64,000 nt of DNA, from assembly GCA_963762145.1 (NCBI GenBank), contig CAVXJS010000021.1, positions 448,001 to 512,000 on the forward strand, given 5' to 3'. How positions within the stretch are numbered: position 1 is the first letter of the stretch; every line of letters begins with the position of its first letter. The position numbers and the translations under genes are program-made. Source of the stretch: an uncultured Candidatus Rokubacteria bacterium. GTDB taxonomy: Bacteria > Methylomirabilota > Methylomirabilia > Rokubacteriales > CSP1-6. A model generated the notes under the pieces. It did not search any database and had not been told where the DNA came from. It saw nothing but the letters and a program-made list of their open reading frames with translations. Below, one piece after another: positions 1 to 64,000 of this stretch.

Positions 1-645
1 CCCGGAGCCGAGCAGGACCACCGAGGTCGGCTCGGGCGTGGCGGTGATGTTATCGACGCCGAGGGATCCGGTGATGGCCTCGCTCTGGAGCGACGCGGCC
101 ACGGCCTGATAGAGCTGGAGCTCCGCCGTGCTGTGCAGCACGGCGCTCACGCTCCCGATCGCGGGCGTGAGATCCGACGCCGAGATCGGGAACAATCCGG
201 TCACCCAGTCGCCGCCGGTGGGAAGCAGGAAGGCCATCGTCGAGAACGCCGCGTTCGTGGGGGCCCCGCCGATCACATCGGACAGGAGCAGCCGGAGCGA
301 GAGGTCGCTCGGGCCGAGGTTCCGCAGATCCATCCGGATGCCGGTGATGCCGGCGGCGGCGAAGTCGCCGGTCCACTGACGGATGTTGATCGCGCTCAGG
401 CGGTTCCCGGGCCCGGCCCCGCTGACCGCGCTGATCAGCAGGAAGCTATCGCCCGCCCCGCCCGGCCCGCCCGTCGGGACATTCGCGGGCGGGCTCGGGT
501 TGAGCAGGTCGAGCAGCGACACGCTCCAGCCGTTGGTGGATCCGTCCTGGAAGGTATCTTGCTGGCCGATCGAGAGCCCCCAGGCGAGCCCGGGCGCGAC
601 GCCGATCAGGAGCAGCAGCACCATCAGTCGCAGCGCATGAGCCAT
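1..645 (-). CDS. PEP-CTERM sorting domain-containing secreted protein (3' end runs off the window)
   Basis: Manual translation from ATG 645: signal peptide MAHALRLMVLLLLIGVAPGLAWG, open frame to position 1 ending ...VDNITATPEPTSVVLLGSG (PEP motif followed by the start of a TM helix). Absent from the ORF track because the stop is outside the window. Confidence 0.85.
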   Translation of the reverse strand, partial: MAHALRLMVLLLLIGVAPGLAWGLSIGQQDTFQDGSTNGWSVSLLDLLNPSPPANVPTGGPGGAGDSFLLISAVSGAGPGNRLSAINIRQWTGDFAAAGITGIRMDLRNLGPSDLSLRLLLSDVIGGAPTNAAFSTMAFLLPTGGDWVTGLFPISASDLTPAIGSVSAVLHSTAELQLYQAVAASLQSEAITGSLGVDNITATPEPTSVVLLGSG

Positions 646-653
646 CGATGCTC

Positions 654-1849
654 TCAGTCTTTGGGCAGGCCGAGCACGCGCTCGCCCAGGATATTGCGGA
701 GGATCTCGGTGGTGCCCGCGCGGATGCCGCTGCCGCGGGCCAACAGACAGTAGAACTCCCATTCGCCCTCGTCCGGCGCCTGCGGGGCGCCCGGCATGAG
801 CTGCGAGTAGGGGCCGATGATCTCGGTGGCGAGCTCGGCCAGCTCCTGGTCGAGCTGACTCCAGAAGAGCTTCGAGGTCGAGCCCTCGGGCCCGGGCGCG
901 CCGCCGCGGAGGATCTTGGTCAGGCTGCGGTAGCCGTTGAGCTGGAGCACCCGCTCGCCGATGGACATGGCGGCGATCTTCTGGCGCACCACCGGGTCTT
1001 CCGACGCCGGGCGCCCCGTTCTTCATGGTGCGCCGGGCGAGCGAGAGCAGCTTGTGCAGCGCGGTGCGCAGGCTGATGTGGCGGATCATGGTGAGCACGT
1101 CGCGCTCGTAGGCCAGGGTGGTGAGCGCCACGCCCCAGCCCTCGTTCACCTTGCCCACCACGTTGGTGACGGGCACGCGCACGTTCTCGAGGAAGACCTC
1201 GTTGAACTCGGCCTCGCCGGTGATCTGGCGCAGCGGGCGGATGGTGAGGCCCGGGCTCTTCATGTCGACCAGCAGGAACGTGATGCCCTTGTGCTTGGCC
1301 GCGGTCGGGTCGGTGCGTACCAGGAAGAAGCCCCACGCGGCCACGTGGGCCATGCTCGTCCAGACCTTCTGGCCGTTCAGCACGTAGTGGTCGCCGTCCA
1401 GCACCGCGCGGGTCTGGAGGTTGGCCAGGTCGCTGCCCGCGTTCGGCTCGGAGAAGCCCTGGCACCAGATGTCCTCCGCGGTCAGGATGCGGTCGAGGTG
1501 CTGCGCGCGCTGGGCCGGGGTGCCGTGCTTCATCAGCGTGGGGCCCAGCATGCTGAGGCCGCTGCGGTTGAGCGGCTGCGGGCGCCCGCTGTGCGACAGC
1601 TCCTCGTAGAGGATGACCTGGTCCATGATGGAGGCGCCGCGGCCCCCGTACTCCGCCGGCCAGTCCATGCCCACGTAGCCCGCCTTGTGGAGCGCGCGCT
1701 GCCACTCGCGCAGGCGCTTGACCTCCTTCACGTCGGCGCGCGAGGAGGCGAAGCCGCGGCCCTTGAGATCGGCGGGCACGTTCTCGGCCAGCCAGGTCGC
1801 GGACCTCCTGGCGGAAGTCCTGCTGCTCCTGCGTGAAGTCGAAGTCCAT
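654..1849 (-). CDS. Acyl-CoA dehydrogenase family protein (frameshifts near 1795 and 1005)
   Basis: N-terminus MDFDFTQEQQDFRQEVR; internal WCQGFSEPNAGSDLA, NGQKVWTS and FNEVF; C-terminus GTTEILRNILGERVLGLPK. Pieces lie in different frames. Confidence 0.9.
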
Positions 1850-1861
1850 TGCGCTCCTACT

Positions 1862-1898
1862 CCCCTCTCCCCTCAGGGGAGAGGGCCAGGGTGAGGGG
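1862..1898. repeat. REP-like palindrome, family A (CCCTCTCCCC..GGGGAGAGGG + CAGGGTGAGGGG)
   Basis: cccctctcccctcaggggagagggccagggtgagggg; the same motif recurs at 2337, 33673 and 56097. Confidence 0.8.
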
Positions 1899-1906
1899 CG
1901 GTCTCA

Positions 1907-2326
1907 TCACACGGTCCCCGCCGCATCGGGCCGGGTGACCACCCCGTTGATCCTCCACCCGTCCTCCCAGATCAGCTCGTACAGCGCCTCGACGGCCTGT
2001 CCGTTCGCGCCGCGGATCTTCACGGTGACGTACGCGAGGCCGGGCGAGTCCAGCTCCGTCTTCGTCACCGTCGCGAACGTCGAGCGCGCGATCTCCGGGT
2101 AGCCGCGGCGCACCATGGTCTCGAAGGCGGCGCGATCGAACTGCGCCCGGATCATCCCCGAGGCGAACGTGAAGGCGGCGTCGAAGTCGTCGCGGCGGAA
2201 CGCCTCGAGCTGCTTCACCACCGGCTCGGCGGCGCCCTTGGGGTCGGTCCGGTCCGCCTGCGCCCAGGCGACGGCGCAGAGCGGAAGCAGGACCAGCGCG
2301 AGGCCGAGTACGATCCGATTCATCAT
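1907..2326 (-). CDS. DUF4864-like secreted protein
   Basis: Signal peptide, then QLEAFRRDDFDAAFTFAS...FETMVRRGYP...WRINGV, typical of DUF4864. Confidence 0.75.
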   Translation of the reverse strand: MMNRIVLGLALVLLPLCAVAWAQADRTDPKGAAEPVVKQLEAFRRDDFDAAFTFASGMIRAQFDRAAFETMVRRGYPEIARSTFATVTKTELDSPGLAYVTVKIRGANGQAVEALYELIWEDGWRINGVVTRPDAAGTV

Positions 2327-2336
2327 TCCTTTTCTC

Positions 2337-2445
2337 CCCCTCACCCTGCCCTCTCCCCCTCCGGGGGCGAGGGTAAATCAACCTCTCCCCTCCGGGGCGA
2401 GGGTAAGTAACCCTCTCCCCTCTGGGGAGAGGGCAGGGTGAGGGG
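2337..2445. repeat. Composite family-A REP/MITE-like element: perfect 22-bp terminal inverted repeats enclosing three hairpin units
   Basis: cccctcaccctgccctctcccc (2337-2358) is the reverse complement of 2424-2445; three ctctcccc...gaggg units lie inside. Confidence 0.85.
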
Positions 2446-2450
2446 TGGTC

Positions 2451-3248
2451 TTAGTGCATCACCGAGCCGCCGTCGACGTTGAGCGCCTGGCCGGTGATGT
2501 TCCGCGCTTCCTCGGAGGCCAGGAACACCGCCGCGTGGCCGATGTCCTCCGGCGTCTGCTCGCGCTTCATCGGGATCACGTCGCCCACCCGCTTGTCGAA
2601 CACCTGCCGCGCGGTCATGCCGGTGAAGGCGGGGTTGGTGTCGGCGATGTGCTGGGCCAGCTTCTCCCAGAACGCGGTCCAGAGCACGCCCGGGCAGATC
2701 GCGTTGACGGTGACCCCGTGGGGCGCCAGCTCCTTGGCGATGACCCGCGTGAAGGTGATGACGCCGCCCTTGGCCACCGAGTAGGGCGGCATGGTCAGCG
2801 CCGCCAGCGGCCCCGCGATCGAGGCAATATTGATGATGCGCCCGGCCTTGCGCTCGATGAAGTAGGGCGCCAGCGCCTTGCACATGAGGAAGACCGACTT
2901 GAGGTTGACCGCGTAGGTCCGGTCCCAGTCCTCTTCCGTGTTGTTGGTGAACGGCATCCCGGGCGCCGACGCCATGCCCGCGTTGTTCACCAGGATGTCC
3001 ATCCGGCCCATCTCCTTCTTGATGCGGTCGACGGTGGCCTGCACCTCGGCCCCCTTGGTCACGTCGCAACGCATCGAGATGGCCCGGCGCCCCATCGCCA
3101 GCACTTCCTTCACCACCGACTCGGCATTGGCGTCCTGGATGTCGGGGATGGCGATGTCGGCGCCCTCCTTGGCCATGCACAGCACGATGCCCCGCCCGAT
3201 CCCGGCGCCGCCGCCCGTCACCACCGCCACCTTGCCCTGAAGCCTCAT
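2451..3248 (-). CDS. SDR family NAD(P)-dependent oxidoreductase
   Basis: TGGGAGIG, NNAG, YSVAK and NVDGG motifs. Confidence 0.95.
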   Translation of the reverse strand: MRLQGKVAVVTGGGAGIGRGIVLCMAKEGADIAIPDIQDANAESVVKEVLAMGRRAISMRCDVTKGAEVQATVDRIKKEMGRMDILVNNAGMASAPGMPFTNNTEEDWDRTYAVNLKSVFLMCKALAPYFIERKAGRIINIASIAGPLAALTMPPYSVAKGGVITFTRVIAKELAPHGVTVNAICPGVLWTAFWEKLAQHIADTNPAFTGMTARQVFDKRVGDVIPMKREQTPEDIGHAAVFLASEEARNITGQALNVDGGSVMH

Positions 3249-3382
3249 CGATCGTCTCCTCGCTGGGGTCGAAGCCCGGCGTCATTCTATACCGGGTGGA
3301 CGAGGTGCGCAGCCCGGTCCGCCCGCAATCCGCGGATGCCGTTGACGTGCGCGCGCCCGCGCTATAGCGTGGGGCCGCCGCC

Positions 3383-4030
3383 ATGACGTCACGCCGCGCC
3401 GCGCGAGTCCGGATCCTCGTCGCCGTCCTGGCCGGCGCCTGTCTCCTCGGGGCCGACTTCGGCCGGCCGGACCCGGCCAGCTTCACGCTGGGCCAGACGA
3501 CCGAGCAGGAGATCCGGGCGCGCTTCGGCAAGCCCGCCGGCGAGACGGCCGCCCGGGTGGGCGGCAAGCTCGTGACGACGCTCCGGTACGCGTACGCGGA
3601 GGCGCGGACGGTCACGGTGCCGGTGCGGACCATGGCCTACGCGTTCCACGAGGGGCGCCTGGTCGGGTTCGACTACATGAGCTCCTTCGCGTCGGATCAG
3701 ACCGTCTTCGACGAGCTGGGCGTGAAGCGACTCAAGCGCGGGGAGACGACGCGGACCGAGGCGCTCGACGTGATGGGCAAGCCGACCGGGCAGTTCATCT
3801 ATCCGTCGTCCTACGTCGGCGCGCCGGGCCGCCGCGCCGACGTCTACAGCCACTCGCGCAGCGAGAAGCTCTCCTCGGGCGCCACGCTCGAGACCACGAC
3901 GAAGGTCCTGACCATCACGTACGACGAGAACGACGTGGTCGTCGAGACCCACCTGGTGATCACCACGAGCGGCAAGCCCCTCAAGTTGACCCCGGATACC
4001 ATGCGCCCGCCCCAGGGAGGTCTCTCGTGA
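3383..4030 (+). CDS. Exported hypothetical protein with two SmpA/OmlA(BamE)-like repeats
   Basis: N-terminal signal; repeats FTLGQTTEQEIRARFGKP and LKRGETTRTEALDVMGKP; overlaps the next gene (GTGA). Confidence 0.65.
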   Translation: MTSRRAARVRILVAVLAGACLLGADFGRPDPASFTLGQTTEQEIRARFGKPAGETAARVGGKLVTTLRYAYAEARTVTVPVRTMAYAFHEGRLVGFDYMSSFASDQTVFDELGVKRLKRGETTRTEALDVMGKPTGQFIYPSSYVGAPGRRADVYSHSRSEKLSSGATLETTTKVLTITYDENDVVVETHLVITTSGKPLKLTPDTMRPPQGGLS

Positions 4031-5757
4031 GCACGCCCACGCTCCGCAGTCACAACTGGTTCGGCAAGAAGGACCTGGACGGCTTCGCCCACCGCTCGTG
4101 GATCAAGGCCGAGGGCTTCAGCGAGCTGATGTTCGACGGCCGGCCGGTGATCGGCATCGCCAACTCCTGGTCCGAGCTGACCAACTGCAACGCGCATCTC
4201 CGGCAGGTGGCGGAGGCGGTGAAGCGCGGCGTGCTCTCGGCGGGCGGCTTCCCGCTCGAGTTCCCGACCATCTCGCTGGGCGAGATCCTGATGAAGCCCA
4301 CCACCATGCTCTTCCGCAACCTGATGGCGATGGACGTGGAGGAGTGCATCCGCGCCTATCCGCTGGACGGCGTGGTGCTGCTCTCGGGCTGCGACAAGAC
4401 CACGCCCGCGATGCTGATGGGCGCCGCCTCCGCCGACGTGCCCGCGATCATGGTCACCGGCGGGCCGATGCTGCGCGGGCGCTGGAAGACCGAGGACATC
4501 GGCTCCGGCACCGACAACTGGCGCTTCTGGGCCGAGCGGCGGGCGGGACGGCTCAGCGAGGAGGAGTTCTGCGAGATCGAGGCGTGCCTCTCGCGCTCGG
4601 CCGGGCACTGCATGGTGATGGGCACCGCGTCCACGATGGCCTCGATGGCGGAGACGCTCGGCATGACCCTGCCGGGCAACGCGGCGATTCCCGCCGCCGA
4701 CTCGCGGCGGATGGCGCTCGCGGAGATGTCGGGGCGGCGCATCATGGAGATGGTGCGCGAGGACCTCAAGCCGTCCAAGATCCTGACCCGCGAGGCCTTC
4801 GACAACGCCATCCGCACCGGCATGGCCATCGGGGGCTCGACCAACGCGATCATCCACCTGCTGGCCCTCGCGGGCCGCGCGGGGGTGGATCTGGCGCTCA
4901 CGCGCTTCGACGAGCTCTCGCGCACCACGCCCATGCTGCTCAACGTGCGACCCTCGGGCAAGTACCTGATGGAGGATTTCTTCTACGCGGGCGGCCTCCC
5001 CGCGGTGCTGAAGGAGCTGATGCCGCTGCTGCACGGCGACGCGCTGACCGCGACCGGCCAGTCGCTCGCGGCCAACAACGAGGCCGCGGTCAACCACAAC
5101 CCGGACGTGATCCGCACCCTCGCGATGCCGATCCTGAACGAGGGCGGCACCGCGATCCTCACGGGCAACCTGTGCCCGGACGGCGCGGTGCTCAAGCAGT
5201 CCGCCGCCTCGCCGCATCTGCTCACCCACCGCGGGCGCGCGGTGGTGTTCGAGGATCACGCCGATCTGCACGCGCGCATCGACGACCCGGACCTGGAGGT
5301 GGACGAGACGTCGGTGCTGGTGCTCAAGCGCGTGGGCCCGAAGGGCGCGCCCGGCATGCCGGAGTGGGGCGCCGCGCCGATCCCGCGCAAGCTCCTGCAG
5401 AAGGGCGTGCGCGACATGGTGCGCATCTCCGACGCGCGCATGAGCGGGACGTCGTACGGGACGGTGGCGCTGCACGTCTCGCCGGAGGCCGAGGCGGGCG
5501 GGCCGCTCGCGCTCGTGCAGGACGGCGACGAGATCGAGCTGGACGTGCCCGACCGCCGGCTCACTCTCCGCGTGCCCGACGACGAGCTGGCCCGCCGCCG
5601 CGCGCAGTGGAAGCCGCGGCCGCCCCACTACACGCGGGGCTATGGCCGCCTGTTTCTCGACCACGTGCTCCAGGCCCACGAGGGCTGCGACTTCGACTTC
5701 CTGCGCGGCAAGACCCCGGTCCGCGCCGAAGACACCGCCGGCCCCAGCCACTCGTAA
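4027..5757 (+). CDS. IlvD/Edd family dehydratase (L-arabinonate/sugar-acid dehydratase-like)
   Basis: NCNAHLR, GCDKTTP, GHCMVMGTASTM and SDARMSGT motifs. Confidence 0.9.
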   Translation: MSTPTLRSHNWFGKKDLDGFAHRSWIKAEGFSELMFDGRPVIGIANSWSELTNCNAHLRQVAEAVKRGVLSAGGFPLEFPTISLGEILMKPTTMLFRNLMAMDVEECIRAYPLDGVVLLSGCDKTTPAMLMGAASADVPAIMVTGGPMLRGRWKTEDIGSGTDNWRFWAERRAGRLSEEEFCEIEACLSRSAGHCMVMGTASTMASMAETLGMTLPGNAAIPAADSRRMALAEMSGRRIMEMVREDLKPSKILTREAFDNAIRTGMAIGGSTNAIIHLLALAGRAGVDLALTRFDELSRTTPMLLNVRPSGKYLMEDFFYAGGLPAVLKELMPLLHGDALTATGQSLAANNEAAVNHNPDVIRTLAMPILNEGGTAILTGNLCPDGAVLKQSAASPHLLTHRGRAVVFEDHADLHARIDDPDLEVDETSVLVLKRVGPKGAPGMPEWGAAPIPRKLLQKGVRDMVRISDARMSGTSYGTVALHVSPEAEAGGPLALVQDGDEIELDVPDRRLTLRVPDDELARRRAQWKPRPPHYTRGYGRLFLDHVLQAHEGCDFDFLRGKTPVRAEDTAGPSHS

Positions 5758-5788
5758 GGGGTCGCCAGGCCGGGGTCATCGCCCGACC

Positions 5789-5875
5789 GGGGTCAGGTCT
5801 TACATTCACACATTGTCGGAATGTAAGACCTGACCCCCGGCTGCTGACCCTTGTGTGAATGTAAGACCTGACCCC
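5789..5875. repeat. REP/MITE-like inverted repeat, family B (GGGGTCAGGTCT...AGACCTGACCCC): one left arm, two right arms
   Basis: Left arm 5789-5812 pairs with 5819-5837 (19 bp) or with 5852-5875 (24 bp). Confidence 0.85.
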
Positions 5876-5890
5876 GCTGACTGCCTCGGG

Positions 5891-6232
5891 TTACTGCTGC
5901 TGCATGAGGGTGATCGCGGCCTTGGCCTTCTGCGAGGCTTCGGCCATGTTGCCCGCCTGGCAGTCCGTGTCGGCCTCCTTCACCAGGACCGCGGCCTCCT
6001 TCATCAAAGGAGGCACCGTGTCCTGACCCCGCGGCTTCTGGTTCTCCGGATCCGGCCGAGCGGTTGCATCGCGCGGGGTCTGGATCTCTCGATCGTTCTG
6101 CGTGGCGGCCACCCTGGACAGCATCGCCCGAGCCGAGTCGACCTCGGGGCATGCCGGCGCCGGTATGGCCGACGCGGTCGGAATCGTCAATGCGAATGCG
6201 AGACCCATGATCACGCCGGTGGTCTTGATCAT
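5891..6232 (-). CDS. Small secreted helical hypothetical protein with two cysteines
   Basis: SD AGGAG upstream, signal peptide, ACPEV...DCQAG; upstream sigma54-type promoter. Confidence 0.7.
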   Translation of the reverse strand: MIKTTGVIMGLAFALTIPTASAIPAPACPEVDSARAMLSRVAATQNDREIQTPRDATARPDPENQKPRGQDTVPPLMKEAAVLVKEADTDCQAGNMAEASQKAKAAITLMQQQ

Positions 6233-6286
6233 TGGTGGTCTCCTTTCTGAGGGCCCCCCGGATTCAGCCTTTGCGTTCTGGAAGTC

Positions 6287-6301
6287 GCATCGATTGTGCC
6301 A
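6287..6301 (-). promoter_or_regulatory. Putative sigma54 (-24/-12) promoter
   Basis: Minus strand TGGCAC-AATCG-ATGC, with GG-N10-GC spacing. Confidence 0.55.
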
Positions 6302-6415
6302 AGTTGCGGCCGCACCGGCAGAGAGCGGAACAGGCGAGGTTTGCGCGAGATGAACATGACCCTGGGCAGGGCCCCTGATTGGGCCCCGGTCAAGACGACA
6401 CAGTAAGGCTTACGC

Positions 6416-6465
6416 GGGGTCAGGACCTGCAGACGCGCAAATGTCGTAATTCAAGACCTGACCCC
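6416..6465. repeat. Family B element (degenerate left arm) overlapping the alkA 3' end
   Basis: ggggtcagga...aaatgtcgtaattcaagacctgacccc; 6439-6465 is identical to 9276-9302. Confidence 0.8.
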
Positions 6466-7902
6466 GCCCGCGACGCGGCGAGGCAGAGCGACAGCGCGGC
6501 ATAGGATCGCCACGGACGCAGCGTGGCCTGCGTGGCAGGGGTGCGCCACCACGCCCGCTGTCGCGGGCTCAGCGGCAGACGGTCCGCGAGATCGGCATCC
6601 GGCTCCGCCACGCTTCGCATCCCCACCCACCCGGCCGCCGAGCGATCGAGCCCACCCTCCGAGACGAGCGCGGCGACGAGCTCGTCGAACGCCATCCCGC
6701 CATCGAAGCGGATCCGGCCCTCGACCGCCGCGCCCGCCAGGCGACGGACGGCCAGCACGCCGGGCGGAGACAGGCCGACGCCTCGGAGCGATGCGCTCAC
6801 GAGACGCTCCGGGCCCGGGAACACGCGGGTCAGCTCCGGCCGGGCCGCGATCGCAACCGGTCGGCCCACGTGCTCGACCAGCATGCTCATCGCGGCACAC
6901 GCCCGCTCCGGGCCCACGTCCCGCTGGACGACCGCGCGGAGCGCGATCTCGAAGCCGTCCCACGAGCCGGGCAAGCGGAGACCGGACAGGCGGCGGCTCA
7001 CGCGCCGCGCCCGGATGCATACCGCCATCGCCTTCGCGATCTGAGCCGGATCCGCGGTCAGATCCAGCATCGTCTGCGCCCGCGCGATCACCGCTCCGAG
7101 CCCGGAGTGGTCCGGTAGCCACAGCGACAAGGAGAGCGCGCTCTCCCCACGGATCGGCGTGACCGCCAGCCAGCCGGTCACGTCTCCGAGAGACACGGTC
7201 CGGCAATACTCCGCGCCGGTGACGCGCTCGACACCCGGGACGGCTTCGAGGGCCAGCATCCGAAGCATGAGTCGCCAGTCGTACGGCGGCCGGTAGTTGA
7301 GCCGGAGCGAGATCACGTCGCCGACGTGACGAGGACTAGGCCGACGCCGGAGCCGCGACGGCGGCCAGCCGTACGCCTCGCGGAACGCGGCGTTGAACCG
7401 GCGGAGGCTCGCGAAGCCGGAGGCGAAGGCCACCTGCGTCACGGACAGATCCGTCTCGTCGAGCAGCCGCTTCGCCGTCTGCACGCGGCGGTTGCGCGCC
7501 AGGACCCCGGGCGGCGCCCCGCAGTGCTTGACGAACAGGGCGCGTGAGATGGCGCGCTCCCACGCCCATCGCGGCGGCGACGTCGGGGAGCCGCCGCTCG
7601 TCGAGCAGCCCACGGTTGATCAGCGCCAGGGCTCGCGACACGGTCGCTCCTGCTCCCCGCCAGGCCGGCGAGCCCGGCGCGGCCTCGGGTCGGCACCGGA
7701 GGCACGGCCGAAAGCCCGCCAGCTCCGCCGCCGGCGCGCTGATGAAGAACCGCACGTTCCGCGAGCGGGCGGGGACGACGGGGCACACGGGCCGGCAGTA
7801 GATGCCGGTGGTGCGCACGCCGGTGAAGAACCGGCCGTCGAAGCGACGGTCTCGCGCCAGTCGCGCCCGGTCACAGATTGCCTCGGAGGGGAGCCCGTCC
7901 AC
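6420..7902 (-). CDS. alkA: Ada metal-binding/AraC + AlkA N-terminal/DNA-3-methyladenine glycosylase fusion (frameshift near 7545-7560)
   Basis: GVRTTGIYCRPVC, GFRPCLRCRPE, AraC HTH (SGFASLRRFN), YRPPYDW and PWRSYAAL. Confidence 0.85.
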
Positions 7903-8002
7903 TCCGGTAATTCTAGCAGTGCGCGGGCCGCATCCGACGGCTCGGGCCGACGAGGTCCGAAACCGGCGAGCCGGCAGCGCCTCGCCGGCGCATCATCGGA
8001 TC

Positions 8003-9216
8003 ATGAAGCCGATCTTCCACGGCTGGTACGTCGTGGCCAGCGCCTTCTTCATCGCGGTCTGCGGGTGGGGGTTCGGCTTCTACGGGCCGGGCGTGTACCT
8101 CTCGGCGCTCCACGCCCAGCACGGGTGGCCCACCGCCCTGATCGCCTCGGCGGTCACGCTCTACTATCTGTGCGGCGCGACCTGGATCATCTTCATCGGC
8201 GACGCGGTCGACCGCTTCGGACCCCGGCGCATGGTGCTGGTCGGGGCGTGTGCGCTGGCCCTCGGCGTGGCCCTCCTCCCCGAGGCGCGCGCCCCGTGGC
8301 ACGTTCACGGCGCCTTCGTGGTGATGTCCCTGGGCTGGGCGACCATGAGCGGCGCCGCGATCAACGCGATCGTCGCGCCGTGGTTCGAAACCAAGCGCGG
8401 CCTCGCGATCAGCCTGGCCCTGAACGGGGCCAGCTGCGGCGGCGTGCTCGTGACACCACTGCTCGTCGGCCTCACCTCGAGGCTCGGGTTCCGCGCCGGC
8501 CTGTGGGTGGCCGTCGCCGTCATGCTGGTCGCGCTCGTCCCGGCTCTCGTCGTGCTTCGACGCGGACCGGCAGAGCTCGGCCTGCTACCGGATGGGGAGC
8601 CCCGATCCGGCAGCGGGCCGATCGCTCCGGGCTCGAGGAGCTCCGGCGAGGGGTGGAGTCGGCGGCGCCTGCTCCGCACCCCGGCCTTCCTCACCATCTC
8701 GATTCCGTTCGCCCTGGGATTGCTCGCGCAGGTGGGCTTCTTCACGCACCAGATCTCCTACCTGCTCCAGTTCGTCGGCACGCAGTCCGCCGCCCTCGCG
8801 GTCAGCCTGACCACCATTGCGGCAGTGCTCGGACGCCGGTCACGGGACTCATCGTGGATCGGCTCGACCGCCGGGTGGTGTCGGCGGCGAACTTCGCGGT
8901 CCAGATGGCGGCGCTTGGCCTCGCGGTGGTGGCCGAGACGGTGCCCGCGGTGTTCCTCGCGTGCATCCTCTTCGGGCTGGGAGCCGGCAACGTGATCACG
9001 CTGCCCTCGCTGATCGTGCAGCGCGAGTTCCCGCGCGAGCAGTTCAGCCGGATCGTGAGCCTCGTCGTGAGCATCAACCAGTTCACGTTCGCGTTCGGCC
9101 CGGCGATCCTGGGAGTCCTGCGAGACTGGTCCGGCAGCTACCGCACGTCCTTCCTCTTCTGCATCGTCCTGCAAGCCATCGCCGCCGCCCTCGTCCTCGT
9201 CGGCCGCAACCGATAG
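8003..9216 (+). CDS. MFS transporter (frameshift near 8835)
   Basis: Multiple TM segments, GDAVDRFGPRR motif A, WFETKRGLA; C-terminal part in a second frame. Confidence 0.85.
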
Positions 9217-9218
9217 CC

Positions 9219-9302
9219 GGGGTCAGGTCTTGAATTACGACGTTTCTACCGTCACGAGACGGGCTAGGCCCATGAAAATGTCGTAATTCAAGACCTGACC
9301 CC
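9219..9302. repeat. Family B element with perfect 23-bp inverted repeats between the convergent MFS and murQ genes
   Basis: ggggtcaggtcttgaattacgac (9219-9241) and gtcgtaattcaagacctgacccc (9280-9302). Confidence 0.9.
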
Positions 9303-10193
9303 ATCCAGCGTAGCGCGGAGGGAGCCGGCGGCGTGCTTCAGGCGCTTGCGGGCTTCGGGGGCGTCGACGCGGAGGCGGGCCATGGCGATGGCGACCTTGG
9401 CGCTGGCGCCGGAGGCCTCGAGGAGGCGCTCGGCCTCGCGTGGCGTCACGCGGCCGAGCTGGCGCACGAGGCCGAGGGCGCGGGCGCGCAGCTTGGCGGA
9501 GCGGGGGCGCAGGTCCACCATGCGGTTGCCGTAGACCTTGCCGAGGCGCGCGAAGGACGCGGTGGTCAGCGTGTTGAGGGCGAGCTTGGTGGCGGTGCCG
9601 GCCTTGAGGCGCGTCGAGCCGGTCAGCACCTCGGGGCCGACCGCGAGCGCGATGACCACGCGGGCCGCGGAGGCCGGCACGTCGGGGTTGCAGGTGACGA
9701 GCGCGGTCGCCGCGCCGCGCCGGCGCGCCTCCTTCAACGCGGCGCGCACGAACGGCGTCACGCCGCTGGCCGCGATGCCCACCACCATGTCGCCCGGCCG
9801 CACGCGCCTGCGGATCTGGCGCGCGCCCTCGGGGCCGTTGTCCTCCGCGCCCTCCGACGAGCGGAACACGGTGCGCTTGCCGCCCGCGATCACCGCCTGC
9901 ACGAGCGAGGGCGGCGTGTCGAAGGTGGGCGGGCACTCCGCGGCCTCGAGCACGCCCAGGCGCCCGCTGGTGCCCGCGCCCACGAAGATGAGGCGCCCAC
10001 GACGCGACAGCGCGCGCACGATCAGATCCACCGCGCGCCCGAGGGCCGGCGCCGCGCGGCCCACCGCCTGCACCGCGCGGCGGTCGGCGCGGTTCATGAG
10101 CCGCGCGATCCCCGCCGCCGACAGCCGGTCGAGCTTGCCGGTACCCGGGTTGACGCGCTCGGTCGGCAGCCGGTCGTAGCGGATGCGGCTCAC
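9288..10193 (-). CDS. murQ: N-acetylmuramic acid 6-phosphate etherase
   Basis: GAGTSGRLGVLEAAECPPTF, EGAED, GPEVLTGSTRLKAGTATK and GKVYGNRMVD. Confidence 0.95.
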   Translation of the reverse strand: MSRIRYDRLPTERVNPGTGKLDRLSAAGIARLMNRADRRAVQAVGRAAPALGRAVDLIVRALSRRGRLIFVGAGTSGRLGVLEAAECPPTFDTPPSLVQAVIAGGKRTVFRSSEGAEDNGPEGARQIRRRVRPGDMVVGIAASGVTPFVRAALKEARRRGAATALVTCNPDVPASAARVVIALAVGPEVLTGSTRLKAGTATKLALNTLTTASFARLGKVYGNRMVDLRPRSAKLRARALGLVRQLGRVTPREAERLLEASGASAKVAIAMARLRVDAPEARKRLKHAAGSLRATLDGVRS

Positions 10194-10209
10194 GCGTCCA
10201 TCCTACGTG

Positions 10210-10737
10210 CTAGTGCCCCTCGAACCCGAGCCATGCCTCGATCTGCTCCACCAGCCGATCGCAGCGCTCGTCGAGCTGCGCGGCGGTCAGGTTGGCAATG
10301 GGATGCGGCATGTCGAGAAACGGGTAGCCCGGCTTGCCCCAGCTCTCGGCCATCGCCTTCCCGGTATTGCGGAACGGGGTGGTGACGATGGCGATGGCCG
10401 GCACCCCTTGCTCCTCCATCAGGATCGCGTCGAGCACACTGCTCGAGCTGCACGACCCTCAGTCGCCGATGCCGGAGATGACCAGGTCGCACTGCGCGCG
10501 GAGCGCCTTGACCGCGCCCTCATCGACCTCGTGACTGGCCGAGCGCTTGCGATTCCGGAACGTGACCGTCATCTGGTGGCGCCGGCCCAGCCGCTCGGCC
10601 AGCTTCTCGAGGATGGGGCTGGCGTTGAACTTGGTGTTCTCCACCAGGCCGAGGCGCAGGCCCCGGGGGCTCGCGGGCCGGGGCGCCAGCTTGATCGCGC
10701 GCTCCACCGGCTTCGAGGTCGGATCGAAGAGCTTCAT
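10210..10737 (-). CDS. UGSC-motif selenoprotein (Sec at the in-frame UGA 10459-10461), 175 aa
   Basis: A single frame reads MKLFDPTS...LVISGIGD-UGA-GSCSSSSVLDAILMEEQGVPAIAIVTTPF...HPIANL. The UxxC redox motif spans the UGA, and a SECIS-like hairpin follows. The ORF track splits it into 10459.. and 10210..10437. Confidence 0.88.
10422..10458 (-). promoter_or_regulatory. Bacterial SECIS element
   Basis: mRNA after UGA: GGGUCGUG-CAGC-UCGAGCA-GUG-UGCUCGA-CGCGAUCC. It forms a 7-bp upper stem with a GU-starting apical loop 20 nt after UGA, plus an 8-bp lower stem. Confidence 0.8.
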
Positions 10738-11780
10738 GCGGTGCCTCCTTGGTTCGGTATGTCGACGCGTGTCGTGATGCTGCGGGTCCACTTGGTCCCC
10801 CATCCCGGCAGGCACGCGGACCAGCTCCCCGCCCGGCCACCCGCGAACGCGATCAGGATGTCCTCGGGCCGCTCGAAGCGGTAGCGCCAGGTCGTCTCGT
10901 CCTCCGGGGTCACCGCGCCGGGCAGGCGCGCGCCCCGCTTGTAGTCGGCCACCGAGCGGCGCGTGCGCTCCATCAGGAAGCGCTGCACGTCGAGCCGGCT
11001 CCAGCCCGCCTTCTGCAGCACCTCCTGGTGCTCGCCCGCGAACACGATCAGCGTCTCGTTGAAGCCGAGCAGGTTCGACGTGCCCACGTTGCCGAGCGCG
11101 TCCGCGAAGCAGTACAGCAGCGGCTCCGGCTCCGCGGCCAGGTGGTTGTAGACCTGGTAGAGGCTGTTCGACGCGATCAGGGTCACCGCGCTGTCCCCGC
11201 GCCGCAGGCCGCGCGAGACGTGCAGGGGCTCCCACGGATGATCCTCCTCGTGCTCCGCGAAGCAGAAGGAGTACTTGCCGGGGTTGCCGAGGGTGGCGCG
11301 GTCGAGCAGGCCGGGCTTCGTGTTCATCACGTTCATCATGATGAGGCGCACCGCGCGGCCGATCGTCGCGTTGGGCCGGTGACCCTGGCCGAAGGCGTTG
11401 TTGCCGCTGTTGATCCCGAGCCGCGAGGCGATCGGCCCGTTGACGACCAGGGCCATCGCGGAGCCGCCGGTGCTGCTGGCCGGGCCGTGATAGGCGAAGG
11501 CGGGAGCGCAGAGGCTTCGCACCGCGGCCACCACCACCGGCATGTACTCGGGCCGGCAGCCCGCCATCACCGCGTTGATCGCGGCCTTCTCCGCGCTGAC
11601 CACCGCGTTGCGGCCGGTGATCGCGCCCAGCTCCTCGGAGCCGTCGAGCCCCGCCGCGGCCAGCATTGCCGCGATGGAGGCGTCCGACGGCGGCACCACC
11701 GGCAGGCCGTCGGTCCAGCCCGCCTCGTAGTACGCCTCGATCAGCGCGGCGGGATCCGCCGCCTCGTCGATGTCGCTCAT
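10734..11780 (-). CDS. Conserved hypothetical protein, usual partner of UGSC-family proteins
   Basis: WTDGLPVVPP, AINAVMAGCRPEY, NATIGRAVRL and GNPGKY..CFAE; stop overlaps the selenoprotein start (ATGA). Confidence 0.8.
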   Translation of the reverse strand: MSDIDEAADPAALIEAYYEAGWTDGLPVVPPSDASIAAMLAAAGLDGSEELGAITGRNAVVSAEKAAINAVMAGCRPEYMPVVVAAVRSLCAPAFAYHGPASSTGGSAMALVVNGPIASRLGINSGNNAFGQGHRPNATIGRAVRLIMMNVMNTKPGLLDRATLGNPGKYSFCFAEHEEDHPWEPLHVSRGLRRGDSAVTLIASNSLYQVYNHLAAEPEPLLYCFADALGNVGTSNLLGFNETLIVFAGEHQEVLQKAGWSRLDVQRFLMERTRRSVADYKRGARLPGAVTPEDETTWRYRFERPEDILIAFAGGRAGSWSACLPGWGTKWTRSITTRVDIPNQGGTA

Positions 11781-11812
11781 CGCGCGCGCCTCTCCGCTCC
11801 CCGCCTCACGGC

Positions 11813-11857
11813 CGCCCGCTTCTCGATCGCCCGCTTCTCGATCGCCCGCTTCTCAAT
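11813..11857. repeat. 15-bp tandem repeat x3 (CGCCCGCTTCTCGAT)
   Basis: Copies at 11813, 11828 and 11843 (last copy ...CAAT contains the IclR stop). Confidence 0.9.
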
Positions 11858-12638
11858 GATGGCCGAGCCGCTCCGAGATCTCGGCCGCCGCGCGCTTCAC
11901 CGCGTCCGCGAAGCGCCGGCGCCCGGCCTGGATCCGCGCGGACGGGCCGGTGACCGCGCACGCCGCGACCAGGCGGCCGTCGCGCCCGTAGACCGGCGCG
12001 GCCGCGCCCCCGGCGCCGATCACGAACTCGTCCACCGTCACCGCCACGCCCGCGGAGTGGATGGCGTCGAGGCGCCGGCGGAGCAGGTCGCGGCTCGTGG
12101 TGGTCCGCCGCGTGTACCGCGTGAGCGGGAGCGTGCGCACGAGGTGCTCGCGCGGCGCGGGGTCCAGGAACGCGAAGAGCCCGAAGCCGGTGGCGGTGCA
12201 GTAGAGCGGGCGCCGCTCGCCCAGCTCCGCGCTGTAGCGGATGCGCTGCGGGCTCTCCACCTTGTCCACGTAGACGAGGTCCGCGTGGCCCGGCGGCAGC
12301 ACCGCCACGAAGGTCGTCTCCCCGGTCTCGCGGGTGAGCGCCTGCAGGACCGGGTGCGCGGCCTCGACCAGGTCCGGGGCGACCGCACCCTTGTCGGCGG
12401 CCTCGAGCCAGCGCGGGCCGATCCCGTAGCGGCCGGCGTCGCCCCGCGCCGCGTAACCGCGGCTCACCAGCGTGCGCAGCAGCGGGAGCAGGCTGGTCTT
12501 GGGCGCCTCGAGCGTCACGCTCAGCTCGGTGAGGCTCGCCCCCGCGGGCCGGGTCGAGAGCGTCTCCAGGATGTCGAGCACGCGCGCCACCGCCCGGTGA
12601 CCGCCATCCAGCGAAGCCGCCGCGCCCCTTGACACCAT
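11853..12638 (-). CDS. IclR family transcriptional regulator
   Basis: RAVARVLDILE HTH, TGETTF, GERRPLYCTATG and AAPVYG...VTGPSAR; start uncertain (12638 or 12656). Confidence 0.9.
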   Translation of the reverse strand: MVSRGAAASLDGGHRAVARVLDILETLSTRPAGASLTELSVTLEAPKTSLLPLLRTLVSRGYAARGDAGRYGIGPRWLEAADKGAVAPDLVEAAHPVLQALTRETGETTFVAVLPPGHADLVYVDKVESPQRIRYSAELGERRPLYCTATGFGLFAFLDPAPREHLVRTLPLTRYTRRTTTSRDLLRRRLDAIHSAGVAVTVDEFVIGAGGAAAPVYGRDGRLVAACAVTGPSARIQAGRRRFADAVKRAAAEISERLGHH

Positions 12639-12654
12639 CGCCAAAGACCGTAGC

Positions 12655-13896
12655 ATGGCTGTTCGTGGCTACGCAATCGGTTCCGGATCCGGAACAACCG
12701 TCCCCGGGCCCCTCGGCCCGCTGGCCGGCCTGCGGGTGCTGGACTGCTCCTCGCTGATCGCGGGCCCCACCGCCGCGATGTACCTGGGCGACTACGGCGC
12801 CGACGTCGTCAAGATCGAGCACCCGCAGGGCGACGGGCTGCGCGTCTGGGGCGCGGTGAAGGACGGCGCCGGCCTCTACTTCAAGATGCTCAACCGGAAC
12901 AAGCGTGCGATCACCGCCGACCTGCACACCCCGCTCGGCGTCGAGATCGTGCGCCGGCTGGCCGCGCGCGCCGACGCGATGATCGAGAACTTCCGGCCCG
13001 GCACGCTCGAGAAGTGGGGCCTGGGCTACGACGCGCTCGCGGCCCGGAAACCCGGGGCTCGTCCTGACGCGGGTGACCGGCTTCGGCCAGACCGGGCCGG
13101 AGCGCGATCGGCCCGGCTTCGGCACCACCGCGGAGGCGGCCACCGGCTTCGTGGCCATCAACGGCGAGGCCGACGGCCCGCCGCTCCTGCCGAGCTTCGG
13201 CGCTGGCGGACTCGGCGGCCGGGCTCGCCGGCGCCTTCCTGACCCTGGCCGCGCTCCAGGGCGCGCGCAGCGCGGCGGCCGCGGCCAGGTCGTGGACCTC
13301 GCCATCTACGAGCCCCTCCTCACGCTGATGGGCCCGCAGCTGATCGAGTTCGACCAGCTCGGCCTCGTGCAGCGGCGCACCGGCAGCCGCACCCCGCTGA
13401 TCGCCCCGCGCAACACGTTCCGGACGCGCGACGGCAAGTGGATCGCGCTCTCGGGCGCGTCGCCGTCGGTGTTCGAGCGGCTCTGCCGAGTCTCGGCGTG
13501 CCGGAGCTGCCCGCCGACCCGCGCTTCCGCGACAACCAGGCGCGCCTGGCCAACGTGGAGGCGCTCGATGCCGCGCTCGGAGCCGCCATCGCGCGCTTCG
13601 ACCAGGCCGACCTGCTCGCGCGCCTCGACGCGGCCCAGGCGGTGGCTGCGCCGGTGCGGGGCGCCGACGAGGTGCTGGCCGACCCGCACTACCAGGCGCG
13701 CGGCTCCATCGCCACCGTGCCGGATGCCGAGCTGGGGCCGCTGCGGATGCAGAACGTGATCGGGCGCCTGTCGGAGACGCCGGGCCGGATCGGCCATGCG
13801 GGCCCGCGCCTGGGCGAGCACAACCGCGCGGTGCTGGTGGACGAGCTGGGATTCAGCCCGGCGGAGCTGCGGGCAGGCGGCATCGCCCTGCCCTGA
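12655..13896 (+). CDS. CaiB/BaiF class III CoA-transferase (several frameshifts)
   Basis: LAGLRVLD, GADVVKIE, NRNKRAIT, ENFRPG and GPRLGEHN across several frames. Confidence 0.9.
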
Positions 13897-13942
13897 CAGC
13901 TCCCCGATTCAGCCGCGACGGAGGATCAGCCGCGAGAGACGA

Positions 13943-14704
13943 TCAGCCGCGCCCGACGAAGGGCATCTTCGTCGCCATCACGGTGAGGAACAGCACGTTG
14001 GCGTCGAGCGGCAGGCTCGCCATGTACACCACCGCGTCGCGCCACCGCCTTGACGTCCATGGTCGGCTCGACTGCGATGGTGCCGTTGGCCTGCGAGCAC
14101 GCCCTTGGCCATGCGCGCGGTCATCTCGGTGGCCGCGTTGCCGATGTCGATCTGCCCGCACGCGATGTCGTACTTGCGGCCGTCGAGCGCGGTGGCCTTG
14201 GTGAGGCCGGTGACCGCGTGCTTGGTCGCGGTGTAGGGCGACGGAGTTCGGCCGCGGCGTGTGCGCCGAGATCGAGCCGTTGTTGATGATGCGCCCGCCC
14301 CGCGGGGTCTGGGCCTTCATGATCCTGAACGCTTCCTGCGTGCACAGGAAGACGCCGGTCAGGTTGACGTCGACGACCGTCTGTCCACTGCTCGTAGGTG
14401 AGGTCCTCGAGCGGCACCGGCGGCGCGCCCGCGCCCGCGTTGTTGAAGAGCACGTCGAGCCGGCCGAACGTCTCCTTCGTCTTCGCGAAGAGCGCCTTGA
14501 CCGACGCGGGATCGCTCACGTCGGTCGGCACCACCAGCGACTGCCGGCGTGCCCTTGCCCTCCGGCGGCGGCCGACTCCAGCACGTCCTTGCGCCGGCCC
14601 GCGAGGACGACCGCGTAGCCCTCCTTCATGAGGGCCAGCGCGCTGGCCCTGCCGATACCACTGCCCGCTCCCGTGACGATCGCGACCTTCTGCGTTGAAG
14701 TCAT
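13943..14704 (-). CDS. SDR family oxidoreductase (multiple frameshifts)
   Basis: [26 protein letters not shown] and C-terminus [11 protein letters not shown]. Confidence 0.85.
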
Positions 14705-14796
14705 AGTCGGCCTCCCGGGGCCGAACGTTAGCCCGGGCCGCGCCGTCAGTCAATGCGGCTATTTGCGGTGACGGCTTTGCTAGTATGAGCGAGGGC

Positions 14797-16362
14797 ATGG
14801 CCACGCTGACCGACCACATCACCTATGCGGACGCCCAGCGGCTCTGCTCGCCCGCCCGGCTCTGGGAGCTCTTCGACGGCGACCGGCAGCGCATGAACAT
14901 CGCGCACGAGTGCATCGACCGGCATCCGGCGGATCGGGTCGCGGTGCGCCTCGTCCACTCGCGCGAGCCGGCGGCCACGACGAGGCCTTCACCTTCGGCC
15001 GGCTCGCCGCCGCGTCGGCCCGCTTCGCCCACTACCTGCCGATCGGCGGCGTCGAGCCGGGCGACCGCGTCGGCCATCATGCTGGAGCCGTCGCTCGCCT
15101 TCTACGCCGGCGCTGTTCGGCGCGATGAAGCGCGGGGCCATCGCGGTGCCGCTCTTCACGCTCTTCGGCCCCGACGGGCTGCGCCTGCGCATCGACGACT
15201 GCGCGCCGCGGCTGCTGCTGTGTCCCCGCGCAGGCCGGCATCGCGCGACGGCCCGGGCTCGCCACCGTCGTCGCCGACGACCTGTTCCTCGCCGCGCTCG
15301 CGCAGTACCCCGACGCTACGCGCCGACACGCGCGGCCGACGATCTCGCGGTATTCCAGTACACCTCGGGCACGACCCGGGAGCTGCCGGCCGCGGTGCAG
15401 CCACAGCCACCGCTCGCATCGTCACGCTCATGGTCGCCGCGCTCTACGGCACCGGGATCCGCCCGGGCGATCGAGTTCTTCTGCCCCTCGTCGCCCGCGT
15501 GGGGTCACGGTCTCTGGCACGGCACGCTCGGGCCGCTCGCGCTGGGCGTCACCACCGGCGCCTTCGCGGGCAAGTTCGACGCCGACCGCCTGCTGCGCGC
15601 GCTCGCCGACCACGCGATCACCAATCTCTCGGCCGCCGCGACGCACTACCGCATGATGAAGAGCGCGGGCACCGCCGACCGCTACCGCTACGCGATCCGC
15701 AAGCTCTCGTTCACCGGCGAGCCCATCGACGAGGCCACCCGCGTCTTCGTGGAGGCCACCTTCGGCACGCCGGTGTGCAGCATGTACGGCACCACCGAGG
15801 TCGGCGTGATCCTCGCGTCAACTATCCGGGCGCGCCGGACTTCGCGGTGAAGCCGGGCTCGCTCGGCAAGCCGGTGCCCGGCGTGGAGGTGGAGGTGCAG
15901 CGGCCGGACGGCACGCGCTGCGGCCCCGACGAGGCGGGCGAGATCCTGGTCAAGCGCCGCGACGGCTGGTTCCCGACGAAGGACCGCGGCTGGACCGACG
16001 CGGACGGCTACTTCTTCCACGGCGGACGCGCCGACGACGTCATCATCTCGGCCGGCTGGACGATCAGCGCGGTGGAGGTCGAGGGCGCGCTGCTCAAGCA
16101 CGCCGACGTCCGCGAAGCGGCGGTGATCGGAGTGCCCGATCCCCTGCGCGGCCTCGTGGTCAAGGCCTTCATCGTGAGCCCGCGGCCCGGCGACGACGCC
16201 TTCGCGCGCGAGCTCCAGGAATGGACGCGCACCCGGCTCGCCCAGCACGAGTACCCGCGCCGGGTCGAGTTCGTGGCCGAGCTGCCCAAGACGCCCGCCG
16301 GCAAGGTGAATCGCAAGGTGCTCCGCGAGCGCGAGGCCGGCGCCTCCGTTCCCACGTCCTAG
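14797..16362 (+). CDS. AMP-binding acyl-CoA synthetase (many frameshifts)
   Basis: [29 protein letters not shown] and LPKTPAGKV; SD GAGGG before ATG 14797 (alternative start 14785). Confidence 0.85.
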
Positions 16363-16374
16363 GAGGGCGAGTAC

Positions 16375-17514
16375 ATGGCGGCCCCAACCCAGCAGCTCTT
16401 TCCCAAGATCACCCAGCAGGGCCTCGACGACCTGCGCCGCCGCATCGGGGTGCCCATCACGGACACGCTCGAGCCGTGGTGCCACGAGGCCACCCGCGAC
16501 AACATCCGCCACTACGCCCACGGCATCGGTGACGACAACCCGCTCTGGTGCGACCCGGCCTACGCGGCGCGCACGCGCCACCGCGGGATCATCGCGCTGC
16601 CGAGCTTCCTCTTCGCGACGAGCCGCATCATCTCGGGCTACGTGGGCGGGCTCTCGGGCGTGCACGCGATGTGGGCGGGCGCGGACTGGACCTGGCACCA
16701 GCCGGCGCGGCGCAACGACGAGATCTCGACCGAGGCGTGGCTCAAGGACCTGATCGAGCACCAGACGCGCTTCGCGGGCCGGTCGGTGCAGCAGATCTAC
16801 CACGTGAAGTTCCGCAACCAGAAGGGCGAGCTGCTCGCCGAGGCGGACAGCTGGTGCTTCCGCACCGAGCGCGATCACGCGCGCGAGCAGGGCTCCAAGT
16901 ACGCGGAGGTGAAGAGCCGCCCGCTCCGCCGCTACACCGACGAGGAGCTCGCCGAGGTGTATCGCCTCTACGCGGCCGAGGACGTGCGCGGCGCCACCCC
17001 GCGCTACTGGCACGACGTGACCGTCGGCGAGGCGCTGCCGAGGATGGCGAAGGGGCCGATGACGGTGACCGGCTTCATCGCCTACGCGCAGGGCTGGGGC
17101 GGTCTCTACATCCGCGCCAACAAGCTCAACTGGAGGCAGATCACCAAGCACTCCGGGCTCGGCATCAAGAACCGCTTCGGCATCCCGGACTGCCCGGAGC
17201 GCGTGCACTGGGAGCACGAGTTCGCCACCGCGGTGGGCGCGCCCGGCGCCTACGACTACGGCCCGGAGCGCTGCTCCTGGCTGACCCATCACCTGACCAA
17301 CTGGATGGGCGACGACGGCTTCCTCCGTCGCGCGCACTGCAAGATCCGCCGCCACAATCCGGAGGGCGACTACCTGATCATCGAGGGCCGCGTCACCGGC
17401 AAGCGCGTGGAGGACGGCCGGCACCTGGTGGACATCGAGCAGGAAGCGCGCAACCAGGACGGCGAGCTCTCGGTGGTGGGCGGCGGCGTGGTCGAGCTGC
17501 CCGCGCGCGCATGA
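16375..17514 (+). CDS. Double hot-dog MaoC-like acyl dehydratase
   Basis: IRHYAHGIGDDNPLW and a second hot-dog domain (GAYDYGPER...WMGDDGFL); SD GGAGG. Confidence 0.8.
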   Translation: MAAPTQQLFPKITQQGLDDLRRRIGVPITDTLEPWCHEATRDNIRHYAHGIGDDNPLWCDPAYAARTRHRGIIALPSFLFATSRIISGYVGGLSGVHAMWAGADWTWHQPARRNDEISTEAWLKDLIEHQTRFAGRSVQQIYHVKFRNQKGELLAEADSWCFRTERDHAREQGSKYAEVKSRPLRRYTDEELAEVYRLYAAEDVRGATPRYWHDVTVGEALPRMAKGPMTVTGFIAYAQGWGGLYIRANKLNWRQITKHSGLGIKNRFGIPDCPERVHWEHEFATAVGAPGAYDYGPERCSWLTHHLTNWMGDDGFLRRAHCKIRRHNPEGDYLIIEGRVTGKRVEDGRHLVDIEQEARNQDGELSVVGGGVVELPARA

Positions 17515-18686
17515 TGGGCGTCCGCCCCGGCCTCGAGGTGCTGGCCGGGCGCCTGGGCTCCCTGCTCGCGGGCCGGCGGGTGGGTCTGCTCGCCCACCCC
17601 GCGTCGGTGGCGCGCGATCTCACCCACGCCGCCGACGTGATCCGGAAGATGCGGCGGGTGCGTCTGACCGCGCTATTCGGGCCGGAGCACGGCCTCGGCG
17701 GCGTCGTGCAGGACCATGTCCACGTCGGTACCGAGTACGACCGCACGCGCCGGGTTCCGGTGCACAGCCTCTACGGCGGCAAGCGGCTCGAGCCGACTCC
17801 CGCCATGCTGCGCGGAATCGACGTCCTCGTGGTGGATCTTCAGGACGTGGGCGCGCGCTACTACACGTACACGTGGACCACCGTGCTGGCCATGCGCGTG
17901 TGCGCGCGGGAGGGCAAGCCGGTGATCGTGCTCGACCGGCCGAACCCCCTGGGCGGCGAGCGGCTCGAGGGCAACGACGCCGACCCCAAGTTCGCGTCGT
18001 TCGTCGGCCTCTACCCGCTGCCGATCCGCCACGGCATGACCATCGCGGAGCTCGCCGCCTACCACAACGAGACGCAGGGCTTCGGCTGCGACCTCACGGT
18101 GGTGCCGATGGCGGGCTGGCGCCGCGAGATGCTGTGGGAGGACACCGAGCTGCCGTGGGTCGCGCCGTCGCCCAACATGCCGACGCCGGACACCGCGCGC
18201 GTCTACCCCGGCGGCTGCCTGCTCGAGGGCACCAACCTCTCCGAGGCGCGCGGCACCACCCGGCCCTTCGAGTGGGTAGGTGCGCCGTACCTGGACGGCC
18301 CGAAGCTGGCCGCCGCGCTCGAGCGTCGCGGCCTGCCCGGGGTGCGCTTCCGCCCGATCACCTTCGAGCCGATGTTCCAGAAGTGGGCGCGACGCGCCTG
18401 CCATGGCGTGCAGGTGCACGTGACCGACTGGGATCGCTTTCGCTCCTACGCGGCCTACGTGGCCCTCATCGCGGAGGCGCGCCGGCAGGCCCCGCGCGGC
18501 TTCCGCTGGAAGCGTCCGCCCTACGAGTACCAGTGGAACAAGCAGCCCATCGATCTCATCGCCGGCACCGACCGGATCCGCCGGGCCATCGAGGCGGGCA
18601 CGTCGCTGGCACGGATGGAGGCCTCCTGGCGCGGAGAGCTGGCCGCCTTCGCGCGGGCGCGCCGGCCGTACCTGCTCTACAGATGA
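17511..18686 (+). CDS. namZ: Exo-beta-N-acetylmuramidase NamZ family (DUF1343)
   Basis: FGPEHG, DLQDVGARYYTY, DRPNPLGG, RHGMT, PSPNMP and SEARGTTRPFE. Confidence 0.9.
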   Translation: MMGVRPGLEVLAGRLGSLLAGRRVGLLAHPASVARDLTHAADVIRKMRRVRLTALFGPEHGLGGVVQDHVHVGTEYDRTRRVPVHSLYGGKRLEPTPAMLRGIDVLVVDLQDVGARYYTYTWTTVLAMRVCAREGKPVIVLDRPNPLGGERLEGNDADPKFASFVGLYPLPIRHGMTIAELAAYHNETQGFGCDLTVVPMAGWRREMLWEDTELPWVAPSPNMPTPDTARVYPGGCLLEGTNLSEARGTTRPFEWVGAPYLDGPKLAAALERRGLPGVRFRPITFEPMFQKWARRACHGVQVHVTDWDRFRSYAAYVALIAEARRQAPRGFRWKRPPYEYQWNKQPIDLIAGTDRIRRAIEAGTSLARMEASWRGELAAFARARRPYLLYR

Positions 18687-18696
18687 CCGGGCCTGG

Positions 18697-19842
18697 ATGA
18701 ATGCGCTCTCGCTGCTCTTCCTCCTGGCCTTCCTGGTCTCGGTGGATCTGCGGATCATCGCGCCGGTGCTCCCGTCCATCAGCGAGTCGCTGCGGGCGAC
18801 GGCGGGCGCCATCGGGCTCGCGATGACGAGCTACTCCTTCGCCTACGGCGCGGGCCAGCTCGCCTATGGCGCGCTCTCGGATCGCCACGGCCGGGTAGCG
18901 GTGATCCGGGTGGCCGCGCTGGGCTTCAGCGTGTGCACTGCGCTCTCGGCCCTCTGCGCCACCACCTGGCAGTTCGTGGCGGTGCGCCTGCTCGCGGGCG
19001 CCTTCGCGGGCGCGGTGATCCCGCTCACCATCGTCCACATCGGCGACACCGTCGAGTACGCGCAGCGCCACGTGATGGTGGCCCGGTTCTCGATCGTGAC
19101 CTCGGCGGGGCTCGCCTTCTCCGCCGCCATCGGGGGCCTGGTCGCGCACTTCGTCTCGTGGCGCGCGATGCTGATCGGCTACGCGGTGATCGCGCTGGTG
19201 CCCTCGGCACTGCTCTGGCGCTTGCCGCCCGGCAAGGCGGCGCGCGCGCCGGGCGACGTGAAGCCGGTGGCGCGCTTCGCCGACTTCCTGATGGATCCGT
19301 TCGGCCGACTCGTCTACTTCTCGATCTTCGCGGTGGGCTTCCTCCTCTGGGGCGCCGTGGCGTACCTCGGCGCCTACGCCGCCGCCCAGTACCGGATCAG
19401 CCAGCTGGAAGTCGGCCTCCTCTTCGCGCTGTTCGGCGTGGGCACCATGGTGGGCGGCGCCCTGATGGGGCTGCTCCGCGGGCGGCTCTCGGAGCGGAGC
19501 CTGGCGGGCGGCGGCGGGCTCGTCATGGGCCTCGCGATGATGATGATCGTCCCGGGCGGCCCGTGGCCGATCTTCGCGCTGGCGATGCTGCTGCTCGGTC
19601 TGGGCAACGTCGGCCTGCACACCACGCTGCAGGTGTACGGCACCGAGATCAGCCAGGTCGCCCGCGGCAAGGCCTTCTCACTCTTTCCCGCAAGCCTCTT
19701 CGCGGGCATGGCGGTCGGCACCGCGGTGATGGGCTCGCTGGTGGACGCGGGGGGCGAGCGCATCGTGCTGGCGGTCTCCGGCGTGGGGCTCACCGGCGTC
19801 GGGGTCATCACCGCGGGGATCCGCCGCAGGAGGATCGCGTGA
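18697..19842 (+). CDS. MFS transporter
   Basis: About 12 TM segments; GALSDRHGR motif A. Confidence 0.9.
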   Translation: MNALSLLFLLAFLVSVDLRIIAPVLPSISESLRATAGAIGLAMTSYSFAYGAGQLAYGALSDRHGRVAVIRVAALGFSVCTALSALCATTWQFVAVRLLAGAFAGAVIPLTIVHIGDTVEYAQRHVMVARFSIVTSAGLAFSAAIGGLVAHFVSWRAMLIGYAVIALVPSALLWRLPPGKAARAPGDVKPVARFADFLMDPFGRLVYFSIFAVGFLLWGAVAYLGAYAAAQYRISQLEVGLLFALFGVGTMVGGALMGLLRGRLSERSLAGGGGLVMGLAMMMIVPGGPWPIFALAMLLLGLGNVGLHTTLQVYGTEISQVARGKAFSLFPASLFAGMAVGTAVMGSLVDAGGERIVLAVSGVGLTGVGVITAGIRRRRIA

Positions 19843-19856
19843 GCCTCGAAGCGCCA

Positions 19857-21371
19857 ATGAGCCTCGAATCGATGGTAGGCCGGCAGCTCATCGTCGGGCT
19901 GCCCGGCCCCGACGCCACCGACGACGACCTGCGCCTCCTGCGCGACATCCACGCGGGCGGGCTCATGCTCTACCGGCGCAACTTCGAGACGCCGGAGCGC
20001 TTCCTGCGCTTCATCGCGCGGCTCGAGGAGGGGCTCGGGCGCCGGCTCCTGATCACCACCGATCACGAGGGCGGACGCATCATCATGCTGAACAAGGGCG
20101 TCACCATCTTCCCAGACAACCTCACCGCGGGAACCGCGGACGACGAGAGGATGGTGACGCGCCAGGGGCTGATCGAGGGGCGCGAGCTGCGGCGCCTCGG
20201 CGTGGACGTCAACTTCGGCCCGTGCCTCGACGTGCTCACCGAGCGCTACAGCCCGAACATCGGCATCCGCTCCTACGGCAAGGACCCGGCGCTGGTCTCG
20301 CGGCTGGGCGCCGCGCGCATCCGTGGCATGCAGGCCGGCGGCGTCTCGGCCTGCGCCAAGCACTTCCCGGGCAAGGGGCACGCGCCGGTGGACGCGCACC
20401 TGGGCCTGCCGGTGATCGATTCCGACTGGGGCGACATGCACGCGACCCACCTGCCGCCGTTCATGGCCGCGATGGAGGCGGGCGTGGACTGCATCATGAC
20501 CTCGCACCCGCTCTACCCGAATCTCGATCCGGCGCCCGCGATGCCGGCCAGCTTCTCGAAGCTGATCGTGGAGGACTACCTGCGCGGCCAGGTGGGCTAC
20601 CGCGGCGTGATCGTGTCGGACGATCTCGAGATGGGCGCGATCGGCGCCCTGTGTCCGATCGGCGAGGCCACCGTGCGCACCGCCGCGGCCGGGCACGACC
20701 TGCTGCTGGTCTGCCACACCGCGCCGGCCCAGCGCGCGGCCTACGAGGCGGTGGTCGCGGCCTACCGCGACAAGACGCTCTCGATCCGCGAGCTCGAGAA
20801 GAGCATGGCGCGGCTCGACGTGCTCGACGCCAAGCGGCCCGAGCGCGTGACCGGCGGCGCGCCCCGCGCGGAGGCCGACGGCGAGCCGCTGGCCCGCGCG
20901 ATGGCCGCACGCGCGGTCACGGTCGTGGCGGCACCGGACGCCGGGTGGCGGCCCGCGCTCAACGGGAAGGTCCTCGCGATCTTCCCGCGGCTCTCATCCC
21001 TGGCCGACCGCATCACGATCGAGCCGGTCATGCAGGACGAGCCGCGCTACCTGCGCGAGGCGATGGCGCCACACGGCGTGCAGCCCGAGCCGCTGGTGGT
21101 GGGCGTGGAGCCGACCGCGGAGGAGATCGAGCGCGCGCGGAGCGCGGCGGCCGCCGCGGACGCCACCGTGCTGTTCCTCTACGACGCGCACCTCTACAAG
21201 TCGAACAAGGTGCTGCTGGAGGCGGTGCAGGCGGGCGCGAAGAAGCTGGGCGTGGTGCTGATGCGCGATCCGTGGGACGCGGAGTTCCTCGCCCCGGGGG
21301 TGGCCGCGCTCACCGCCTACGGATGGCGCCGGAGCCAGCTCGACGCGGTGATGGCGCGCCTGCTGACGTAG
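19857..21371 (+). CDS. nagZ: Beta-N-acetylhexosaminidase, GH3
   Basis: DHEGG, IGIRSYG, KHFPGKGHAPVDAH and SDDLEMGA. Confidence 0.88.
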   Translation: MSLESMVGRQLIVGLPGPDATDDDLRLLRDIHAGGLMLYRRNFETPERFLRFIARLEEGLGRRLLITTDHEGGRIIMLNKGVTIFPDNLTAGTADDERMVTRQGLIEGRELRRLGVDVNFGPCLDVLTERYSPNIGIRSYGKDPALVSRLGAARIRGMQAGGVSACAKHFPGKGHAPVDAHLGLPVIDSDWGDMHATHLPPFMAAMEAGVDCIMTSHPLYPNLDPAPAMPASFSKLIVEDYLRGQVGYRGVIVSDDLEMGAIGALCPIGEATVRTAAAGHDLLLVCHTAPAQRAAYEAVVAAYRDKTLSIRELEKSMARLDVLDAKRPERVTGGAPRAEADGEPLARAMAARAVTVVAAPDAGWRPALNGKVLAIFPRLSSLADRITIEPVMQDEPRYLREAMAPHGVQPEPLVVGVEPTAEEIERARSAAAAADATVLFLYDAHLYKSNKVLLEAVQAGAKKLGVVLMRDPWDAEFLAPGVAALTAYGWRRSQLDAVMARLLT

Positions 21372-21375
21372 CCGC

Positions 21376-22419
21376 TCAGCCTCCCCTCGCCCCCGAGGAG
21401 AGAGAGACCGGTCGAGCAGACCTCGGGGCGTACGGGGCGACGAGCGCTCGAATCTCCGGTGAGAGAGGATCGACGAAGCGCAGCCGTCGCGAGATGGGAT
21501 GGCTCGGCAGATGCTCGAGGAGCATTCGGGCGCGAACGTATGTCTCCGAGCCTGCGGCATCGCTCCTGATCGCAAACGCGGCATAGCGCGCCGGCCCCTC
21601 GTCGGCGGCCCGAGCGACAAGATCCCAGAATGCGCCGGGACTCGGCCACGCCTTCCATGGGTTGAGAGGGAGAGGCTGACGCGGCAACCTCAGGATGTTC
21701 TTGGCGATCCGCTTGTGCCATGGATTCCGGGCGCGGTCGTAGTCGTAGGACGTGAGCGGCACCATCAGCATCGGGCGCGCGTCGGTCGCGGAGGTCGCCG
21801 GTGAGCCCAGGTCCGCGCGTGATGGATAGTAGGGGCGGCGCGGATACTGCCGGAAATCCGGCGATGGCGCCGTCGTGTAGGCGCCGAACGTCACGCCGTC
21901 ATGGAGCGCTTCCAGGCCCGGCTCCGCCGTGACGTCGACCTCGATCCCGAGGGCGACGGCGCGATCCACGATGGCATCGGTCACGAAGTATCCGCCCTGA
22001 CTCGCTCGACGCGGCGGCTCTCCGAAGCATCGCTCGAACGTGCGCGCGGCCGAGTCGAGGCAGTGCGTCGTCCAGCGCGTGTCCGCATGATCGGAGTATG
22101 AGACCTTCCGCTGCTCGTCCCAGCGATAGTAGTGAACGTGAATCCCGAACGGATCACCCCGTGCGCGCAGCTGATCGATCTGGGCGCGGTAGTGATCGAC
22201 CACGAAATCGGCCCGCCCGTAGCAGCGCTCGATGTCCGGATCCAGTCGCAGAAACCAGGTGGGATGCACGGCCGTGCCGGAACGGTCGGCCAGTGGCCGG
22301 CGCAGTCGCTCCACGAAATCCGCCGCCGCAACAAAGCCGCTCCAGGCTGGGAGTCCGGGCCCGGGCTGAAAGTCATCCGGCTCGATATCGATGCGCCAGA
22401 CCGCGGGAATCGGCTTCAT
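21376..22419 (-). CDS. Hypothetical protein, polysaccharide deacetylase-like fold
   Basis: RIDIEPD, PTWFLR, GIHVH and PRRPYYPS; visibly less GC-biased codon usage; start uncertain. Confidence 0.55.
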   Translation of the reverse strand: MKPIPAVWRIDIEPDDFQPGPGLPAWSGFVAAADFVERLRRPLADRSGTAVHPTWFLRLDPDIERCYGRADFVVDHYRAQIDQLRARGDPFGIHVHYYRWDEQRKVSYSDHADTRWTTHCLDSAARTFERCFGEPPRRASQGGYFVTDAIVDRAVALGIEVDVTAEPGLEALHDGVTFGAYTTAPSPDFRQYPRRPYYPSRADLGSPATSATDARPMLMVPLTSYDYDRARNPWHKRIAKNILRLPRQPLPLNPWKAWPSPGAFWDLVARAADEGPARYAAFAIRSDAAGSETYVRARMLLEHLPSHPISRRLRFVDPLSPEIRALVAPYAPRSARPVSLSSGARGG

Positions 22420-22503
22420 GTCGTCGGGCGCCGCGTGGGTGCGCGGTACCCGGCGGAGCCTAGCCACGCACCGCCAGCGTCGAGCATGGTGGCTGGGCAC
22501 AGA

Positions 22504-22518
22504 GCAGGCTTCGTGCCA
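22504..22518 (-). promoter_or_regulatory. Putative sigma54 promoter
   Basis: Minus strand TGGCAC-GAAGC-CTGC. Confidence 0.55.
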
Positions 22519-22700
22519 GGTACAAACTCCTCTGATCGCCGGAACTTAGCAAACGCGCCTGTCACTCCGATGGGTAGAGGCTTACCCACCCTGGGTGTCG
22601 CGATACTTGATCCCGGGGCCCCGCTCGAGCAAGGGATAGCCCTGGGCAGGAGGCCGGCGGCTCGCCCTCTCCCCCTGGCGCGAGGCCCGGGGGCGCGGTC

Positions 22701-23120
22701 CTACTTGGCGATGATCATGTACGTGGCGCGGCCGACCGCCACGAGCTTGCCCGCCGCATCGGTGATCGTGGCCTCGCCGAATGCGATCGTGCGGCCACGC
22801 CGCAGGATGCGGCCTTCCGCGAAGACGTCGCCGGTGCTGGCCCCGATGAAGCTCACGTTCATGTCGAGCGTGGCCTGGCCCACCCCGCCCGCGGAAGCCT
22901 CGTGCATCGTCGCGAGCGCACCGCCTACCGCCATGTCGGTCAGCGCGGCGTAAACGCCGCCGTGCACCGGCGCGCTCGCTGCGTTGCGCAGCTCGTCGCG
23001 CACCGGCACGCGCAGGCGTACCTTGCCTTCGCTCGCTTCGATCACCTCCACGCCCAGATAACGCCAGAAGGAATTGTCGCGCGCGCGGGCGCGCACCCGC
23101 TCCAGCAGATCGTCACTCAT
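22701..23120 (-). CDS. PaaI family thioesterase
   Basis: N...VHGGVYAALTDMAVG, TLDMNVSFI and GRTIAFGEA. Confidence 0.9.
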   Translation of the reverse strand: MSDDLLERVRARARDNSFWRYLGVEVIEASEGKVRLRVPVRDELRNAASAPVHGGVYAALTDMAVGGALATMHEASAGGVGQATLDMNVSFIGASTGDVFAEGRILRRGRTIAFGEATITDAAGKLVAVGRATYMIIAK

Positions 23121-24121
23121 GGTCTCCCACGGGGCATGTCGGGTTGAACCGCCTCCTCCAGGGTCAGCCGCGGACGGCCCGTGAACACCTCGCGGCGGAT
23201 CGGGCAGTCGTCGAGGTCGCACATCCGGCAGTAGATGCGGTGGCAGGGATCGGTGTGCAGCGTCATCTCGCCCTCCACCCCGAGGTCCTTCATCACGCGC
23301 TCGGCCAAGTCCTCGGACAGCTCGTGCGAGCGCTCCACCGACCAGAACTCGGGGACGACCAGGTGGGCGTCCACGTGGTGGAAGCGCCCCGCGCGGATCG
23401 CGCGCAGGTGGTGGACGCGGATCACGCCCTGGCCGAGGTGGGGCTGCAGCACGCTCAGGAGGCGATCCAGCAGGGCCGGGTCCTCCTCGTCGAGGAGTCC
23501 CGCGGCGGCCGCGCGGATCAGGCGCACCCCGGTCCACATGAGGTTGAGCGCCACCACCGCCGCCACCACCGGGTCGAGCAGCGCGATCCCGGTGATCCGG
23601 ACCAGCAGCAGGCCGACCACGATGCCCGCGCTGGTGTAGAAGTCGGCCAGCACGTGGCGGCCGTCCGCGATGAGCGTGAGGGACTCGTACCGGCGGCCGG
23701 TGCGGACGAGGTAGTAGCCGAGCGCCAGGTTGACCAGCCCCGCCCCCAGCACGATGGCCAGACCCAGGTCGAGCGACCGCAGCTCCACGCCGTGGGTCAG
23801 GCTCTGGACGACCTCGTAGAGAATCACGAGCGCGGCGAAGGCGATGAGGCCGCCCTCGAACGCCGCGCTCAGGAACTCCATCTTGCCGTGGCCGTAGGGG
23901 TGGTTGCGGTCGGCGGGCCGGCCCGCGAAGATCAGCGCCCCGATCGCGAACACCGCGGCCACCACGTTGACGATGGACTCCAGCGCGTCGGACAGGATCG
24001 CGGTGGAGCCGGTGATGCGATAGGCGTGGTACTTGGCGCCCAGCAGCAGCACCGAGACCGCCAGCGAGACGGCGACCGCGCGCAGCCGCGCCCGTCCCTC
24101 TGCGTCCGTCTCGTTCGTCAT
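23117..24121 (-). CDS. Cation diffusion facilitator transporter (FieF-like)
   Basis: SDALESIVN, HPYGHGKMEF, ADGRHVLAD and a Cys-rich tail CHRIYCRMCDLDDC. Confidence 0.92.
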   Translation of the reverse strand: MTNETDAEGRARLRAVAVSLAVSVLLLGAKYHAYRITGSTAILSDALESIVNVVAAVFAIGALIFAGRPADRNHPYGHGKMEFLSAAFEGGLIAFAALVILYEVVQSLTHGVELRSLDLGLAIVLGAGLVNLALGYYLVRTGRRYESLTLIADGRHVLADFYTSAGIVVGLLLVRITGIALLDPVVAAVVALNLMWTGVRLIRAAAAGLLDEEDPALLDRLLSVLQPHLGQGVIRVHHLRAIRAGRFHHVDAHLVVPEFWSVERSHELSEDLAERVMKDLGVEGEMTLHTDPCHRIYCRMCDLDDCPIRREVFTGRPRLTLEEAVQPDMPRGRP

Positions 24122-24126
24122 GGCAA

Positions 24127-24170
24127 GATGATACCCGGCGACGGGCGCGCTTGCCGCGTCGGGTATCATC
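24127..24170. promoter_or_regulatory. Symmetric divergent promoter / 11-bp inverted repeat
   Basis: GATGATACCCG (24127-24137) and CGGGTATCATC (24160-24170); each arm contains a TATCAT -10 box facing outward. Confidence 0.6.
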
Positions 24171-24207
24171 CAGATGTAAGGCAACCCTCACCCAAAGGAG
24201 CCGCGTG

Positions 24208-24906
24208 ATGATCGTCACCCGTCCCGCCGCCGAGCGCGGCCACTTCGACCACGGCTGGCTGGACACCTCGCACACCTTCTCGTTCGCGAGCTATCACGAT
24301 CCCAAGCACATGGGCTTCCGGAGCCTGCGGGTGATCAACGAGGATCGCGTGGCGGGCGGGCGCGGATTCGGCGCGCACTCGCACAACGACATGGAGATCG
24401 TGACCTACGTGCTGGAGGGCGCGCTCGAGCACGCCGACAGCATGGGCAACCGCTCGGTCATCGTGCCGGGCGACGTCCAGCGCATGAGCGCGGGCACCGG
24501 GGTGACGCACAGCGAGGCCAATCCGAAGCCGGACCAGCCCGTGCACTTCCTCCAGATCTGGATCCTGCCGGACCGCCGCGGTCTCGCTCCCGGCTACGAG
24601 CAGAAGGCGATCCCGCCGCAGGAGGAGCGGGGGGCGCTCCGGCTCATCGCCTCGCGCGACGGCCGCGACGGCGGGGTGACGATCCACCAGGACGTGGATC
24701 TCTACGTCTCGCGCCTCGAGCCCGGCGAGCGGGTCAAGCACGCGCTGGCCAATGGGCGGCACGCGTGGCTGCAGATGGTGACCGGCCGGGTCGAGCTGAA
24801 CGGGACCGCGCTCGGCGCGGGCGACGGCGCGGCGGTGAGCCGGGAGCAGGCGCTCGAGATCTCAGCCCTCGAGCCCGCCCACTTCCTCCTCTTCGACCTC
24901 GCCTAG
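24208..24906 (+). CDS. Pirin family protein (YhhW-like)
   Basis: HGWLDTSHTFSFA, HSHNDMEIVTYVL and MSAGTGVTHSE; SD AAGGAG. Confidence 0.93.
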   Translation: MIVTRPAAERGHFDHGWLDTSHTFSFASYHDPKHMGFRSLRVINEDRVAGGRGFGAHSHNDMEIVTYVLEGALEHADSMGNRSVIVPGDVQRMSAGTGVTHSEANPKPDQPVHFLQIWILPDRRGLAPGYEQKAIPPQEERGALRLIASRDGRDGGVTIHQDVDLYVSRLEPGERVKHALANGRHAWLQMVTGRVELNGTALGAGDGAAVSREQALEISALEPAHFLLFDLA

Positions 24907-25973
24907 GTCGTCTGCCCGAGCTGCTGCCCGACGAACTGCTTGGCGTCGAACTCCTCCGCCACGCGGTTGTCGTTCTCGAGGATCGCGGCCGCGTCGGTGT
25001 CCGCGAACTCCATCACGCCCATGTCCTCGTAGGCCCGCCGCACCCGGTTGCCCCAGAGCCCGATGTCCTTCACGGTGGGGACGATCCGGGTGAACAGACG
25101 CCGGCGGAACTGCTTCATGGTGTCCGACTGATCCACCGCCGCGACGCACTCCTTGACCGGCAGGCCCAGATTCTCCCAGACCTCCTTCTGATTGAACCGG
25201 TCGCGCATGTGGTAGCAGGCCTCGACCACGAACTCCTCGCGCTCGTCGCGCTCCGCGTCGGTGAGCTGCGGGTAGTAGTCGCGCAGGGCCAGGCGGCCGA
25301 AGGCCACGTGCCGCGCCTCGTCCTGCATGACGTAGGCGTTCACCGCCGCGCACAGCGGATTGGTCGAGTTGTCGCGGATGCGCTGGAAGGCGGCGAGCGC
25401 GAGCCCCTCGATCAGGATCTGCATGCCGAGATAGGTCATGTCCCAGCGCCGGTCGGTGATGGTGGCCTCGAGCAGCTTGGCCAGCGTGGGGGTGATCGGG
25501 TACGCGAGCTTGAACTTCTCGTGGAGCAGGCGAGAGTAGGCCTCCACGTGGCGCGCCTCGTCCATCACCTGGGTCGCGGCGTAGAACTTGGACTCGTAGG
25601 TGGGCACGGTCTGCACGATCTTGGCGGTGGCGATGAGCGCGCCCTGCTCGCCGTGCATGAACTGCGAGAGCGAGTGGGCCTGCAGGTTGCGCCGGATGTA
25701 CACCCGGTCCTTCTCGCCGAGGCTGTTCCAGAGATCGGTCCCGTGGATCGCGATGGTCCGGTCCGACATCCCCATCGGGTTGTCCGGGTCCACCTCCTGC
25801 GTCCAGTCGAGTCGGTCCGCGGCGTCCCACTGCTGCTTCTTGCCCTTGCCGTACAGGCGCAGCAGGTCCTCGCTGCCGTCCTCGTACTCCCAGGTGAACG
25901 CGGTCGTGGTCTGACCTTCGACCTTCCACTGGGTCTGCTCGACGGGTAACCGGTACAGGAACGTGCTGGACAT
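24903..25973 (-). CDS. Ferritin-like diiron protein (AurF-like oxygenase family)
   Basis: HGEQGAL, DEARH, EGLAL and a second DEARH diiron ligand set. Confidence 0.8.
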   Translation of the reverse strand: MSSTFLYRLPVEQTQWKVEGQTTTAFTWEYEDGSEDLLRLYGKGKKQQWDAADRLDWTQEVDPDNPMGMSDRTIAIHGTDLWNSLGEKDRVYIRRNLQAHSLSQFMHGEQGALIATAKIVQTVPTYESKFYAATQVMDEARHVEAYSRLLHEKFKLAYPITPTLAKLLEATITDRRWDMTYLGMQILIEGLALAAFQRIRDNSTNPLCAAVNAYVMQDEARHVAFGRLALRDYYPQLTDAERDEREEFVVEACYHMRDRFNQKEVWENLGLPVKECVAAVDQSDTMKQFRRRLFTRIVPTVKDIGLWGNRVRRAYEDMGVMEFADTDAAAILENDNRVAEEFDAKQFVGQQLGQTT

Positions 25974-26038
25974 GGCATCCTCCGCTACGAGGAAAAAGGA
26001 GTGAGTTCAGTGGCGGCAGGATAGCACTGAACGGCCGT

Positions 26039-27783
26039 TCAGGGAACCCCGGCCCGGCCCCGCATGTCCACCGGGATCCCCTCCGCCACCCGGGCCGCGC
26101 GCTCGTGGCGGGCCACCTCGACGCGCACCGCGGCGGGGGTGCGGAAGCAGAGGCCGACGGCGACCACCACCACCGCGCCGATCATGGCCCACCACGTGAA
26201 CGCCACCTCGGGAATCCACGCCGGCTGCGCAAAGGTCGGCGCGAGGCCGAACCAGGGCGCCGCCCCGTTCAGGATCGTGATGTGGAGCTTGCCGGCCACC
26301 ACCGTCGCGATCAGCCCCGCGGTGATCGCGAGCAGGTTGCCCCGGTCGGAGCCGCGGCCAGCGGTGAACATCCCGATCAGGAACACGCCGAGCATCGGGC
26401 CGAGGATGAAGCCGGCGATGCCGAGCACCACCGGGATGATCCGCACGTCCGGGGTGGTGACCTTCGCGTAGGCGAAGGCGCCGGCGATCACGACCATCAG
26501 CACCGCGAAGAGGGCGGTGAACCCGCGCGCCACCCGCACGTGGTGGGTCTGGGAACGGCCGCGCACAGTGGATGTACCAGTCGTTGGTCGCGCTGGTCGC
26601 CAGCGCGTTGAGCGCGGCCGAGAGCGATCCCATCGCCGTCGCGAACACCCCCGCGAGCACGAAGCCGCGGATGCCGACCGGCATGACGTTGAGGATGTAG
26701 GAGCCGAAGACGTCGGCGTTGGCCCCCGGCCGGAACGTCGGGTCCTGCTGGTAGTACACGAAGAGCAGGATGCCGATGAACGTGAAGGCGGCCGCGATCG
26801 GCAGGTCCATGAAGGCGGCGGTGATCAGGCTGCGGCGCGCCTTCTTGTAGGTCTCGGCCGTCAGCATCCGCTGGACCATGTCCTGGTCGGTGCCGAAGGC
26901 GGCCATGTTGCCGAGCGTGGCGCCGATCACCGCGGAGAAGAGCGTGTAGGCGCTGGCGAGGACCAGCTTGACGTAGTCCCAGACCCCCATCGCGGAGAGG
27001 CCGTGCGCGGTCTTCCACGCCGCGACGCGGGCGGCCTCGAAGCCGTGCAGGAAGTAGCCCTCGTGGCTCGTGATCTGCGGCACCACCCGGACGACCGCGG
27101 AGAATGCCGCCGACGTGGAAGAGCAGCGTGGCGATCGCGACCAGCGCGCTGCCGAACATCAGGCAGGCCTGGATGACGTCGGTCCAGATGACCGCCTTGA
27201 TCCCGCCCACCGCGGTGTAGAGGCAGGTCAGCACCGTGAGGATGACGATCGCGACCAGGTAGGGGCCGACGGTGGTGACCGGCTCCTGCGCGGTCTCGGC
27301 CCGGGCGCCCGAGACGAACAGGCGCCACGCCAGCACCATCACGAGCGACGGGACGAACAGCCGCGTGCCCGAGGCGAGCGTGCGCATGAAGAGGAACAGG
27401 CCGGAGACGTAGTTCTTGCTCCACGGCCCGAAGCGGATGCCGAGGTAGTCGTAGACCGTGTAGACCTTGTAGTTGTAGTACGGCTTGAGGAAGACGTAGC
27501 CGACCAGCACGCGCCCGAGGATCAGCCCGATGATGATCTGCACGTACGCGAAGCTTCGCGTGGTGTAGCCCTCGCCGGGCACGCCCAGGAACGTCGCCGC
27601 GCTCGTCTCCGCCGCGATGATCGACGCCATCACCGCCCACCACGGCACGCGGCGGCCCGCGAGGGCGAAATCGTGCAGGCTCCGGTCGCGCCGGCCCATG
27701 TACAGGCCGATGGCGATGATGCCGGCGAAGTAGGTGACGATGATGGCGCCGTCGATCAGCAGCTCGGCCGCGGGGGAGAGCAC
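26039..27783 (-). CDS. Sodium:solute symporter (frameshifts near 27100 and 26567)
   Basis: SIIAAETSAATFLGVP, GGIKAVIWTDVIQ, GTDQDMVQRMLT and AMGSLSAALNALA. Confidence 0.88.
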
Positions 27784-27923
27784 GCTCCATTATCGCGGAG
27801 GCGGGCCCCGGAGGCGCCAATCTACGCGCGCACGCCGCGGCGGTCGCGGCGCTGGTCCCATCTCGTCGTTGGTCCCCATCTCGGGGTTAGTTTATGATCG
27901 GCGGCGGGAGCGGGGTGGCGAAC

Positions 27924-30848
27924 ATGCGGAGCGCGCGACGGTGGATGGCGGTCCTGGCTCTCGCCGGGGCCGTCGCGGCGCCCTCGACGGCGCCGGCCCA
28001 GACCTCGGCGCCGATGGAGTTCCCCCCGCCCGGCACCCGCTGGATCATCCGGACGACCGAGCGGACCGGCGGCACGTACCTCGCCACCTACACCGTGCTC
28101 GAGCCCGGCGCGCTCCGGGGCCAGCCCGCGTTCCGGGTCTCCGACGCGGTCGGGGTGCAGTTCTTCGAGCGCGCGGGCCGGAACTGGTTCGCCACCGTGG
28201 TCCGCGAGAAAGAGCGCACCGGCTCCACGCCCCACACCGGCACGTTCGCGTGGCCGCTCGAGGTCGGCAAGACCTGGACCTCGACCTACCAGTACCGCGA
28301 TAACCAGCGCAACTTCCGCTACAACAACGTGACCACCTCCTGGCGCGTGACCGCCGAGGAGGAGGTGACCGTGCCCGCGGGCCGCTTCCGGGCCCTGCGC
28401 CTCGAGGGCGAGAACAACGGCAACCGGTGGACGACGTGGTACGCGCCAGCGATGCGGATCGTGGTCAAGGAGATCCACGAGCGGAAGGCCGGCCACCCCT
28501 CGGGAGCCGGCGAGACCTCCTTCGAGGTCGTTCGCCACGCCGGGCCGGGCGGCGATCCCTGGTTCGGCTTCGGGCTCGAGGCCAGCGCGGCCGCGGTGCG
28601 CCGGGGCGAGGGCCGGCGCGCGCTGGCCTTCTACGAGAGCGCGGCGAAGGACTTCGAGGCCCGCGGACTGCCGGTCGAGGCCGCCCAGACCTACACCGAG
28701 GCCGCGCGCATCGCGCGCCCGATCGGCGCCACCCAGCCCGGCCTTCGCGCCGGGCTCCGCGCGGTCGAGATCCTGAAGACGGCGCCCCGCACCGATGCGA
28801 CTCTCGGCGAGCTCGCCAACGCCTACGTCTTCACCGGCGCCCTCTACCGGTCGGTGGGCTCGCGCGCCGAGGCCCAGCAGTTCTTCCAGGAGGGCGCCCA
28901 GCTCGTGTCCGCCTTCTCCACCCCGCAGCGCCAGACCTTCTGGTCGGGGGTTTTCGCGCGCGGGCTCGACGAGGTCGCCTATTCCCGCAAGGACTTCGCG
29001 GCGGCCGCCCAGCTGGGCGCCGAGTCGGTCAAGCAGTTCGACCAGTACGTGGCCAGCCGGCCCGCCTCCGGCTTCGACCAGAACCGGCGCAACGCCCAGC
29101 GCAACCTCGCCCTCGCCCTCAGCGTGCTGGGCGACTCCGAGCGTCAGCTCGGCAACCTTGCGGGCGCCACGGCCACGCTGAACCGCCGCGTCCAGGTCGC
29201 GAAGGAGCTGGGGCACAGCGAGCTCGAGCTCGCCGGGCGGAACTCGCTCGGCTATCTCGCGATCGCCAAGAACGATCTCCCGGAGGCGATCCGCTATCTC
29301 GAGGAGGCGAAGCGGATCGCGATCGCGACCGACAATCCGTCCTACGTGATGTGGGCCAGCAACGGCATCGGGCGGGTGCGGTTCCGCGAGGGCCGCCACG
29401 CCGAGGCGCTCGAGGCCTATACCGAGGCGGTGAAGATCGCGGAGAGCCAGCGCGGCTCGCTGCAGGACGTGGGGCTCCGTAGCGGGTACCTGGAGGACAA
29501 GCAGGAGATGTACCACGGCGCGGTGTGGAGCGCGGTGGCCCTCCGCAAGCCCGAGGAGGCCTTCGGGCTGGCCGAGCGCGCGCGCTCCCGCGCGTTCCTC
29601 GACCTGCTCGGCACCCAGACCGTGCTCTCCAAGGGCAAGACGCGCGCGCTGGTGGAGGAGGAGACCCGCCTGCGGGCGCGCCTCGCGGGTGCGAAGGCGG
29701 CCGCCGACGAGGCGGGCGAGGACGACGCGGAGGCCGCGCGCGCGGACACGGAGACCGCCGATCGGAGCTACCGCGACTTCCTGGACCGGGTCCGCAAGGA
29801 GAGTGTCGAGCAGGCCTCGCTGATGTCGGTGGAGCCGGTGAACGTGGCCGACGTGCAGGCGCTGCTGCCCGAGGGCACCACGCTCGTCGAGTACCTGGTG
29901 AGCCGCAACGGGAGCTTCGCGTGGGTGATCGATCGCGGCTCGGTGCGGGTGGTGCGCCTCGCCTCCGGGCGCGAGCAGATCGCGGCCGACGTGCGCAAGT
30001 TCCGGCAAGGCATCGAGGGCCAGGTGCCCCTGCCCGAGGCCCAGAAGCTCGCGCAGGGGCTCCACGAGCAGCTCGTGGCCCCGCTGCGCCCCCACATCAA
30101 GGGCAAGCGCGTGATCGTGGTGCCGCACGACGTGCTCCACTACCTCCCCTTCGGCGCGCTGCGCAGCAAGCAGGATCGCTGGCTCGTCGAGGACTACACG
30201 CTCTCGACGCTGCCGAGCGCGAGCGTGCTGCGGTTCCTCGAGGCCAAGCGCACCGCGGGGAGCGGGCCGGTGCTGGCGGTCGGCAATCCCGATCTGGGCG
30301 CGGCCCTGAACCTGCGCTTCGCGGAGCGCGAGGCCAGGGTCGTCGCCGACCACTACGCGGGCACCCAGATGCTGGTACGCGGCGACGCCACCGAGGAGCG
30401 CGCCAAGGCGCTCGCGGGCGGGGCGCGGCTCCTGCACTTCGCCACCCACGGCGAGCTCAACGAGGCGGATCCCCTCGCCTCGGGCCTCCTCCTGGTACCC
30501 GGGGGCGCCGACGACGGCCGGCTCGAGGTGCGCGAGATCTTCGGCCTCGATCTCCACGCGCAGCTCGTGGTGCTCTCGGCGTGCGAGACGGGCCTGGGCC
30601 AGCTCAGCACCGGCGACGAGCTCATCGGCCTGCAGCGCGCCTTCCTCTATGCGGGCAACCCCGCGGTCGTCACCACGCTCTGGAAGGTGGACGACCGTGC
30701 CAGCTTCGTGCTGATGCGGGAGTTCTACGACGGCCTCGCCAGGACCGACACCGGGCTGGCGCTGCAGGCCGCGCAGCGCGCCGCCATGAAGGAGTTCCCT
30801 CACCCCTTCGCCTGGGCCGCCTTCGGCCTCACCGGAGTCGGTCGCTGA
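27924..30848 (+). CDS. Secreted TPR + CHAT (caspase-like) domain protein with an N-terminal beta-rich domain
   Basis: Signal peptide; VTVPAGRF beta domain; TPRs; AERARSRAFLD; CHAT catalytic motifs LHFATHG and VVLSACETG; HPFAWAAF. Confidence 0.9.
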   Translation: MRSARRWMAVLALAGAVAAPSTAPAQTSAPMEFPPPGTRWIIRTTERTGGTYLATYTVLEPGALRGQPAFRVSDAVGVQFFERAGRNWFATVVREKERTGSTPHTGTFAWPLEVGKTWTSTYQYRDNQRNFRYNNVTTSWRVTAEEEVTVPAGRFRALRLEGENNGNRWTTWYAPAMRIVVKEIHERKAGHPSGAGETSFEVVRHAGPGGDPWFGFGLEASAAAVRRGEGRRALAFYESAAKDFEARGLPVEAAQTYTEAARIARPIGATQPGLRAGLRAVEILKTAPRTDATLGELANAYVFTGALYRSVGSRAEAQQFFQEGAQLVSAFSTPQRQTFWSGVFARGLDEVAYSRKDFAAAAQLGAESVKQFDQYVASRPASGFDQNRRNAQRNLALALSVLGDSERQLGNLAGATATLNRRVQVAKELGHSELELAGRNSLGYLAIAKNDLPEAIRYLEEAKRIAIATDNPSYVMWASNGIGRVRFREGRHAEALEAYTEAVKIAESQRGSLQDVGLRSGYLEDKQEMYHGAVWSAVALRKPEEAFGLAERARSRAFLDLLGTQTVLSKGKTRALVEEETRLRARLAGAKAAADEAGEDDAEAARADTETADRSYRDFLDRVRKESVEQASLMSVEPVNVADVQALLPEGTTLVEYLVSRNGSFAWVIDRGSVRVVRLASGREQIAADVRKFRQGIEGQVPLPEAQKLAQGLHEQLVAPLRPHIKGKRVIVVPHDVLHYLPFGALRSKQDRWLVEDYTLSTLPSASVLRFLEAKRTAGSGPVLAVGNPDLGAALNLRFAEREARVVADHYAGTQMLVRGDATEERAKALAGGARLLHFATHGELNEADPLASGLLLVPGGADDGRLEVREIFGLDLHAQLVVLSACETGLGQLSTGDELIGLQRAFLYAGNPAVVTTLWKVDDRASFVLMREFYDGLARTDTGLALQAAQRAAMKEFPHPFAWAAFGLTGVGR

Positions 30849-30895
30849 CCCTGGCCCTCCGGGGCACGGGACGCCGCGCGCGGGTGCTGCGCGCG

Positions 30896-32716
30896 ATGCT
30901 GGTCGGTCTGCTGGTCTCCGTCGCGGTCACCGCGCTCTCGCGCACCGGCGTGCTCGCGGGCTGGGAGACGCGGGCGGTGGACGCCTTCCTCTTCCTGCGC
31001 GACCGCGAGGCCGCGCCCGAGATCACGCTGGTCCTCATCGACGACGACGCCTTCCAGGCCCTCGGGCAGCGCCAGCCGCTCTCGCGGCGCTACGTGGCCG
31101 ACCTCGCCGACTTCCTGCTCAAGAGCGGCGCGCGCGTGGTGACGTTCGATCTCGTCCTCACCGCGCCCACCGTGGCCGCGGAGGACCAGGCCCTGCTCGC
31201 CACCATCGGCCGCTGGAGCGCGGCGCGGCCCGGCTCGCTCGTCTTCGCCACCTTCGCGATGCCCGCCGGTCAGGACGGCGCGGACGGCTACACCCTGCTC
31301 GCGCCCTTCGCGCCGGAGCTGGCCGGGCTGGTGGGCTTCGCCAACGCGCCGATCGGCGCCGACGGCATGGTGCGGCGCTTCACGCCGGTCCTGCCCCGGG
31401 CGGGCGGCGGATGGCTGCCCGCGCTCTCGCTCAGCACGCTCGCCGCGTCCGCGGGGCTCCCGCCCGCGGAGCTCGCGCGGCGGCTCGCGGGTGACAGCGA
31501 CGCGATTCCGCTCCCGGTGCGTGAGCCGTCCGGCGCCCTCGCCGGGCCGACGGAGACGCCGGTGAAACAGCTCGCGGCCCGCCCGTGGCGCGTGGACTTC
31601 AGCGGCCCGGCGGGCGCCTTCACGACGTTCCCGAGCGAGCCGCTCGTGCAGCTCGCGCGCGCCGGCGTCGTTCCCGACCAGGACAATCCCTTCAAGGACC
31701 GCATTGTCCTCGTGGGCGCGAGCTTCGCGGAGAGCCGCGATACCTTCCCCACCCCGACCGGGCTCATGCCGGGCGTGGAGATCCACGCCCACATGGTGAA
31801 CACCCTGCTCTCGCGCCGGACCCTGCTGCCGCCGCCCTGGTATCTGAACGTGGCGCTGCTCACGCTGGTCTGCGTGTCGATCTCGCTGCTCTCGCTCTGG
31901 CTGCGGCCGGTCTGGCTCGCGCTGGTCGGGCTGGTCCTGGTGGCCGCGCTCGCCGCCGCGTCCTACGAGGCGTACACCCGGGGCGGCTACTGGCTCGACT
32001 TCCTGGCCCCGCTCATCGGGATGCTGATCTATCTCCAGGGCTCCCACATGCTGCGCCGCCGCCGGCTGCGCTCGGCGTTCGGCCAGTACGTGAGCCCGGA
32101 GATCATGGACCGCGTGCTGAAGACCGGCACGCGGCTGGGCGGCGAGGTGCGCCGCGTGACCGTGCTGATGTCGGACCTGCGCGGGTTCACCGCCATGGCC
32201 GAGCGCCTGCCGCCCGAGGTCGTCTCCCAGATGATGAACGAGTACTTCACCGCGATGGTGGACGTCATCCTGGCCCACCGGGGCCTCGTGCAGGACTTCA
32301 TCGGCGACGCGATCATGGCGGTGTACGGGGCCCCGCTCGACGATCCCGAGCACTGCTGGCACGCGGCCCACAGCGCGGTGGCGATGCACGCGGCGCTCGA
32401 GGAGCTGAACCGCGGCTGGGAGGCGCAGGACCGCGGGCCGCTCGCCATGGGCATCGCGGTCCACACCGGCGAGGCCTTCGCGGGGACCCTCGGCGCACCG
32501 CGCAAGAAAAAGTACGCGGTGCTCGGCGACACCGTCAACACCACGTCGCGCATCGAGGACTTGAATCGCGACCTCGGCACCGGCATCCTGATCAGCGGCG
32601 CGGTGCTCGCGGTCCTGAAGGACCGGGTGGTGGTCCGGGACCGGGGCAGCGTGACCGTCAAGGGCCGGCGGCAGCCGGTCGAGATCTACGAGCTCACCAG
32701 CCTGATGGAGGCCTGA
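30896..32716 (+). CDS. CHASE2 domain class III nucleotidyl cyclase
   Basis: CHASE2 (DGMVRR, MPGVEIHA), three TMs, FGQYVSP, SDLRGFT, DFIGDA and GDTVNTTSRIE; start approximate. Confidence 0.9.
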   Translation: MLVGLLVSVAVTALSRTGVLAGWETRAVDAFLFLRDREAAPEITLVLIDDDAFQALGQRQPLSRRYVADLADFLLKSGARVVTFDLVLTAPTVAAEDQALLATIGRWSAARPGSLVFATFAMPAGQDGADGYTLLAPFAPELAGLVGFANAPIGADGMVRRFTPVLPRAGGGWLPALSLSTLAASAGLPPAELARRLAGDSDAIPLPVREPSGALAGPTETPVKQLAARPWRVDFSGPAGAFTTFPSEPLVQLARAGVVPDQDNPFKDRIVLVGASFAESRDTFPTPTGLMPGVEIHAHMVNTLLSRRTLLPPPWYLNVALLTLVCVSISLLSLWLRPVWLALVGLVLVAALAAASYEAYTRGGYWLDFLAPLIGMLIYLQGSHMLRRRRLRSAFGQYVSPEIMDRVLKTGTRLGGEVRRVTVLMSDLRGFTAMAERLPPEVVSQMMNEYFTAMVDVILAHRGLVQDFIGDAIMAVYGAPLDDPEHCWHAAHSAVAMHAALEELNRGWEAQDRGPLAMGIAVHTGEAFAGTLGAPRKKKYAVLGDTVNTTSRIEDLNRDLGTGILISGAVLAVLKDRVVVRDRGSVTVKGRRQPVEIYELTSLMEA

Positions 32717-32717
32717 C

Positions 32718-33671
32718 GTGAAGAGCGTGCTCCCGCTGCTGTCCCTCGCGCTCGGCGCGCTGCGCGCGCCGGCCGCCGCCACCCACGCCCAGACCGGCGA
32801 GACCGCAGCGGTCATCACCGAGATCAAGCCCGCGCGCGGCCGCGTGGAGGTGAAGGCGGCCGCCGGCGGCGACTGGCGGCCGGCACGGCCGCTGCTCGCG
32901 CTGCGCGCGGGCGACGTCGTGCGCACCACCGAGGACGCGAGCGCGGTGGTGCTGCTCTCGGGCGGGCGTGGAACCGTGCGGGTCGCGGGCGCCGCGGGGA
33001 CGCTCACGGTGGCCGGCGTGGCCGCGGCCGGCCAGGGCCAGAAGGCCAAGGCGCTGGTCGACGCGAGCCTGGGCTACCTGGCGGGCACCACCAGGGAATC
33101 GTCGCAAGCGGTGCTTGCCACGCGCAGCATGGCGCGGCCGCCCGTGATCCTGAGCCCGCGCAACGGGCCCGTGCTGCCGGAGGCGCTGGCCTTCGAATGG
33201 CTCGGCAGCCGCTTCGCCCGCTACACGGTGGCCCTGATCGGCCCGAGCGGGCCGGTCATCGAGCGCCGCGAGGTCACCGGCCCGCGACGGGAGTATCCCG
33301 CCGACGCCCCCGCGATCGCCCCGAACGTGCGCTACACACTGCAGGTCACCGCCGGCGGTCAGCCCGCGCAGGAGGCGTGGTTCGAGGTGGTGGACGCGGC
33401 GCGGGCGCGCGCGGTGGCGAACGATCTCACCACGCTCGATCAGGAGCTGGGGACGGGCGTGCCGCCGACCTCGCAGGCCGTGATGCGGGCGGGGCTCCTC
33501 GCGCGCGAGGGGCTCCTCCACGACGCGCGGCGGGTGGTGATCGTCGCCCTGGAGCGGGATCGCGACGAGCCGACGCTCCACCTGCTGCTGGGCGATCTCT
33601 ACACCCGGACCGGCCTCACCACCCTGGCCGCCGAATCCTTCGACGAGGCCCAGTTCCTGATGAAGAAATAA
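32718..33671 (+). CDS. Secreted protein with FecR-like N-terminus and helical/TPR-like C-terminus (DUF928-like)
   Basis: Signal peptide, GRVEV...LRAGDVVRTTEDASAVV, then a beta domain and C-terminal TPR-like helices. Confidence 0.6.
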   Translation: MKSVLPLLSLALGALRAPAAATHAQTGETAAVITEIKPARGRVEVKAAAGGDWRPARPLLALRAGDVVRTTEDASAVVLLSGGRGTVRVAGAAGTLTVAGVAAAGQGQKAKALVDASLGYLAGTTRESSQAVLATRSMARPPVILSPRNGPVLPEALAFEWLGSRFARYTVALIGPSGPVIERREVTGPRREYPADAPAIAPNVRYTLQVTAGGQPAQEAWFEVVDAARARAVANDLTTLDQELGTGVPPTSQAVMRAGLLAREGLLHDARRVVIVALERDRDEPTLHLLLGDLYTRTGLTTLAAESFDEAQFLMKK

Positions 33672-33672
33672 A

Positions 33673-33707
33673 CCCTCTCCCCCGAGAGGAGAGGGCAGGG
33701 TGAGGGG
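33673..33707. repeat. REP-like palindrome, family A, between convergent genes
   Basis: ccctctcccccgagaggagagggcagggtgagggg. Confidence 0.8.
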
Positions 33708-33713
33708 CGAGCG

Positions 33714-34319
33714 TTACCGCGCGTCCGCGACCTGGCCCTTCTCGCGCAGGCGGCGCAGCAGGCTCGCGAACGACTCCGCCTTGATGATGCGATCGAACTG
33801 GCTCCGGTAGGTGCCCACCAGGCTCACGTTCTCGATGAGCACGTCGTAGGCCGACCAGTCGTCGTTCACGCGGTGCAACCGGTACTCGACGGGGATCTGC
33901 GACCCCTTGGCGGTGACGACCTGGGACCGCACCGAGGCCTCCGCGCCGTCCACGCGCTCCCCCACGTAGGAGATGGCCTCCCCCGCGTAGCGGTCGATCT
34001 TGCCGATGTACGTACGCGCGATCAGGTCGGTGAAGAGCCGCGTGAACTCCTCGCGCTCGGCGGGCGAGCGGTCCGTCCAGTGACGGCCCAGCGCCCGGCG
34101 CGACATGTCGGCGAAATCGAACAGCGTGTCGGCGGCCCGGCGGATCTCCGCGCGCCGCCGCTCGGCGGCCCCGGCGTCAGGGGTGGCGGTCTGAGAGAGA
34201 CTCTGCAGCGCTTCGTCCACTCGCGATTTCACGGTCTCGGTCGGCGTCAGGGCGGCCGCGACGGTCGCGGTCAGGCCCACGAGCAGCGCGGCGGTCATGG
34301 TCATCAGGGTGCGTCGCAT
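33714..34319 (-). CDS. MlaC/Ttg2D family lipid-binding periplasmic protein
   Basis: FDFADMSRRALGRHW and YDVLIENVSLVGTYRSQF. Confidence 0.9.
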   Translation of the reverse strand: MRRTLMTMTAALLVGLTATVAAALTPTETVKSRVDEALQSLSQTATPDAGAAERRRAEIRRAADTLFDFADMSRRALGRHWTDRSPAEREEFTRLFTDLIARTYIGKIDRYAGEAISYVGERVDGAEASVRSQVVTAKGSQIPVEYRLHRVNDDWSAYDVLIENVSLVGTYRSQFDRIIKAESFASLLRRLREKGQVADAR

Positions 34320-34439
34320 GTTGCCTCCAGAGGGTTTGGGGGAATCACCAGCACTGTCCGATTCGACGGGCTGCGTGGGCGTGTATTCCCACCTTACCGT
34401 GCTTTCATTTCTGATGCCCGCCGGGGGACAATAGTTCCC

Positions 34440-35288
34440 ATGAATCGCGATATTGCGGCGAGCCGGCGCGGCGAGCGGCCGCTCGTGGTGGTGGATCTGG
34501 GCGGCACCTGGGTGCGCGTGGCCCTCTCGGGCGCCGCGCCGCGCGTCTACCGGGGACGGACTCCGGGCGTGGCGGGCCTGCCCGGGCTGCTCGCGCGCCT
34601 CTGGCGCCGCTGGCGCCTGTCGCGCCGCGACCTGGCCGCCCTCGGCGTCGCCTCGCGCGGCATCTGGACCCGCGGCGAGCGCCAGGCCCTGGCGAGGCGC
34701 CTGCGCCGCTTCGCTCCGCGCGTGGTCGTGATCTCGGACGTGGAGGCCGCCTACCTCGCCGCGCTCGGCGCGGTCCCGGGCGTGCTGCTCCTCGCGGGCA
34801 CGGGCTCGATCGCGCTCGGACGCGATCGACGGGGACGGCTCGCGCGCGCGGGCGGTCTCGGGCCGCTGCTGGGCGACGATGGCTCCGCGTTCTCGATCGG
34901 CCGCGCCTGGCTGCGCGACGCGGAGTCTCCCGCGCGCGCACGGCGAATCGCGACGGCCCCCGACGCGATCGCGCGCGTGGCGGCCCTCGCGCCCGGCGTC
35001 CTGCGCCGCGCGCGCCGCGGAGACCGGACCGCCCGCCGCGTCGTGCGGGACGCGCAGCGGTCGCTCGCGGCCCTCGCGGCGGGCACCGCGCGCGCGCTGC
35101 GGCTGCGCCCGCCGATCACGCTGAGCTGGGCCGGCGGGCTGCTGGGCAACGCGGCGTTCCGGGCCGGCGTCTGGCGTGACCTGCGCGCCCAGGGTCTCCG
35201 GGTGCGGCCGCGTCGCCCGATGGCGCCGGCCGCGAGCCCGGCCGCCTGGCGCGCGGTCTTTCCAGGGATTACCTCGCCGCGCGCGTGA
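34440..35288 (+). CDS. BadF/BadG/BcrA/BcrD-type sugar kinase (GlcNAc/MurNAc kinase-like)
   Basis: DLGGT, SDVEAA, AGTGSIA and RAGGLGPLLGDDGSA. Confidence 0.8.
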   Translation: MNRDIAASRRGERPLVVVDLGGTWVRVALSGAAPRVYRGRTPGVAGLPGLLARLWRRWRLSRRDLAALGVASRGIWTRGERQALARRLRRFAPRVVVISDVEAAYLAALGAVPGVLLLAGTGSIALGRDRRGRLARAGGLGPLLGDDGSAFSIGRAWLRDAESPARARRIATAPDAIARVAALAPGVLRRARRGDRTARRVVRDAQRSLAALAAGTARALRLRPPITLSWAGGLLGNAAFRAGVWRDLRAQGLRVRPRRPMAPAASPAAWRAVFPGITSPRA

Positions 35289-36573
35289 CGGGCGCCCGCC
35301 AGAGCAGGTAGGCGAGCGGGCCGGTCAGCGCCGCGGCGACCCCGATCGCGGTGTTCGTCCACCCCGCGGTCGCCATCGCGAGCAGGCAGCAGCAGGACGG
35401 CAGCAGCGCCACCAGCCACATCCCGGCCCGGCCGCCGCCCACCCGCCACGGCCGCGGCAGCTCCGGCTCGCGGAGGCGCAGGGCCACGAACGCGGCCAGC
35501 TCCAGGAGCAGCGTGATCGAGTACAGCCAGATGTTCAGGACGATCAGCTCCTTGAAGCTCCAGAACGCGCAGACGCTGTACGCGACACTGGACAGGACCA
35601 CCGCGCCCCACGGCGTGGCGAAGCGCGGGTGGAGCCGCCCCAGCGCGGCCGGCATCTGGCCGGCCAGGGCCAGCACGTAGGGCAAGCGCGAGTTGGTGAG
35701 GAGCAGCGACAGGAAGAGCCCCACGGTGGCGAGCACCGCGCCGACCGCGACCAGGTTGGCGAGCCACGGCCCGCCGAGCGCCGCGGCGACCACCGGCCAG
35801 TGCCCGGTGTCCCAGTCCTCCCAGCCATCCACCGCCGAGAGGCTGGCCGCCACCGGCAGCACGTAGGCGAGCGTGATCAGGGGCAGCGCGACCCACACCG
35901 CGCGGCGAAAGCTCGGGCCCGGATCGCGCGTCTCGCCGAGCGTGGTGGTGGGCGCGTCCCAGCCCGAGTAGTTCCACATCATGATCGCGAGCCCCAGGCC
36001 GAGCCCGGTGAGCAGGCTCCCCTCCTCCGCCGCGAACGGGCGCCACGGGACCTCGCGGAGCTGCGTGCCCGCGAGCGCGGTGAGCACGACGACCGGCAGG
36101 AGCGACAGGCCCGCCATCGCCACCGCGACCCGGCCGGTGATGCGCACGCCCGCGAGGTTGATCGCGGTGAGGGTCCAGATGAAGGCGAGCACGAGGGCCC
36201 AGCGCTCGAGCGGGGACATGTGAGGGCGCCAGAAGCCGACGTAGTCCGCGAAGAGCGCGGGATAGACCGCCACGTCCACGAAGCTGTTGATCCAGCTCCA
36301 CCAGCCGGCCTGGAAGCTCCAGAAGCGGCCGAAGGCGCGCCGCACCCAGACCACGTAGCCGCCTTCTTCCGGGAGCGCGGCGGCGAGCTCCGCCATCGCG
36401 AGGCCAACGGGCAGGCTCCAGACCAGCGGAGTCACGAGCAGGAGGACCAGCGCGAGACCGGGGCCGAGGGTGCCGATCGCGTCCTCGAGCCCGTACGGAC
36501 CCCCGCTGACGTTGAAGAAGACGATGGCGACGAGGGAGAGGAGCCCGATCTCCCCTCGTCGGCGGGACCTCAC
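35269..36573 (-). CDS. APC family amino acid/polyamine permease
   Basis: FFNVSGGPYGLE, ELAAALPEEGG and WNYSGWD; GTG start overlaps the upstream stop. Confidence 0.88.
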   Translation of the reverse strand: MRSRRRGEIGLLSLVAIVFFNVSGGPYGLEDAIGTLGPGLALVLLLVTPLVWSLPVGLAMAELAAALPEEGGYVVWVRRAFGRFWSFQAGWWSWINSFVDVAVYPALFADYVGFWRPHMSPLERWALVLAFIWTLTAINLAGVRITGRVAVAMAGLSLLPVVVLTALAGTQLREVPWRPFAAEEGSLLTGLGLGLAIMMWNYSGWDAPTTTLGETRDPGPSFRRAVWVALPLITLAYVLPVAASLSAVDGWEDWDTGHWPVVAAALGGPWLANLVAVGAVLATVGLFLSLLLTNSRLPYVLALAGQMPAALGRLHPRFATPWGAVVLSSVAYSVCAFWSFKELIVLNIWLYSITLLLELAAFVALRLREPELPRPWRVGGGRAGMWLVALLPSCCCLLAMATAGWTNTAIGVAAALTGPLAYLLWRAPVTRAAR

Positions 36574-36788
36574 GCCATGGCGGCTCGGATCAGCGCGGGC
36601 AGTCCCTCGAGCCACTCGTCCAGTGGCGTCTCCGCGTCCACCGTGATCTCGAACTTGCCGCTCGGCAGCTTGCGCACGCGGCCCTTGCCGGTGCCGAGCG
36701 GGATCACGAGCGCTTCACGGTGCACCCCGAGGGCGTCGGTGACCGCGAAGATCTTGTTGATCTCGGCCATGCCCACCGCCTCGAGCAT
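36570..36788 (-). CDS. Small hypothetical protein
   Basis: 72 aa with typical codon bias, translationally coupled on both sides. Confidence 0.7.
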   Translation of the reverse strand: MLEAVGMAEINKIFAVTDALGVHREALVIPLGTGKGRVRKLPSGKFEITVDAETPLDEWLEGLPALIRAAMA

Positions 36789-37138
36789 CAGGGAGCGCTC
36801 GGGGAACGCTCACCGCCCGGCACCAGCACCGGGGCCCGTCCATCGGGGGTGGTGACGACGAGCGGGGGGACCTCGACGCGCTGGCCGTTGACGTAACGCT
36901 CGTAGTGGCCGGGCACGAGCACCTCGCGCCCCAGGCTCGGCGAGTACACGCTGGCGGGCGGCACGTAGCGCTCGGTGGGCCGCGCGGGCATGGGCAGCGT
37001 GCTGAAGGGCTGGGTGGCGAGCCCGCGGGCCCGATCGATGGCGTCGGGCCGGCGGCCTCCGGGCAGGCCCTGCGCGGCGGCGGGCGCCGCGGCCAGCAGC
37101 AAGATTCCGATCACGATCGCGCGCATCGGGCTCATCAC
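36788..37138 (-). CDS. Exported proline-rich hypothetical protein
   Basis: Signal peptide MRAIVIGILLLAAAPAAA; -10 box TACGCT 7 nt before the GTG. Confidence 0.6.
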   Translation of the reverse strand: MMSPMRAIVIGILLLAAAPAAAQGLPGGRRPDAIDRARGLATQPFSTLPMPARPTERYVPPASVYSPSLGREVLVPGHYERYVNGQRVEVPPLVVTTPDGRAPVLVPGGERSPSAP

Positions 37139-37203
37139 GTCGCCCAGCGTAGCGCCGGCAATGCGGATGCGCAAGGCGAGGCGTCCGTGCTAGGCTCGAG
37201 AGC

Positions 37204-38046
37204 GTGCGGATGCGAAGCGCGGCGCGCCTGTTTCCCCTCCTCGCGGTGGCGCTCGTCGCCCTCGGGGCGGAGGCCACGCGCGCCCAGAGCCCGGAGCTGC
37301 CGATCTTCGACACGCACATCCACTACAGCGCGGCCGACTGGGTCGAGTATCCGCCCGAGCGCATCCTCGGCATCCTCGAGAAGGCGGGCATCCGGCGGGC
37401 GCTCGTCTCGAGCACGCCCGACGACGGGACCCTCACGCTCCACGCGCGAGATCCCAAGCGCATCGTCCCGATCCTGCGGCCGTACCGCACCCGGGACGAC
37501 ATGGGCCACTGGTGGCAGGACGCCGCGGTGCTCGCCTACGTGCAGGAGCGCATCCAGAAGAACCGCGGCGTGCACAAGGGCATCGGCGAGTTCCACCTCT
37601 TCGGCGGGCAGACCGGGACCTTCGTGGTCAAGCGCATCACCGAGCTCGCGGTGCAGGAGAACATCTATCTCCACGCCCACTCGGACGAGCTCGCGATCAT
37701 CGAGCTGTTCACGATCGAGCCGCGTCTCCGGGTGATCTGGGCCCACGCGGGCATGTCCTCGGGTCCGCAGGCGGTGGGCGCCCTGCTCGACCGCTACCCG
37801 AACCTGTGGGTGGACCTGGCCATCCGCAACAGCGACGTGGCCCCGGGCGGCACGCTCGACCCGGGCTGGCGCGCGGTGTTCCTCCGCCACCCGGATCGCT
37901 TCCTCGCGGGAACCGATACCTGGATGACCTCGCGGTGGGAGGCGCTGCCCGGGTCGGTCACCGAGGTGCGCGGCTACCTGAGCCAGCTGCCGCGCGACGT
38001 AGCCGAGAAGATCGCCTACAAGAACGCCGAGCGGCTGTTTCCGTAG
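37204..38046 (+). CDS. Amidohydrolase family protein (exported)
   Basis: Signal peptide; DTHIHY, GIGEFH, HAH, WAHAG and AGTD metal ligands. Confidence 0.85.
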   Translation: MRMRSAARLFPLLAVALVALGAEATRAQSPELPIFDTHIHYSAADWVEYPPERILGILEKAGIRRALVSSTPDDGTLTLHARDPKRIVPILRPYRTRDDMGHWWQDAAVLAYVQERIQKNRGVHKGIGEFHLFGGQTGTFVVKRITELAVQENIYLHAHSDELAIIELFTIEPRLRVIWAHAGMSSGPQAVGALLDRYPNLWVDLAIRNSDVAPGGTLDPGWRAVFLRHPDRFLAGTDTWMTSRWEALPGSVTEVRGYLSQLPRDVAEKIAYKNAERLFP

Positions 38047-38066
38047 CCCGGCGTTGTTCGATTCGA

Positions 38067-38149
38067 GCGCCGGCTTCGCCGGCGCAATCCGTTTCTGGGG
38101 GAGGCTCGGAGGGGGCCCCCGCTTGGACTTCAGAAGGGGCCCCCTTCGA
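38067..38149. terminator. Paired GC-rich hairpins between convergent genes (terminator or repeat)
   Basis: GCGCCGGC-TTC-GCCGGCGC (38067-38085) and tcggagggggcccc...ggggcccccttcga (38106-38149). Confidence 0.5.
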
Positions 38150-38151
38150 CG

Positions 38152-39177
38152 TTACACGCCCAGCTCGGCCGCCGTCGTCTCGATCTGGCTCCAGGTCTGA
38201 TCCTCGATCGGGATCCCCTGCCGGCGGCGCTCCGCCTCGAGCCGCGCTTCCGGCTCGCCGGGGATCAGGATCTCGGTGGCGCCCTGCGCGAGCGGCGCCG
38301 ACTTCACCCACCCGAAGAGCGAGGCCACCTGGCGGTGGAACTCGGGCAGCGGCAGGAACCGCTCCACGTCGAGGCAGATCATGAGCGTGCCGTTGGCGAA
38401 GACGCCCGGCGGCGGCCCCGCGGGGCCGGTGCCGGAGAGGATGCCGCCCAGGATCTCGACCGCGAGCGAGAGCCCGTAACCCTTGTGCTCGCCCGAGGTG
38501 AGCAGCGCGCCGGGCGGGGTGCCGTAGAAGATCTCGGGATCCGTCTGCGGCCGGCCGTCGGCGTCCACGAACCAGCCGGGAGGGGCCGGCTGCTTGCGGT
38601 TGCGCTTCACCCGCAGCTTGCCCTCGGCCACCACGCTGGTGGCGAAGTCGAGCACCATCGCGGGGCCGCCCGCGCCCGGGATGCCGACCGCGTGCGGGTT
38701 CGTGCCGAGGCGCCGCGCGGCGCCGCCCCACGGCGCCACGTTGAGCCCGTGCACGCAGTTGGCCCAGAGCATGCCCACCAGGCCGGCGCCGGCGGCCATC
38801 TCCGCGTAGTCCGCGAGCCGTCCGACGTGGCTGGTGCGCGAGGTCGATGCCGCGCTCAGGCCGCCCGCCTTCGCCTTCGCGATCGCCATCTCCATCGCGC
38901 GGCGGCCGACCACCTGGCCGAAGCCCCCGCCGCCGTCGAGCCGCACGAGGGCGGGCGTCTCCGCGGTGACCGTCACCGGGGATCGCGGATCGACCTCCTT
39001 CTTCTTCACCGACTCCCAGTACTGCGGGATGCGTATGACGCCGTGCGAGTCGTGGCCGCGCAGGTTCGCGCGCACGAGCAGCGCGGCGATCCACGCCGCG
39101 TCGCCGGCCGGCGCGCCCATCGCGGTGAAGATGCGGGTGGCCTTCGCTTCGAGCTGGGCGGGTTCGATGGTCGGCAT
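38152..39177 (-). CDS. Ldh_2 family (malate/L-lactate/L-sulfolactate-type) oxidoreductase
   Basis: GHDSHGV, GFGQ, LGTNP, DFATS and HKGYGL. Confidence 0.92.
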   Translation of the reverse strand: MPTIEPAQLEAKATRIFTAMGAPAGDAAWIAALLVRANLRGHDSHGVIRIPQYWESVKKKEVDPRSPVTVTAETPALVRLDGGGGFGQVVGRRAMEMAIAKAKAGGLSAASTSRTSHVGRLADYAEMAAGAGLVGMLWANCVHGLNVAPWGGAARRLGTNPHAVGIPGAGGPAMVLDFATSVVAEGKLRVKRNRKQPAPPGWFVDADGRPQTDPEIFYGTPPGALLTSGEHKGYGLSLAVEILGGILSGTGPAGPPPGVFANGTLMICLDVERFLPLPEFHRQVASLFGWVKSAPLAQGATEILIPGEPEARLEAERRRQGIPIEDQTWSQIETTAAELGV

Positions 39178-39198
39178 GTCGGCTACAATACTCCAGCG

Positions 39199-39540
39199 AT
39201 GGAACCGACGAAAGCCGAGCGCGAGTTCTTCGATCCGGCGCCCCTGCCGTGGCGGCCCGCTCCCGGATTTGCCGCCGGCGTCTGGGAGCAGATCATCAGC
39301 GGCGGAGTCGACGAGGGCGTGACCACGCGCCTGCTCCGCTTCGACCCCGGTTCCGGCAACGACCGGGTCGTGACCCACGACTTCTGGGAGGAGATCTACA
39401 TCATCTCGGGCACGCTCGAGTGCGGCGGCCGCCCCTATCCGGCGGGCTCGGTCGCGGTGCGGCCGCCCGGCATGCCGCACGGGCCGTTTCACTCCGCCGC
39501 GGGGTGCGTGAGCTTCGAGGTCCGCTACCGGGCGCGCTGA
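39199..39540 (+). CDS. Cupin domain protein (ChrR-like)
   Basis: HDFWEEIYIISG and RPPGMPHGPF. Confidence 0.85.
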   Translation: MEPTKAEREFFDPAPLPWRPAPGFAAGVWEQIISGGVDEGVTTRLLRFDPGSGNDRVVTHDFWEEIYIISGTLECGGRPYPAGSVAVRPPGMPHGPFHSAAGCVSFEVRYRAR

Positions 39541-40517
39541 TGGCGGCCCCCCCGGCCTGGCGCTCGGCCGATCTGCCCATCCGGGTCGGCATCTCCTCCT
39601 GCCTGCTGGGCGAGGAGGTGCGCTACGACGGCGGCCACCAGAAGGACGCCTACATCACCGGCGTGCTCGCGCGCCACTTCACGTGGGTGCCGGTGTGCCC
39701 GGAGCTGGAGGTCGGCATGGGCGTGCCGCGCGAGCCGATCCGGCTGGTTGGCGACGCGGCCTCTCCGCGCCTGCTGGGCGTCGCGAGCGGGACCGACCAC
39801 ACCGACCGCATGGACGCGTTCGCGCGCCGGCGCGTGGAGGAGCTGCGGCGGCGCGAGCTCAGCGGCTACATCCTGAAGCGCGGCTCGCCCTCCTGCGGCC
39901 TCGAGCGGGTGAAGCTCTACACAGGGGACGGGCCGCCCGTGCGCACCGGCACCGGGCTCTTCGCGCGCGGGCTCACCGACGCGTTGCCGCTCCTGCCGGT
40001 GGAGGAGGAAGGCCGGCTCAACGACGCGCACCTGCGCGACAACTTCATCACCCGGGTCTTCGCCTACCGGCGCCTCGCCGCGCTGCGGGCCGCCGAGCCG
40101 CGCCCGGCCGCGGTGGTGGAGTTCCACACCGCGCACAAGTACCTGCTCCTCGCGCACAGCCCCGCGGCCTACGCGCGGCTGGGCCACCTAGTCGCGGAGG
40201 TTCCCCGCCTCGCGCGCGCGGGCTGGCTCGACGGGTACGCCGCGGGCTTCATGGCCGCCCTCGCCACGCGGGCGACGATCAAGAAGCACGTCAACGTCCT
40301 GCAGCACATCGTGGGCTTCTTCAAGACGCGGCTCGCGGCCGCCGAGAAGCGCGAGCTGCTCGGGATCATCGGCGACTACGCGGCCGGGCTCGTCCCGCTG
40401 GTGGTGCCCATCACGCTGATCAACCACCACGTCGCGCGCTTCGACGTGGCCTACGTCCGCGACCAGATCTACCTGCGGCCGCACCCGAAGGAGCTCATGC
40501 TCCGCAACCACGTATGA
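39540..40517 (+). CDS. DUF523 (TudS-like) + DUF1722 (YbgA) fusion protein
   Basis: SSCLLGEEVRYDG, VCPE, SPSCG, EEEGRLND and HKYLLLAH. Confidence 0.92.
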   Translation: MAAPPAWRSADLPIRVGISSCLLGEEVRYDGGHQKDAYITGVLARHFTWVPVCPELEVGMGVPREPIRLVGDAASPRLLGVASGTDHTDRMDAFARRRVEELRRRELSGYILKRGSPSCGLERVKLYTGDGPPVRTGTGLFARGLTDALPLLPVEEEGRLNDAHLRDNFITRVFAYRRLAALRAAEPRPAAVVEFHTAHKYLLLAHSPAAYARLGHLVAEVPRLARAGWLDGYAAGFMAALATRATIKKHVNVLQHIVGFFKTRLAAAEKRELLGIIGDYAAGLVPLVVPITLINHHVARFDVAYVRDQIYLRPHPKELMLRNHV

Positions 40518-40689
40518 CGGGCTGTGGGTCTGACGGGTTGTGGCAGCGCGCCTCCCGCCGTATTCTGGACGGGCGCGACCATGACGCGATCCCGGCGGAG
40601 CTTCCGTCATTCCTAGCAGCCTCCACGCGCGGGCGAGCGCCGAGCGTCGAGCGGGGTCCGGCGAAGGCATCCCCTGGATCCACGTCGGC

Positions 40690-43686
40690 GTGTTCCTCGC
40701 GGGCACGATCCTGGTCGTGCTGTTCACCGCGCACCAGCTCGACACCGAGCGGGAAACCGCCCTCACCCACTGGAAGAGCCGCCTCGCCACCATCACCGTC
40801 GACCGGACCCGTCTCGTCTCGAGCTGGCTCGCGGCCCGCCGCGCCGACGCGGAGGTGCTCGCCGCCTTCCCGGCGGTGCGCGCGCAGCTCGCGGGTCAGA
40901 CGCGGGACGACGAGGCGCTCGCGCGGCACCTGAGCCGCGTCGCCGCGGCCTACGGCTACGTGGGCATCGTGGTCGCGGACGCGAACGGCCACACTGCGGC
41001 CCGGTCCGCGTCCGACCCCGGGCTCGCGGCCGTGCTGCTGGAGCACGCCGCGGAGCAGGCCGCGCAGGTGGCCCGGAGCCGGAAGCCGCGCTTCGAGCTC
41101 GCGGGCGTGGGCGCGGGGCGGCTGCTCGTGGTCACGGTGCCCGTCTTCTCCGACGGCGCGCCCGCCGGCCTCGACGGCGACACGCGGCCGCTCCTCGGCG
41201 TGGTCACGCTCGGCGCCCGGCCGGAGGCCGGCCTCTACCCGCTCCTCGCCGACGACGCGGACCCGACGCACACCAGCGAGACGCTCCTGATCGACCTCGA
41301 GAGCGAGCCGCCCGCCTTTCTCTCGCCGCTGCGCCACCCCCTCCCGGCCGACGCCGAGACGCCGAAGCGCTCCCTCGCCGCCCTGGCCGGGCTCGCCCAG
41401 GCCGGCGCGCAGGGCCACGAGGCGGTCGGCGAGATGGTGGACTATCGCGGCGTGCCGGTGGTGGCCGCGGTGCGCCGGGTCCCGCCCACCGGCTGGTCGC
41501 TCGCGCTCGAGGTGAACCGCGACGAGGCGCTCGCCGAGTTCCAGCGCTCGAGGCGGCTGGCCGGCGCGGCGGCCGCCTTCCTGCTCCTGGCCCTGGCCGG
41601 CTTCCTGATCGCGCTCCACCGCGAGCAGCAGCGCGCGCGGCTGCTCCAGCAGCAGATGCGCCAGGCCCGCGCGATGACGAGCCTGCAGAGCTACGCGGAC
41701 AAGATCGTGGCGAGCGTGCCCGCCGGCCTGCTCCTGCTCTCGGAAGACCTGCACGTCCTCTCGGCCAACCGCGCCTTCCTCGAGTCGTTCCGGCTCCGCG
41801 AGGAGGAAGTGCTGGGGCGCGACCTCCAGCAGCTCGTGCGGGCGGAGCGGCTCATGCGCGGCGCCCGCGAGGCGCTCGCCACCGGCGCGACCCAGCAGGC
41901 CGGCCTCTACGAGCTCTACGTGTACGCGCGCCGCGACACCAAGCCCGCGCGCATCACCATGAGCGCGATTCACCTGGCCGACGACGAGCCGCCGCGCCTG
42001 CTCCTGATCGTCGAGGACCTCACCGAGGAGGAGCGGCTGCAGGCGGCCCACCAGGAGTCGGAGCAGCGCTACCGCGATCTCATCCAGGGCCTCGACGCCA
42101 TCGTGTGGGAAGCCGACGCGCACACCCTCACCTTCTCCTTCGTCAGCCGCCGCGCCGAGACCGTCCTCGGCTACCCGGTGGAGCGCTGGCTGCGCGAGCC
42201 CGACTTCTGGGCCCGCCGCATCCACCCGGAGGACCGCGACACGGTCATGCAGACCTACCGCACCGCGATCGCGGAGGCGCGGGACCACGAGTTCGAGTAC
42301 CGGGCGATCGCGGCGGACGGCCGCGAGGTGTGGCTGCGCGACATCGTCCACGTGGTACGCGACCCGGACGGCCGGGCCGCCACCCTGCGCGGCCTCACGG
42401 TGGACCTCACCGAGCTGAAGCGCTCGGAGCGCGCGCTGCACACGAGCGAGGAGCAGCTCCGGCAGGCGCAGAAGATGGACGCGGTGGGCAAGCTCGCGGG
42501 CGGAATCGCCCACGACTTCAACAACCTGCTGATGGTCATCCGCGGCGACAGCGACCTCATGCTGCGCCGCCTCGCGCCCGGCCACTCCCTGCGCCGCAAC
42601 GCGGAGGGCATCCGCGACGCGGCCGACCAGGCGGCCACCCTCACGCGGCAGCTCCTCGCGTTCAGCCGCAAGCAGGTCATGGCCCCGCGCCTCGTGGATC
42701 TCAACGGCATCGTGGCCAGCATCCACGCCATGCTCCAGCGGCTCCTCGGCGAGACGATCAACCTCGTCACGGTGACCGCGCCGGACCTGGGCGGGGTCAA
42801 GGCCGATCCCGGCCAGATGGAGCAGATGATCCTGAACCTCTGCGTGAACGCGCGCGACGCCATGCCCGACGGGGGCCGGCTCACCGTGCGCACCGCCAAC
42901 GTGGACCTGGACGAGGCGGCCGCCGCGCGCCTGAGCGACGCGCGGCCCGGCCCCTACGTCCTGCTCGAGGTCGGCGATACCGGGGTGGGCATGGATGCGG
43001 AGACCCGCTCGCACCTGTTCGAGCCGTTCTTCACCACCAAGGAGCAGGGCAAGGGGACCGGGCTCGGGCTCTCGACCGTGTACGGCACCGTGAAGCAGAG
43101 TGGCGGCCACATCTCGGTGGAGACCGAGCCGGGCCGCGGCTCCACGTTCACGGTCTATCTCCCCCGCGTGGCGGCTCAGGTCGGGCCGCCGGAGCGGCCC
43201 GCCGCGAACGCCCCCGCCTCGCGGAGCGGCGGCGCGCCCGAGGCGACCCTCACCCCGGGCCGCGGCGAGACCATCCTGCTGGTGGAGGACGCTCAGCGGG
43301 TACGGGCGGTGGTCCGGGAGATCCTCGAGATGAGCGGCTACGTCGTGCTCGAGGCGCGCCAGGGGGCGGAGGCCCTCGAGATCAGCAACCGGCACGCGGG
43401 ATCCATTCACCTGCTCGTCACCGACGTGGTCATGCCGCAGATGAGCGGGAGCGAGCTGGCGCAGCGCCTGGCCACCTTGCGCCCGGAGATGAAGGTGCTG
43501 TATATGTCCGGCTACACGGATGACGCCATCGTCAGGCACGGCGTGCTGGCCTCGGGCATCGCGTTTCTCTCCAAGCCGTTCACCCCGGACGCGCTCGCGC
43601 TCAAGGTGCGCGAGGTCCTCGACGGCGTGGCCGACCGGACGACCGCCGGCCCCTCCGTCACCCCCGGCGGCCGCACCCGCCGCTAG
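40690..43686 (+). CDS. Membrane hybrid sensor histidine kinase (Cache-like, PAS, PAS, HisKA, HATPase, REC)
   Basis: GGIAHDFNNLL, NARDAM, FEPFFTTK, GTGLGL and LLVTDVVMP; start uncertain. Confidence 0.92.
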   Translation: MFLAGTILVVLFTAHQLDTERETALTHWKSRLATITVDRTRLVSSWLAARRADAEVLAAFPAVRAQLAGQTRDDEALARHLSRVAAAYGYVGIVVADANGHTAARSASDPGLAAVLLEHAAEQAAQVARSRKPRFELAGVGAGRLLVVTVPVFSDGAPAGLDGDTRPLLGVVTLGARPEAGLYPLLADDADPTHTSETLLIDLESEPPAFLSPLRHPLPADAETPKRSLAALAGLAQAGAQGHEAVGEMVDYRGVPVVAAVRRVPPTGWSLALEVNRDEALAEFQRSRRLAGAAAAFLLLALAGFLIALHREQQRARLLQQQMRQARAMTSLQSYADKIVASVPAGLLLLSEDLHVLSANRAFLESFRLREEEVLGRDLQQLVRAERLMRGAREALATGATQQAGLYELYVYARRDTKPARITMSAIHLADDEPPRLLLIVEDLTEEERLQAAHQESEQRYRDLIQGLDAIVWEADAHTLTFSFVSRRAETVLGYPVERWLREPDFWARRIHPEDRDTVMQTYRTAIAEARDHEFEYRAIAADGREVWLRDIVHVVRDPDGRAATLRGLTVDLTELKRSERALHTSEEQLRQAQKMDAVGKLAGGIAHDFNNLLMVIRGDSDLMLRRLAPGHSLRRNAEGIRDAADQAATLTRQLLAFSRKQVMAPRLVDLNGIVASIHAMLQRLLGETINLVTVTAPDLGGVKADPGQMEQMILNLCVNARDAMPDGGRLTVRTANVDLDEAAAARLSDARPGPYVLLEVGDTGVGMDAETRSHLFEPFFTTKEQGKGTGLGLSTVYGTVKQSGGHISVETEPGRGSTFTVYLPRVAAQVGPPERPAANAPASRSGGAPEATLTPGRGETILLVEDAQRVRAVVREILEMSGYVVLEARQGAEALEISNRHAGSIHLLVTDVVMPQMSGSELAQRLATLRPEMKVLYMSGYTDDAIVRHGVLASGIAFLSKPFTPDALALKVREVLDGVADRTTAGPSVTPGGRTRR

Positions 43687-43713
43687 CGCCGCCGCGCCCC
43701 GGCCGCTTCCGTC

Positions 43714-44124
43714 ATGATCGATCGCCCCATTCGCGTGCTGGTGGCCAAGGTCGGCCTCGACGGACACGACCGCGGGGCGAAGATCGTGGCCCGCTGCCTT
43801 CGCGACGCGGGCATGGAGGTCGTCTACACCGGACTGCACCGCACGCCCGAGGAAGTGGTGGCGGCCGCGGTGCAGGAGGACGTCGACGTGCTCGGCATCA
43901 GCATCCTCTCGGGCGCCCACCTGACGCTCTTCCCCCGCGTGCTCGAGCTGATGCGCGGCGCGCGCGCCGGGGACATCCTGCTGGTGGCGGGCGGCGTCAT
44001 TCCGGACGAGGACGTGCCCGTGCTGCGCGACATGGGCGTGGCCGAGGTGATCCTGCAGGACACGCCGCCCGACACGATCGTCGCCCGCATCCGCGACCTG
44101 GTGGCGGCCCGGCCGACCTGCTGA
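43714..44124 (+). CDS. hcmB: B12-binding small subunit of acyl-CoA mutase (HcmB-like)
   Basis: GLDGHDRG...SILSGAH...GG cobalamin-binding motif; operon with a ligase and the large subunit. Confidence 0.8.
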
Positions 44125-44128
44125 TCCC

Positions 44129-45589
44129 ATGACCGAGCCGGATGAGGCCGCGCTCGGCCGGACGCGCGGCGTGGACCTGACGGTCTGGCCGCCGCGCTAC
44201 GACGCGACCTACCGGCCCGCCCCGTCCGCCGAGCACTGGCTGCCCGAGATCGAGTGCGCGGATCCGGCCGCGCGCGACGCGCTGATCTTCGCCAAGCTGA
44301 CCCACCAGGTGCGCTACGCGTGGGAGCGGAGCCCGTTCTACCGGCGCCGGTGGCAGGAGGCGGGCGTGTCGCCCGAGACCCTCAAGAGCCTCGACGACCT
44401 CGCGCGCTTCCCGGTGGTGCAGAAGGCGGAGCTGCGCGCCGCGCAGGCGGCCGCGCCGCCCTTCGGCGACTACCTCTGCATCGAGCCCGCGCAGGTGGCG
44501 CGCATCCACGGGACCAGCGGCACCACCGGGCGGCCCACCGTGTTCGGCATCGGAGCGGACGACTGGGACCGGATCGGCGAGGCCCACGCGCGCATCCTCT
44601 GGGGAGCCGGCATCCGGCCGGGCGACCGCATCCTGATCTGCTCGTTCTTCAGCCTCTATCTGGGCTCGTGGGGCGCCCTCGCGGGCGGGGAGCGGCTCGG
44701 CGCCACCGTGTTCCCCTTCGGGGCGGGCGCGCAGGGCCAGACGCTCGGGGCCGTGCAGTGGGCGCGCGATCTCCGCCCCTCCGCCTTCTACGGCACGCCG
44801 TCCTACGCGCTGCACTTCGCGGAGACCGCCCGCCGCGAGGGCATCGACCCCGCGGGCCTGGGCTTCCGCATCCTCTTCTTCTCCGGCGAGCCCGGCGCGG
44901 GGATCCCCGCGACCCGGGCGCTGATCGAGCAGACCTTCGGCGGCATCTGCGTGGACATGGGCAGCATGGCCGAGATGTCGCCCTGGATGACCAACGGCGA
45001 GTGCCGCCATCGGACCGGCATGCACCTCTGGCAGGATCTCGTCTACACGCAGGTCTGCGATCCGGAGACGTTCCGGCCCCTGCCCTACGGCGCCGAGGGC
45101 ACCCCCGTGTACACTCACCTCGAGCGGACGTCGCAGCCGATGATCCGGCTGGTCTCGGGCGACCGCGCGCGGTGGGTGGACGACCCGTGCCCCTGCGGGC
45201 GGACCTACCCGCGCCTGCCGCACGGCCTCTACGGCCGCTTCGACGACATGATCATCGTGCGCGGCGAGAACATCTACCCGAGCGCCATCGAGGACACGCT
45301 GCGCGCCATCGACGGCTTCGGCGGCGAGTTCCGGGTGATCGTCTCGCGCCGCGAGGCCATGGACGAGCTGCTGGTGCGCGCCGAGTACACCGCGGCCCAC
45401 GGCGGGCAGGTCGAGCCGCTGCGCGCCCTGATGCGCGAGCGCCTGCGGGCGCGCCTGGGCGTGCACCCGGTGGTGGATCTCGTCCCCGAGGGCACGCTCC
45501 TCCGCACCGAGTTCAAAGCCCGCCGCGTGATCGACGACCGCGATCTCTACCACCAGGGACTTCTACCCGGAGACACTCGCCATGTTTGA
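44129..45589 (+). CDS. Phenylacetate-CoA ligase family protein, probable 2-hydroxyisobutyrate-CoA ligase
   Basis: HGTSGTTGRP, GTPSYA and GRFDDM..RGENIYPS; lies between hcmB and hcmA. Confidence 0.8.
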   Translation: MTEPDEAALGRTRGVDLTVWPPRYDATYRPAPSAEHWLPEIECADPAARDALIFAKLTHQVRYAWERSPFYRRRWQEAGVSPETLKSLDDLARFPVVQKAELRAAQAAAPPFGDYLCIEPAQVARIHGTSGTTGRPTVFGIGADDWDRIGEAHARILWGAGIRPGDRILICSFFSLYLGSWGALAGGERLGATVFPFGAGAQGQTLGAVQWARDLRPSAFYGTPSYALHFAETARREGIDPAGLGFRILFFSGEPGAGIPATRALIEQTFGGICVDMGSMAEMSPWMTNGECRHRTGMHLWQDLVYTQVCDPETFRPLPYGAEGTPVYTHLERTSQPMIRLVSGDRARWVDDPCPCGRTYPRLPHGLYGRFDDMIIVRGENIYPSAIEDTLRAIDGFGGEFRVIVSRREAMDELLVRAEYTAAHGGQVEPLRALMRERLRARLGVHPVVDLVPEGTLLRTEFKARRVIDDRDLYHQGLLPGDTRHV

Positions 45590-47264
45590 TCCCGAAGCGC
45601 TCAAGCGCCTGGCCGCCGAGAAGGCGGCCTGGGACGCCAAGGAGCTCGCCGAGTTCCTCGCCCGCCAGCCGGAGGCGCGCACCGACTATCGCACCGGCTC
45701 CGGCATGCCGGTGCAGCGCCTGTACACGCCGGCGGACATCGCGGACGCGCCCGCCGACAACATCGGCCTGCCCGGCCAGTTCCCCTACACGCGCGGGCCG
45801 TATCCCACGATGTACCGCGGGCGCAACTGGACGATGCGCCAAATCGCGGGCTTCGGCACCGGGGCCGACACCAACGGGCGCTTTCGCTACCTGATCGAGC
45901 AGGGGCAGACCGGGCTCAGCGTGGACTTCGACATGCCGACCCTGATGGGCTACGACTCCGACGATCCGCGCTCGCTCGGCGAGGTCGGCCGCGAGGGGGT
46001 CGCCATCGACACCCTCGACGACATGGAGGCGCTCTTCGCGGACATCGACCTCGAGCGCATCTCGGTCTCGATGACGATCAACCCGAGCGCGTGGATCCTC
46101 CTCGCGATGTACGTGGCGCTCGCGGAGTCGCGCGGCTTCGACCTGAACAAGCTGTCCGGCACCGTGCAGGCCGACATCCTGAAGGAGTACATCGCGCAGA
46201 AGGAGTGGATCTTCCCGATCCGCCCCTCGATGCGCGTGATGCGCGACATGATCGTGTGGAGCGCGCGGAATCTCGCCCGCTACAACCCCATCAACATCAG
46301 CGGCTATCACATCTCCGAAGCGGGGGCGACCTCGGTGCAGGAGCTCGCCTTCACGATGGCGAACGCGATCGCCTACGTGGAGGAGGTGACCCGGGCGGGG
46401 GTGCCGGTCGACGAGTTCGCGCCGCGCCTGGCCTTCTACTTCGTAGCCCAGGCCGACTTCTTCGAGGAGGTCGCCAAGTTCCGCGCGGCCCGGCGCATCT
46501 ACGCGCGGCTCATGAAGGACCGCTTCGGCGCGACGAAGGCCGAGTCGATGCGCCTGCGCTTCCACTGCCAGACCGCGGCGGCCACCCTCACCAAGGCGCA
46601 GCCGCTCAACAACATCATCCGCACCGCCTTCCAGGCGCTGTCCGCGGTGCTGGGCGGGGCCCAGTCGCTCCACACCAACGGCATGGACGAGGCCTACGCG
46701 ATCCCCTCCGAGGAGGCGATGAAGATCGCGCTGCGGACCCAGCAGATCATCGCGATGGAGACGCGCGTGCCGCAGGTGGTGGATCCGCTCGGCGGCTCCT
46801 ACTACGTCGAGGCGCTGACCAACCGCGTCGAGGCCGAGGTCCTCCGCATCCTGGCCAAGGTGGACGCGATGGGCGGCACCATCAAGGCCATCGAGGAGGG
46901 CTTCTTCCAGCACGAGATCGCCGACTCCGCCTACGACTTCGCCCGGCGCAAGGCGGCGGGCGAGCAGCCAGTCATAGGCGTCAATACACTGGTCGAACCG
47001 TCCGAGCCGCCGCCCCTGCCCATCCACAAGGTGGACCCCGCGGTGGAGGCGCGCCAGATCGGCCGGCTGAAGGACGTGCGGCGGCGGCGCGACCAGGCCC
47101 TCGTGGATCGCCTGATGGACCGGCTCGAGCGCGAGGCGCGCGAGCCCGCGACCAACATCATGCCGGTGACGATCGAGCTCGTGAAGGCGCGCGCCACGCT
47201 GGGCGAGATCGTGGCGCGGCTCCGCCACGTCTGGGGCGCCTACATCGAGCGGCCGGTGTTCTGA
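45582..47264 (+). CDS. hcmA: 2-hydroxyisobutyryl-CoA mutase large subunit
   Basis: Acyl-CoA mutase fold with TMRQIAGF (Ile88 in place of MCM Tyr or ICM Phe) and SVDFD (Asp115), matching HcmA Ile90/Asp117. Confidence 0.82.
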   Translation: MFDPEALKRLAAEKAAWDAKELAEFLARQPEARTDYRTGSGMPVQRLYTPADIADAPADNIGLPGQFPYTRGPYPTMYRGRNWTMRQIAGFGTGADTNGRFRYLIEQGQTGLSVDFDMPTLMGYDSDDPRSLGEVGREGVAIDTLDDMEALFADIDLERISVSMTINPSAWILLAMYVALAESRGFDLNKLSGTVQADILKEYIAQKEWIFPIRPSMRVMRDMIVWSARNLARYNPINISGYHISEAGATSVQELAFTMANAIAYVEEVTRAGVPVDEFAPRLAFYFVAQADFFEEVAKFRAARRIYARLMKDRFGATKAESMRLRFHCQTAAATLTKAQPLNNIIRTAFQALSAVLGGAQSLHTNGMDEAYAIPSEEAMKIALRTQQIIAMETRVPQVVDPLGGSYYVEALTNRVEAEVLRILAKVDAMGGTIKAIEEGFFQHEIADSAYDFARRKAAGEQPVIGVNTLVEPSEPPPLPIHKVDPAVEARQIGRLKDVRRRRDQALVDRLMDRLEREAREPATNIMPVTIELVKARATLGEIVARLRHVWGAYIERPVF

Positions 47265-48409
47265 TGCCGCCCCGGCCCTTCCGCATCGAGGTCCCCGAGG
47301 GCACCCTCGCGGACCTGCGCGAGCGCCTCGCCCGCGCGCGCTGGCCCGACCAGGCGCCCGGCGCGGAGTGGGCGTTCGGCACGAGCCTCGCGTACATGAA
47401 GGAGCTCGTCGCGTACTGGACGGACCGCTACGACTGGCGCGCGCACGAGGCGCGGCTCAACGGGTTCCGCCAGTTCACGGCCCCGGTGGGAGGCATCGAT
47501 CTCCACTTCATCCACGAGGAGGGCCGCGGGCCGGACCCGCTCCCGCTGCTGCTCTCCCACGGCTGGCCCGGCTCGGTCTGGGAGTTCTACAAGATCCTGC
47601 CCATGCTCACCGATCCCGCGCGCTTCGGCGGCGACCCGGCCGACGCGTTCACGGTGATCGCGCCCTCGCTGCCCGGCTACGGGTTCTCGTTCGCGCCCGG
47701 CCAGCCGCGCTTCGGCATCGCGGAGATCGCCGACCTCTTCGCGTCGCTCATGACCGACACGCTCGGCTACCGCCGCTTCGCCGCGCAGGGCGGCGACTGG
47801 GGCGGCTTCATCACGTCGAAGCTGGGCGCCGCGTATCCCGACCGGCTCGCGGCCATCCACGTGAACCTGCTGTCGCTGCGCCGCGACATCAAGCCGCCGG
47901 CCCAGCCCTCGCCGGAGGAGAAGCAGTACCTCGAGGATCTCGGTCGGTGGCAGCGCGAGGAGACGGGCTACCAGTGGATCCAGGGCACCCGGCCCCAGAC
48001 GCTGGCCTTCGGCCTGAGCGATTCCCCGGTGGGCCTCGCGGCCTGGATCGTGGAGAAGTTCCGGACCTGGAGCGACTGCGACGGCGACGTCGAGCGCCGC
48101 TTCACCAAGGACGAGCTGCTCACCAACGTGATGATCTACTGGGTGACCGGCAGCATCAACGCCTCCTTCTGGCCCTACTACGCGCGCTTCCACTCGCCGT
48201 GGCCCATCGCGGACGGCCAGCGCATCGAGGTCCCGACCGGCTACGCCGCGTTCCCGAAGGAGATCGTGCGGCCGCCGCGGGCCTGGGCCGAGCGCATGTA
48301 CAACATCCGGCGCTGGACGGTGATGCCGGCGGGCGGCCACTTCGCGGCGATGGAGGAGCCGGCCGCGCTGGCGCAGGAGCTCCGCGCCTTCTTCCGGGAG
48401 TCGCGCTGA
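47264..48409 (+). CDS. Epoxide hydrolase (EHN/microsomal type)
   Basis: HGWPGS, QGGDWG and GGHFAAME; TGATG coupling to hcmA. Confidence 0.92.
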   Translation: MPPRPFRIEVPEGTLADLRERLARARWPDQAPGAEWAFGTSLAYMKELVAYWTDRYDWRAHEARLNGFRQFTAPVGGIDLHFIHEEGRGPDPLPLLLSHGWPGSVWEFYKILPMLTDPARFGGDPADAFTVIAPSLPGYGFSFAPGQPRFGIAEIADLFASLMTDTLGYRRFAAQGGDWGGFITSKLGAAYPDRLAAIHVNLLSLRRDIKPPAQPSPEEKQYLEDLGRWQREETGYQWIQGTRPQTLAFGLSDSPVGLAAWIVEKFRTWSDCDGDVERRFTKDELLTNVMIYWVTGSINASFWPYYARFHSPWPIADGQRIEVPTGYAAFPKEIVRPPRAWAERMYNIRRWTVMPAGGHFAAMEEPAALAQELRAFFRESR

Positions 48410-49254
48410 CGCGCCGCCGGCGGCGGGCCACCACCGTCGTCCTGGCGGCTCTCCTGGCCGCCACCGTCGGGTTCGTCGTGTGGGCGGTCGGCATCGAGCC
48501 CGGCCGGGTGGTGCTGCGGGAGACGCCGGTTTCGATCGCGCGCTGGCCCGCCGACCTCGGGCCCCTCCGGATCGCCGCGCTCGCCGATCTGCACACCGGG
48601 TCGCCCCACATCACGGTGGCCAAGCTGCGCGAGATCGTGGCGTCCGTGAACGCGGCGCAGCCGGACCTGATCGTGCTGCTCGGGGACTACGTCATCCACG
48701 GGGTGGCCGGCGGCCGGTTCGTGGAGATCGAGCAGACCGCGGCGGCGCTGCGCGACCTGAAGGCGCCGCTCGGCGTCTTCGCGGTGCTCGGCAATCACGA
48801 CTGGTGGTACGACGGGGCCCGCTGCGTCCGCGCGCTCGAGGCGGTGGGCATCCACGTCCTGGAAGACGCCGCTGCCGAGGTGACGGTGCGCGGCCACTCC
48901 CTCTGGATCGCGGGGGTCAGCGACCTCCGGACCCGCCCGGCCGCGATCGGCCGCGCGCTCGCGCCGGTGCCGGCGGGCGCGTCGGTGATCGTCCTCACCC
49001 ACAACCCGGATGTCTTCGCCCGCATGCCCGCGCGCGTGCTGCTCACCCTGGCCGGGCACACCCACGGCGGCCAGGTGAACCTGCCCGTGCTCGGGCGCCT
49101 CATCGTGCCGTCGCACTTCGGGGATCGCTACGCGATCGGCCACATCCACGAGGACGACCGCGACCTCTTCGTCTCGCCCGGCATCGGCACCAGCATCGTC
49201 CCGGTGCGGTTCCGCGTGCCGCCCGAGGTCTCGATGCTCACGGTGGGGCGGTGA
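48406..49254 (+). CDS. Metallophosphoesterase (YkuE/YaeI-like) with N-terminal TM
   Basis: DLH, GDY, GNHD, HNPD and GHTHGGQ; start codon uncertain. Confidence 0.88.
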   Translation: MTRRRRRATTVVLAALLAATVGFVVWAVGIEPGRVVLRETPVSIARWPADLGPLRIAALADLHTGSPHITVAKLREIVASVNAAQPDLIVLLGDYVIHGVAGGRFVEIEQTAAALRDLKAPLGVFAVLGNHDWWYDGARCVRALEAVGIHVLEDAAAEVTVRGHSLWIAGVSDLRTRPAAIGRALAPVPAGASVIVLTHNPDVFARMPARVLLTLAGHTHGGQVNLPVLGRLIVPSHFGDRYAIGHIHEDDRDLFVSPGIGTSIVPVRFRVPPEVSMLTVGR

Positions 49255-51329
49255 AGGCCCCCACCCGGAGTCAGCGCACGCGTCTGCTCGCGAGCGCGGC
49301 GCCCGCGCTCGGCGTCGCGCTCGTGCTCACCGCCGCCTCGCTCTGGGGGTTCCTCGCCGCCACCCGCGCGCGGGTCGGCGACCTGCTCTTCAACGCGCGC
49401 CCGGCCCAGACCGCGCGCTCCACCGTGATCGTGGGCATCGACGAGAAGAGCTACCAGGCGCTGCTCGGGCGCCACGGCCCGCTCTCGGCCTGGCCCCGCA
49501 CGCTCTACGCCGACGCCCTCGACGCCCTCCGGCCCGCCGCCCCGCGCGTGGTAGCCTTCGCGATCTTCTTCGACGCGCAGCGGCCCGAGGACGGCGCGCT
49601 CGCCGAGGCGATGCGTCGCGCCGGCAACGTGGTCGTGCCCGTGGTGGCGCAGGGGGCGAGGGCCTTCGATCCGCGCCCGGGCGTCGCCCAGGAGTTCGAG
49701 ACCTTCGTCCGGCCGGCCGCCACCGTGCGGAGCGCGGCGGTGGACGAGGGGCTGGCCAACATCACCACCGGGCGGGACAGCGTGGTCCGGCGCCTTCCCC
49801 TCCTCCTCCGCGCCGGCGGCGAGGAGCTGCCGAGCCTGGCCCTCACCATCGTGGCGCGCTTCACGCGCCGGCCGGTCGTCCTGGACGCGCACGCGGAGCC
49901 CGGCCTCCTCCACGCGGCGGGCCGGACGATTCCGGTCGCGGAGCACGACACGATGCTGATCGATTTTCTCGGCCCGCCGTCCGAGCCGGGGGGCGCCGGG
50001 CCCTTCCCGATTCTCTCGTTCGTGGACGTGCTCGAAGGCCGCTTCGATCCCGCGCTGGTCCGCGACCGCATCGTGCTGCTGGGCCCGACCATCCGGGGCG
50101 TGGACGAGCACGCTACTCCGACCACCGGCGACACGCGGATGTGGGGCGTCGAGATCCTGGGCAACGCGGTCGAGACGGTGCTGTATCAGCGCTTCCTCTC
50201 GCCCGTCGGGCCCGGCACCACCGCCATCCTGATCGGGGGCATGGCCCTGCTCGCCGCGCTCGTGGTCGCGACGTGGCGGCCCCTGCCCGCCGGGCTGGCG
50301 GTCGCGGCCGGGCTCGCCCTCTACGGGACCGCGGCGGCCCTGCTCTTCGAGCGCGGCGTCGTGCTGGACCTGGTCTACCCGCCGGCCGCGCTGCTGATCA
50401 GCTTCGCGGCCGCGCTCTCCTCGCGCCTCGTTCTGGAGCAGGCGGAGCAGCGAATAGTCCGGGAGGCGATGGGCCGCTATCTCTCGCCCGCGGTGAGCCA
50501 GTGGGTCCTCGCCGATCCGGACCGTTTGCGGCTCGGCGGCGAGACGCGAGAGATGACGGTGCTCTTCAGCGACCTCCGTCAGTTCACCACGCTCGCCCAC
50601 GCGCTGCCTCCCGCGACGCTGGTGGCCCTGCTCAACACCTACCGCACCGGGATGGCGGACGTGGTCTTCCGCCACGACGGCGTGCTCGCCCAGTACGCGG
50701 GCGACGCCATCGAGGCCTTCTGGAACGCGCCGATGGACCAGGCCGACCACGCGCGGCGCGCCTGTCTGACCGCGCTCGACATGGTGGCGGCGCTCGCGAC
50801 GCTGCGCCCGCAGTTCGAGGCGCGGGGCTGGGCCCATCTCGACCTGGGCGTGGGGATCAACACCGGGCAGATGGTGGTGGGCAACATGGGCTCGAAGGAT
50901 CGCCTGATCTACACCGCGGTCGGCGATCCGGTGAACGTGGCCGCGCGGCTCGAGGGGCTCTCCAAGGAATACGGCGTGCGGATCGTGGTGGGCGAGGCCA
51001 CCGTCGCCGCCGAGCCGCGGGCCCTCGTCTACCGCATCCTCGACCGGGTCGCGGTCAAGGGGCGTGGCGAGCCGCTCACCTGCTACGAGGTGCTCGCGCG
51101 CGCGGGCGCGCTCGATCCCGCGGGCGAGCGCCGGCTCGCGCGCTACCACGAGGCCCTCGCGCTCTACCGCGCGCGGCGATGGGCCGAGGCGATCCGCCTG
51201 CTCGACGAGCTCGGCGCCGAGGCGCCCACCGACGGGCCCATCGCGCTCTACCAGCGGCGCGCGCGCGCCCTGCTCACGGATCCGCCCCCCGCCGACTGGG
51301 ACGGCGTCTTCGTCGCGGAGTCGAAGTAG
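49251..51329 (+). CDS. CHASE2 domain class III nucleotidyl cyclase with C-terminal TPR-like tail
   Basis: WPRTLYA, MWGVEI, GRYLSP, SDLRQFT, QYAGDA, GDPVNVAARLE and WDGVF. Confidence 0.9.
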   Translation: MKAPTRSQRTRLLASAAPALGVALVLTAASLWGFLAATRARVGDLLFNARPAQTARSTVIVGIDEKSYQALLGRHGPLSAWPRTLYADALDALRPAAPRVVAFAIFFDAQRPEDGALAEAMRRAGNVVVPVVAQGARAFDPRPGVAQEFETFVRPAATVRSAAVDEGLANITTGRDSVVRRLPLLLRAGGEELPSLALTIVARFTRRPVVLDAHAEPGLLHAAGRTIPVAEHDTMLIDFLGPPSEPGGAGPFPILSFVDVLEGRFDPALVRDRIVLLGPTIRGVDEHATPTTGDTRMWGVEILGNAVETVLYQRFLSPVGPGTTAILIGGMALLAALVVATWRPLPAGLAVAAGLALYGTAAALLFERGVVLDLVYPPAALLISFAAALSSRLVLEQAEQRIVREAMGRYLSPAVSQWVLADPDRLRLGGETREMTVLFSDLRQFTTLAHALPPATLVALLNTYRTGMADVVFRHDGVLAQYAGDAIEAFWNAPMDQADHARRACLTALDMVAALATLRPQFEARGWAHLDLGVGINTGQMVVGNMGSKDRLIYTAVGDPVNVAARLEGLSKEYGVRIVVGEATVAAEPRALVYRILDRVAVKGRGEPLTCYEVLARAGALDPAGERRLARYHEALALYRARRWAEAIRLLDELGAEAPTDGPIALYQRRARALLTDPPPADWDGVFVAESK

Positions 51330-51433
51330 ACGGTTGGAAGGATGTGCCGCGCCGGTAAGCCGTGCCGGTACGCTTGATCCGCAGGGCATCCGTCCTGCGC
51401 CCAGGACACCAGCGTTTCCAGGCTCTTCCGGTC

Positions 51434-51448
51434 CGGCACGGCGTTTGC
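51434..51448 (+). promoter_or_regulatory. Putative sigma54 promoter
   Basis: CGGCAC-GGCGT-TTGC followed by SD AGGAGGT and ATG 51477. Confidence 0.65.
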
Positions 51449-51476
51449 CCCTATCCAGGGCAGGAGGTGAACTGCC

Positions 51477-51632
51477 ATGGACGAGCGACCGATGGAACCG
51501 TGTCCGCGATGCGGCGGCGACTGCCGGGCGGTCCGGCAGTTCACCCGATGGGGCCGCGCCATCACGGTGCTTTCGTGCCGGGATTGTCAGTACACGCGCC
51601 ACGCCTTGGTAACCGCGGGAGCGCAGCAGTGA
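51477..51632 (+). CDS. 51-aa CPxCG zinc-ribbon microprotein
   Basis: MDERPMEPCPRCGGDCRAVRQFTRWGRAITVLSCRDCQYTRHALVTAGAQQ; strong SD; below the ORF-track size cutoff. Confidence 0.65.
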   Translation: MDERPMEPCPRCGGDCRAVRQFTRWGRAITVLSCRDCQYTRHALVTAGAQQ

Positions 51633-51826
51633 TCAACGTGCTCCTGCTGTTCCTCACGACCGGGGTCGCGCTGATGGTGGCCGTCACGTTGATCGTTGGA
51701 ATAGCGTGGCTCGCGATCGCGATTCCGGTCGTGCTCATCAGCGGCGCCGGCGCCGGTCTGGTCGCCTTGAATCGACGATGGGCCCGCGCACACGTCGGGA
51801 GGCCCCACGTCGGGAGGACCCGGTGA
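51629..51826 (+). CDS. Small two-TM membrane protein
   Basis: GTG overlapping the microprotein stop (GTGA); long hydrophobic stretch and basic tail. Confidence 0.6.
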   Translation: MINVLLLFLTTGVALMVAVTLIVGIAWLAIAIPVVLISGAGAGLVALNRRWARAHVGRPHVGRTR

Positions 51827-51874
51827 CGGAGCGCGCCGCGGGCGCCCGGCCGATTCCGTGTATCATCTCGCTCC

Positions 51875-52792
51875 ATGAAGCTCGGATTCGCGCTCCCGAC
51901 CGCGGGTGACTGGGCCACGCCGGAGAACCAGATTCGCGTCGCGCGCCAGGCCGAGGCGCTCGGCTACCATTCGCTCTGGGTCTTCCAGCGTCTGCTCTAC
52001 GCGCTCGAGCCCAAGAACGAGTACCCGCCGGTGCCGGGCAAGACGTGGCCCAAGCCGTTCGAGCGCGTCTTCGATCCGATCGTCACCCTCGCCTACGTGG
52101 CCGCGGCCACCCAGCGCATCCGCCTCGGCACCAGCGTGCTGATCATGCCGTTCTACCAGCCGGTCGTCCTCGCCAAGCAGCTCGCCACGCTGGACGTGCT
52201 CTCGGGCGGCCGCCTGGACGTGGGGCTCGGCCTCGGCTGGTCGCAGGACGAGTACGAGGCGGTCGGTGTGCCCTTCAAGCACCGGGGCCGCCGTGCCGAC
52301 GAGTTCCTCCGCTGCCTCGACGCGATCTGGAGCCAGGACGTGACCGAGTTCCACGGCGAGTTCTACCACGTGCCGCGCTCGCGGGTGGAGCCGAAGCCGG
52401 TGCAGAAGCCGCGCCCGCCCATCACCATCGGCGGCTACGGCTCGACGGTCGTGAAGCGCGCGGTGGAGCTGGGCGACGGCTTCAACGGGGGCAACGTACC
52501 GATGGCCAGCGTGGCCCCGCTGGTGAAGGAAGTGAAGGACGCGGCGGCCGCGCTCGGGAAGGACCCGGGCTCGCTCCACATTGTCTGCCGCGGCACGTAC
52601 CGCGTCCACGACAGCCCCCAGGGCTCGGACCGCCGCCCGCTCTGGGGAACGCTCGACGAGATCCGCGAGGACATCGGCCGCTATGCGGAGGCCGGCCTGA
52701 CCGAGCTGTTCCTGGAGGGCAATTTCACGCCCGGCGGCGCCTCGCTCGAGCAGGCGCTCGAGGTGATGGCGCGCCTGGCGCCCGGCCGCTGA
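51875..52792 (+). CDS. LLM class (probable F420-dependent) oxidoreductase
   Basis: AEALGYHSLWV, DPIVTLAYVAAATQRIRLGTSVL, GRLDVGLGLGW and PKPVQKP. Confidence 0.9.
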   Translation: MKLGFALPTAGDWATPENQIRVARQAEALGYHSLWVFQRLLYALEPKNEYPPVPGKTWPKPFERVFDPIVTLAYVAAATQRIRLGTSVLIMPFYQPVVLAKQLATLDVLSGGRLDVGLGLGWSQDEYEAVGVPFKHRGRRADEFLRCLDAIWSQDVTEFHGEFYHVPRSRVEPKPVQKPRPPITIGGYGSTVVKRAVELGDGFNGGNVPMASVAPLVKEVKDAAAALGKDPGSLHIVCRGTYRVHDSPQGSDRRPLWGTLDEIREDIGRYAEAGLTELFLEGNFTPGGASLEQALEVMARLAPGR

Positions 52793-52933
52793 CCTTGGCG
52801 AGCGAACGCTGGCGGACCCAGGTGACCGCAAGTGTCAGACTCCATGTCAGAATCTGTGAACCGCCCCTCGATGCCCACTGGGTGCCTGAAGGCAAAGCGC
52901 AGTTATTTCATTAGGTTGTCCCGGGCATGGGGG

Positions 52934-52948
52934 CGGCACTTTTCTTGC
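52934..52948 (+). promoter_or_regulatory. Putative sigma54 promoter
   Basis: CGGCAC-TTTTC-TTGC with an AT-rich tract upstream. Confidence 0.65.
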
Positions 52949-52962
52949 TCAACCTGCCTGAC

Positions 52963-53778
52963 ATGGACGACAGCCTCCCGAGCATCTTGTGTGTCGATGA
53001 CGACGTGGACGTCCTGGAACTGCTCAAGGAGTATTTTACCGAGCAGGGATTCGTCGTCCTGACCGCCACCAACGGGGTCGAGGCTTTCCTCCAGGTCAAG
53101 CGGTGGCAGCCCAAGGCTGTGATCCTCGACCTGTTCATGCCCCGCCTGGGCGGAATCGGCGCGCTGGGTCGGATCAAGGCGCTCAACCCCGACGTGGTCG
53201 TGATCCTGGTCAGCGGCATGGGCAATGCGCTCGAGCTGGTCACGGAGGCCGGCCTGAGCGTGGCCGGCGCCTTCACCAAGCCGCTCAACCTGATGCAGGT
53301 GTCCGACACGCTGGCCCGGTCCGGTGTGGTGGCCCCGGCGACCCTGGTCGCGGCGGCGGCGGCGGGTGAGCCCGTGCAGGCCAAGCGGCCGGTGCGCGCG
53401 CGTGTGCTCGTGGTGGACGACGAGCTCGAGTTCCGCAAGGTGCTCGCCGAGTACCTCGAGGACCGCGGCTTCGACGTCATCGAGGCGCAGGACGGCGAGG
53501 AGGCGCTCCTCCGGGTGCCGGACTTCCACCCGCACATCGTGCTGATGGACGTGATGATGGCGGGCATGGGCGGCGTCGAGGCCCTGAAGCGGATCAAGAC
53601 CACCGCGCCCGAGACGTGCGTGATCATGGTCACCGCGGTGGAGGACATCGACTCCGCGCGCGGAGCCCTGGCGCTCGGCGCGTCCGACTACGTGACGAAG
53701 CCGTTCAGCTTCCAGTATCTCGACTCGGTGCTCGAGGTCCACATGCTGATGGACCACATCGACCCGAAGTCGAGCTAG
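52963..53778 (+). CDS. Response regulator with two receiver domains and no output domain
   Basis: VDDD..LDLFMP..TKP and VDDE..MDVMM..TKPF. Confidence 0.88.
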   Translation: MDDSLPSILCVDDDVDVLELLKEYFTEQGFVVLTATNGVEAFLQVKRWQPKAVILDLFMPRLGGIGALGRIKALNPDVVVILVSGMGNALELVTEAGLSVAGAFTKPLNLMQVSDTLARSGVVAPATLVAAAAAGEPVQAKRPVRARVLVVDDELEFRKVLAEYLEDRGFDVIEAQDGEEALLRVPDFHPHIVLMDVMMAGMGGVEALKRIKTTAPETCVIMVTAVEDIDSARGALALGASDYVTKPFSFQYLDSVLEVHMLMDHIDPKSS

Positions 53779-55172
53779 CGCAGCACCCCCTCCGCCGCCT
53801 CCTCGCCCGACCGCACGCAGTCCGCGATCCCGACACCCCGGTAGGCTCCGCCCGCCAGGCGGAGGCCCGCGTGCCGCGCCACCGCCAGCTCGATGGCCTC
53901 CGCGCGCGCCGCGTGGCCCACGTGGTACTGCGGCATCGCATGCGGGTAGCGGGCGACCCGGCTGAACCGCGGCGCGCCCGTCACCCCCAGCAGCTCGCCG
54001 AGCTGCGCGCGCGCGACCTCCACCAGCGCCGCGTCGTCGGCCTCGAGCGCCGACTCGTTCAGCGCGCCGCCGATGAACACGCGCAGCAGCGCGTGGTCTT
54101 CCGGGGCGCGCCCCGGGTACTTCACGCTCGAGAAGGTGCCCGCGAAGACGGGCCGGCGCTCCACCTGCGGCACCACGAACCCGAAACCGTCGAGCGGATG
54201 GCGGATGTCGGCGCGGCGATAGGCCAGCGTCACGGTCGCGGAGGAGGCGTAGGGAATTCCCTCCAGCAGGTGCGCGAGGCCCGGGTCCACGTAACGCACG
54301 AGCCGCGCGGCCTGATGCGCCTCCGGCGACAGGATGAGCGCGTCGCCGGTGAAGACCCCGCCGCCCGCGGTGGTGACGCGCCAGCCGCCCGCGTCGCGCT
54401 CGATCGAGGCCGCCCGCTCCTTGAGGCGCACCGCTCCGGGGGGCAGCCGGGTGGCCAGCAGACGAACGAGCTCCTCCATGCCCTCGGCGAAGGTGACGAA
54501 GAGCGACCAGCGCGCGCCGCTCGTTCCCGCGTGGAGCGCCGGGGCCCGGCGGGCGGCCCGCCAGAGCGCCAGGATCACGCTGCGCTCGCGCCGCTCCATC
54601 TCGAGGAAGCGCGGCATGGTGGCGCCGAGCGAGAGCTCGTCGGGATCGGCGGTGTAGATGCCGCCGACCAGCGGCTGGGCGACGCGCTCGAGCGCCTCGC
54701 GCCCGAGCCGCCGCCGCACGAAGGCCCCGAGGCTCTCGTCGGGGGACCCGCCGCGCGGCAGCACGAGATCGCAGGCCATCCGGAGCTTGCCGGGCCACGA
54801 GAAGAGCGACGAGGCCAGGAAGGGCCCGAGCCGGGTGGGCGCCAGGAGCTGGAAGCCCTCCGGCAGCGGATGGAGCCGTCCGCGAAAGGCCACGAAGACG
54901 CGCCGGAACCGGTTGTCGGTCCCGATCAGCCGGTCCTCCACCCCGAGCCGGCGGCAGAGCGCGAGCGCCCACGGCTTCTCGGAGAGGAACGAGTCGGGCC
55001 CGCACTCGACCAGGAAGCCGTCGCGACGCTCGGTCTGGATGGTGCCGCCCAGACGATCGGCGCACTCGAGCAAGGTCAGCTCGAGTGGCCGGCCGCGCTC
55101 GCGCGCCAGCTCCACCGCCCGGTGGGCGGCCGCCAGCCCGGAGAGCCCGCCCCCGACGACGATCAGCTTCAC
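53775..55172 (-). CDS. hemY: HemY-type protoporphyrinogen/coproporphyrinogen oxidase
   Basis: GGGLSGL, ECGPDSF, PLVGGIY, MPQYHVGH and GVGIADC. Confidence 0.92.
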   Translation of the reverse strand: MKLIVVGGGLSGLAAAHRAVELARERGRPLELTLLECADRLGGTIQTERRDGFLVECGPDSFLSEKPWALALCRRLGVEDRLIGTDNRFRRVFVAFRGRLHPLPEGFQLLAPTRLGPFLASSLFSWPGKLRMACDLVLPRGGSPDESLGAFVRRRLGREALERVAQPLVGGIYTADPDELSLGATMPRFLEMERRERSVILALWRAARRAPALHAGTSGARWSLFVTFAEGMEELVRLLATRLPPGAVRLKERAASIERDAGGWRVTTAGGGVFTGDALILSPEAHQAARLVRYVDPGLAHLLEGIPYASSATVTLAYRRADIRHPLDGFGFVVPQVERRPVFAGTFSSVKYPGRAPEDHALLRVFIGGALNESALEADDAALVEVARAQLGELLGVTGAPRFSRVARYPHAMPQYHVGHAARAEAIELAVARHAGLRLAGGAYRGVGIADCVRSGEEAAEGVLR

Positions 55173-56203
55173 GACGCCGGCCCGCGCCGGACCAGGTCGG
55201 CCAGCATCGCGATGAACGCGGGGTGATCGTTGGCGGCGGCGGCGCGATGGAAGCCGATCCGGCAGGACTCGGCCACCGCCTTCGCCTCCACGTCGAGGTC
55301 GTAGAGCACCTCGACGTGATCGCAGACGAAGCCGACCGGGACGACCACGACGTCGCGCGCGCCGTCCCGCGCCAGGGTCCGGATGACGTCGGCGACGTCG
55401 GGCTCGAGCCACGCATCGCGAGGCGAGCCGCTCCGGCTCTGGTAGGCCACCGACCACCCGGCGGCCCGGCCGAGCGCGGCGGCGACGGCACGCGCCGCCG
55501 TCTCGAGCTGGGCCGCGTAGGGCGAGGCCGCCGCCATGGCCACCGGGACGCTGTGGGCGGTGAAGACGAGGCGCGCGTCGGCCCGGCGGGCGGGCTCGAT
55601 CGCGGCGAGCGCAGACCGCGCGCGGTCCGCCATCGCCTCGATGAACCGCGGATGGTCGCTCCAGGGCGGCGCGTAGACGACCTCGGGCGAGTCCGGGCCG
55701 ACCTTCTCGCGCGCCGCCGCCACGTCCTCCACGTAGCGCGACCACGAGGCCTCGGTCTGGAGCGACGAGAGGATGATGCCGAGGGCCCGGCGGCAGCCCC
55801 GGTCCTTCATCTCGGCCAGGGTCTCGTGAAGGAACGGATGCCAGTTGCGCATGCCCACCCAGACCGGCAGGGCGCGCCCGCCGGCGGCGAGCGCCGCGCG
55901 CAGCCCGTCGGCCTGGCCGCGGGTCAGCGCGTTGAGCGGCGAGCGGCCGCCCATCAGGTCGTAATGGTGCGCGACTTCCTCGAGACGCTCGGCGGGGATC
56001 CGGCGGCCCGCGGTGACGATCTGGAGAAACGGGCGGACGTCCTCCGGCCGCTCCGGGCCGCCGAAGGCGATGAGCAGGACCGCATCGATGGCCTTCTCCC
56101 TCCTTCCAGGGAGAGGGTCGGGGAGAGGCGCATGCCCGCTCGACGCCACCCCCTCACCCTCCCCTCTCCGCGTCTCGGAGGAGAGGGATTCCGAGTCGAT
56201 CAT
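55169..56203 (-). CDS. hemH: Ferrochelatase (coproporphyrin/protoporphyrin) with a REP-derived N-terminal insertion
   Basis: AFGGPE, GGRSPLN, FTAHSVP, WLEPD and GFVCDHVEVLYDLD; ATG overlaps the hemE stop. Confidence 0.92.
   Translation of the reverse strand: MIDSESLSSETRRGEGEGVASSGHAPLPDPLPGRREKAIDAVLLIAFGGPERPEDVRPFLQIVTAGRRIPAERLEEVAHHYDLMGGRSPLNALTRGQADGLRAALAAGGRALPVWVGMRNWHPFLHETLAEMKDRGCRRALGIILSSLQTEASWSRYVEDVAAAREKVGPDSPEVVYAPPWSDHPRFIEAMADRARSALAAIEPARRADARLVFTAHSVPVAMAAASPYAAQLETAARAVAAALGRAAGWSVAYQSRSGSPRDAWLEPDVADVIRTLARDGARDVVVVPVGFVCDHVEVLYDLDVEAKAVAESCRIGFHRAAAANDHPAFIAMLADLVRRGPAS
56097..56187. repeat. Inverted pair of family-A REP units inside the hemH 5' coding region
   Basis: ccctccttccagggagagggtcggggagagg and cccctcaccctcccctctcc...ggagaggg. 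Confidence 0.75.
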
Positions 56204-57237
56204 CGAACCGAGAGCTCGTGGACGATGTCCACCAGCGCCTTCACGTGCTCGACCGGCGTGTCCTTGTGGATGCCGTGCCCGAGGTTGAACACGTGGCCCG
56301 GCCGGCCGGCCGCCCCGTCGAGGATCTCGCGGGCCGCGCGGCGGATCGCGGGCACGCCGGCCAGCAGCACCGCCGGGTCCAGGTTGCCCTGCACCGCCAC
56401 GTCGTGGCCGAGCCGGGCCCACGTGGCGCCGAGCTCCACGCGCCAGTCGAGCCCGATGACGTCGCCGCCCGCCCCTCTCATGAGCGACAGCAGCCCGCCG
56501 GTGCCCACGCCGAAGTGGATGACCGGCACGCGGGGCCGCAGGGCGGCGATCGCGCGCCGCGAGTACGGGAGCACGAAGTCGCGGTAGTCGGCGGGCGAGA
56601 GCGCGCCCACCCACGAGTCGAAGAGCTGGACCGCCTGGACGCCCGCCGCGATCTGCCCGTTGAGGTACTCGGCGGTGATGTCCGCGAGCCGCGTCATCAT
56701 CGCGGCCCACGCCTCGGACTCCTCGCGCATGAAGGTCTTGGTGAGGAGGAACTCGCGGGAGGGCCCGCCCTCGATCAGGTACGAGGCGAGCGTGAACGGC
56801 GCGCCCGCGAAGCCGATGAGGGGCACCCGGTCGGCGAGCGCCTTGCGCACGCGCCGCACCGTCTCGAACACGAAGCCGACCGCGTCCTCCACGTCCACCG
56901 CGGGCAGCGCCCGCGCCGCCGCCGCGGAGCGCACCGGACGCTCGATGCGGGGGCCATCGCCGGGGGTGAACTCGAGCCCTGCTCCGAGCGGCTCGAGCAC
57001 GAGGAGGATGTCGGCGAAGAGGATCGCCGCGTCCACGCCCAGGCGCTCCACCGGCTGCAGGGTGACCTCCGCGGCCGCGTCGGGGCTCTTGCACAGCTCG
57101 AGGAAGCCGAGCCGCGCCCGCACCGCACGGTACTCCGGCATGTAGCGCCCCGCCTGCCGCATGAGCCAGATCGGCGTGAACGGCGTGGGCCGGCGGAGAC
57201 ACGCGTCGAGGAAGGCGGCGGGAACGGCCGGCGACAT
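56200..57237 (-). CDS. hemE: Uroporphyrinogen decarboxylase
   Basis: PIWLMRQAGRYMPEY, FADIL, QLFDSW, QGNLDP and FNLGHG. Confidence 0.97.
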   Translation of the reverse strand: MSPAVPAAFLDACLRRPTPFTPIWLMRQAGRYMPEYRAVRARLGFLELCKSPDAAAEVTLQPVERLGVDAAILFADILLVLEPLGAGLEFTPGDGPRIERPVRSAAAARALPAVDVEDAVGFVFETVRRVRKALADRVPLIGFAGAPFTLASYLIEGGPSREFLLTKTFMREESEAWAAMMTRLADITAEYLNGQIAAGVQAVQLFDSWVGALSPADYRDFVLPYSRRAIAALRPRVPVIHFGVGTGGLLSLMRGAGGDVIGLDWRVELGATWARLGHDVAVQGNLDPAVLLAGVPAIRRAAREILDGAAGRPGHVFNLGHGIHKDTPVEHVKALVDIVHELSVR

Positions 57238-57315
57238 GCTGCCCGAAGCCTACAGGCGGGTACTGGCGCAGTCAAGGAAGCGGGGCTATCATCCGGCAGC
57301 GAGGAGGCTCTCCCA

Positions 57316-58989
57316 ATGCCCTTTCTCTCCGGCAAGCAGGCGTTTCTTCAGATCCTGAAGGACGAAGGCGTCGACACCATGTTCGGCAATCCGGGCACCA
57401 CCGAGCTGCCCTTGATGGACGGGCTCGTGCGGGAGCCGAGCATCCGCTACATCCTCGCGCTGCAGGAAGCGGTCGCGATCAGCATGGCCGACGGCTACGC
57501 GCAGGCGAGCGGCAAGCTGGGCGTGGTCAACGTCCACACCTCGCCCGGCCTCGGCAACGCGATGGGCATGCTCTACGACGCCTACGAGGCGGGGACGCCC
57601 CTGCTCGTCACCGCAGGCCAGCACGATCAGGCCATGAACCTCACCGAGCCCATCCTCTGGTCCGATCTGCCCCCGGTGGCGCGCCCGTACGTGAAGTGGT
57701 CGCACGAGATCACCCGGCTCGAGGACCTGCCCCGCGCGGTCCGGCGCGCGGTCAAGACCGCGATGGCGCATCCCACCGGCCCGGTGTTCATCTCGCTGCC
57801 GGTGGACGTGCTGAACGCGGAGCGCGAGCTGGACCTGATGCAGTCCACCCGCGTGGCCCCGCGCATCCGCGGCGACCGCGGCGCGATCGAGGCGGCCGCC
57901 GACCTCCTGGCGAAGGCGTCCCGGCCGATCCTGATCTCGGGCGACGCGGTGGCCCACGGCGACGCGCTCGCCGAGATGGCCCAGCTCGCAGAGCTGCTCG
58001 GCGCGCCGGTGTACACCGAGTGCGTGCCCTCCACCTGCTCCTTCCCGTTCACGCACCCGCTCTACCACGGCCCGTTCCCGCGCCTCGGCCAGCCCATCCG
58101 CCAGCTCCTCATGCAGCACGACCTGCTGTTCTCGGTGGGCGGCGACCTCTTCACGCTCTCACTACCCTCGGACGTGGAGCCGATGCCGGAAGGGCTGCCC
58201 CTGATCCATCTCGACCTCGATCCCTGGGAGATCGGCAAGAACTACCCGGCCCAGGTGGCGATCCAGGGCGATCCGAAGGCCACGCTGCCCGAGCTGGTGG
58301 AGGCCCTCAAGCGGCGCCAGACCGCGTCGCAGGCCAAGGACGTGAGCGCGCGCGTGGAGAAGCTGCGGGTCGCCCAGGAGGCGCGGCGCGAGGCGCTGCG
58401 CCAGGAAGCGGCCGCCCAGGCGAGCCGTCACCCCATCAGCCCGCTCGCGCTGGTCGGCGCGGTCGCGGGCGCGGTCCCGGACGAGGCCATCATCGTGGAC
58501 GAGACCATCTCCTCGAGCCACGGCGTGCGCGAATTGCTCCGCGCCCGCGACCACCGCGGCTTCTACGGCCTGCGGGGCGGCGGCATCGGCTGGGGCCTGC
58601 CCGCCTCCATCGGCGTGAAGCTGGCCCAGCCCAACCGGCCGGTGATCGCGCTGGTGGGCGACGGCAGCGCGATGTACACGATCCAGTCGCTGTGGACGGC
58701 CGCGCACGACTCCGTCGCGGTGGTCTTCGTGATCTTCAACAACCAGTCCTACCGCATCCTCAAGCAGCGCACCCAGGCCCTCAAGGGCTTCTCGGCGGAG
58801 GACAACGAGTACGTGGCGATGGACCTGATCAAGCCGGGCCTCGACTACGTGGGCCTCGCGAAGGCGCAGGGCGTGCCCGGCGAGACGGTGGAGAAGGCGC
58901 CCGACATCGCCACCGCGATCAAGCGCGGGATGGCCTCCGGCGGGCCCTACCTGGTGGACGTCCGCATCGACGGCTCGCTGCGCGCCTGA
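57316..58989 (+). CDS. Thiamine pyrophosphate enzyme, benzoylformate decarboxylase-like
   Basis: FGNPGTTE, GGGIGWG and GDGSAMY...NN TPP motif. Confidence 0.9.
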   Translation: MPFLSGKQAFLQILKDEGVDTMFGNPGTTELPLMDGLVREPSIRYILALQEAVAISMADGYAQASGKLGVVNVHTSPGLGNAMGMLYDAYEAGTPLLVTAGQHDQAMNLTEPILWSDLPPVARPYVKWSHEITRLEDLPRAVRRAVKTAMAHPTGPVFISLPVDVLNAERELDLMQSTRVAPRIRGDRGAIEAAADLLAKASRPILISGDAVAHGDALAEMAQLAELLGAPVYTECVPSTCSFPFTHPLYHGPFPRLGQPIRQLLMQHDLLFSVGGDLFTLSLPSDVEPMPEGLPLIHLDLDPWEIGKNYPAQVAIQGDPKATLPELVEALKRRQTASQAKDVSARVEKLRVAQEARREALRQEAAAQASRHPISPLALVGAVAGAVPDEAIIVDETISSSHGVRELLRARDHRGFYGLRGGGIGWGLPASIGVKLAQPNRPVIALVGDGSAMYTIQSLWTAAHDSVAVVFVIFNNQSYRILKQRTQALKGFSAEDNEYVAMDLIKPGLDYVGLAKAQGVPGETVEKAPDIATAIKRGMASGGPYLVDVRIDGSLRA

Positions 58990-59156
58990 GCGCGGGCGGC
59001 GGACTCGGCCGCGCGGCCGCGTCCTGCTCGCGGCCCGAGACGTACGCGCGCGGCAACGCTCTTGCGCTGTCCCGGGCCGCGGGTATACCGTCATCTGCGC
59101 ATGCCGGCCCGCGTATGCCGTCCGCGGAATACTCGCCGCTTCGAGAGGAGTCAACG

Positions 59157-60288
59157 ATGACCGAAGGCAGCCAGCTCATCCGGGGTCTGGAGGGGGTGGT
59201 CGCCGCCGAGACGCGTCTCTGCGACCTGGACGGCCGGAACGGACGCCTCGCCTACGGCGGCTACGACATCGACGAGCTGGCGCGACAGGCCACCTTCGAG
59301 GACGTGGCCTACCTGCTCTGGCACGACGAGCTGCCCGCCCGGGGGCCCCGCGAGAAGTTCCAGGCCGAGCTGGCGGCCGCGCGGCCCATTCCCGACGCGC
59401 TGATCCGCGCTTTCGCGCTCATGCCGCGAGACACCGATCCCATGCGGGTGCTCCAGGCCGCCGTCGCGATCCTCGGCATGCACGATCCGGACGCCACCGA
59501 CAACTCGCGCGCGGCCAACCTGCGCAAGTCGGTGCGGCCTGACCAGCCAGTTCGCGACCGCCATCTGCGCGCATCATCGCGTGCGGAACGGGCAGGCGCC
59601 GGTGCCGCCGTCGAAAGAGCTCTCCCACGCGGCCAACTTCCTGTACATGCTCACCGGCGAGGCCCCGAGCCCGGTCACCACCCGGGCGGTGGACGCGAGC
59701 CTCACCCTCTACGCCGAGCACGAGCTGAACGCGTCCACCTTCACGACGCGCGTCATCGCGGCCACCCTCTCGGACATGCACTCCGCGGTGGCGGGCGGGG
59801 TGGGCGCGCTGAAGGGCACGCTCCACGGCGGCGCGGGCGAGGCGGTGATGCGCACCCTTCTGGAAGTCGGCTCGCTCGACAACGTGGACAGCTTCGTGGA
59901 CCGCTCGATGAGCGAGAAGCGGCGGCTGATGGGCTTCGGGCACCGCGTCTACACCGCGGGCGACCCGCGCGCGACGATCCTGAAGGGCCTCGCCGAGGCG
60001 GCGTGCCGCCAGTCGGGCCAGGCGCTCTGGTACGACCTGGCGGTCGCGCTCCACGCCAAGGTGCAGGCCACCAAGCGCCTCATTCCCAACGTGGACTTCT
60101 ACTCGGCGCCGCTCTTCTACTCGATCGGGATCCCGGTGGACCTCTTCACCCCGGTCATCGCGGCGTCCCGCATCGCGGGCTGGACCGCCAACCTGCTCGA
60201 GCAGTACGATGACAACCGCCTGATCCGCCCCCGCGCCGACTACAAGGGCCACCCCCGCCGCCCCTTCGTCCCCCTCGACAAGCGATAA
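59157..60288 (+). CDS. Citrate/2-methylcitrate synthase (frameshift near 59538)
   Basis: GLEGVVA, AEHELNASTF, LHGGA, MGFGHRVY and PNVDFY. Confidence 0.9.
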
Positions 60289-60301
60289 GATAGAAGCCGC
60301 C

Positions 60302-62239
60302 ATGGGCCAGAGCCTGACCCGCAAGCTCCTGGACGCCCACCTGGTCTCCGGCAAGACGGTGGCCGGCGAAGAGATCGGGCTCCGCGTGGACCAGGCCCTG
60401 CTCACCGACACCAACGGGACGATGGCGTTCCTGCAGTTCGAGGCCATGGGCTTCCCGCGCGTGCGCCCGTCGCGCGTGGTCGCCTACATCGACCACAACG
60501 TCTACCAGGTGGACTCGCGCAACTCGGACGACCACCGGTACCTGCAGACCGCGTCGAGCCGCTACGGGGCCTGGTTCTCCAAGCCGGGCAACGGCATCTG
60601 CCACCAGGTCCACTTCGAGTCCTTCAGCGTCCCCGGCCAGTTCGTGCTGGGCACCGACAGCCACACCCCGCTCTGCGGCTCGACCGGCATGCTGGCCATC
60701 GGCGCGGGCGGCCTCGACGTGGCGGTGGCGATGGGCGGCGGGCCGTACCACGTGGTCATGCCGCGCGTGATCTCGGTGTGGCTCACCGGATCGCTGCGCC
60801 CGTGGGTCTCGGCCAAGGACGTGATCATGGAGCTGCTGCGGCGCTACACCGTGCGCGGCGGCAGCGGCCGGATCTTCGAGTACGGCGGACCCGGGGCGGC
60901 GACCCTCTCGCTTCCCCAGCGGGCCACCATCTGCAACATGGGCGCCGAGCTCACGCTGACCACCAGCGTGTTCCCCTCGGACGAGGCGACGCGCGAGTAC
61001 TTCCGCCTCCTCGGACGCGAGGCCGACTGGCGTCCCCTGGCCGCGGACGCCGACGCGGAGTACGACGACCGGATCGAGCTCGATCTCTCGAGCCTCGAGC
61101 CGCTGGTCGCCATGCCCGGATCGCCGGATCGCGTGGTCCCGGTGTCCGAGGTCGAGGGGCTCGAGATCGAGCAGGTGATGGTGGGCTCCTGCACCAACTC
61201 CTCGTGGGAGGACATGCAGGCGGTGACCCGCGTGCTCGAGGGCCGCAAGGTCGCGCCGTCGGTCTCCTTCGTGGTCTTCCCGGGCAGCCACCGCATCCTC
61301 GAGGTGATGGCGCGCGAGGGGCTGCTCGCCACCCTGCTCGCGGCGGGCGCCACGATCTCCGAGCCCACCTGCGGCGCCTGCGCGGGCATCGGCCACGTGC
61401 CCGCCTCGGGCGGACGGAGCCTGCGGGCCTTCAACCGCAACTTCCCGGGCCGGAGCGGCACCAAGGACGACGCGGTCTACCTGTGCTCGCCGCTGACCGC
61501 CGCCGTCTCCGCCCTCAGTGGGCGCATCAGCGATCCGCGCAAGGCCGGCGCGCCGCCCGAGCGGCACTGGCCGGCGAGCCTGCTGGCCTCGGTGGCCGGG
61601 CTGATCCCGCCGCTGGCGCCGTCCGAGGCCGCGGGCGTCGAGGTCCTCAAGGGGCCGAACATCAAGCCGGTGCCGCGCGGCGTTCCGACCGAGGAGCGGC
61701 TGACCGCGCCGGTGCTCATCAAGCTCGGCGACAAGGTCTCCACCGACGACATCTCCCCGTCCGGCACCGCGGTGCTGATGTTCCGCTCCAACGTGCCGGC
61801 CATCTCCGAGTTCTGCTTCCGCAACGTGGATCCCGACTTCGTGGCGCGCGCCCGCGCGGCGGGCGGCGGCGTGATCGTGGGTGGCGAGATCTACGGCCAG
61901 GGCTCGTCGCGCGAGGCGGCGGTGCTCTCGCCGCTGCACCTGGGAGTGCGGGCGGTGCTGGCCAAGAGCTTCGCCCGCATCCACCGATCCAACCTGATCA
62001 ACTGGGGCATCGCGCCGCTCGAGTTCGAGAACCCGGCGGACGCCGACGCCATCGAGCGCGACGACGTGCTCGACTTCGAGAACCTGCGCGAGAGCCTCGC
62101 GGCGGGCACCGCGGTGGCGGTGGTGAACCGGCGCACCGGGGCGCGCTTCCGGATGCGCGCGATCCTGAGCCCGCGCGAGCGCGACATGCTGCTGGCCGGC
62201 GGCCTGCTCACCCAGACCGCCGCCTCCAGGGGGGAATAG
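60302..62239 (+). CDS. Aconitate hydratase, short Aquifex-type
   Basis: DHN, GNGICHQ, DSHT, GSCTNSS, CGACAG, NRNFPGR and YGQGSSRE. Confidence 0.9.
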   Translation: MGQSLTRKLLDAHLVSGKTVAGEEIGLRVDQALLTDTNGTMAFLQFEAMGFPRVRPSRVVAYIDHNVYQVDSRNSDDHRYLQTASSRYGAWFSKPGNGICHQVHFESFSVPGQFVLGTDSHTPLCGSTGMLAIGAGGLDVAVAMGGGPYHVVMPRVISVWLTGSLRPWVSAKDVIMELLRRYTVRGGSGRIFEYGGPGAATLSLPQRATICNMGAELTLTTSVFPSDEATREYFRLLGREADWRPLAADADAEYDDRIELDLSSLEPLVAMPGSPDRVVPVSEVEGLEIEQVMVGSCTNSSWEDMQAVTRVLEGRKVAPSVSFVVFPGSHRILEVMAREGLLATLLAAGATISEPTCGACAGIGHVPASGGRSLRAFNRNFPGRSGTKDDAVYLCSPLTAAVSALSGRISDPRKAGAPPERHWPASLLASVAGLIPPLAPSEAAGVEVLKGPNIKPVPRGVPTEERLTAPVLIKLGDKVSTDDISPSGTAVLMFRSNVPAISEFCFRNVDPDFVARARAAGGGVIVGGEIYGQGSSREAAVLSPLHLGVRAVLAKSFARIHRSNLINWGIAPLEFENPADADAIERDDVLDFENLRESLAAGTAVAVVNRRTGARFRMRAILSPRERDMLLAGGLLTQTAASRGE

Positions 62240-62242
62240 CTC

Positions 62243-63342
62243 ATGGCCCAGCATCGGGTCCGGGCGGTCTACATGCGCGGCGGCACCAGCCGCTGCCTCG
62301 CCTTCCACGAGCGCGACCTGCCCCCGGCGGGGCCCGAGCGCGACCGCATCCTGCTCTCCGCGCTGGGCAGCCCCGACCCCTACGGCCGCCAGCTCGACGG
62401 GCTGGGCGGCGGCATCTCGTCGCTGTCGAAGGCCTTCATCATCGGCGCCCCCACCCATCCGGACGCGCAGGTGGACTACACCTTCGCGCAGGTCGAGGTG
62501 AGCCGGACCGTGGTGGACTACACCGGCAACTGCGGCAACTGCTCCTCGGCGGTGGGGCCCTTCGCCATCGACGAGCGCCTCGTGCCGTCGGCCGACGGCG
62601 AGACCGTCGGTGCGGATCCACAACACCAACACCAAGAAGATCATCGTGGCGCGCGTGCCGGTGGCGGACGGCGAGGCCGCGGTGCTGGGCGACTTCGAGC
62701 TCCCCGGCGTGGCCGGCCTCGGCGCGCGCATCGCGCTCGACTTCCTCGAGCCGGGCGGCGCCCGCACCGGCCGGCTGCTGCCCTCCGGGCGGGCGCGCGA
62801 GATCATCGCCGGGGTCGAGGCCTCGATGGTGGACGCCACCAACCCGATGGTCTTCGTCCGCGCCAAGGACCTCGGGCTCACCGGCATCGAGACCCCGCAG
62901 GCGATGGACGGCGACCACGCGCTGGTGGCGCGGCTCGAGGCCATTCGCGTGGGCGCCGCGGAGGCGATGGGCATCCCGGGCAGCGCGGCGACTCCGAAGA
63001 TCGCGGTGGTGGCGCCGCCCTACCGGCTTCGTCGCGCTCGACGGCGCCGCCTACGACCCCGAGCAGACCGACGTGGTCGCGCGCTGCATCTCGATGGGCA
63101 ATGCCCATCGCGCGTTCGCGCTGACCGCGGCGATGTGCCTGGCGGTGGCCGCCCAGATCGACGGCACGGTGGTGAGCGAGTGCGCGGGCGGCCGCGTCGG
63201 CGACCTGCGGCTCGGTCACCCGTCGGGCGTGCTCCCCATCGCGGCGACGGTGGGCCGCAAGGACGGCGCGCCCTGGGCCGAGCGCGTGACGGTGTACCGC
63301 ACGGCGCGCCGGCTCATGGAAGGCTACGTGAGGGTGCCGTGA
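62243..63342 (+). CDS. prpF: PrpF family (methylaconitate-type) isomerase (frameshifts near 62610 and 63020)
   Basis: MRGGTSR, GLGGGISSLSK, GNCGN, HPSG and RTARRLMEG. Confidence 0.85.
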
Positions 63343-63378
63343 CCGCGGGGCGCCCGCCCGCGCTGACCCCGCGCTGAA

Positions 63379-64000
63379 ATGCCGCTGCCGACGCTCACCG
63401 ACGAGCACGAGATGCTCCGCCGGACGGTCCGCGCCTTCGTGGAGAAGGAGGTCGCGCCCCAGGTGGACGCCTGGGAGGAGGCCGGCCGCATCCCGCGCGC
63501 GTTCTGGCGGCGGCTGGGCGAGCTCGGTCTCCTCGGTCTCGAGTTCCCCACCGAGTACGGCGGCGCGGGCGGCGACTTCCTCTCGAGCGTGGTGCTGGGC
63601 GAGGAGATGGCCCGCTGCCGCTCCGGCGGCGTCGCCTTCAGCGTGCTCGTGCACACCGACATGTCTTCGCCCTGGCTCACCCGCTACGGCACCGACGCGC
63701 AGAAGCGCCGCTACCTGCCGGGCATCGTGAGCGGCGAGACGGTCTGCGCGCTCGGCATCACCGAGCCGGGCACGGGGTCGGACATGGCGAGCATCGCGAC
63801 GCGGGCGGTGCGCGACGGTGACGGGTACCGGCTGACCGGCAGCAAGATCTTCATCACCAACGGGGTGTACGGGGATCTCTACTTCGTCGCCGCCCGCACC
63901 GGCCCCGGCACCGCGGAGCGCCGGCACGCGGGCATCTCGATGTTCCTGGTGGAGCGCGACACGCCCGGCTTCACGGTGAGCCGGCGTGCTCGACAAGATG
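63379..64000 (+). CDS. Acyl-CoA dehydrogenase (partial, runs off the window)
   Basis: TDEHEMLRRTVRAFVEKE, EYGGAG, ITEPGTGSD and GSKIFITNG. Confidence 0.9.
   Translation, partial: MPLPTLTDEHEMLRRTVRAFVEKEVAPQVDAWEEAGRIPRAFWRRLGELGLLGLEFPTEYGGAGGDFLSSVVLGEEMARCRSGGVAFSVLVHTDMSSPWLTRYGTDAQKRRYLPGIVSGETVCALGITEPGTGSDMASIATRAVRDGDGYRLTGSKIFITNGVYGDLYFVAARTGPGTAERRHAGISMFLVERDTPGFTVSRRARQD

Follow-up and report, generated by a model that had tools for sequence, protein, structure and literature searches.

The window analysed here is a stretch of 64,000 nucleotides from a Methylomirabilota soil MAG. At the locus of interest, four genes follow one another on its minus strand in the order IclR-type regulator, partner gene, UGSC gene and MurQ-type etherase. 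The regulator (11853..12656), recognized by its HTH_IclR and IclR_C domains, lies directly upstream of the middle pair and possibly regulates this module. The partner gene (10734..11780), taken from the ORF list and the sequence, encodes a protein of 348 amino acids that has no named family. The third gene (10210..10737) is a UGSC-family selenoprotein gene of 175 codons plus a TAG stop, defined by translation with TGA read as U and by its scores for the NF041046 and PF24696 profiles. The fourth (9288..10193), which starts 16 nt past the UGSC stop, encodes a MurQ-type N-acetylmuramic acid 6-phosphate etherase (TIGR00274, 309 bits against a cut-off of 302).

On the minus strand, which a previous sequence-only reading of this DNA had left unstated, the UGSC gene starts with ATG at 10737..10735 and stops with TAG at 10212..10210, and a Shine-Dalgarno sequence, AAGGAGG (10744..10750), can be read off 6 nt 5' of the ATG. 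Because the TGA stop of the partner gene overlaps this ATG in the form ATGA, translation of the two genes is probably coupled. In the ORF listing made with translation table 11, the UGSC gene appears as two separate minus-strand ORFs of one frame, 10459..11235 and 10210..10437. The in-frame UGA (10459..10461) falls at codon 93 and, from the alignment with Cys homologues, the orthologues and paralogues, and DNA contigs, is a putative selenocysteine (Sec) codon. Translation with TGA as U gives 175 amino acids with ...ISGIGD-U-GSC-SSSSVLD..., in which U93 and C96 form a UxxC motif. The sequence-only reading had proposed both the pair of same-frame ORFs parted only by a TGA and the 175-aa read-through product; the ORF list and the read-through translation agree on the former, and a full-length UGSC match above the NF041046 cut-off upholds the latter.

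A new member of the UGSC family

The read-through product scored 141.3 bits against NF041046, "UGSC family (seleno)protein" (cut-off 125), over profile positions 2-146 of 147, and 185.9 bits against PF24696 (cut-off 25), where residues 3-170 aligned to profile positions 2-170 of 172. The database matches numbered 106, of which 71 were full-length (165-250 aa, 27-46% identity to the query) and 35 were short. A Cys at the UGA position of homologues had been named beforehand as a check on the Sec codon, and the U column is indeed Cys in 69 of the 71 full-length homologues, always as GDCGSC, and a gap in the other 2; the homologues do not stop there. The nearest database relatives are fragments that either end in ...GIGD or begin past the UGA. 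The short matches, too, include close relatives, and 15 of the 35 end exactly at ...G(I/V)GD; therefore, gene callers do split this gene, as the sequence-only reading had supposed.

In an alignment of 64 rows, G91, D92, C/U93, G94, S95 and C96 are invariant, as are the columns of N34, K36, N38, K64, D103, E108, T119, F122, H145 and P146, and the window's protein has every one of these residues. The 82 codons 3' of the TGA keep all of the family-invariant residues that fall there. Scanning species genomes with a Cys-type motif pattern gave 539 confirmed UGSC loci.

The UGSC family has long been known, and the window's gene is a new member of it, not a new kind. It belongs with NF041046 and PF24696, the family that the selenoproteome surveys of the Sargasso Sea and GOS named "UGSC-containing protein", and shares with it GD-U-GSC, all the invariant residues, the Sec/Cys dichotomy and a SECIS directly after the UGA, with no defining difference. 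What is new is the host, a Methylomirabilota soil MAG, together with the 8 copies per genome and the near-constant pairing with one partner family. PMC1976440 describes UGSC as a selenoprotein whose function is unknown, and a 2026 review (PMC13188914) lists it, with NF041046, among the functionally uncharacterised families. The family name and the unknown function given by the sequence-only reading are both correct. The review also refers to a Methylomirabilota MAG in which 63 selenoprotein genes are predicted. The GOS study (PMC2398784) places UGSC, with 255 Sec sequences in GOS, in the group of selenoprotein families that are most abundant in aquatic metagenomes. A search of the PDB sequences with the UGSC profile gave nothing significant, the best hit being a ferredoxin-like CxxC stretch (E 0.43), and the UGSC homologue P0135 had no usable match in the protein atlas with UGSC clusters excluded.

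The in-frame UGA and the Sec machinery

The sequence-only reading had tied its claim to the presence of selA, selB, selC and selD, and all of them were found in the genome, which is 88% complete and was assigned to Methylomirabilota from the names of homologues: selA (577 bits), selB (363 bits) and two selD genes (341 and 280 bits), all over their cut-offs, and a tRNA-Sec (69.3 bits, over the cut-off) that ARAGORN reports as SeC(tca). The selB, selA and tRNA-Sec genes are clustered on contig C9. One selD gene (C11:419505-420437, plus strand, locus L010) is itself a selenoprotein gene, with an in-frame TGA in CAG-U-ASKMGPGD and, after this UGA, the hairpin GUCCUGGA-GAUC-UCCAGGAC; the second (C14:136744-137655) has no in-frame stop.

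The TGA of the UGSC gene is kept in 16 of 16 orthologous loci of related genomes and in 8 of 8 paralogues, and it is present in all 150 family matches listed, from 41 genomes (the window's genome and 40 relatives). Contigs of two independent DNA studies, X1 (10100-10874) and X5 (10421-10821), bridge the TGA with a single letter differing in each. The orthologous loci and these contigs show that the TGA is not a sequencing error, a risk that had been raised from the sequence. With homologues that continue past the UGA, a full set of sel genes and a TGA confirmed in other assemblies, the Sec reading stands on every point on which its failure had been envisaged. Because the partner gene upstream ends with TGA as an ordinary stop, a global recoding of TGA is excluded. 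From these comparisons, Sec is almost certainly inserted at this UGA.

A 778-nt contig from an RNA library, which derives from a relative (~90% identical, 73 differences), spans the partner/UGSC junction and the TGA. Among the differences listed, the first is at 10483 and none falls in 10415-10482. This contig is consistent with co-transcription of the partner and UGSC genes without proving transcription, since the RNA-library contigs are uninformative on transcription, strand and level, and the gaps in the coverage of run X8 carry no meaning. A crude search of the whole genome for TGA codons lying between stretches with coding-like GC3 returned 602 noisy sites, missed the window's own site and was discarded.

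A hairpin under selection directly after the UGA

The SECIS hairpin (10421..10459, minus strand) was delineated by folding, covariation and nucleotide conservation. RNA folding gave a lower stem GGGUCGUG/CGCGAUCC (10458-10451/10429-10422) followed by a 4-nt bulge, an upper stem UCGAGCA/UGCUCGA (10446-10440/10436-10430) and an apical loop GUG (10439-10437), which starts 20 nt past the UGA and is formed from the codons AGT-GTG. Folding therefore reproduced exactly the two stems and the loop position described from the sequence alone. The AGT codon had also been called rare for such GC-rich DNA; it makes up 926 of 50,427 Ser codons (1.8%) in a crude genome-wide set of 2,270 high-GC3 ORFs (70.1% GC genome), and the loop AGT is present in 19 of 20 distinct UGSC sequences. 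The folding energy by itself was borderline: it was not significant for a 60-nt stretch (z = -1.38, 20/200 shuffles as good), and for the 48 nt from the UGA it was z = -2.72 (2/200 shuffles as good).

Covariation was evaluated over the 48 nt from the UGA in 20 distinct sequences, comprising all 8 paralogues and relatives; as they are kin, the changes represent few independent events. The 9-bp stem (columns 14-22 with 26-34) was 94.4% paired, compared with 28-45% when its 3' side was slid by 1-3 columns. Four stem pairs were changed on both sides, one of them occurring as GU (12), UA (4) and AU (3) and another as CG (16) and GC (4), and the covariation score of 0.219, against 0.053, was reached by 0 of 500 shuffles. 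The compensatory changes force coupled replacements in the protein (SSSSVL / TSWSIH / SSCSLH) and so point to selection acting on the RNA.

Nucleotide conservation is centred on the same region. Among 17 distinct orthologues (79-93% protein identity), none of the 45 bases of codons 91-105 varies, whereas each of the remaining 15-codon windows contains 11-22 variable bases out of 45. Synonymous variation was seen in 0 of 13 codons of the hairpin and in 69 of 102 codons elsewhere (Fisher 2e-6; the 17 orthologues are kin and not independent). Judged by this comparative evidence, which goes far beyond chance, the hairpin is under selection. The paralogue C19, with A-U-GTC, takes a different and non-significant fold (z = -0.08), and the hairpin is therefore not universal in the UGSC family.

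Like other bacterial SECIS elements, the hairpin begins right after the UGA within the coding region and presents a G-first apical loop with GU about 20 nt downstream. It differs from them in its very small 3-nt loop and its stem of 7-9 bp, and the lower stem of the UGSC hairpins varies among the paralogues. No Rfam family reached its gathering score anywhere in the window. A candidate Actino-ugpB sRNA at 10460-10527 (minus strand), just 5' of the UGA inside the UGSC gene, scored 24.7 bits against 42.5 (E 0.046) and was dismissed as a chance match.

Pairing of UGSC with the partner gene

Beyond what had been noticed from the sequence, the window's UGSC gene turned out to be one of 8 paralogues and to form, with the partner gene, a conserved module of two genes. 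All 8 UGSC copies of the genome score over the cut-off and contain a single TGA, and the number of UGSC matches per genome ranged from 1 to 13 across the 41 genomes. When the genome was searched by tblastn with the 348-aa partner, exactly 8 copies were found, one at each UGSC locus, with no orphans of either gene. The partner precedes UGSC as a separate gene at four of the 8 loci, and at the other four UGSC is fused to it in frame (C11b, C7, C19 and the frameshifted C14b). The C14b fusion (C14, about 370150-371656, minus strand, locus L085) has several frame changes, in the UGSC N-terminus and in the partner, and is probably a pseudogene or an assembly error. With C14b left out, the identities among UGSC paralogues and those among partner paralogues were correlated (r = 0.70, Mantel 1 of 5000), which is what duplication of the whole cassette would be expected to give.

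The pairing extends well outside this genome. The partner lies directly upstream of UGSC in 47 of 48 loci of relatives. It is also adjacent and on the same strand in 78 of 80 Cys-type loci, the best 80 of the 539, which are mostly from Actinomycetota and Burkholderiales; at these 78 loci it is separate and downstream in 73 (gap mostly -12 to +80 nt), fused in 1 and upstream in 4. This conservation of gene order makes it very likely that UGSC and the 348-aa protein are physical and functional partners.

The GOS study (PMC2398784) reported, in its section 9 and in the legend to Figure S1A, a "UGSC/Unknown_1" fusion whose unknown domain has conserved Cys. This fusion resembles the four in-frame fusions of this genome and 28 of 150 partner representatives, and going by those parts of the study we infer that Unknown_1 is the family of the present 348-aa partner. 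The same parts describe the fusion without the operon pairing of the split form, the two domain orders or the fusions to peroxiredoxin-like and FTR-B domains. Our literature search found no paper on the general UGSC-partner pairing, on both fusion orders or on the peroxiredoxin-like and FTR-B fusions.

The partner family and its fusions

The partner has over 7,900 database matches, which reduce to 4,959 representatives at 50% clustering, and it gave no Pfam match at E <= 10, no NCBIfam match and no match among PDB sequences. Its homologue P0006 matched only unnamed or "Thioredoxin family protein" clusters in the protein atlas, with no structure. Conserved features of the family are W-x-DGLP, VNGP, N137, R142 and E176. 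C75 and C173 are >=90% conserved in stand-alone forms and replaced in 2-3 of the genome's 8 copies, and no Cys is invariant in the partner alignment. Electron transfer to a disulfide of the partner therefore cannot be general.

Fusions were counted in the best 150 of the 4,959 representatives. UGSC sequence is present in the same chain in 28 of the 150, in both domain orders: 6 have a full-length UGSC at the N-terminus, 19 have C-terminal fragments of UGSC starting past the U, and 3 have the N-terminal half of UGSC at the C-terminus, ending at the U. Thus, 22 of the 28 are cut at the Sec codon. An AhpC/TSA-type (ResA-like) domain is fused to the partner in 5 of the 150 and the catalytic chain of ferredoxin-thioredoxin reductase (FTR-B) in 2, one of which has the arrangement UGSC-partner-FTR-B. 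Tandem duplications of the partner account for 7 of the 150. The triple fusion is P0356 (549 aa), in which the UGSC part is a fragment. The FTR-B-partner fusion P0276 (470 aa) also matches the NCBIfam "FtrB family double-selenoprotein", below the cut-off. These two fusions hint at a ferredoxin-linked supply of electrons.

Gene neighbourhood

Of the 16 orthologous loci, 14 have MurQ downstream of UGSC, against none of 30 loci from another paralogue group. Because it is kept there so regularly, MurQ may share a transcript with the UGSC module, although only within this paralogue group. The other cassettes of the genome sit among genes for solute-binding proteins, M20/M28 peptidases, an amidase and dehydrogenases. 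Around the 80 Cys-type loci, which are related so that the counts are not independent, the recurrent neighbours are Zn-ADH (30), IclR (27), SDR (25), Amidohydro_2 (18) and aldehyde dehydrogenase (14), with AMP-binding, SBP_bac_5 and ABC ATPase genes at 12 loci each. No universal third gene was found in the UGSC-partner neighbourhoods, whose surroundings vary beyond the pair.

A scan for promoters and terminators gave nothing inside the stretch from IclR to MurQ, the only promoter-like site found there being on the plus strand (12629-12656). Further along the plus strand, a family III CoA-transferase is split into two overlapping ORFs in different frames (12655-13759; Pfam positions 1-112 and 119-263), and an AMP-binding enzyme is present only as a partial ORF (14785-16362). 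These two are frameshifts, arising from gene decay or from assembly indels.

A PrdB/GrdB-like selenoprotein in the same genome

The genome has a second split selenoprotein gene that resembles PrdB/GrdB (C8:71665-72807, plus strand, locus L168/L167). Its product has 381 aa with U141 in TPT-U-PFC, and the gene has a 7-bp stem whose triloop begins with G and lies about 20 nt past the UGA, a Sec region that parallels that of UGSC. In the databases, 119 of the 120 relatives listed are fragments of 228-233 aa that lack the part preceding the UGA. PrdB-like matches, nearly all with one TGA, were found in 90 of 121 genomes of the phylum, a tally that includes two genomes flagged unpublished (G095 and G132), on which no other result depends.

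Discussion

Our analysis makes it highly probable that the locus holds a genuine UGSC selenoprotein gene whose product works with the 348-aa partner, slightly more likely than not as the redox subunit of a two-protein enzyme. In the mechanism that we propose, the organism's SelB and tRNA-Sec would insert selenocysteine at UGA codon 93. They would be guided by the hairpin, which begins at this very UGA and exposes a G-U-N loop 20 nt further on. The resulting 175-aa protein would bear the redox centre U93-x-x-C96 and would be made together with the 348-aa protein encoded upstream, by way of the ATGA overlap. The two proteins would form one enzyme, and UGSC would be its selenol/thiol redox subunit. 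U93 and C96 might then cycle between the selenolate/thiol and the selenenylsulfide and hand on two electrons, either to a substrate bound by the partner or to C75/C173, which are near-invariant in the partner. The main reason for reading UGSC as a dedicated redox subunit is that the partner repeatedly recruits dithiol/selenol redox modules, and on these sequence grounds the balance tilts somewhat toward such a role.

Other explanations start from the same observations. If the TGA were a real stop, a sequencing error, a pseudogene lesion or a site of read-through with something other than Sec, no 175-aa selenoprotein would be made. Nothing positive points this way, except that errors or decay do occur in this assembly, as judged from the split CoA-transferase and the degraded C14b copy. 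The possibility is very remote, given the same TGA at every orthologous locus, in every paralogue and in all the matches listed, its confirmation by two independent assemblies, the family-invariant residues kept downstream of it, the nucleotide conservation centred on the TGA and hairpin, and the complete Sec machinery. UGSC could instead be a free-standing, general thioredoxin-like oxidoreductase whose neighbour is merely co-regulated or one of many clients. A UxxC motif at a strand-helix junction would suit such a protein, a "likely Trx-like fold" was suggested for it in 2008, PMC2398784 and PMC13188914 place it among the Trx-like selenoproteins, and some databases name partner homologues "thioredoxin". 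We nevertheless consider this unlikely, because UGSC has no match to the Pfam thioredoxin clan at E <= 10, its weak Pfam matches being to Rossmann-like alpha/beta domains (Tubulin, Fe-ADH, DUF218), and because a general oxidoreductase would not be expected to pair strictly 1:1 with one gene at 8 of 8 loci without orphans, to stay adjacent to it in 78 of the best 80 Cys-type loci from other phyla, to fuse with it recurrently in both domain orders and to diverge along with it as a cassette.

A further candidate comes from D-proline reductase and glycine reductase. UGSC would then be the catalytic Sec subunit of an enzyme of that type and not an electron relay: the partner would bind and activate a small-molecule substrate, Sec93 would attack it directly, C96 would resolve the selenoether or selenenyl intermediate, and the 8 cassettes would stand for 8 substrate specificities. 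GrdB/PrdB (PF07355) likewise have a UxxC after a beta-strand and before a helix and work with a second, substrate-activating subunit, and the PrdB-like selenoprotein described above, with its similar SECIS design, occurs in the same genome as UGSC. In hhalign, UGSC aligned with a 27-row read-through alignment of PrdB/GrdB-like proteins over 84 columns that place U against U and C against C. The score of 31.6 (pairwise E 4.2e-4, probability 34%, which is no homology call) exceeded that of every one of the 22 controls, which were 20 column shuffles (at most 24.4), the reversed template (13.9) and the partner alignment (12.6). The lack of an invariant Cys in the partner, the expansion of the pair to 8 divergent copies and the placement of the cassettes amid transporters, peptidases, an amidase, dehydrogenases and amidohydrolases also fit direct catalysis. 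On the other hand, UGSC is half the size of GrdB/PrdB and has no PF07355 match at E <= 10, although this Pfam model ends just before the Sec, and hhalign against a single PrdB-like sequence gave a probability of 1%. The strand-UxxC-helix arrangement is generic, and the PrdB-like region also resembles glutaredoxin (E 0.12). The partner is unlike any Pfam family, the PrdA/GrdE proproteins included, and is thus unrelated by sequence to the second subunits of those enzymes; a reductant module accounts better for its fusions with peroxiredoxin-like and FTR-B domains. Direct catalysis by Sec93 therefore seems to us a minority possibility, and UGSC as the redox subunit alongside its partner is the reading that we prefer.

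A bolder extension is likewise a minority possibility. UGSC and the ~340-aa partner might constitute a widespread two-component, selenol/thiol-dependent reductase that has gone unrecognised, with UGSC as a minimal relative of GrdB/PrdB and the partner as a new substrate-binding catalytic subunit. Methylomirabilota would then have expanded it to about 8 (up to 13) cassettes, each specific for a substrate and serving the catabolism of small molecules, and the window's copy would be tied to the IclR regulator and the MurQ-type etherase.

For annotation, the findings mean that public protein sets systematically contain the window's gene, the 7 paralogues and the relatives of all of these in split or truncated form. 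For the biology of the family, UGSC in both its Sec and Cys forms is associated almost invariably with one partner across phyla, as a neighbour or as a fusion. The constancy of this partner, together with its alternative peroxiredoxin-like and FTR-B modules, turns an orphan selenoprotein into a testable two-protein system, and the uncharacterised neighbouring gene may give a handle on the function of the UGSC family.
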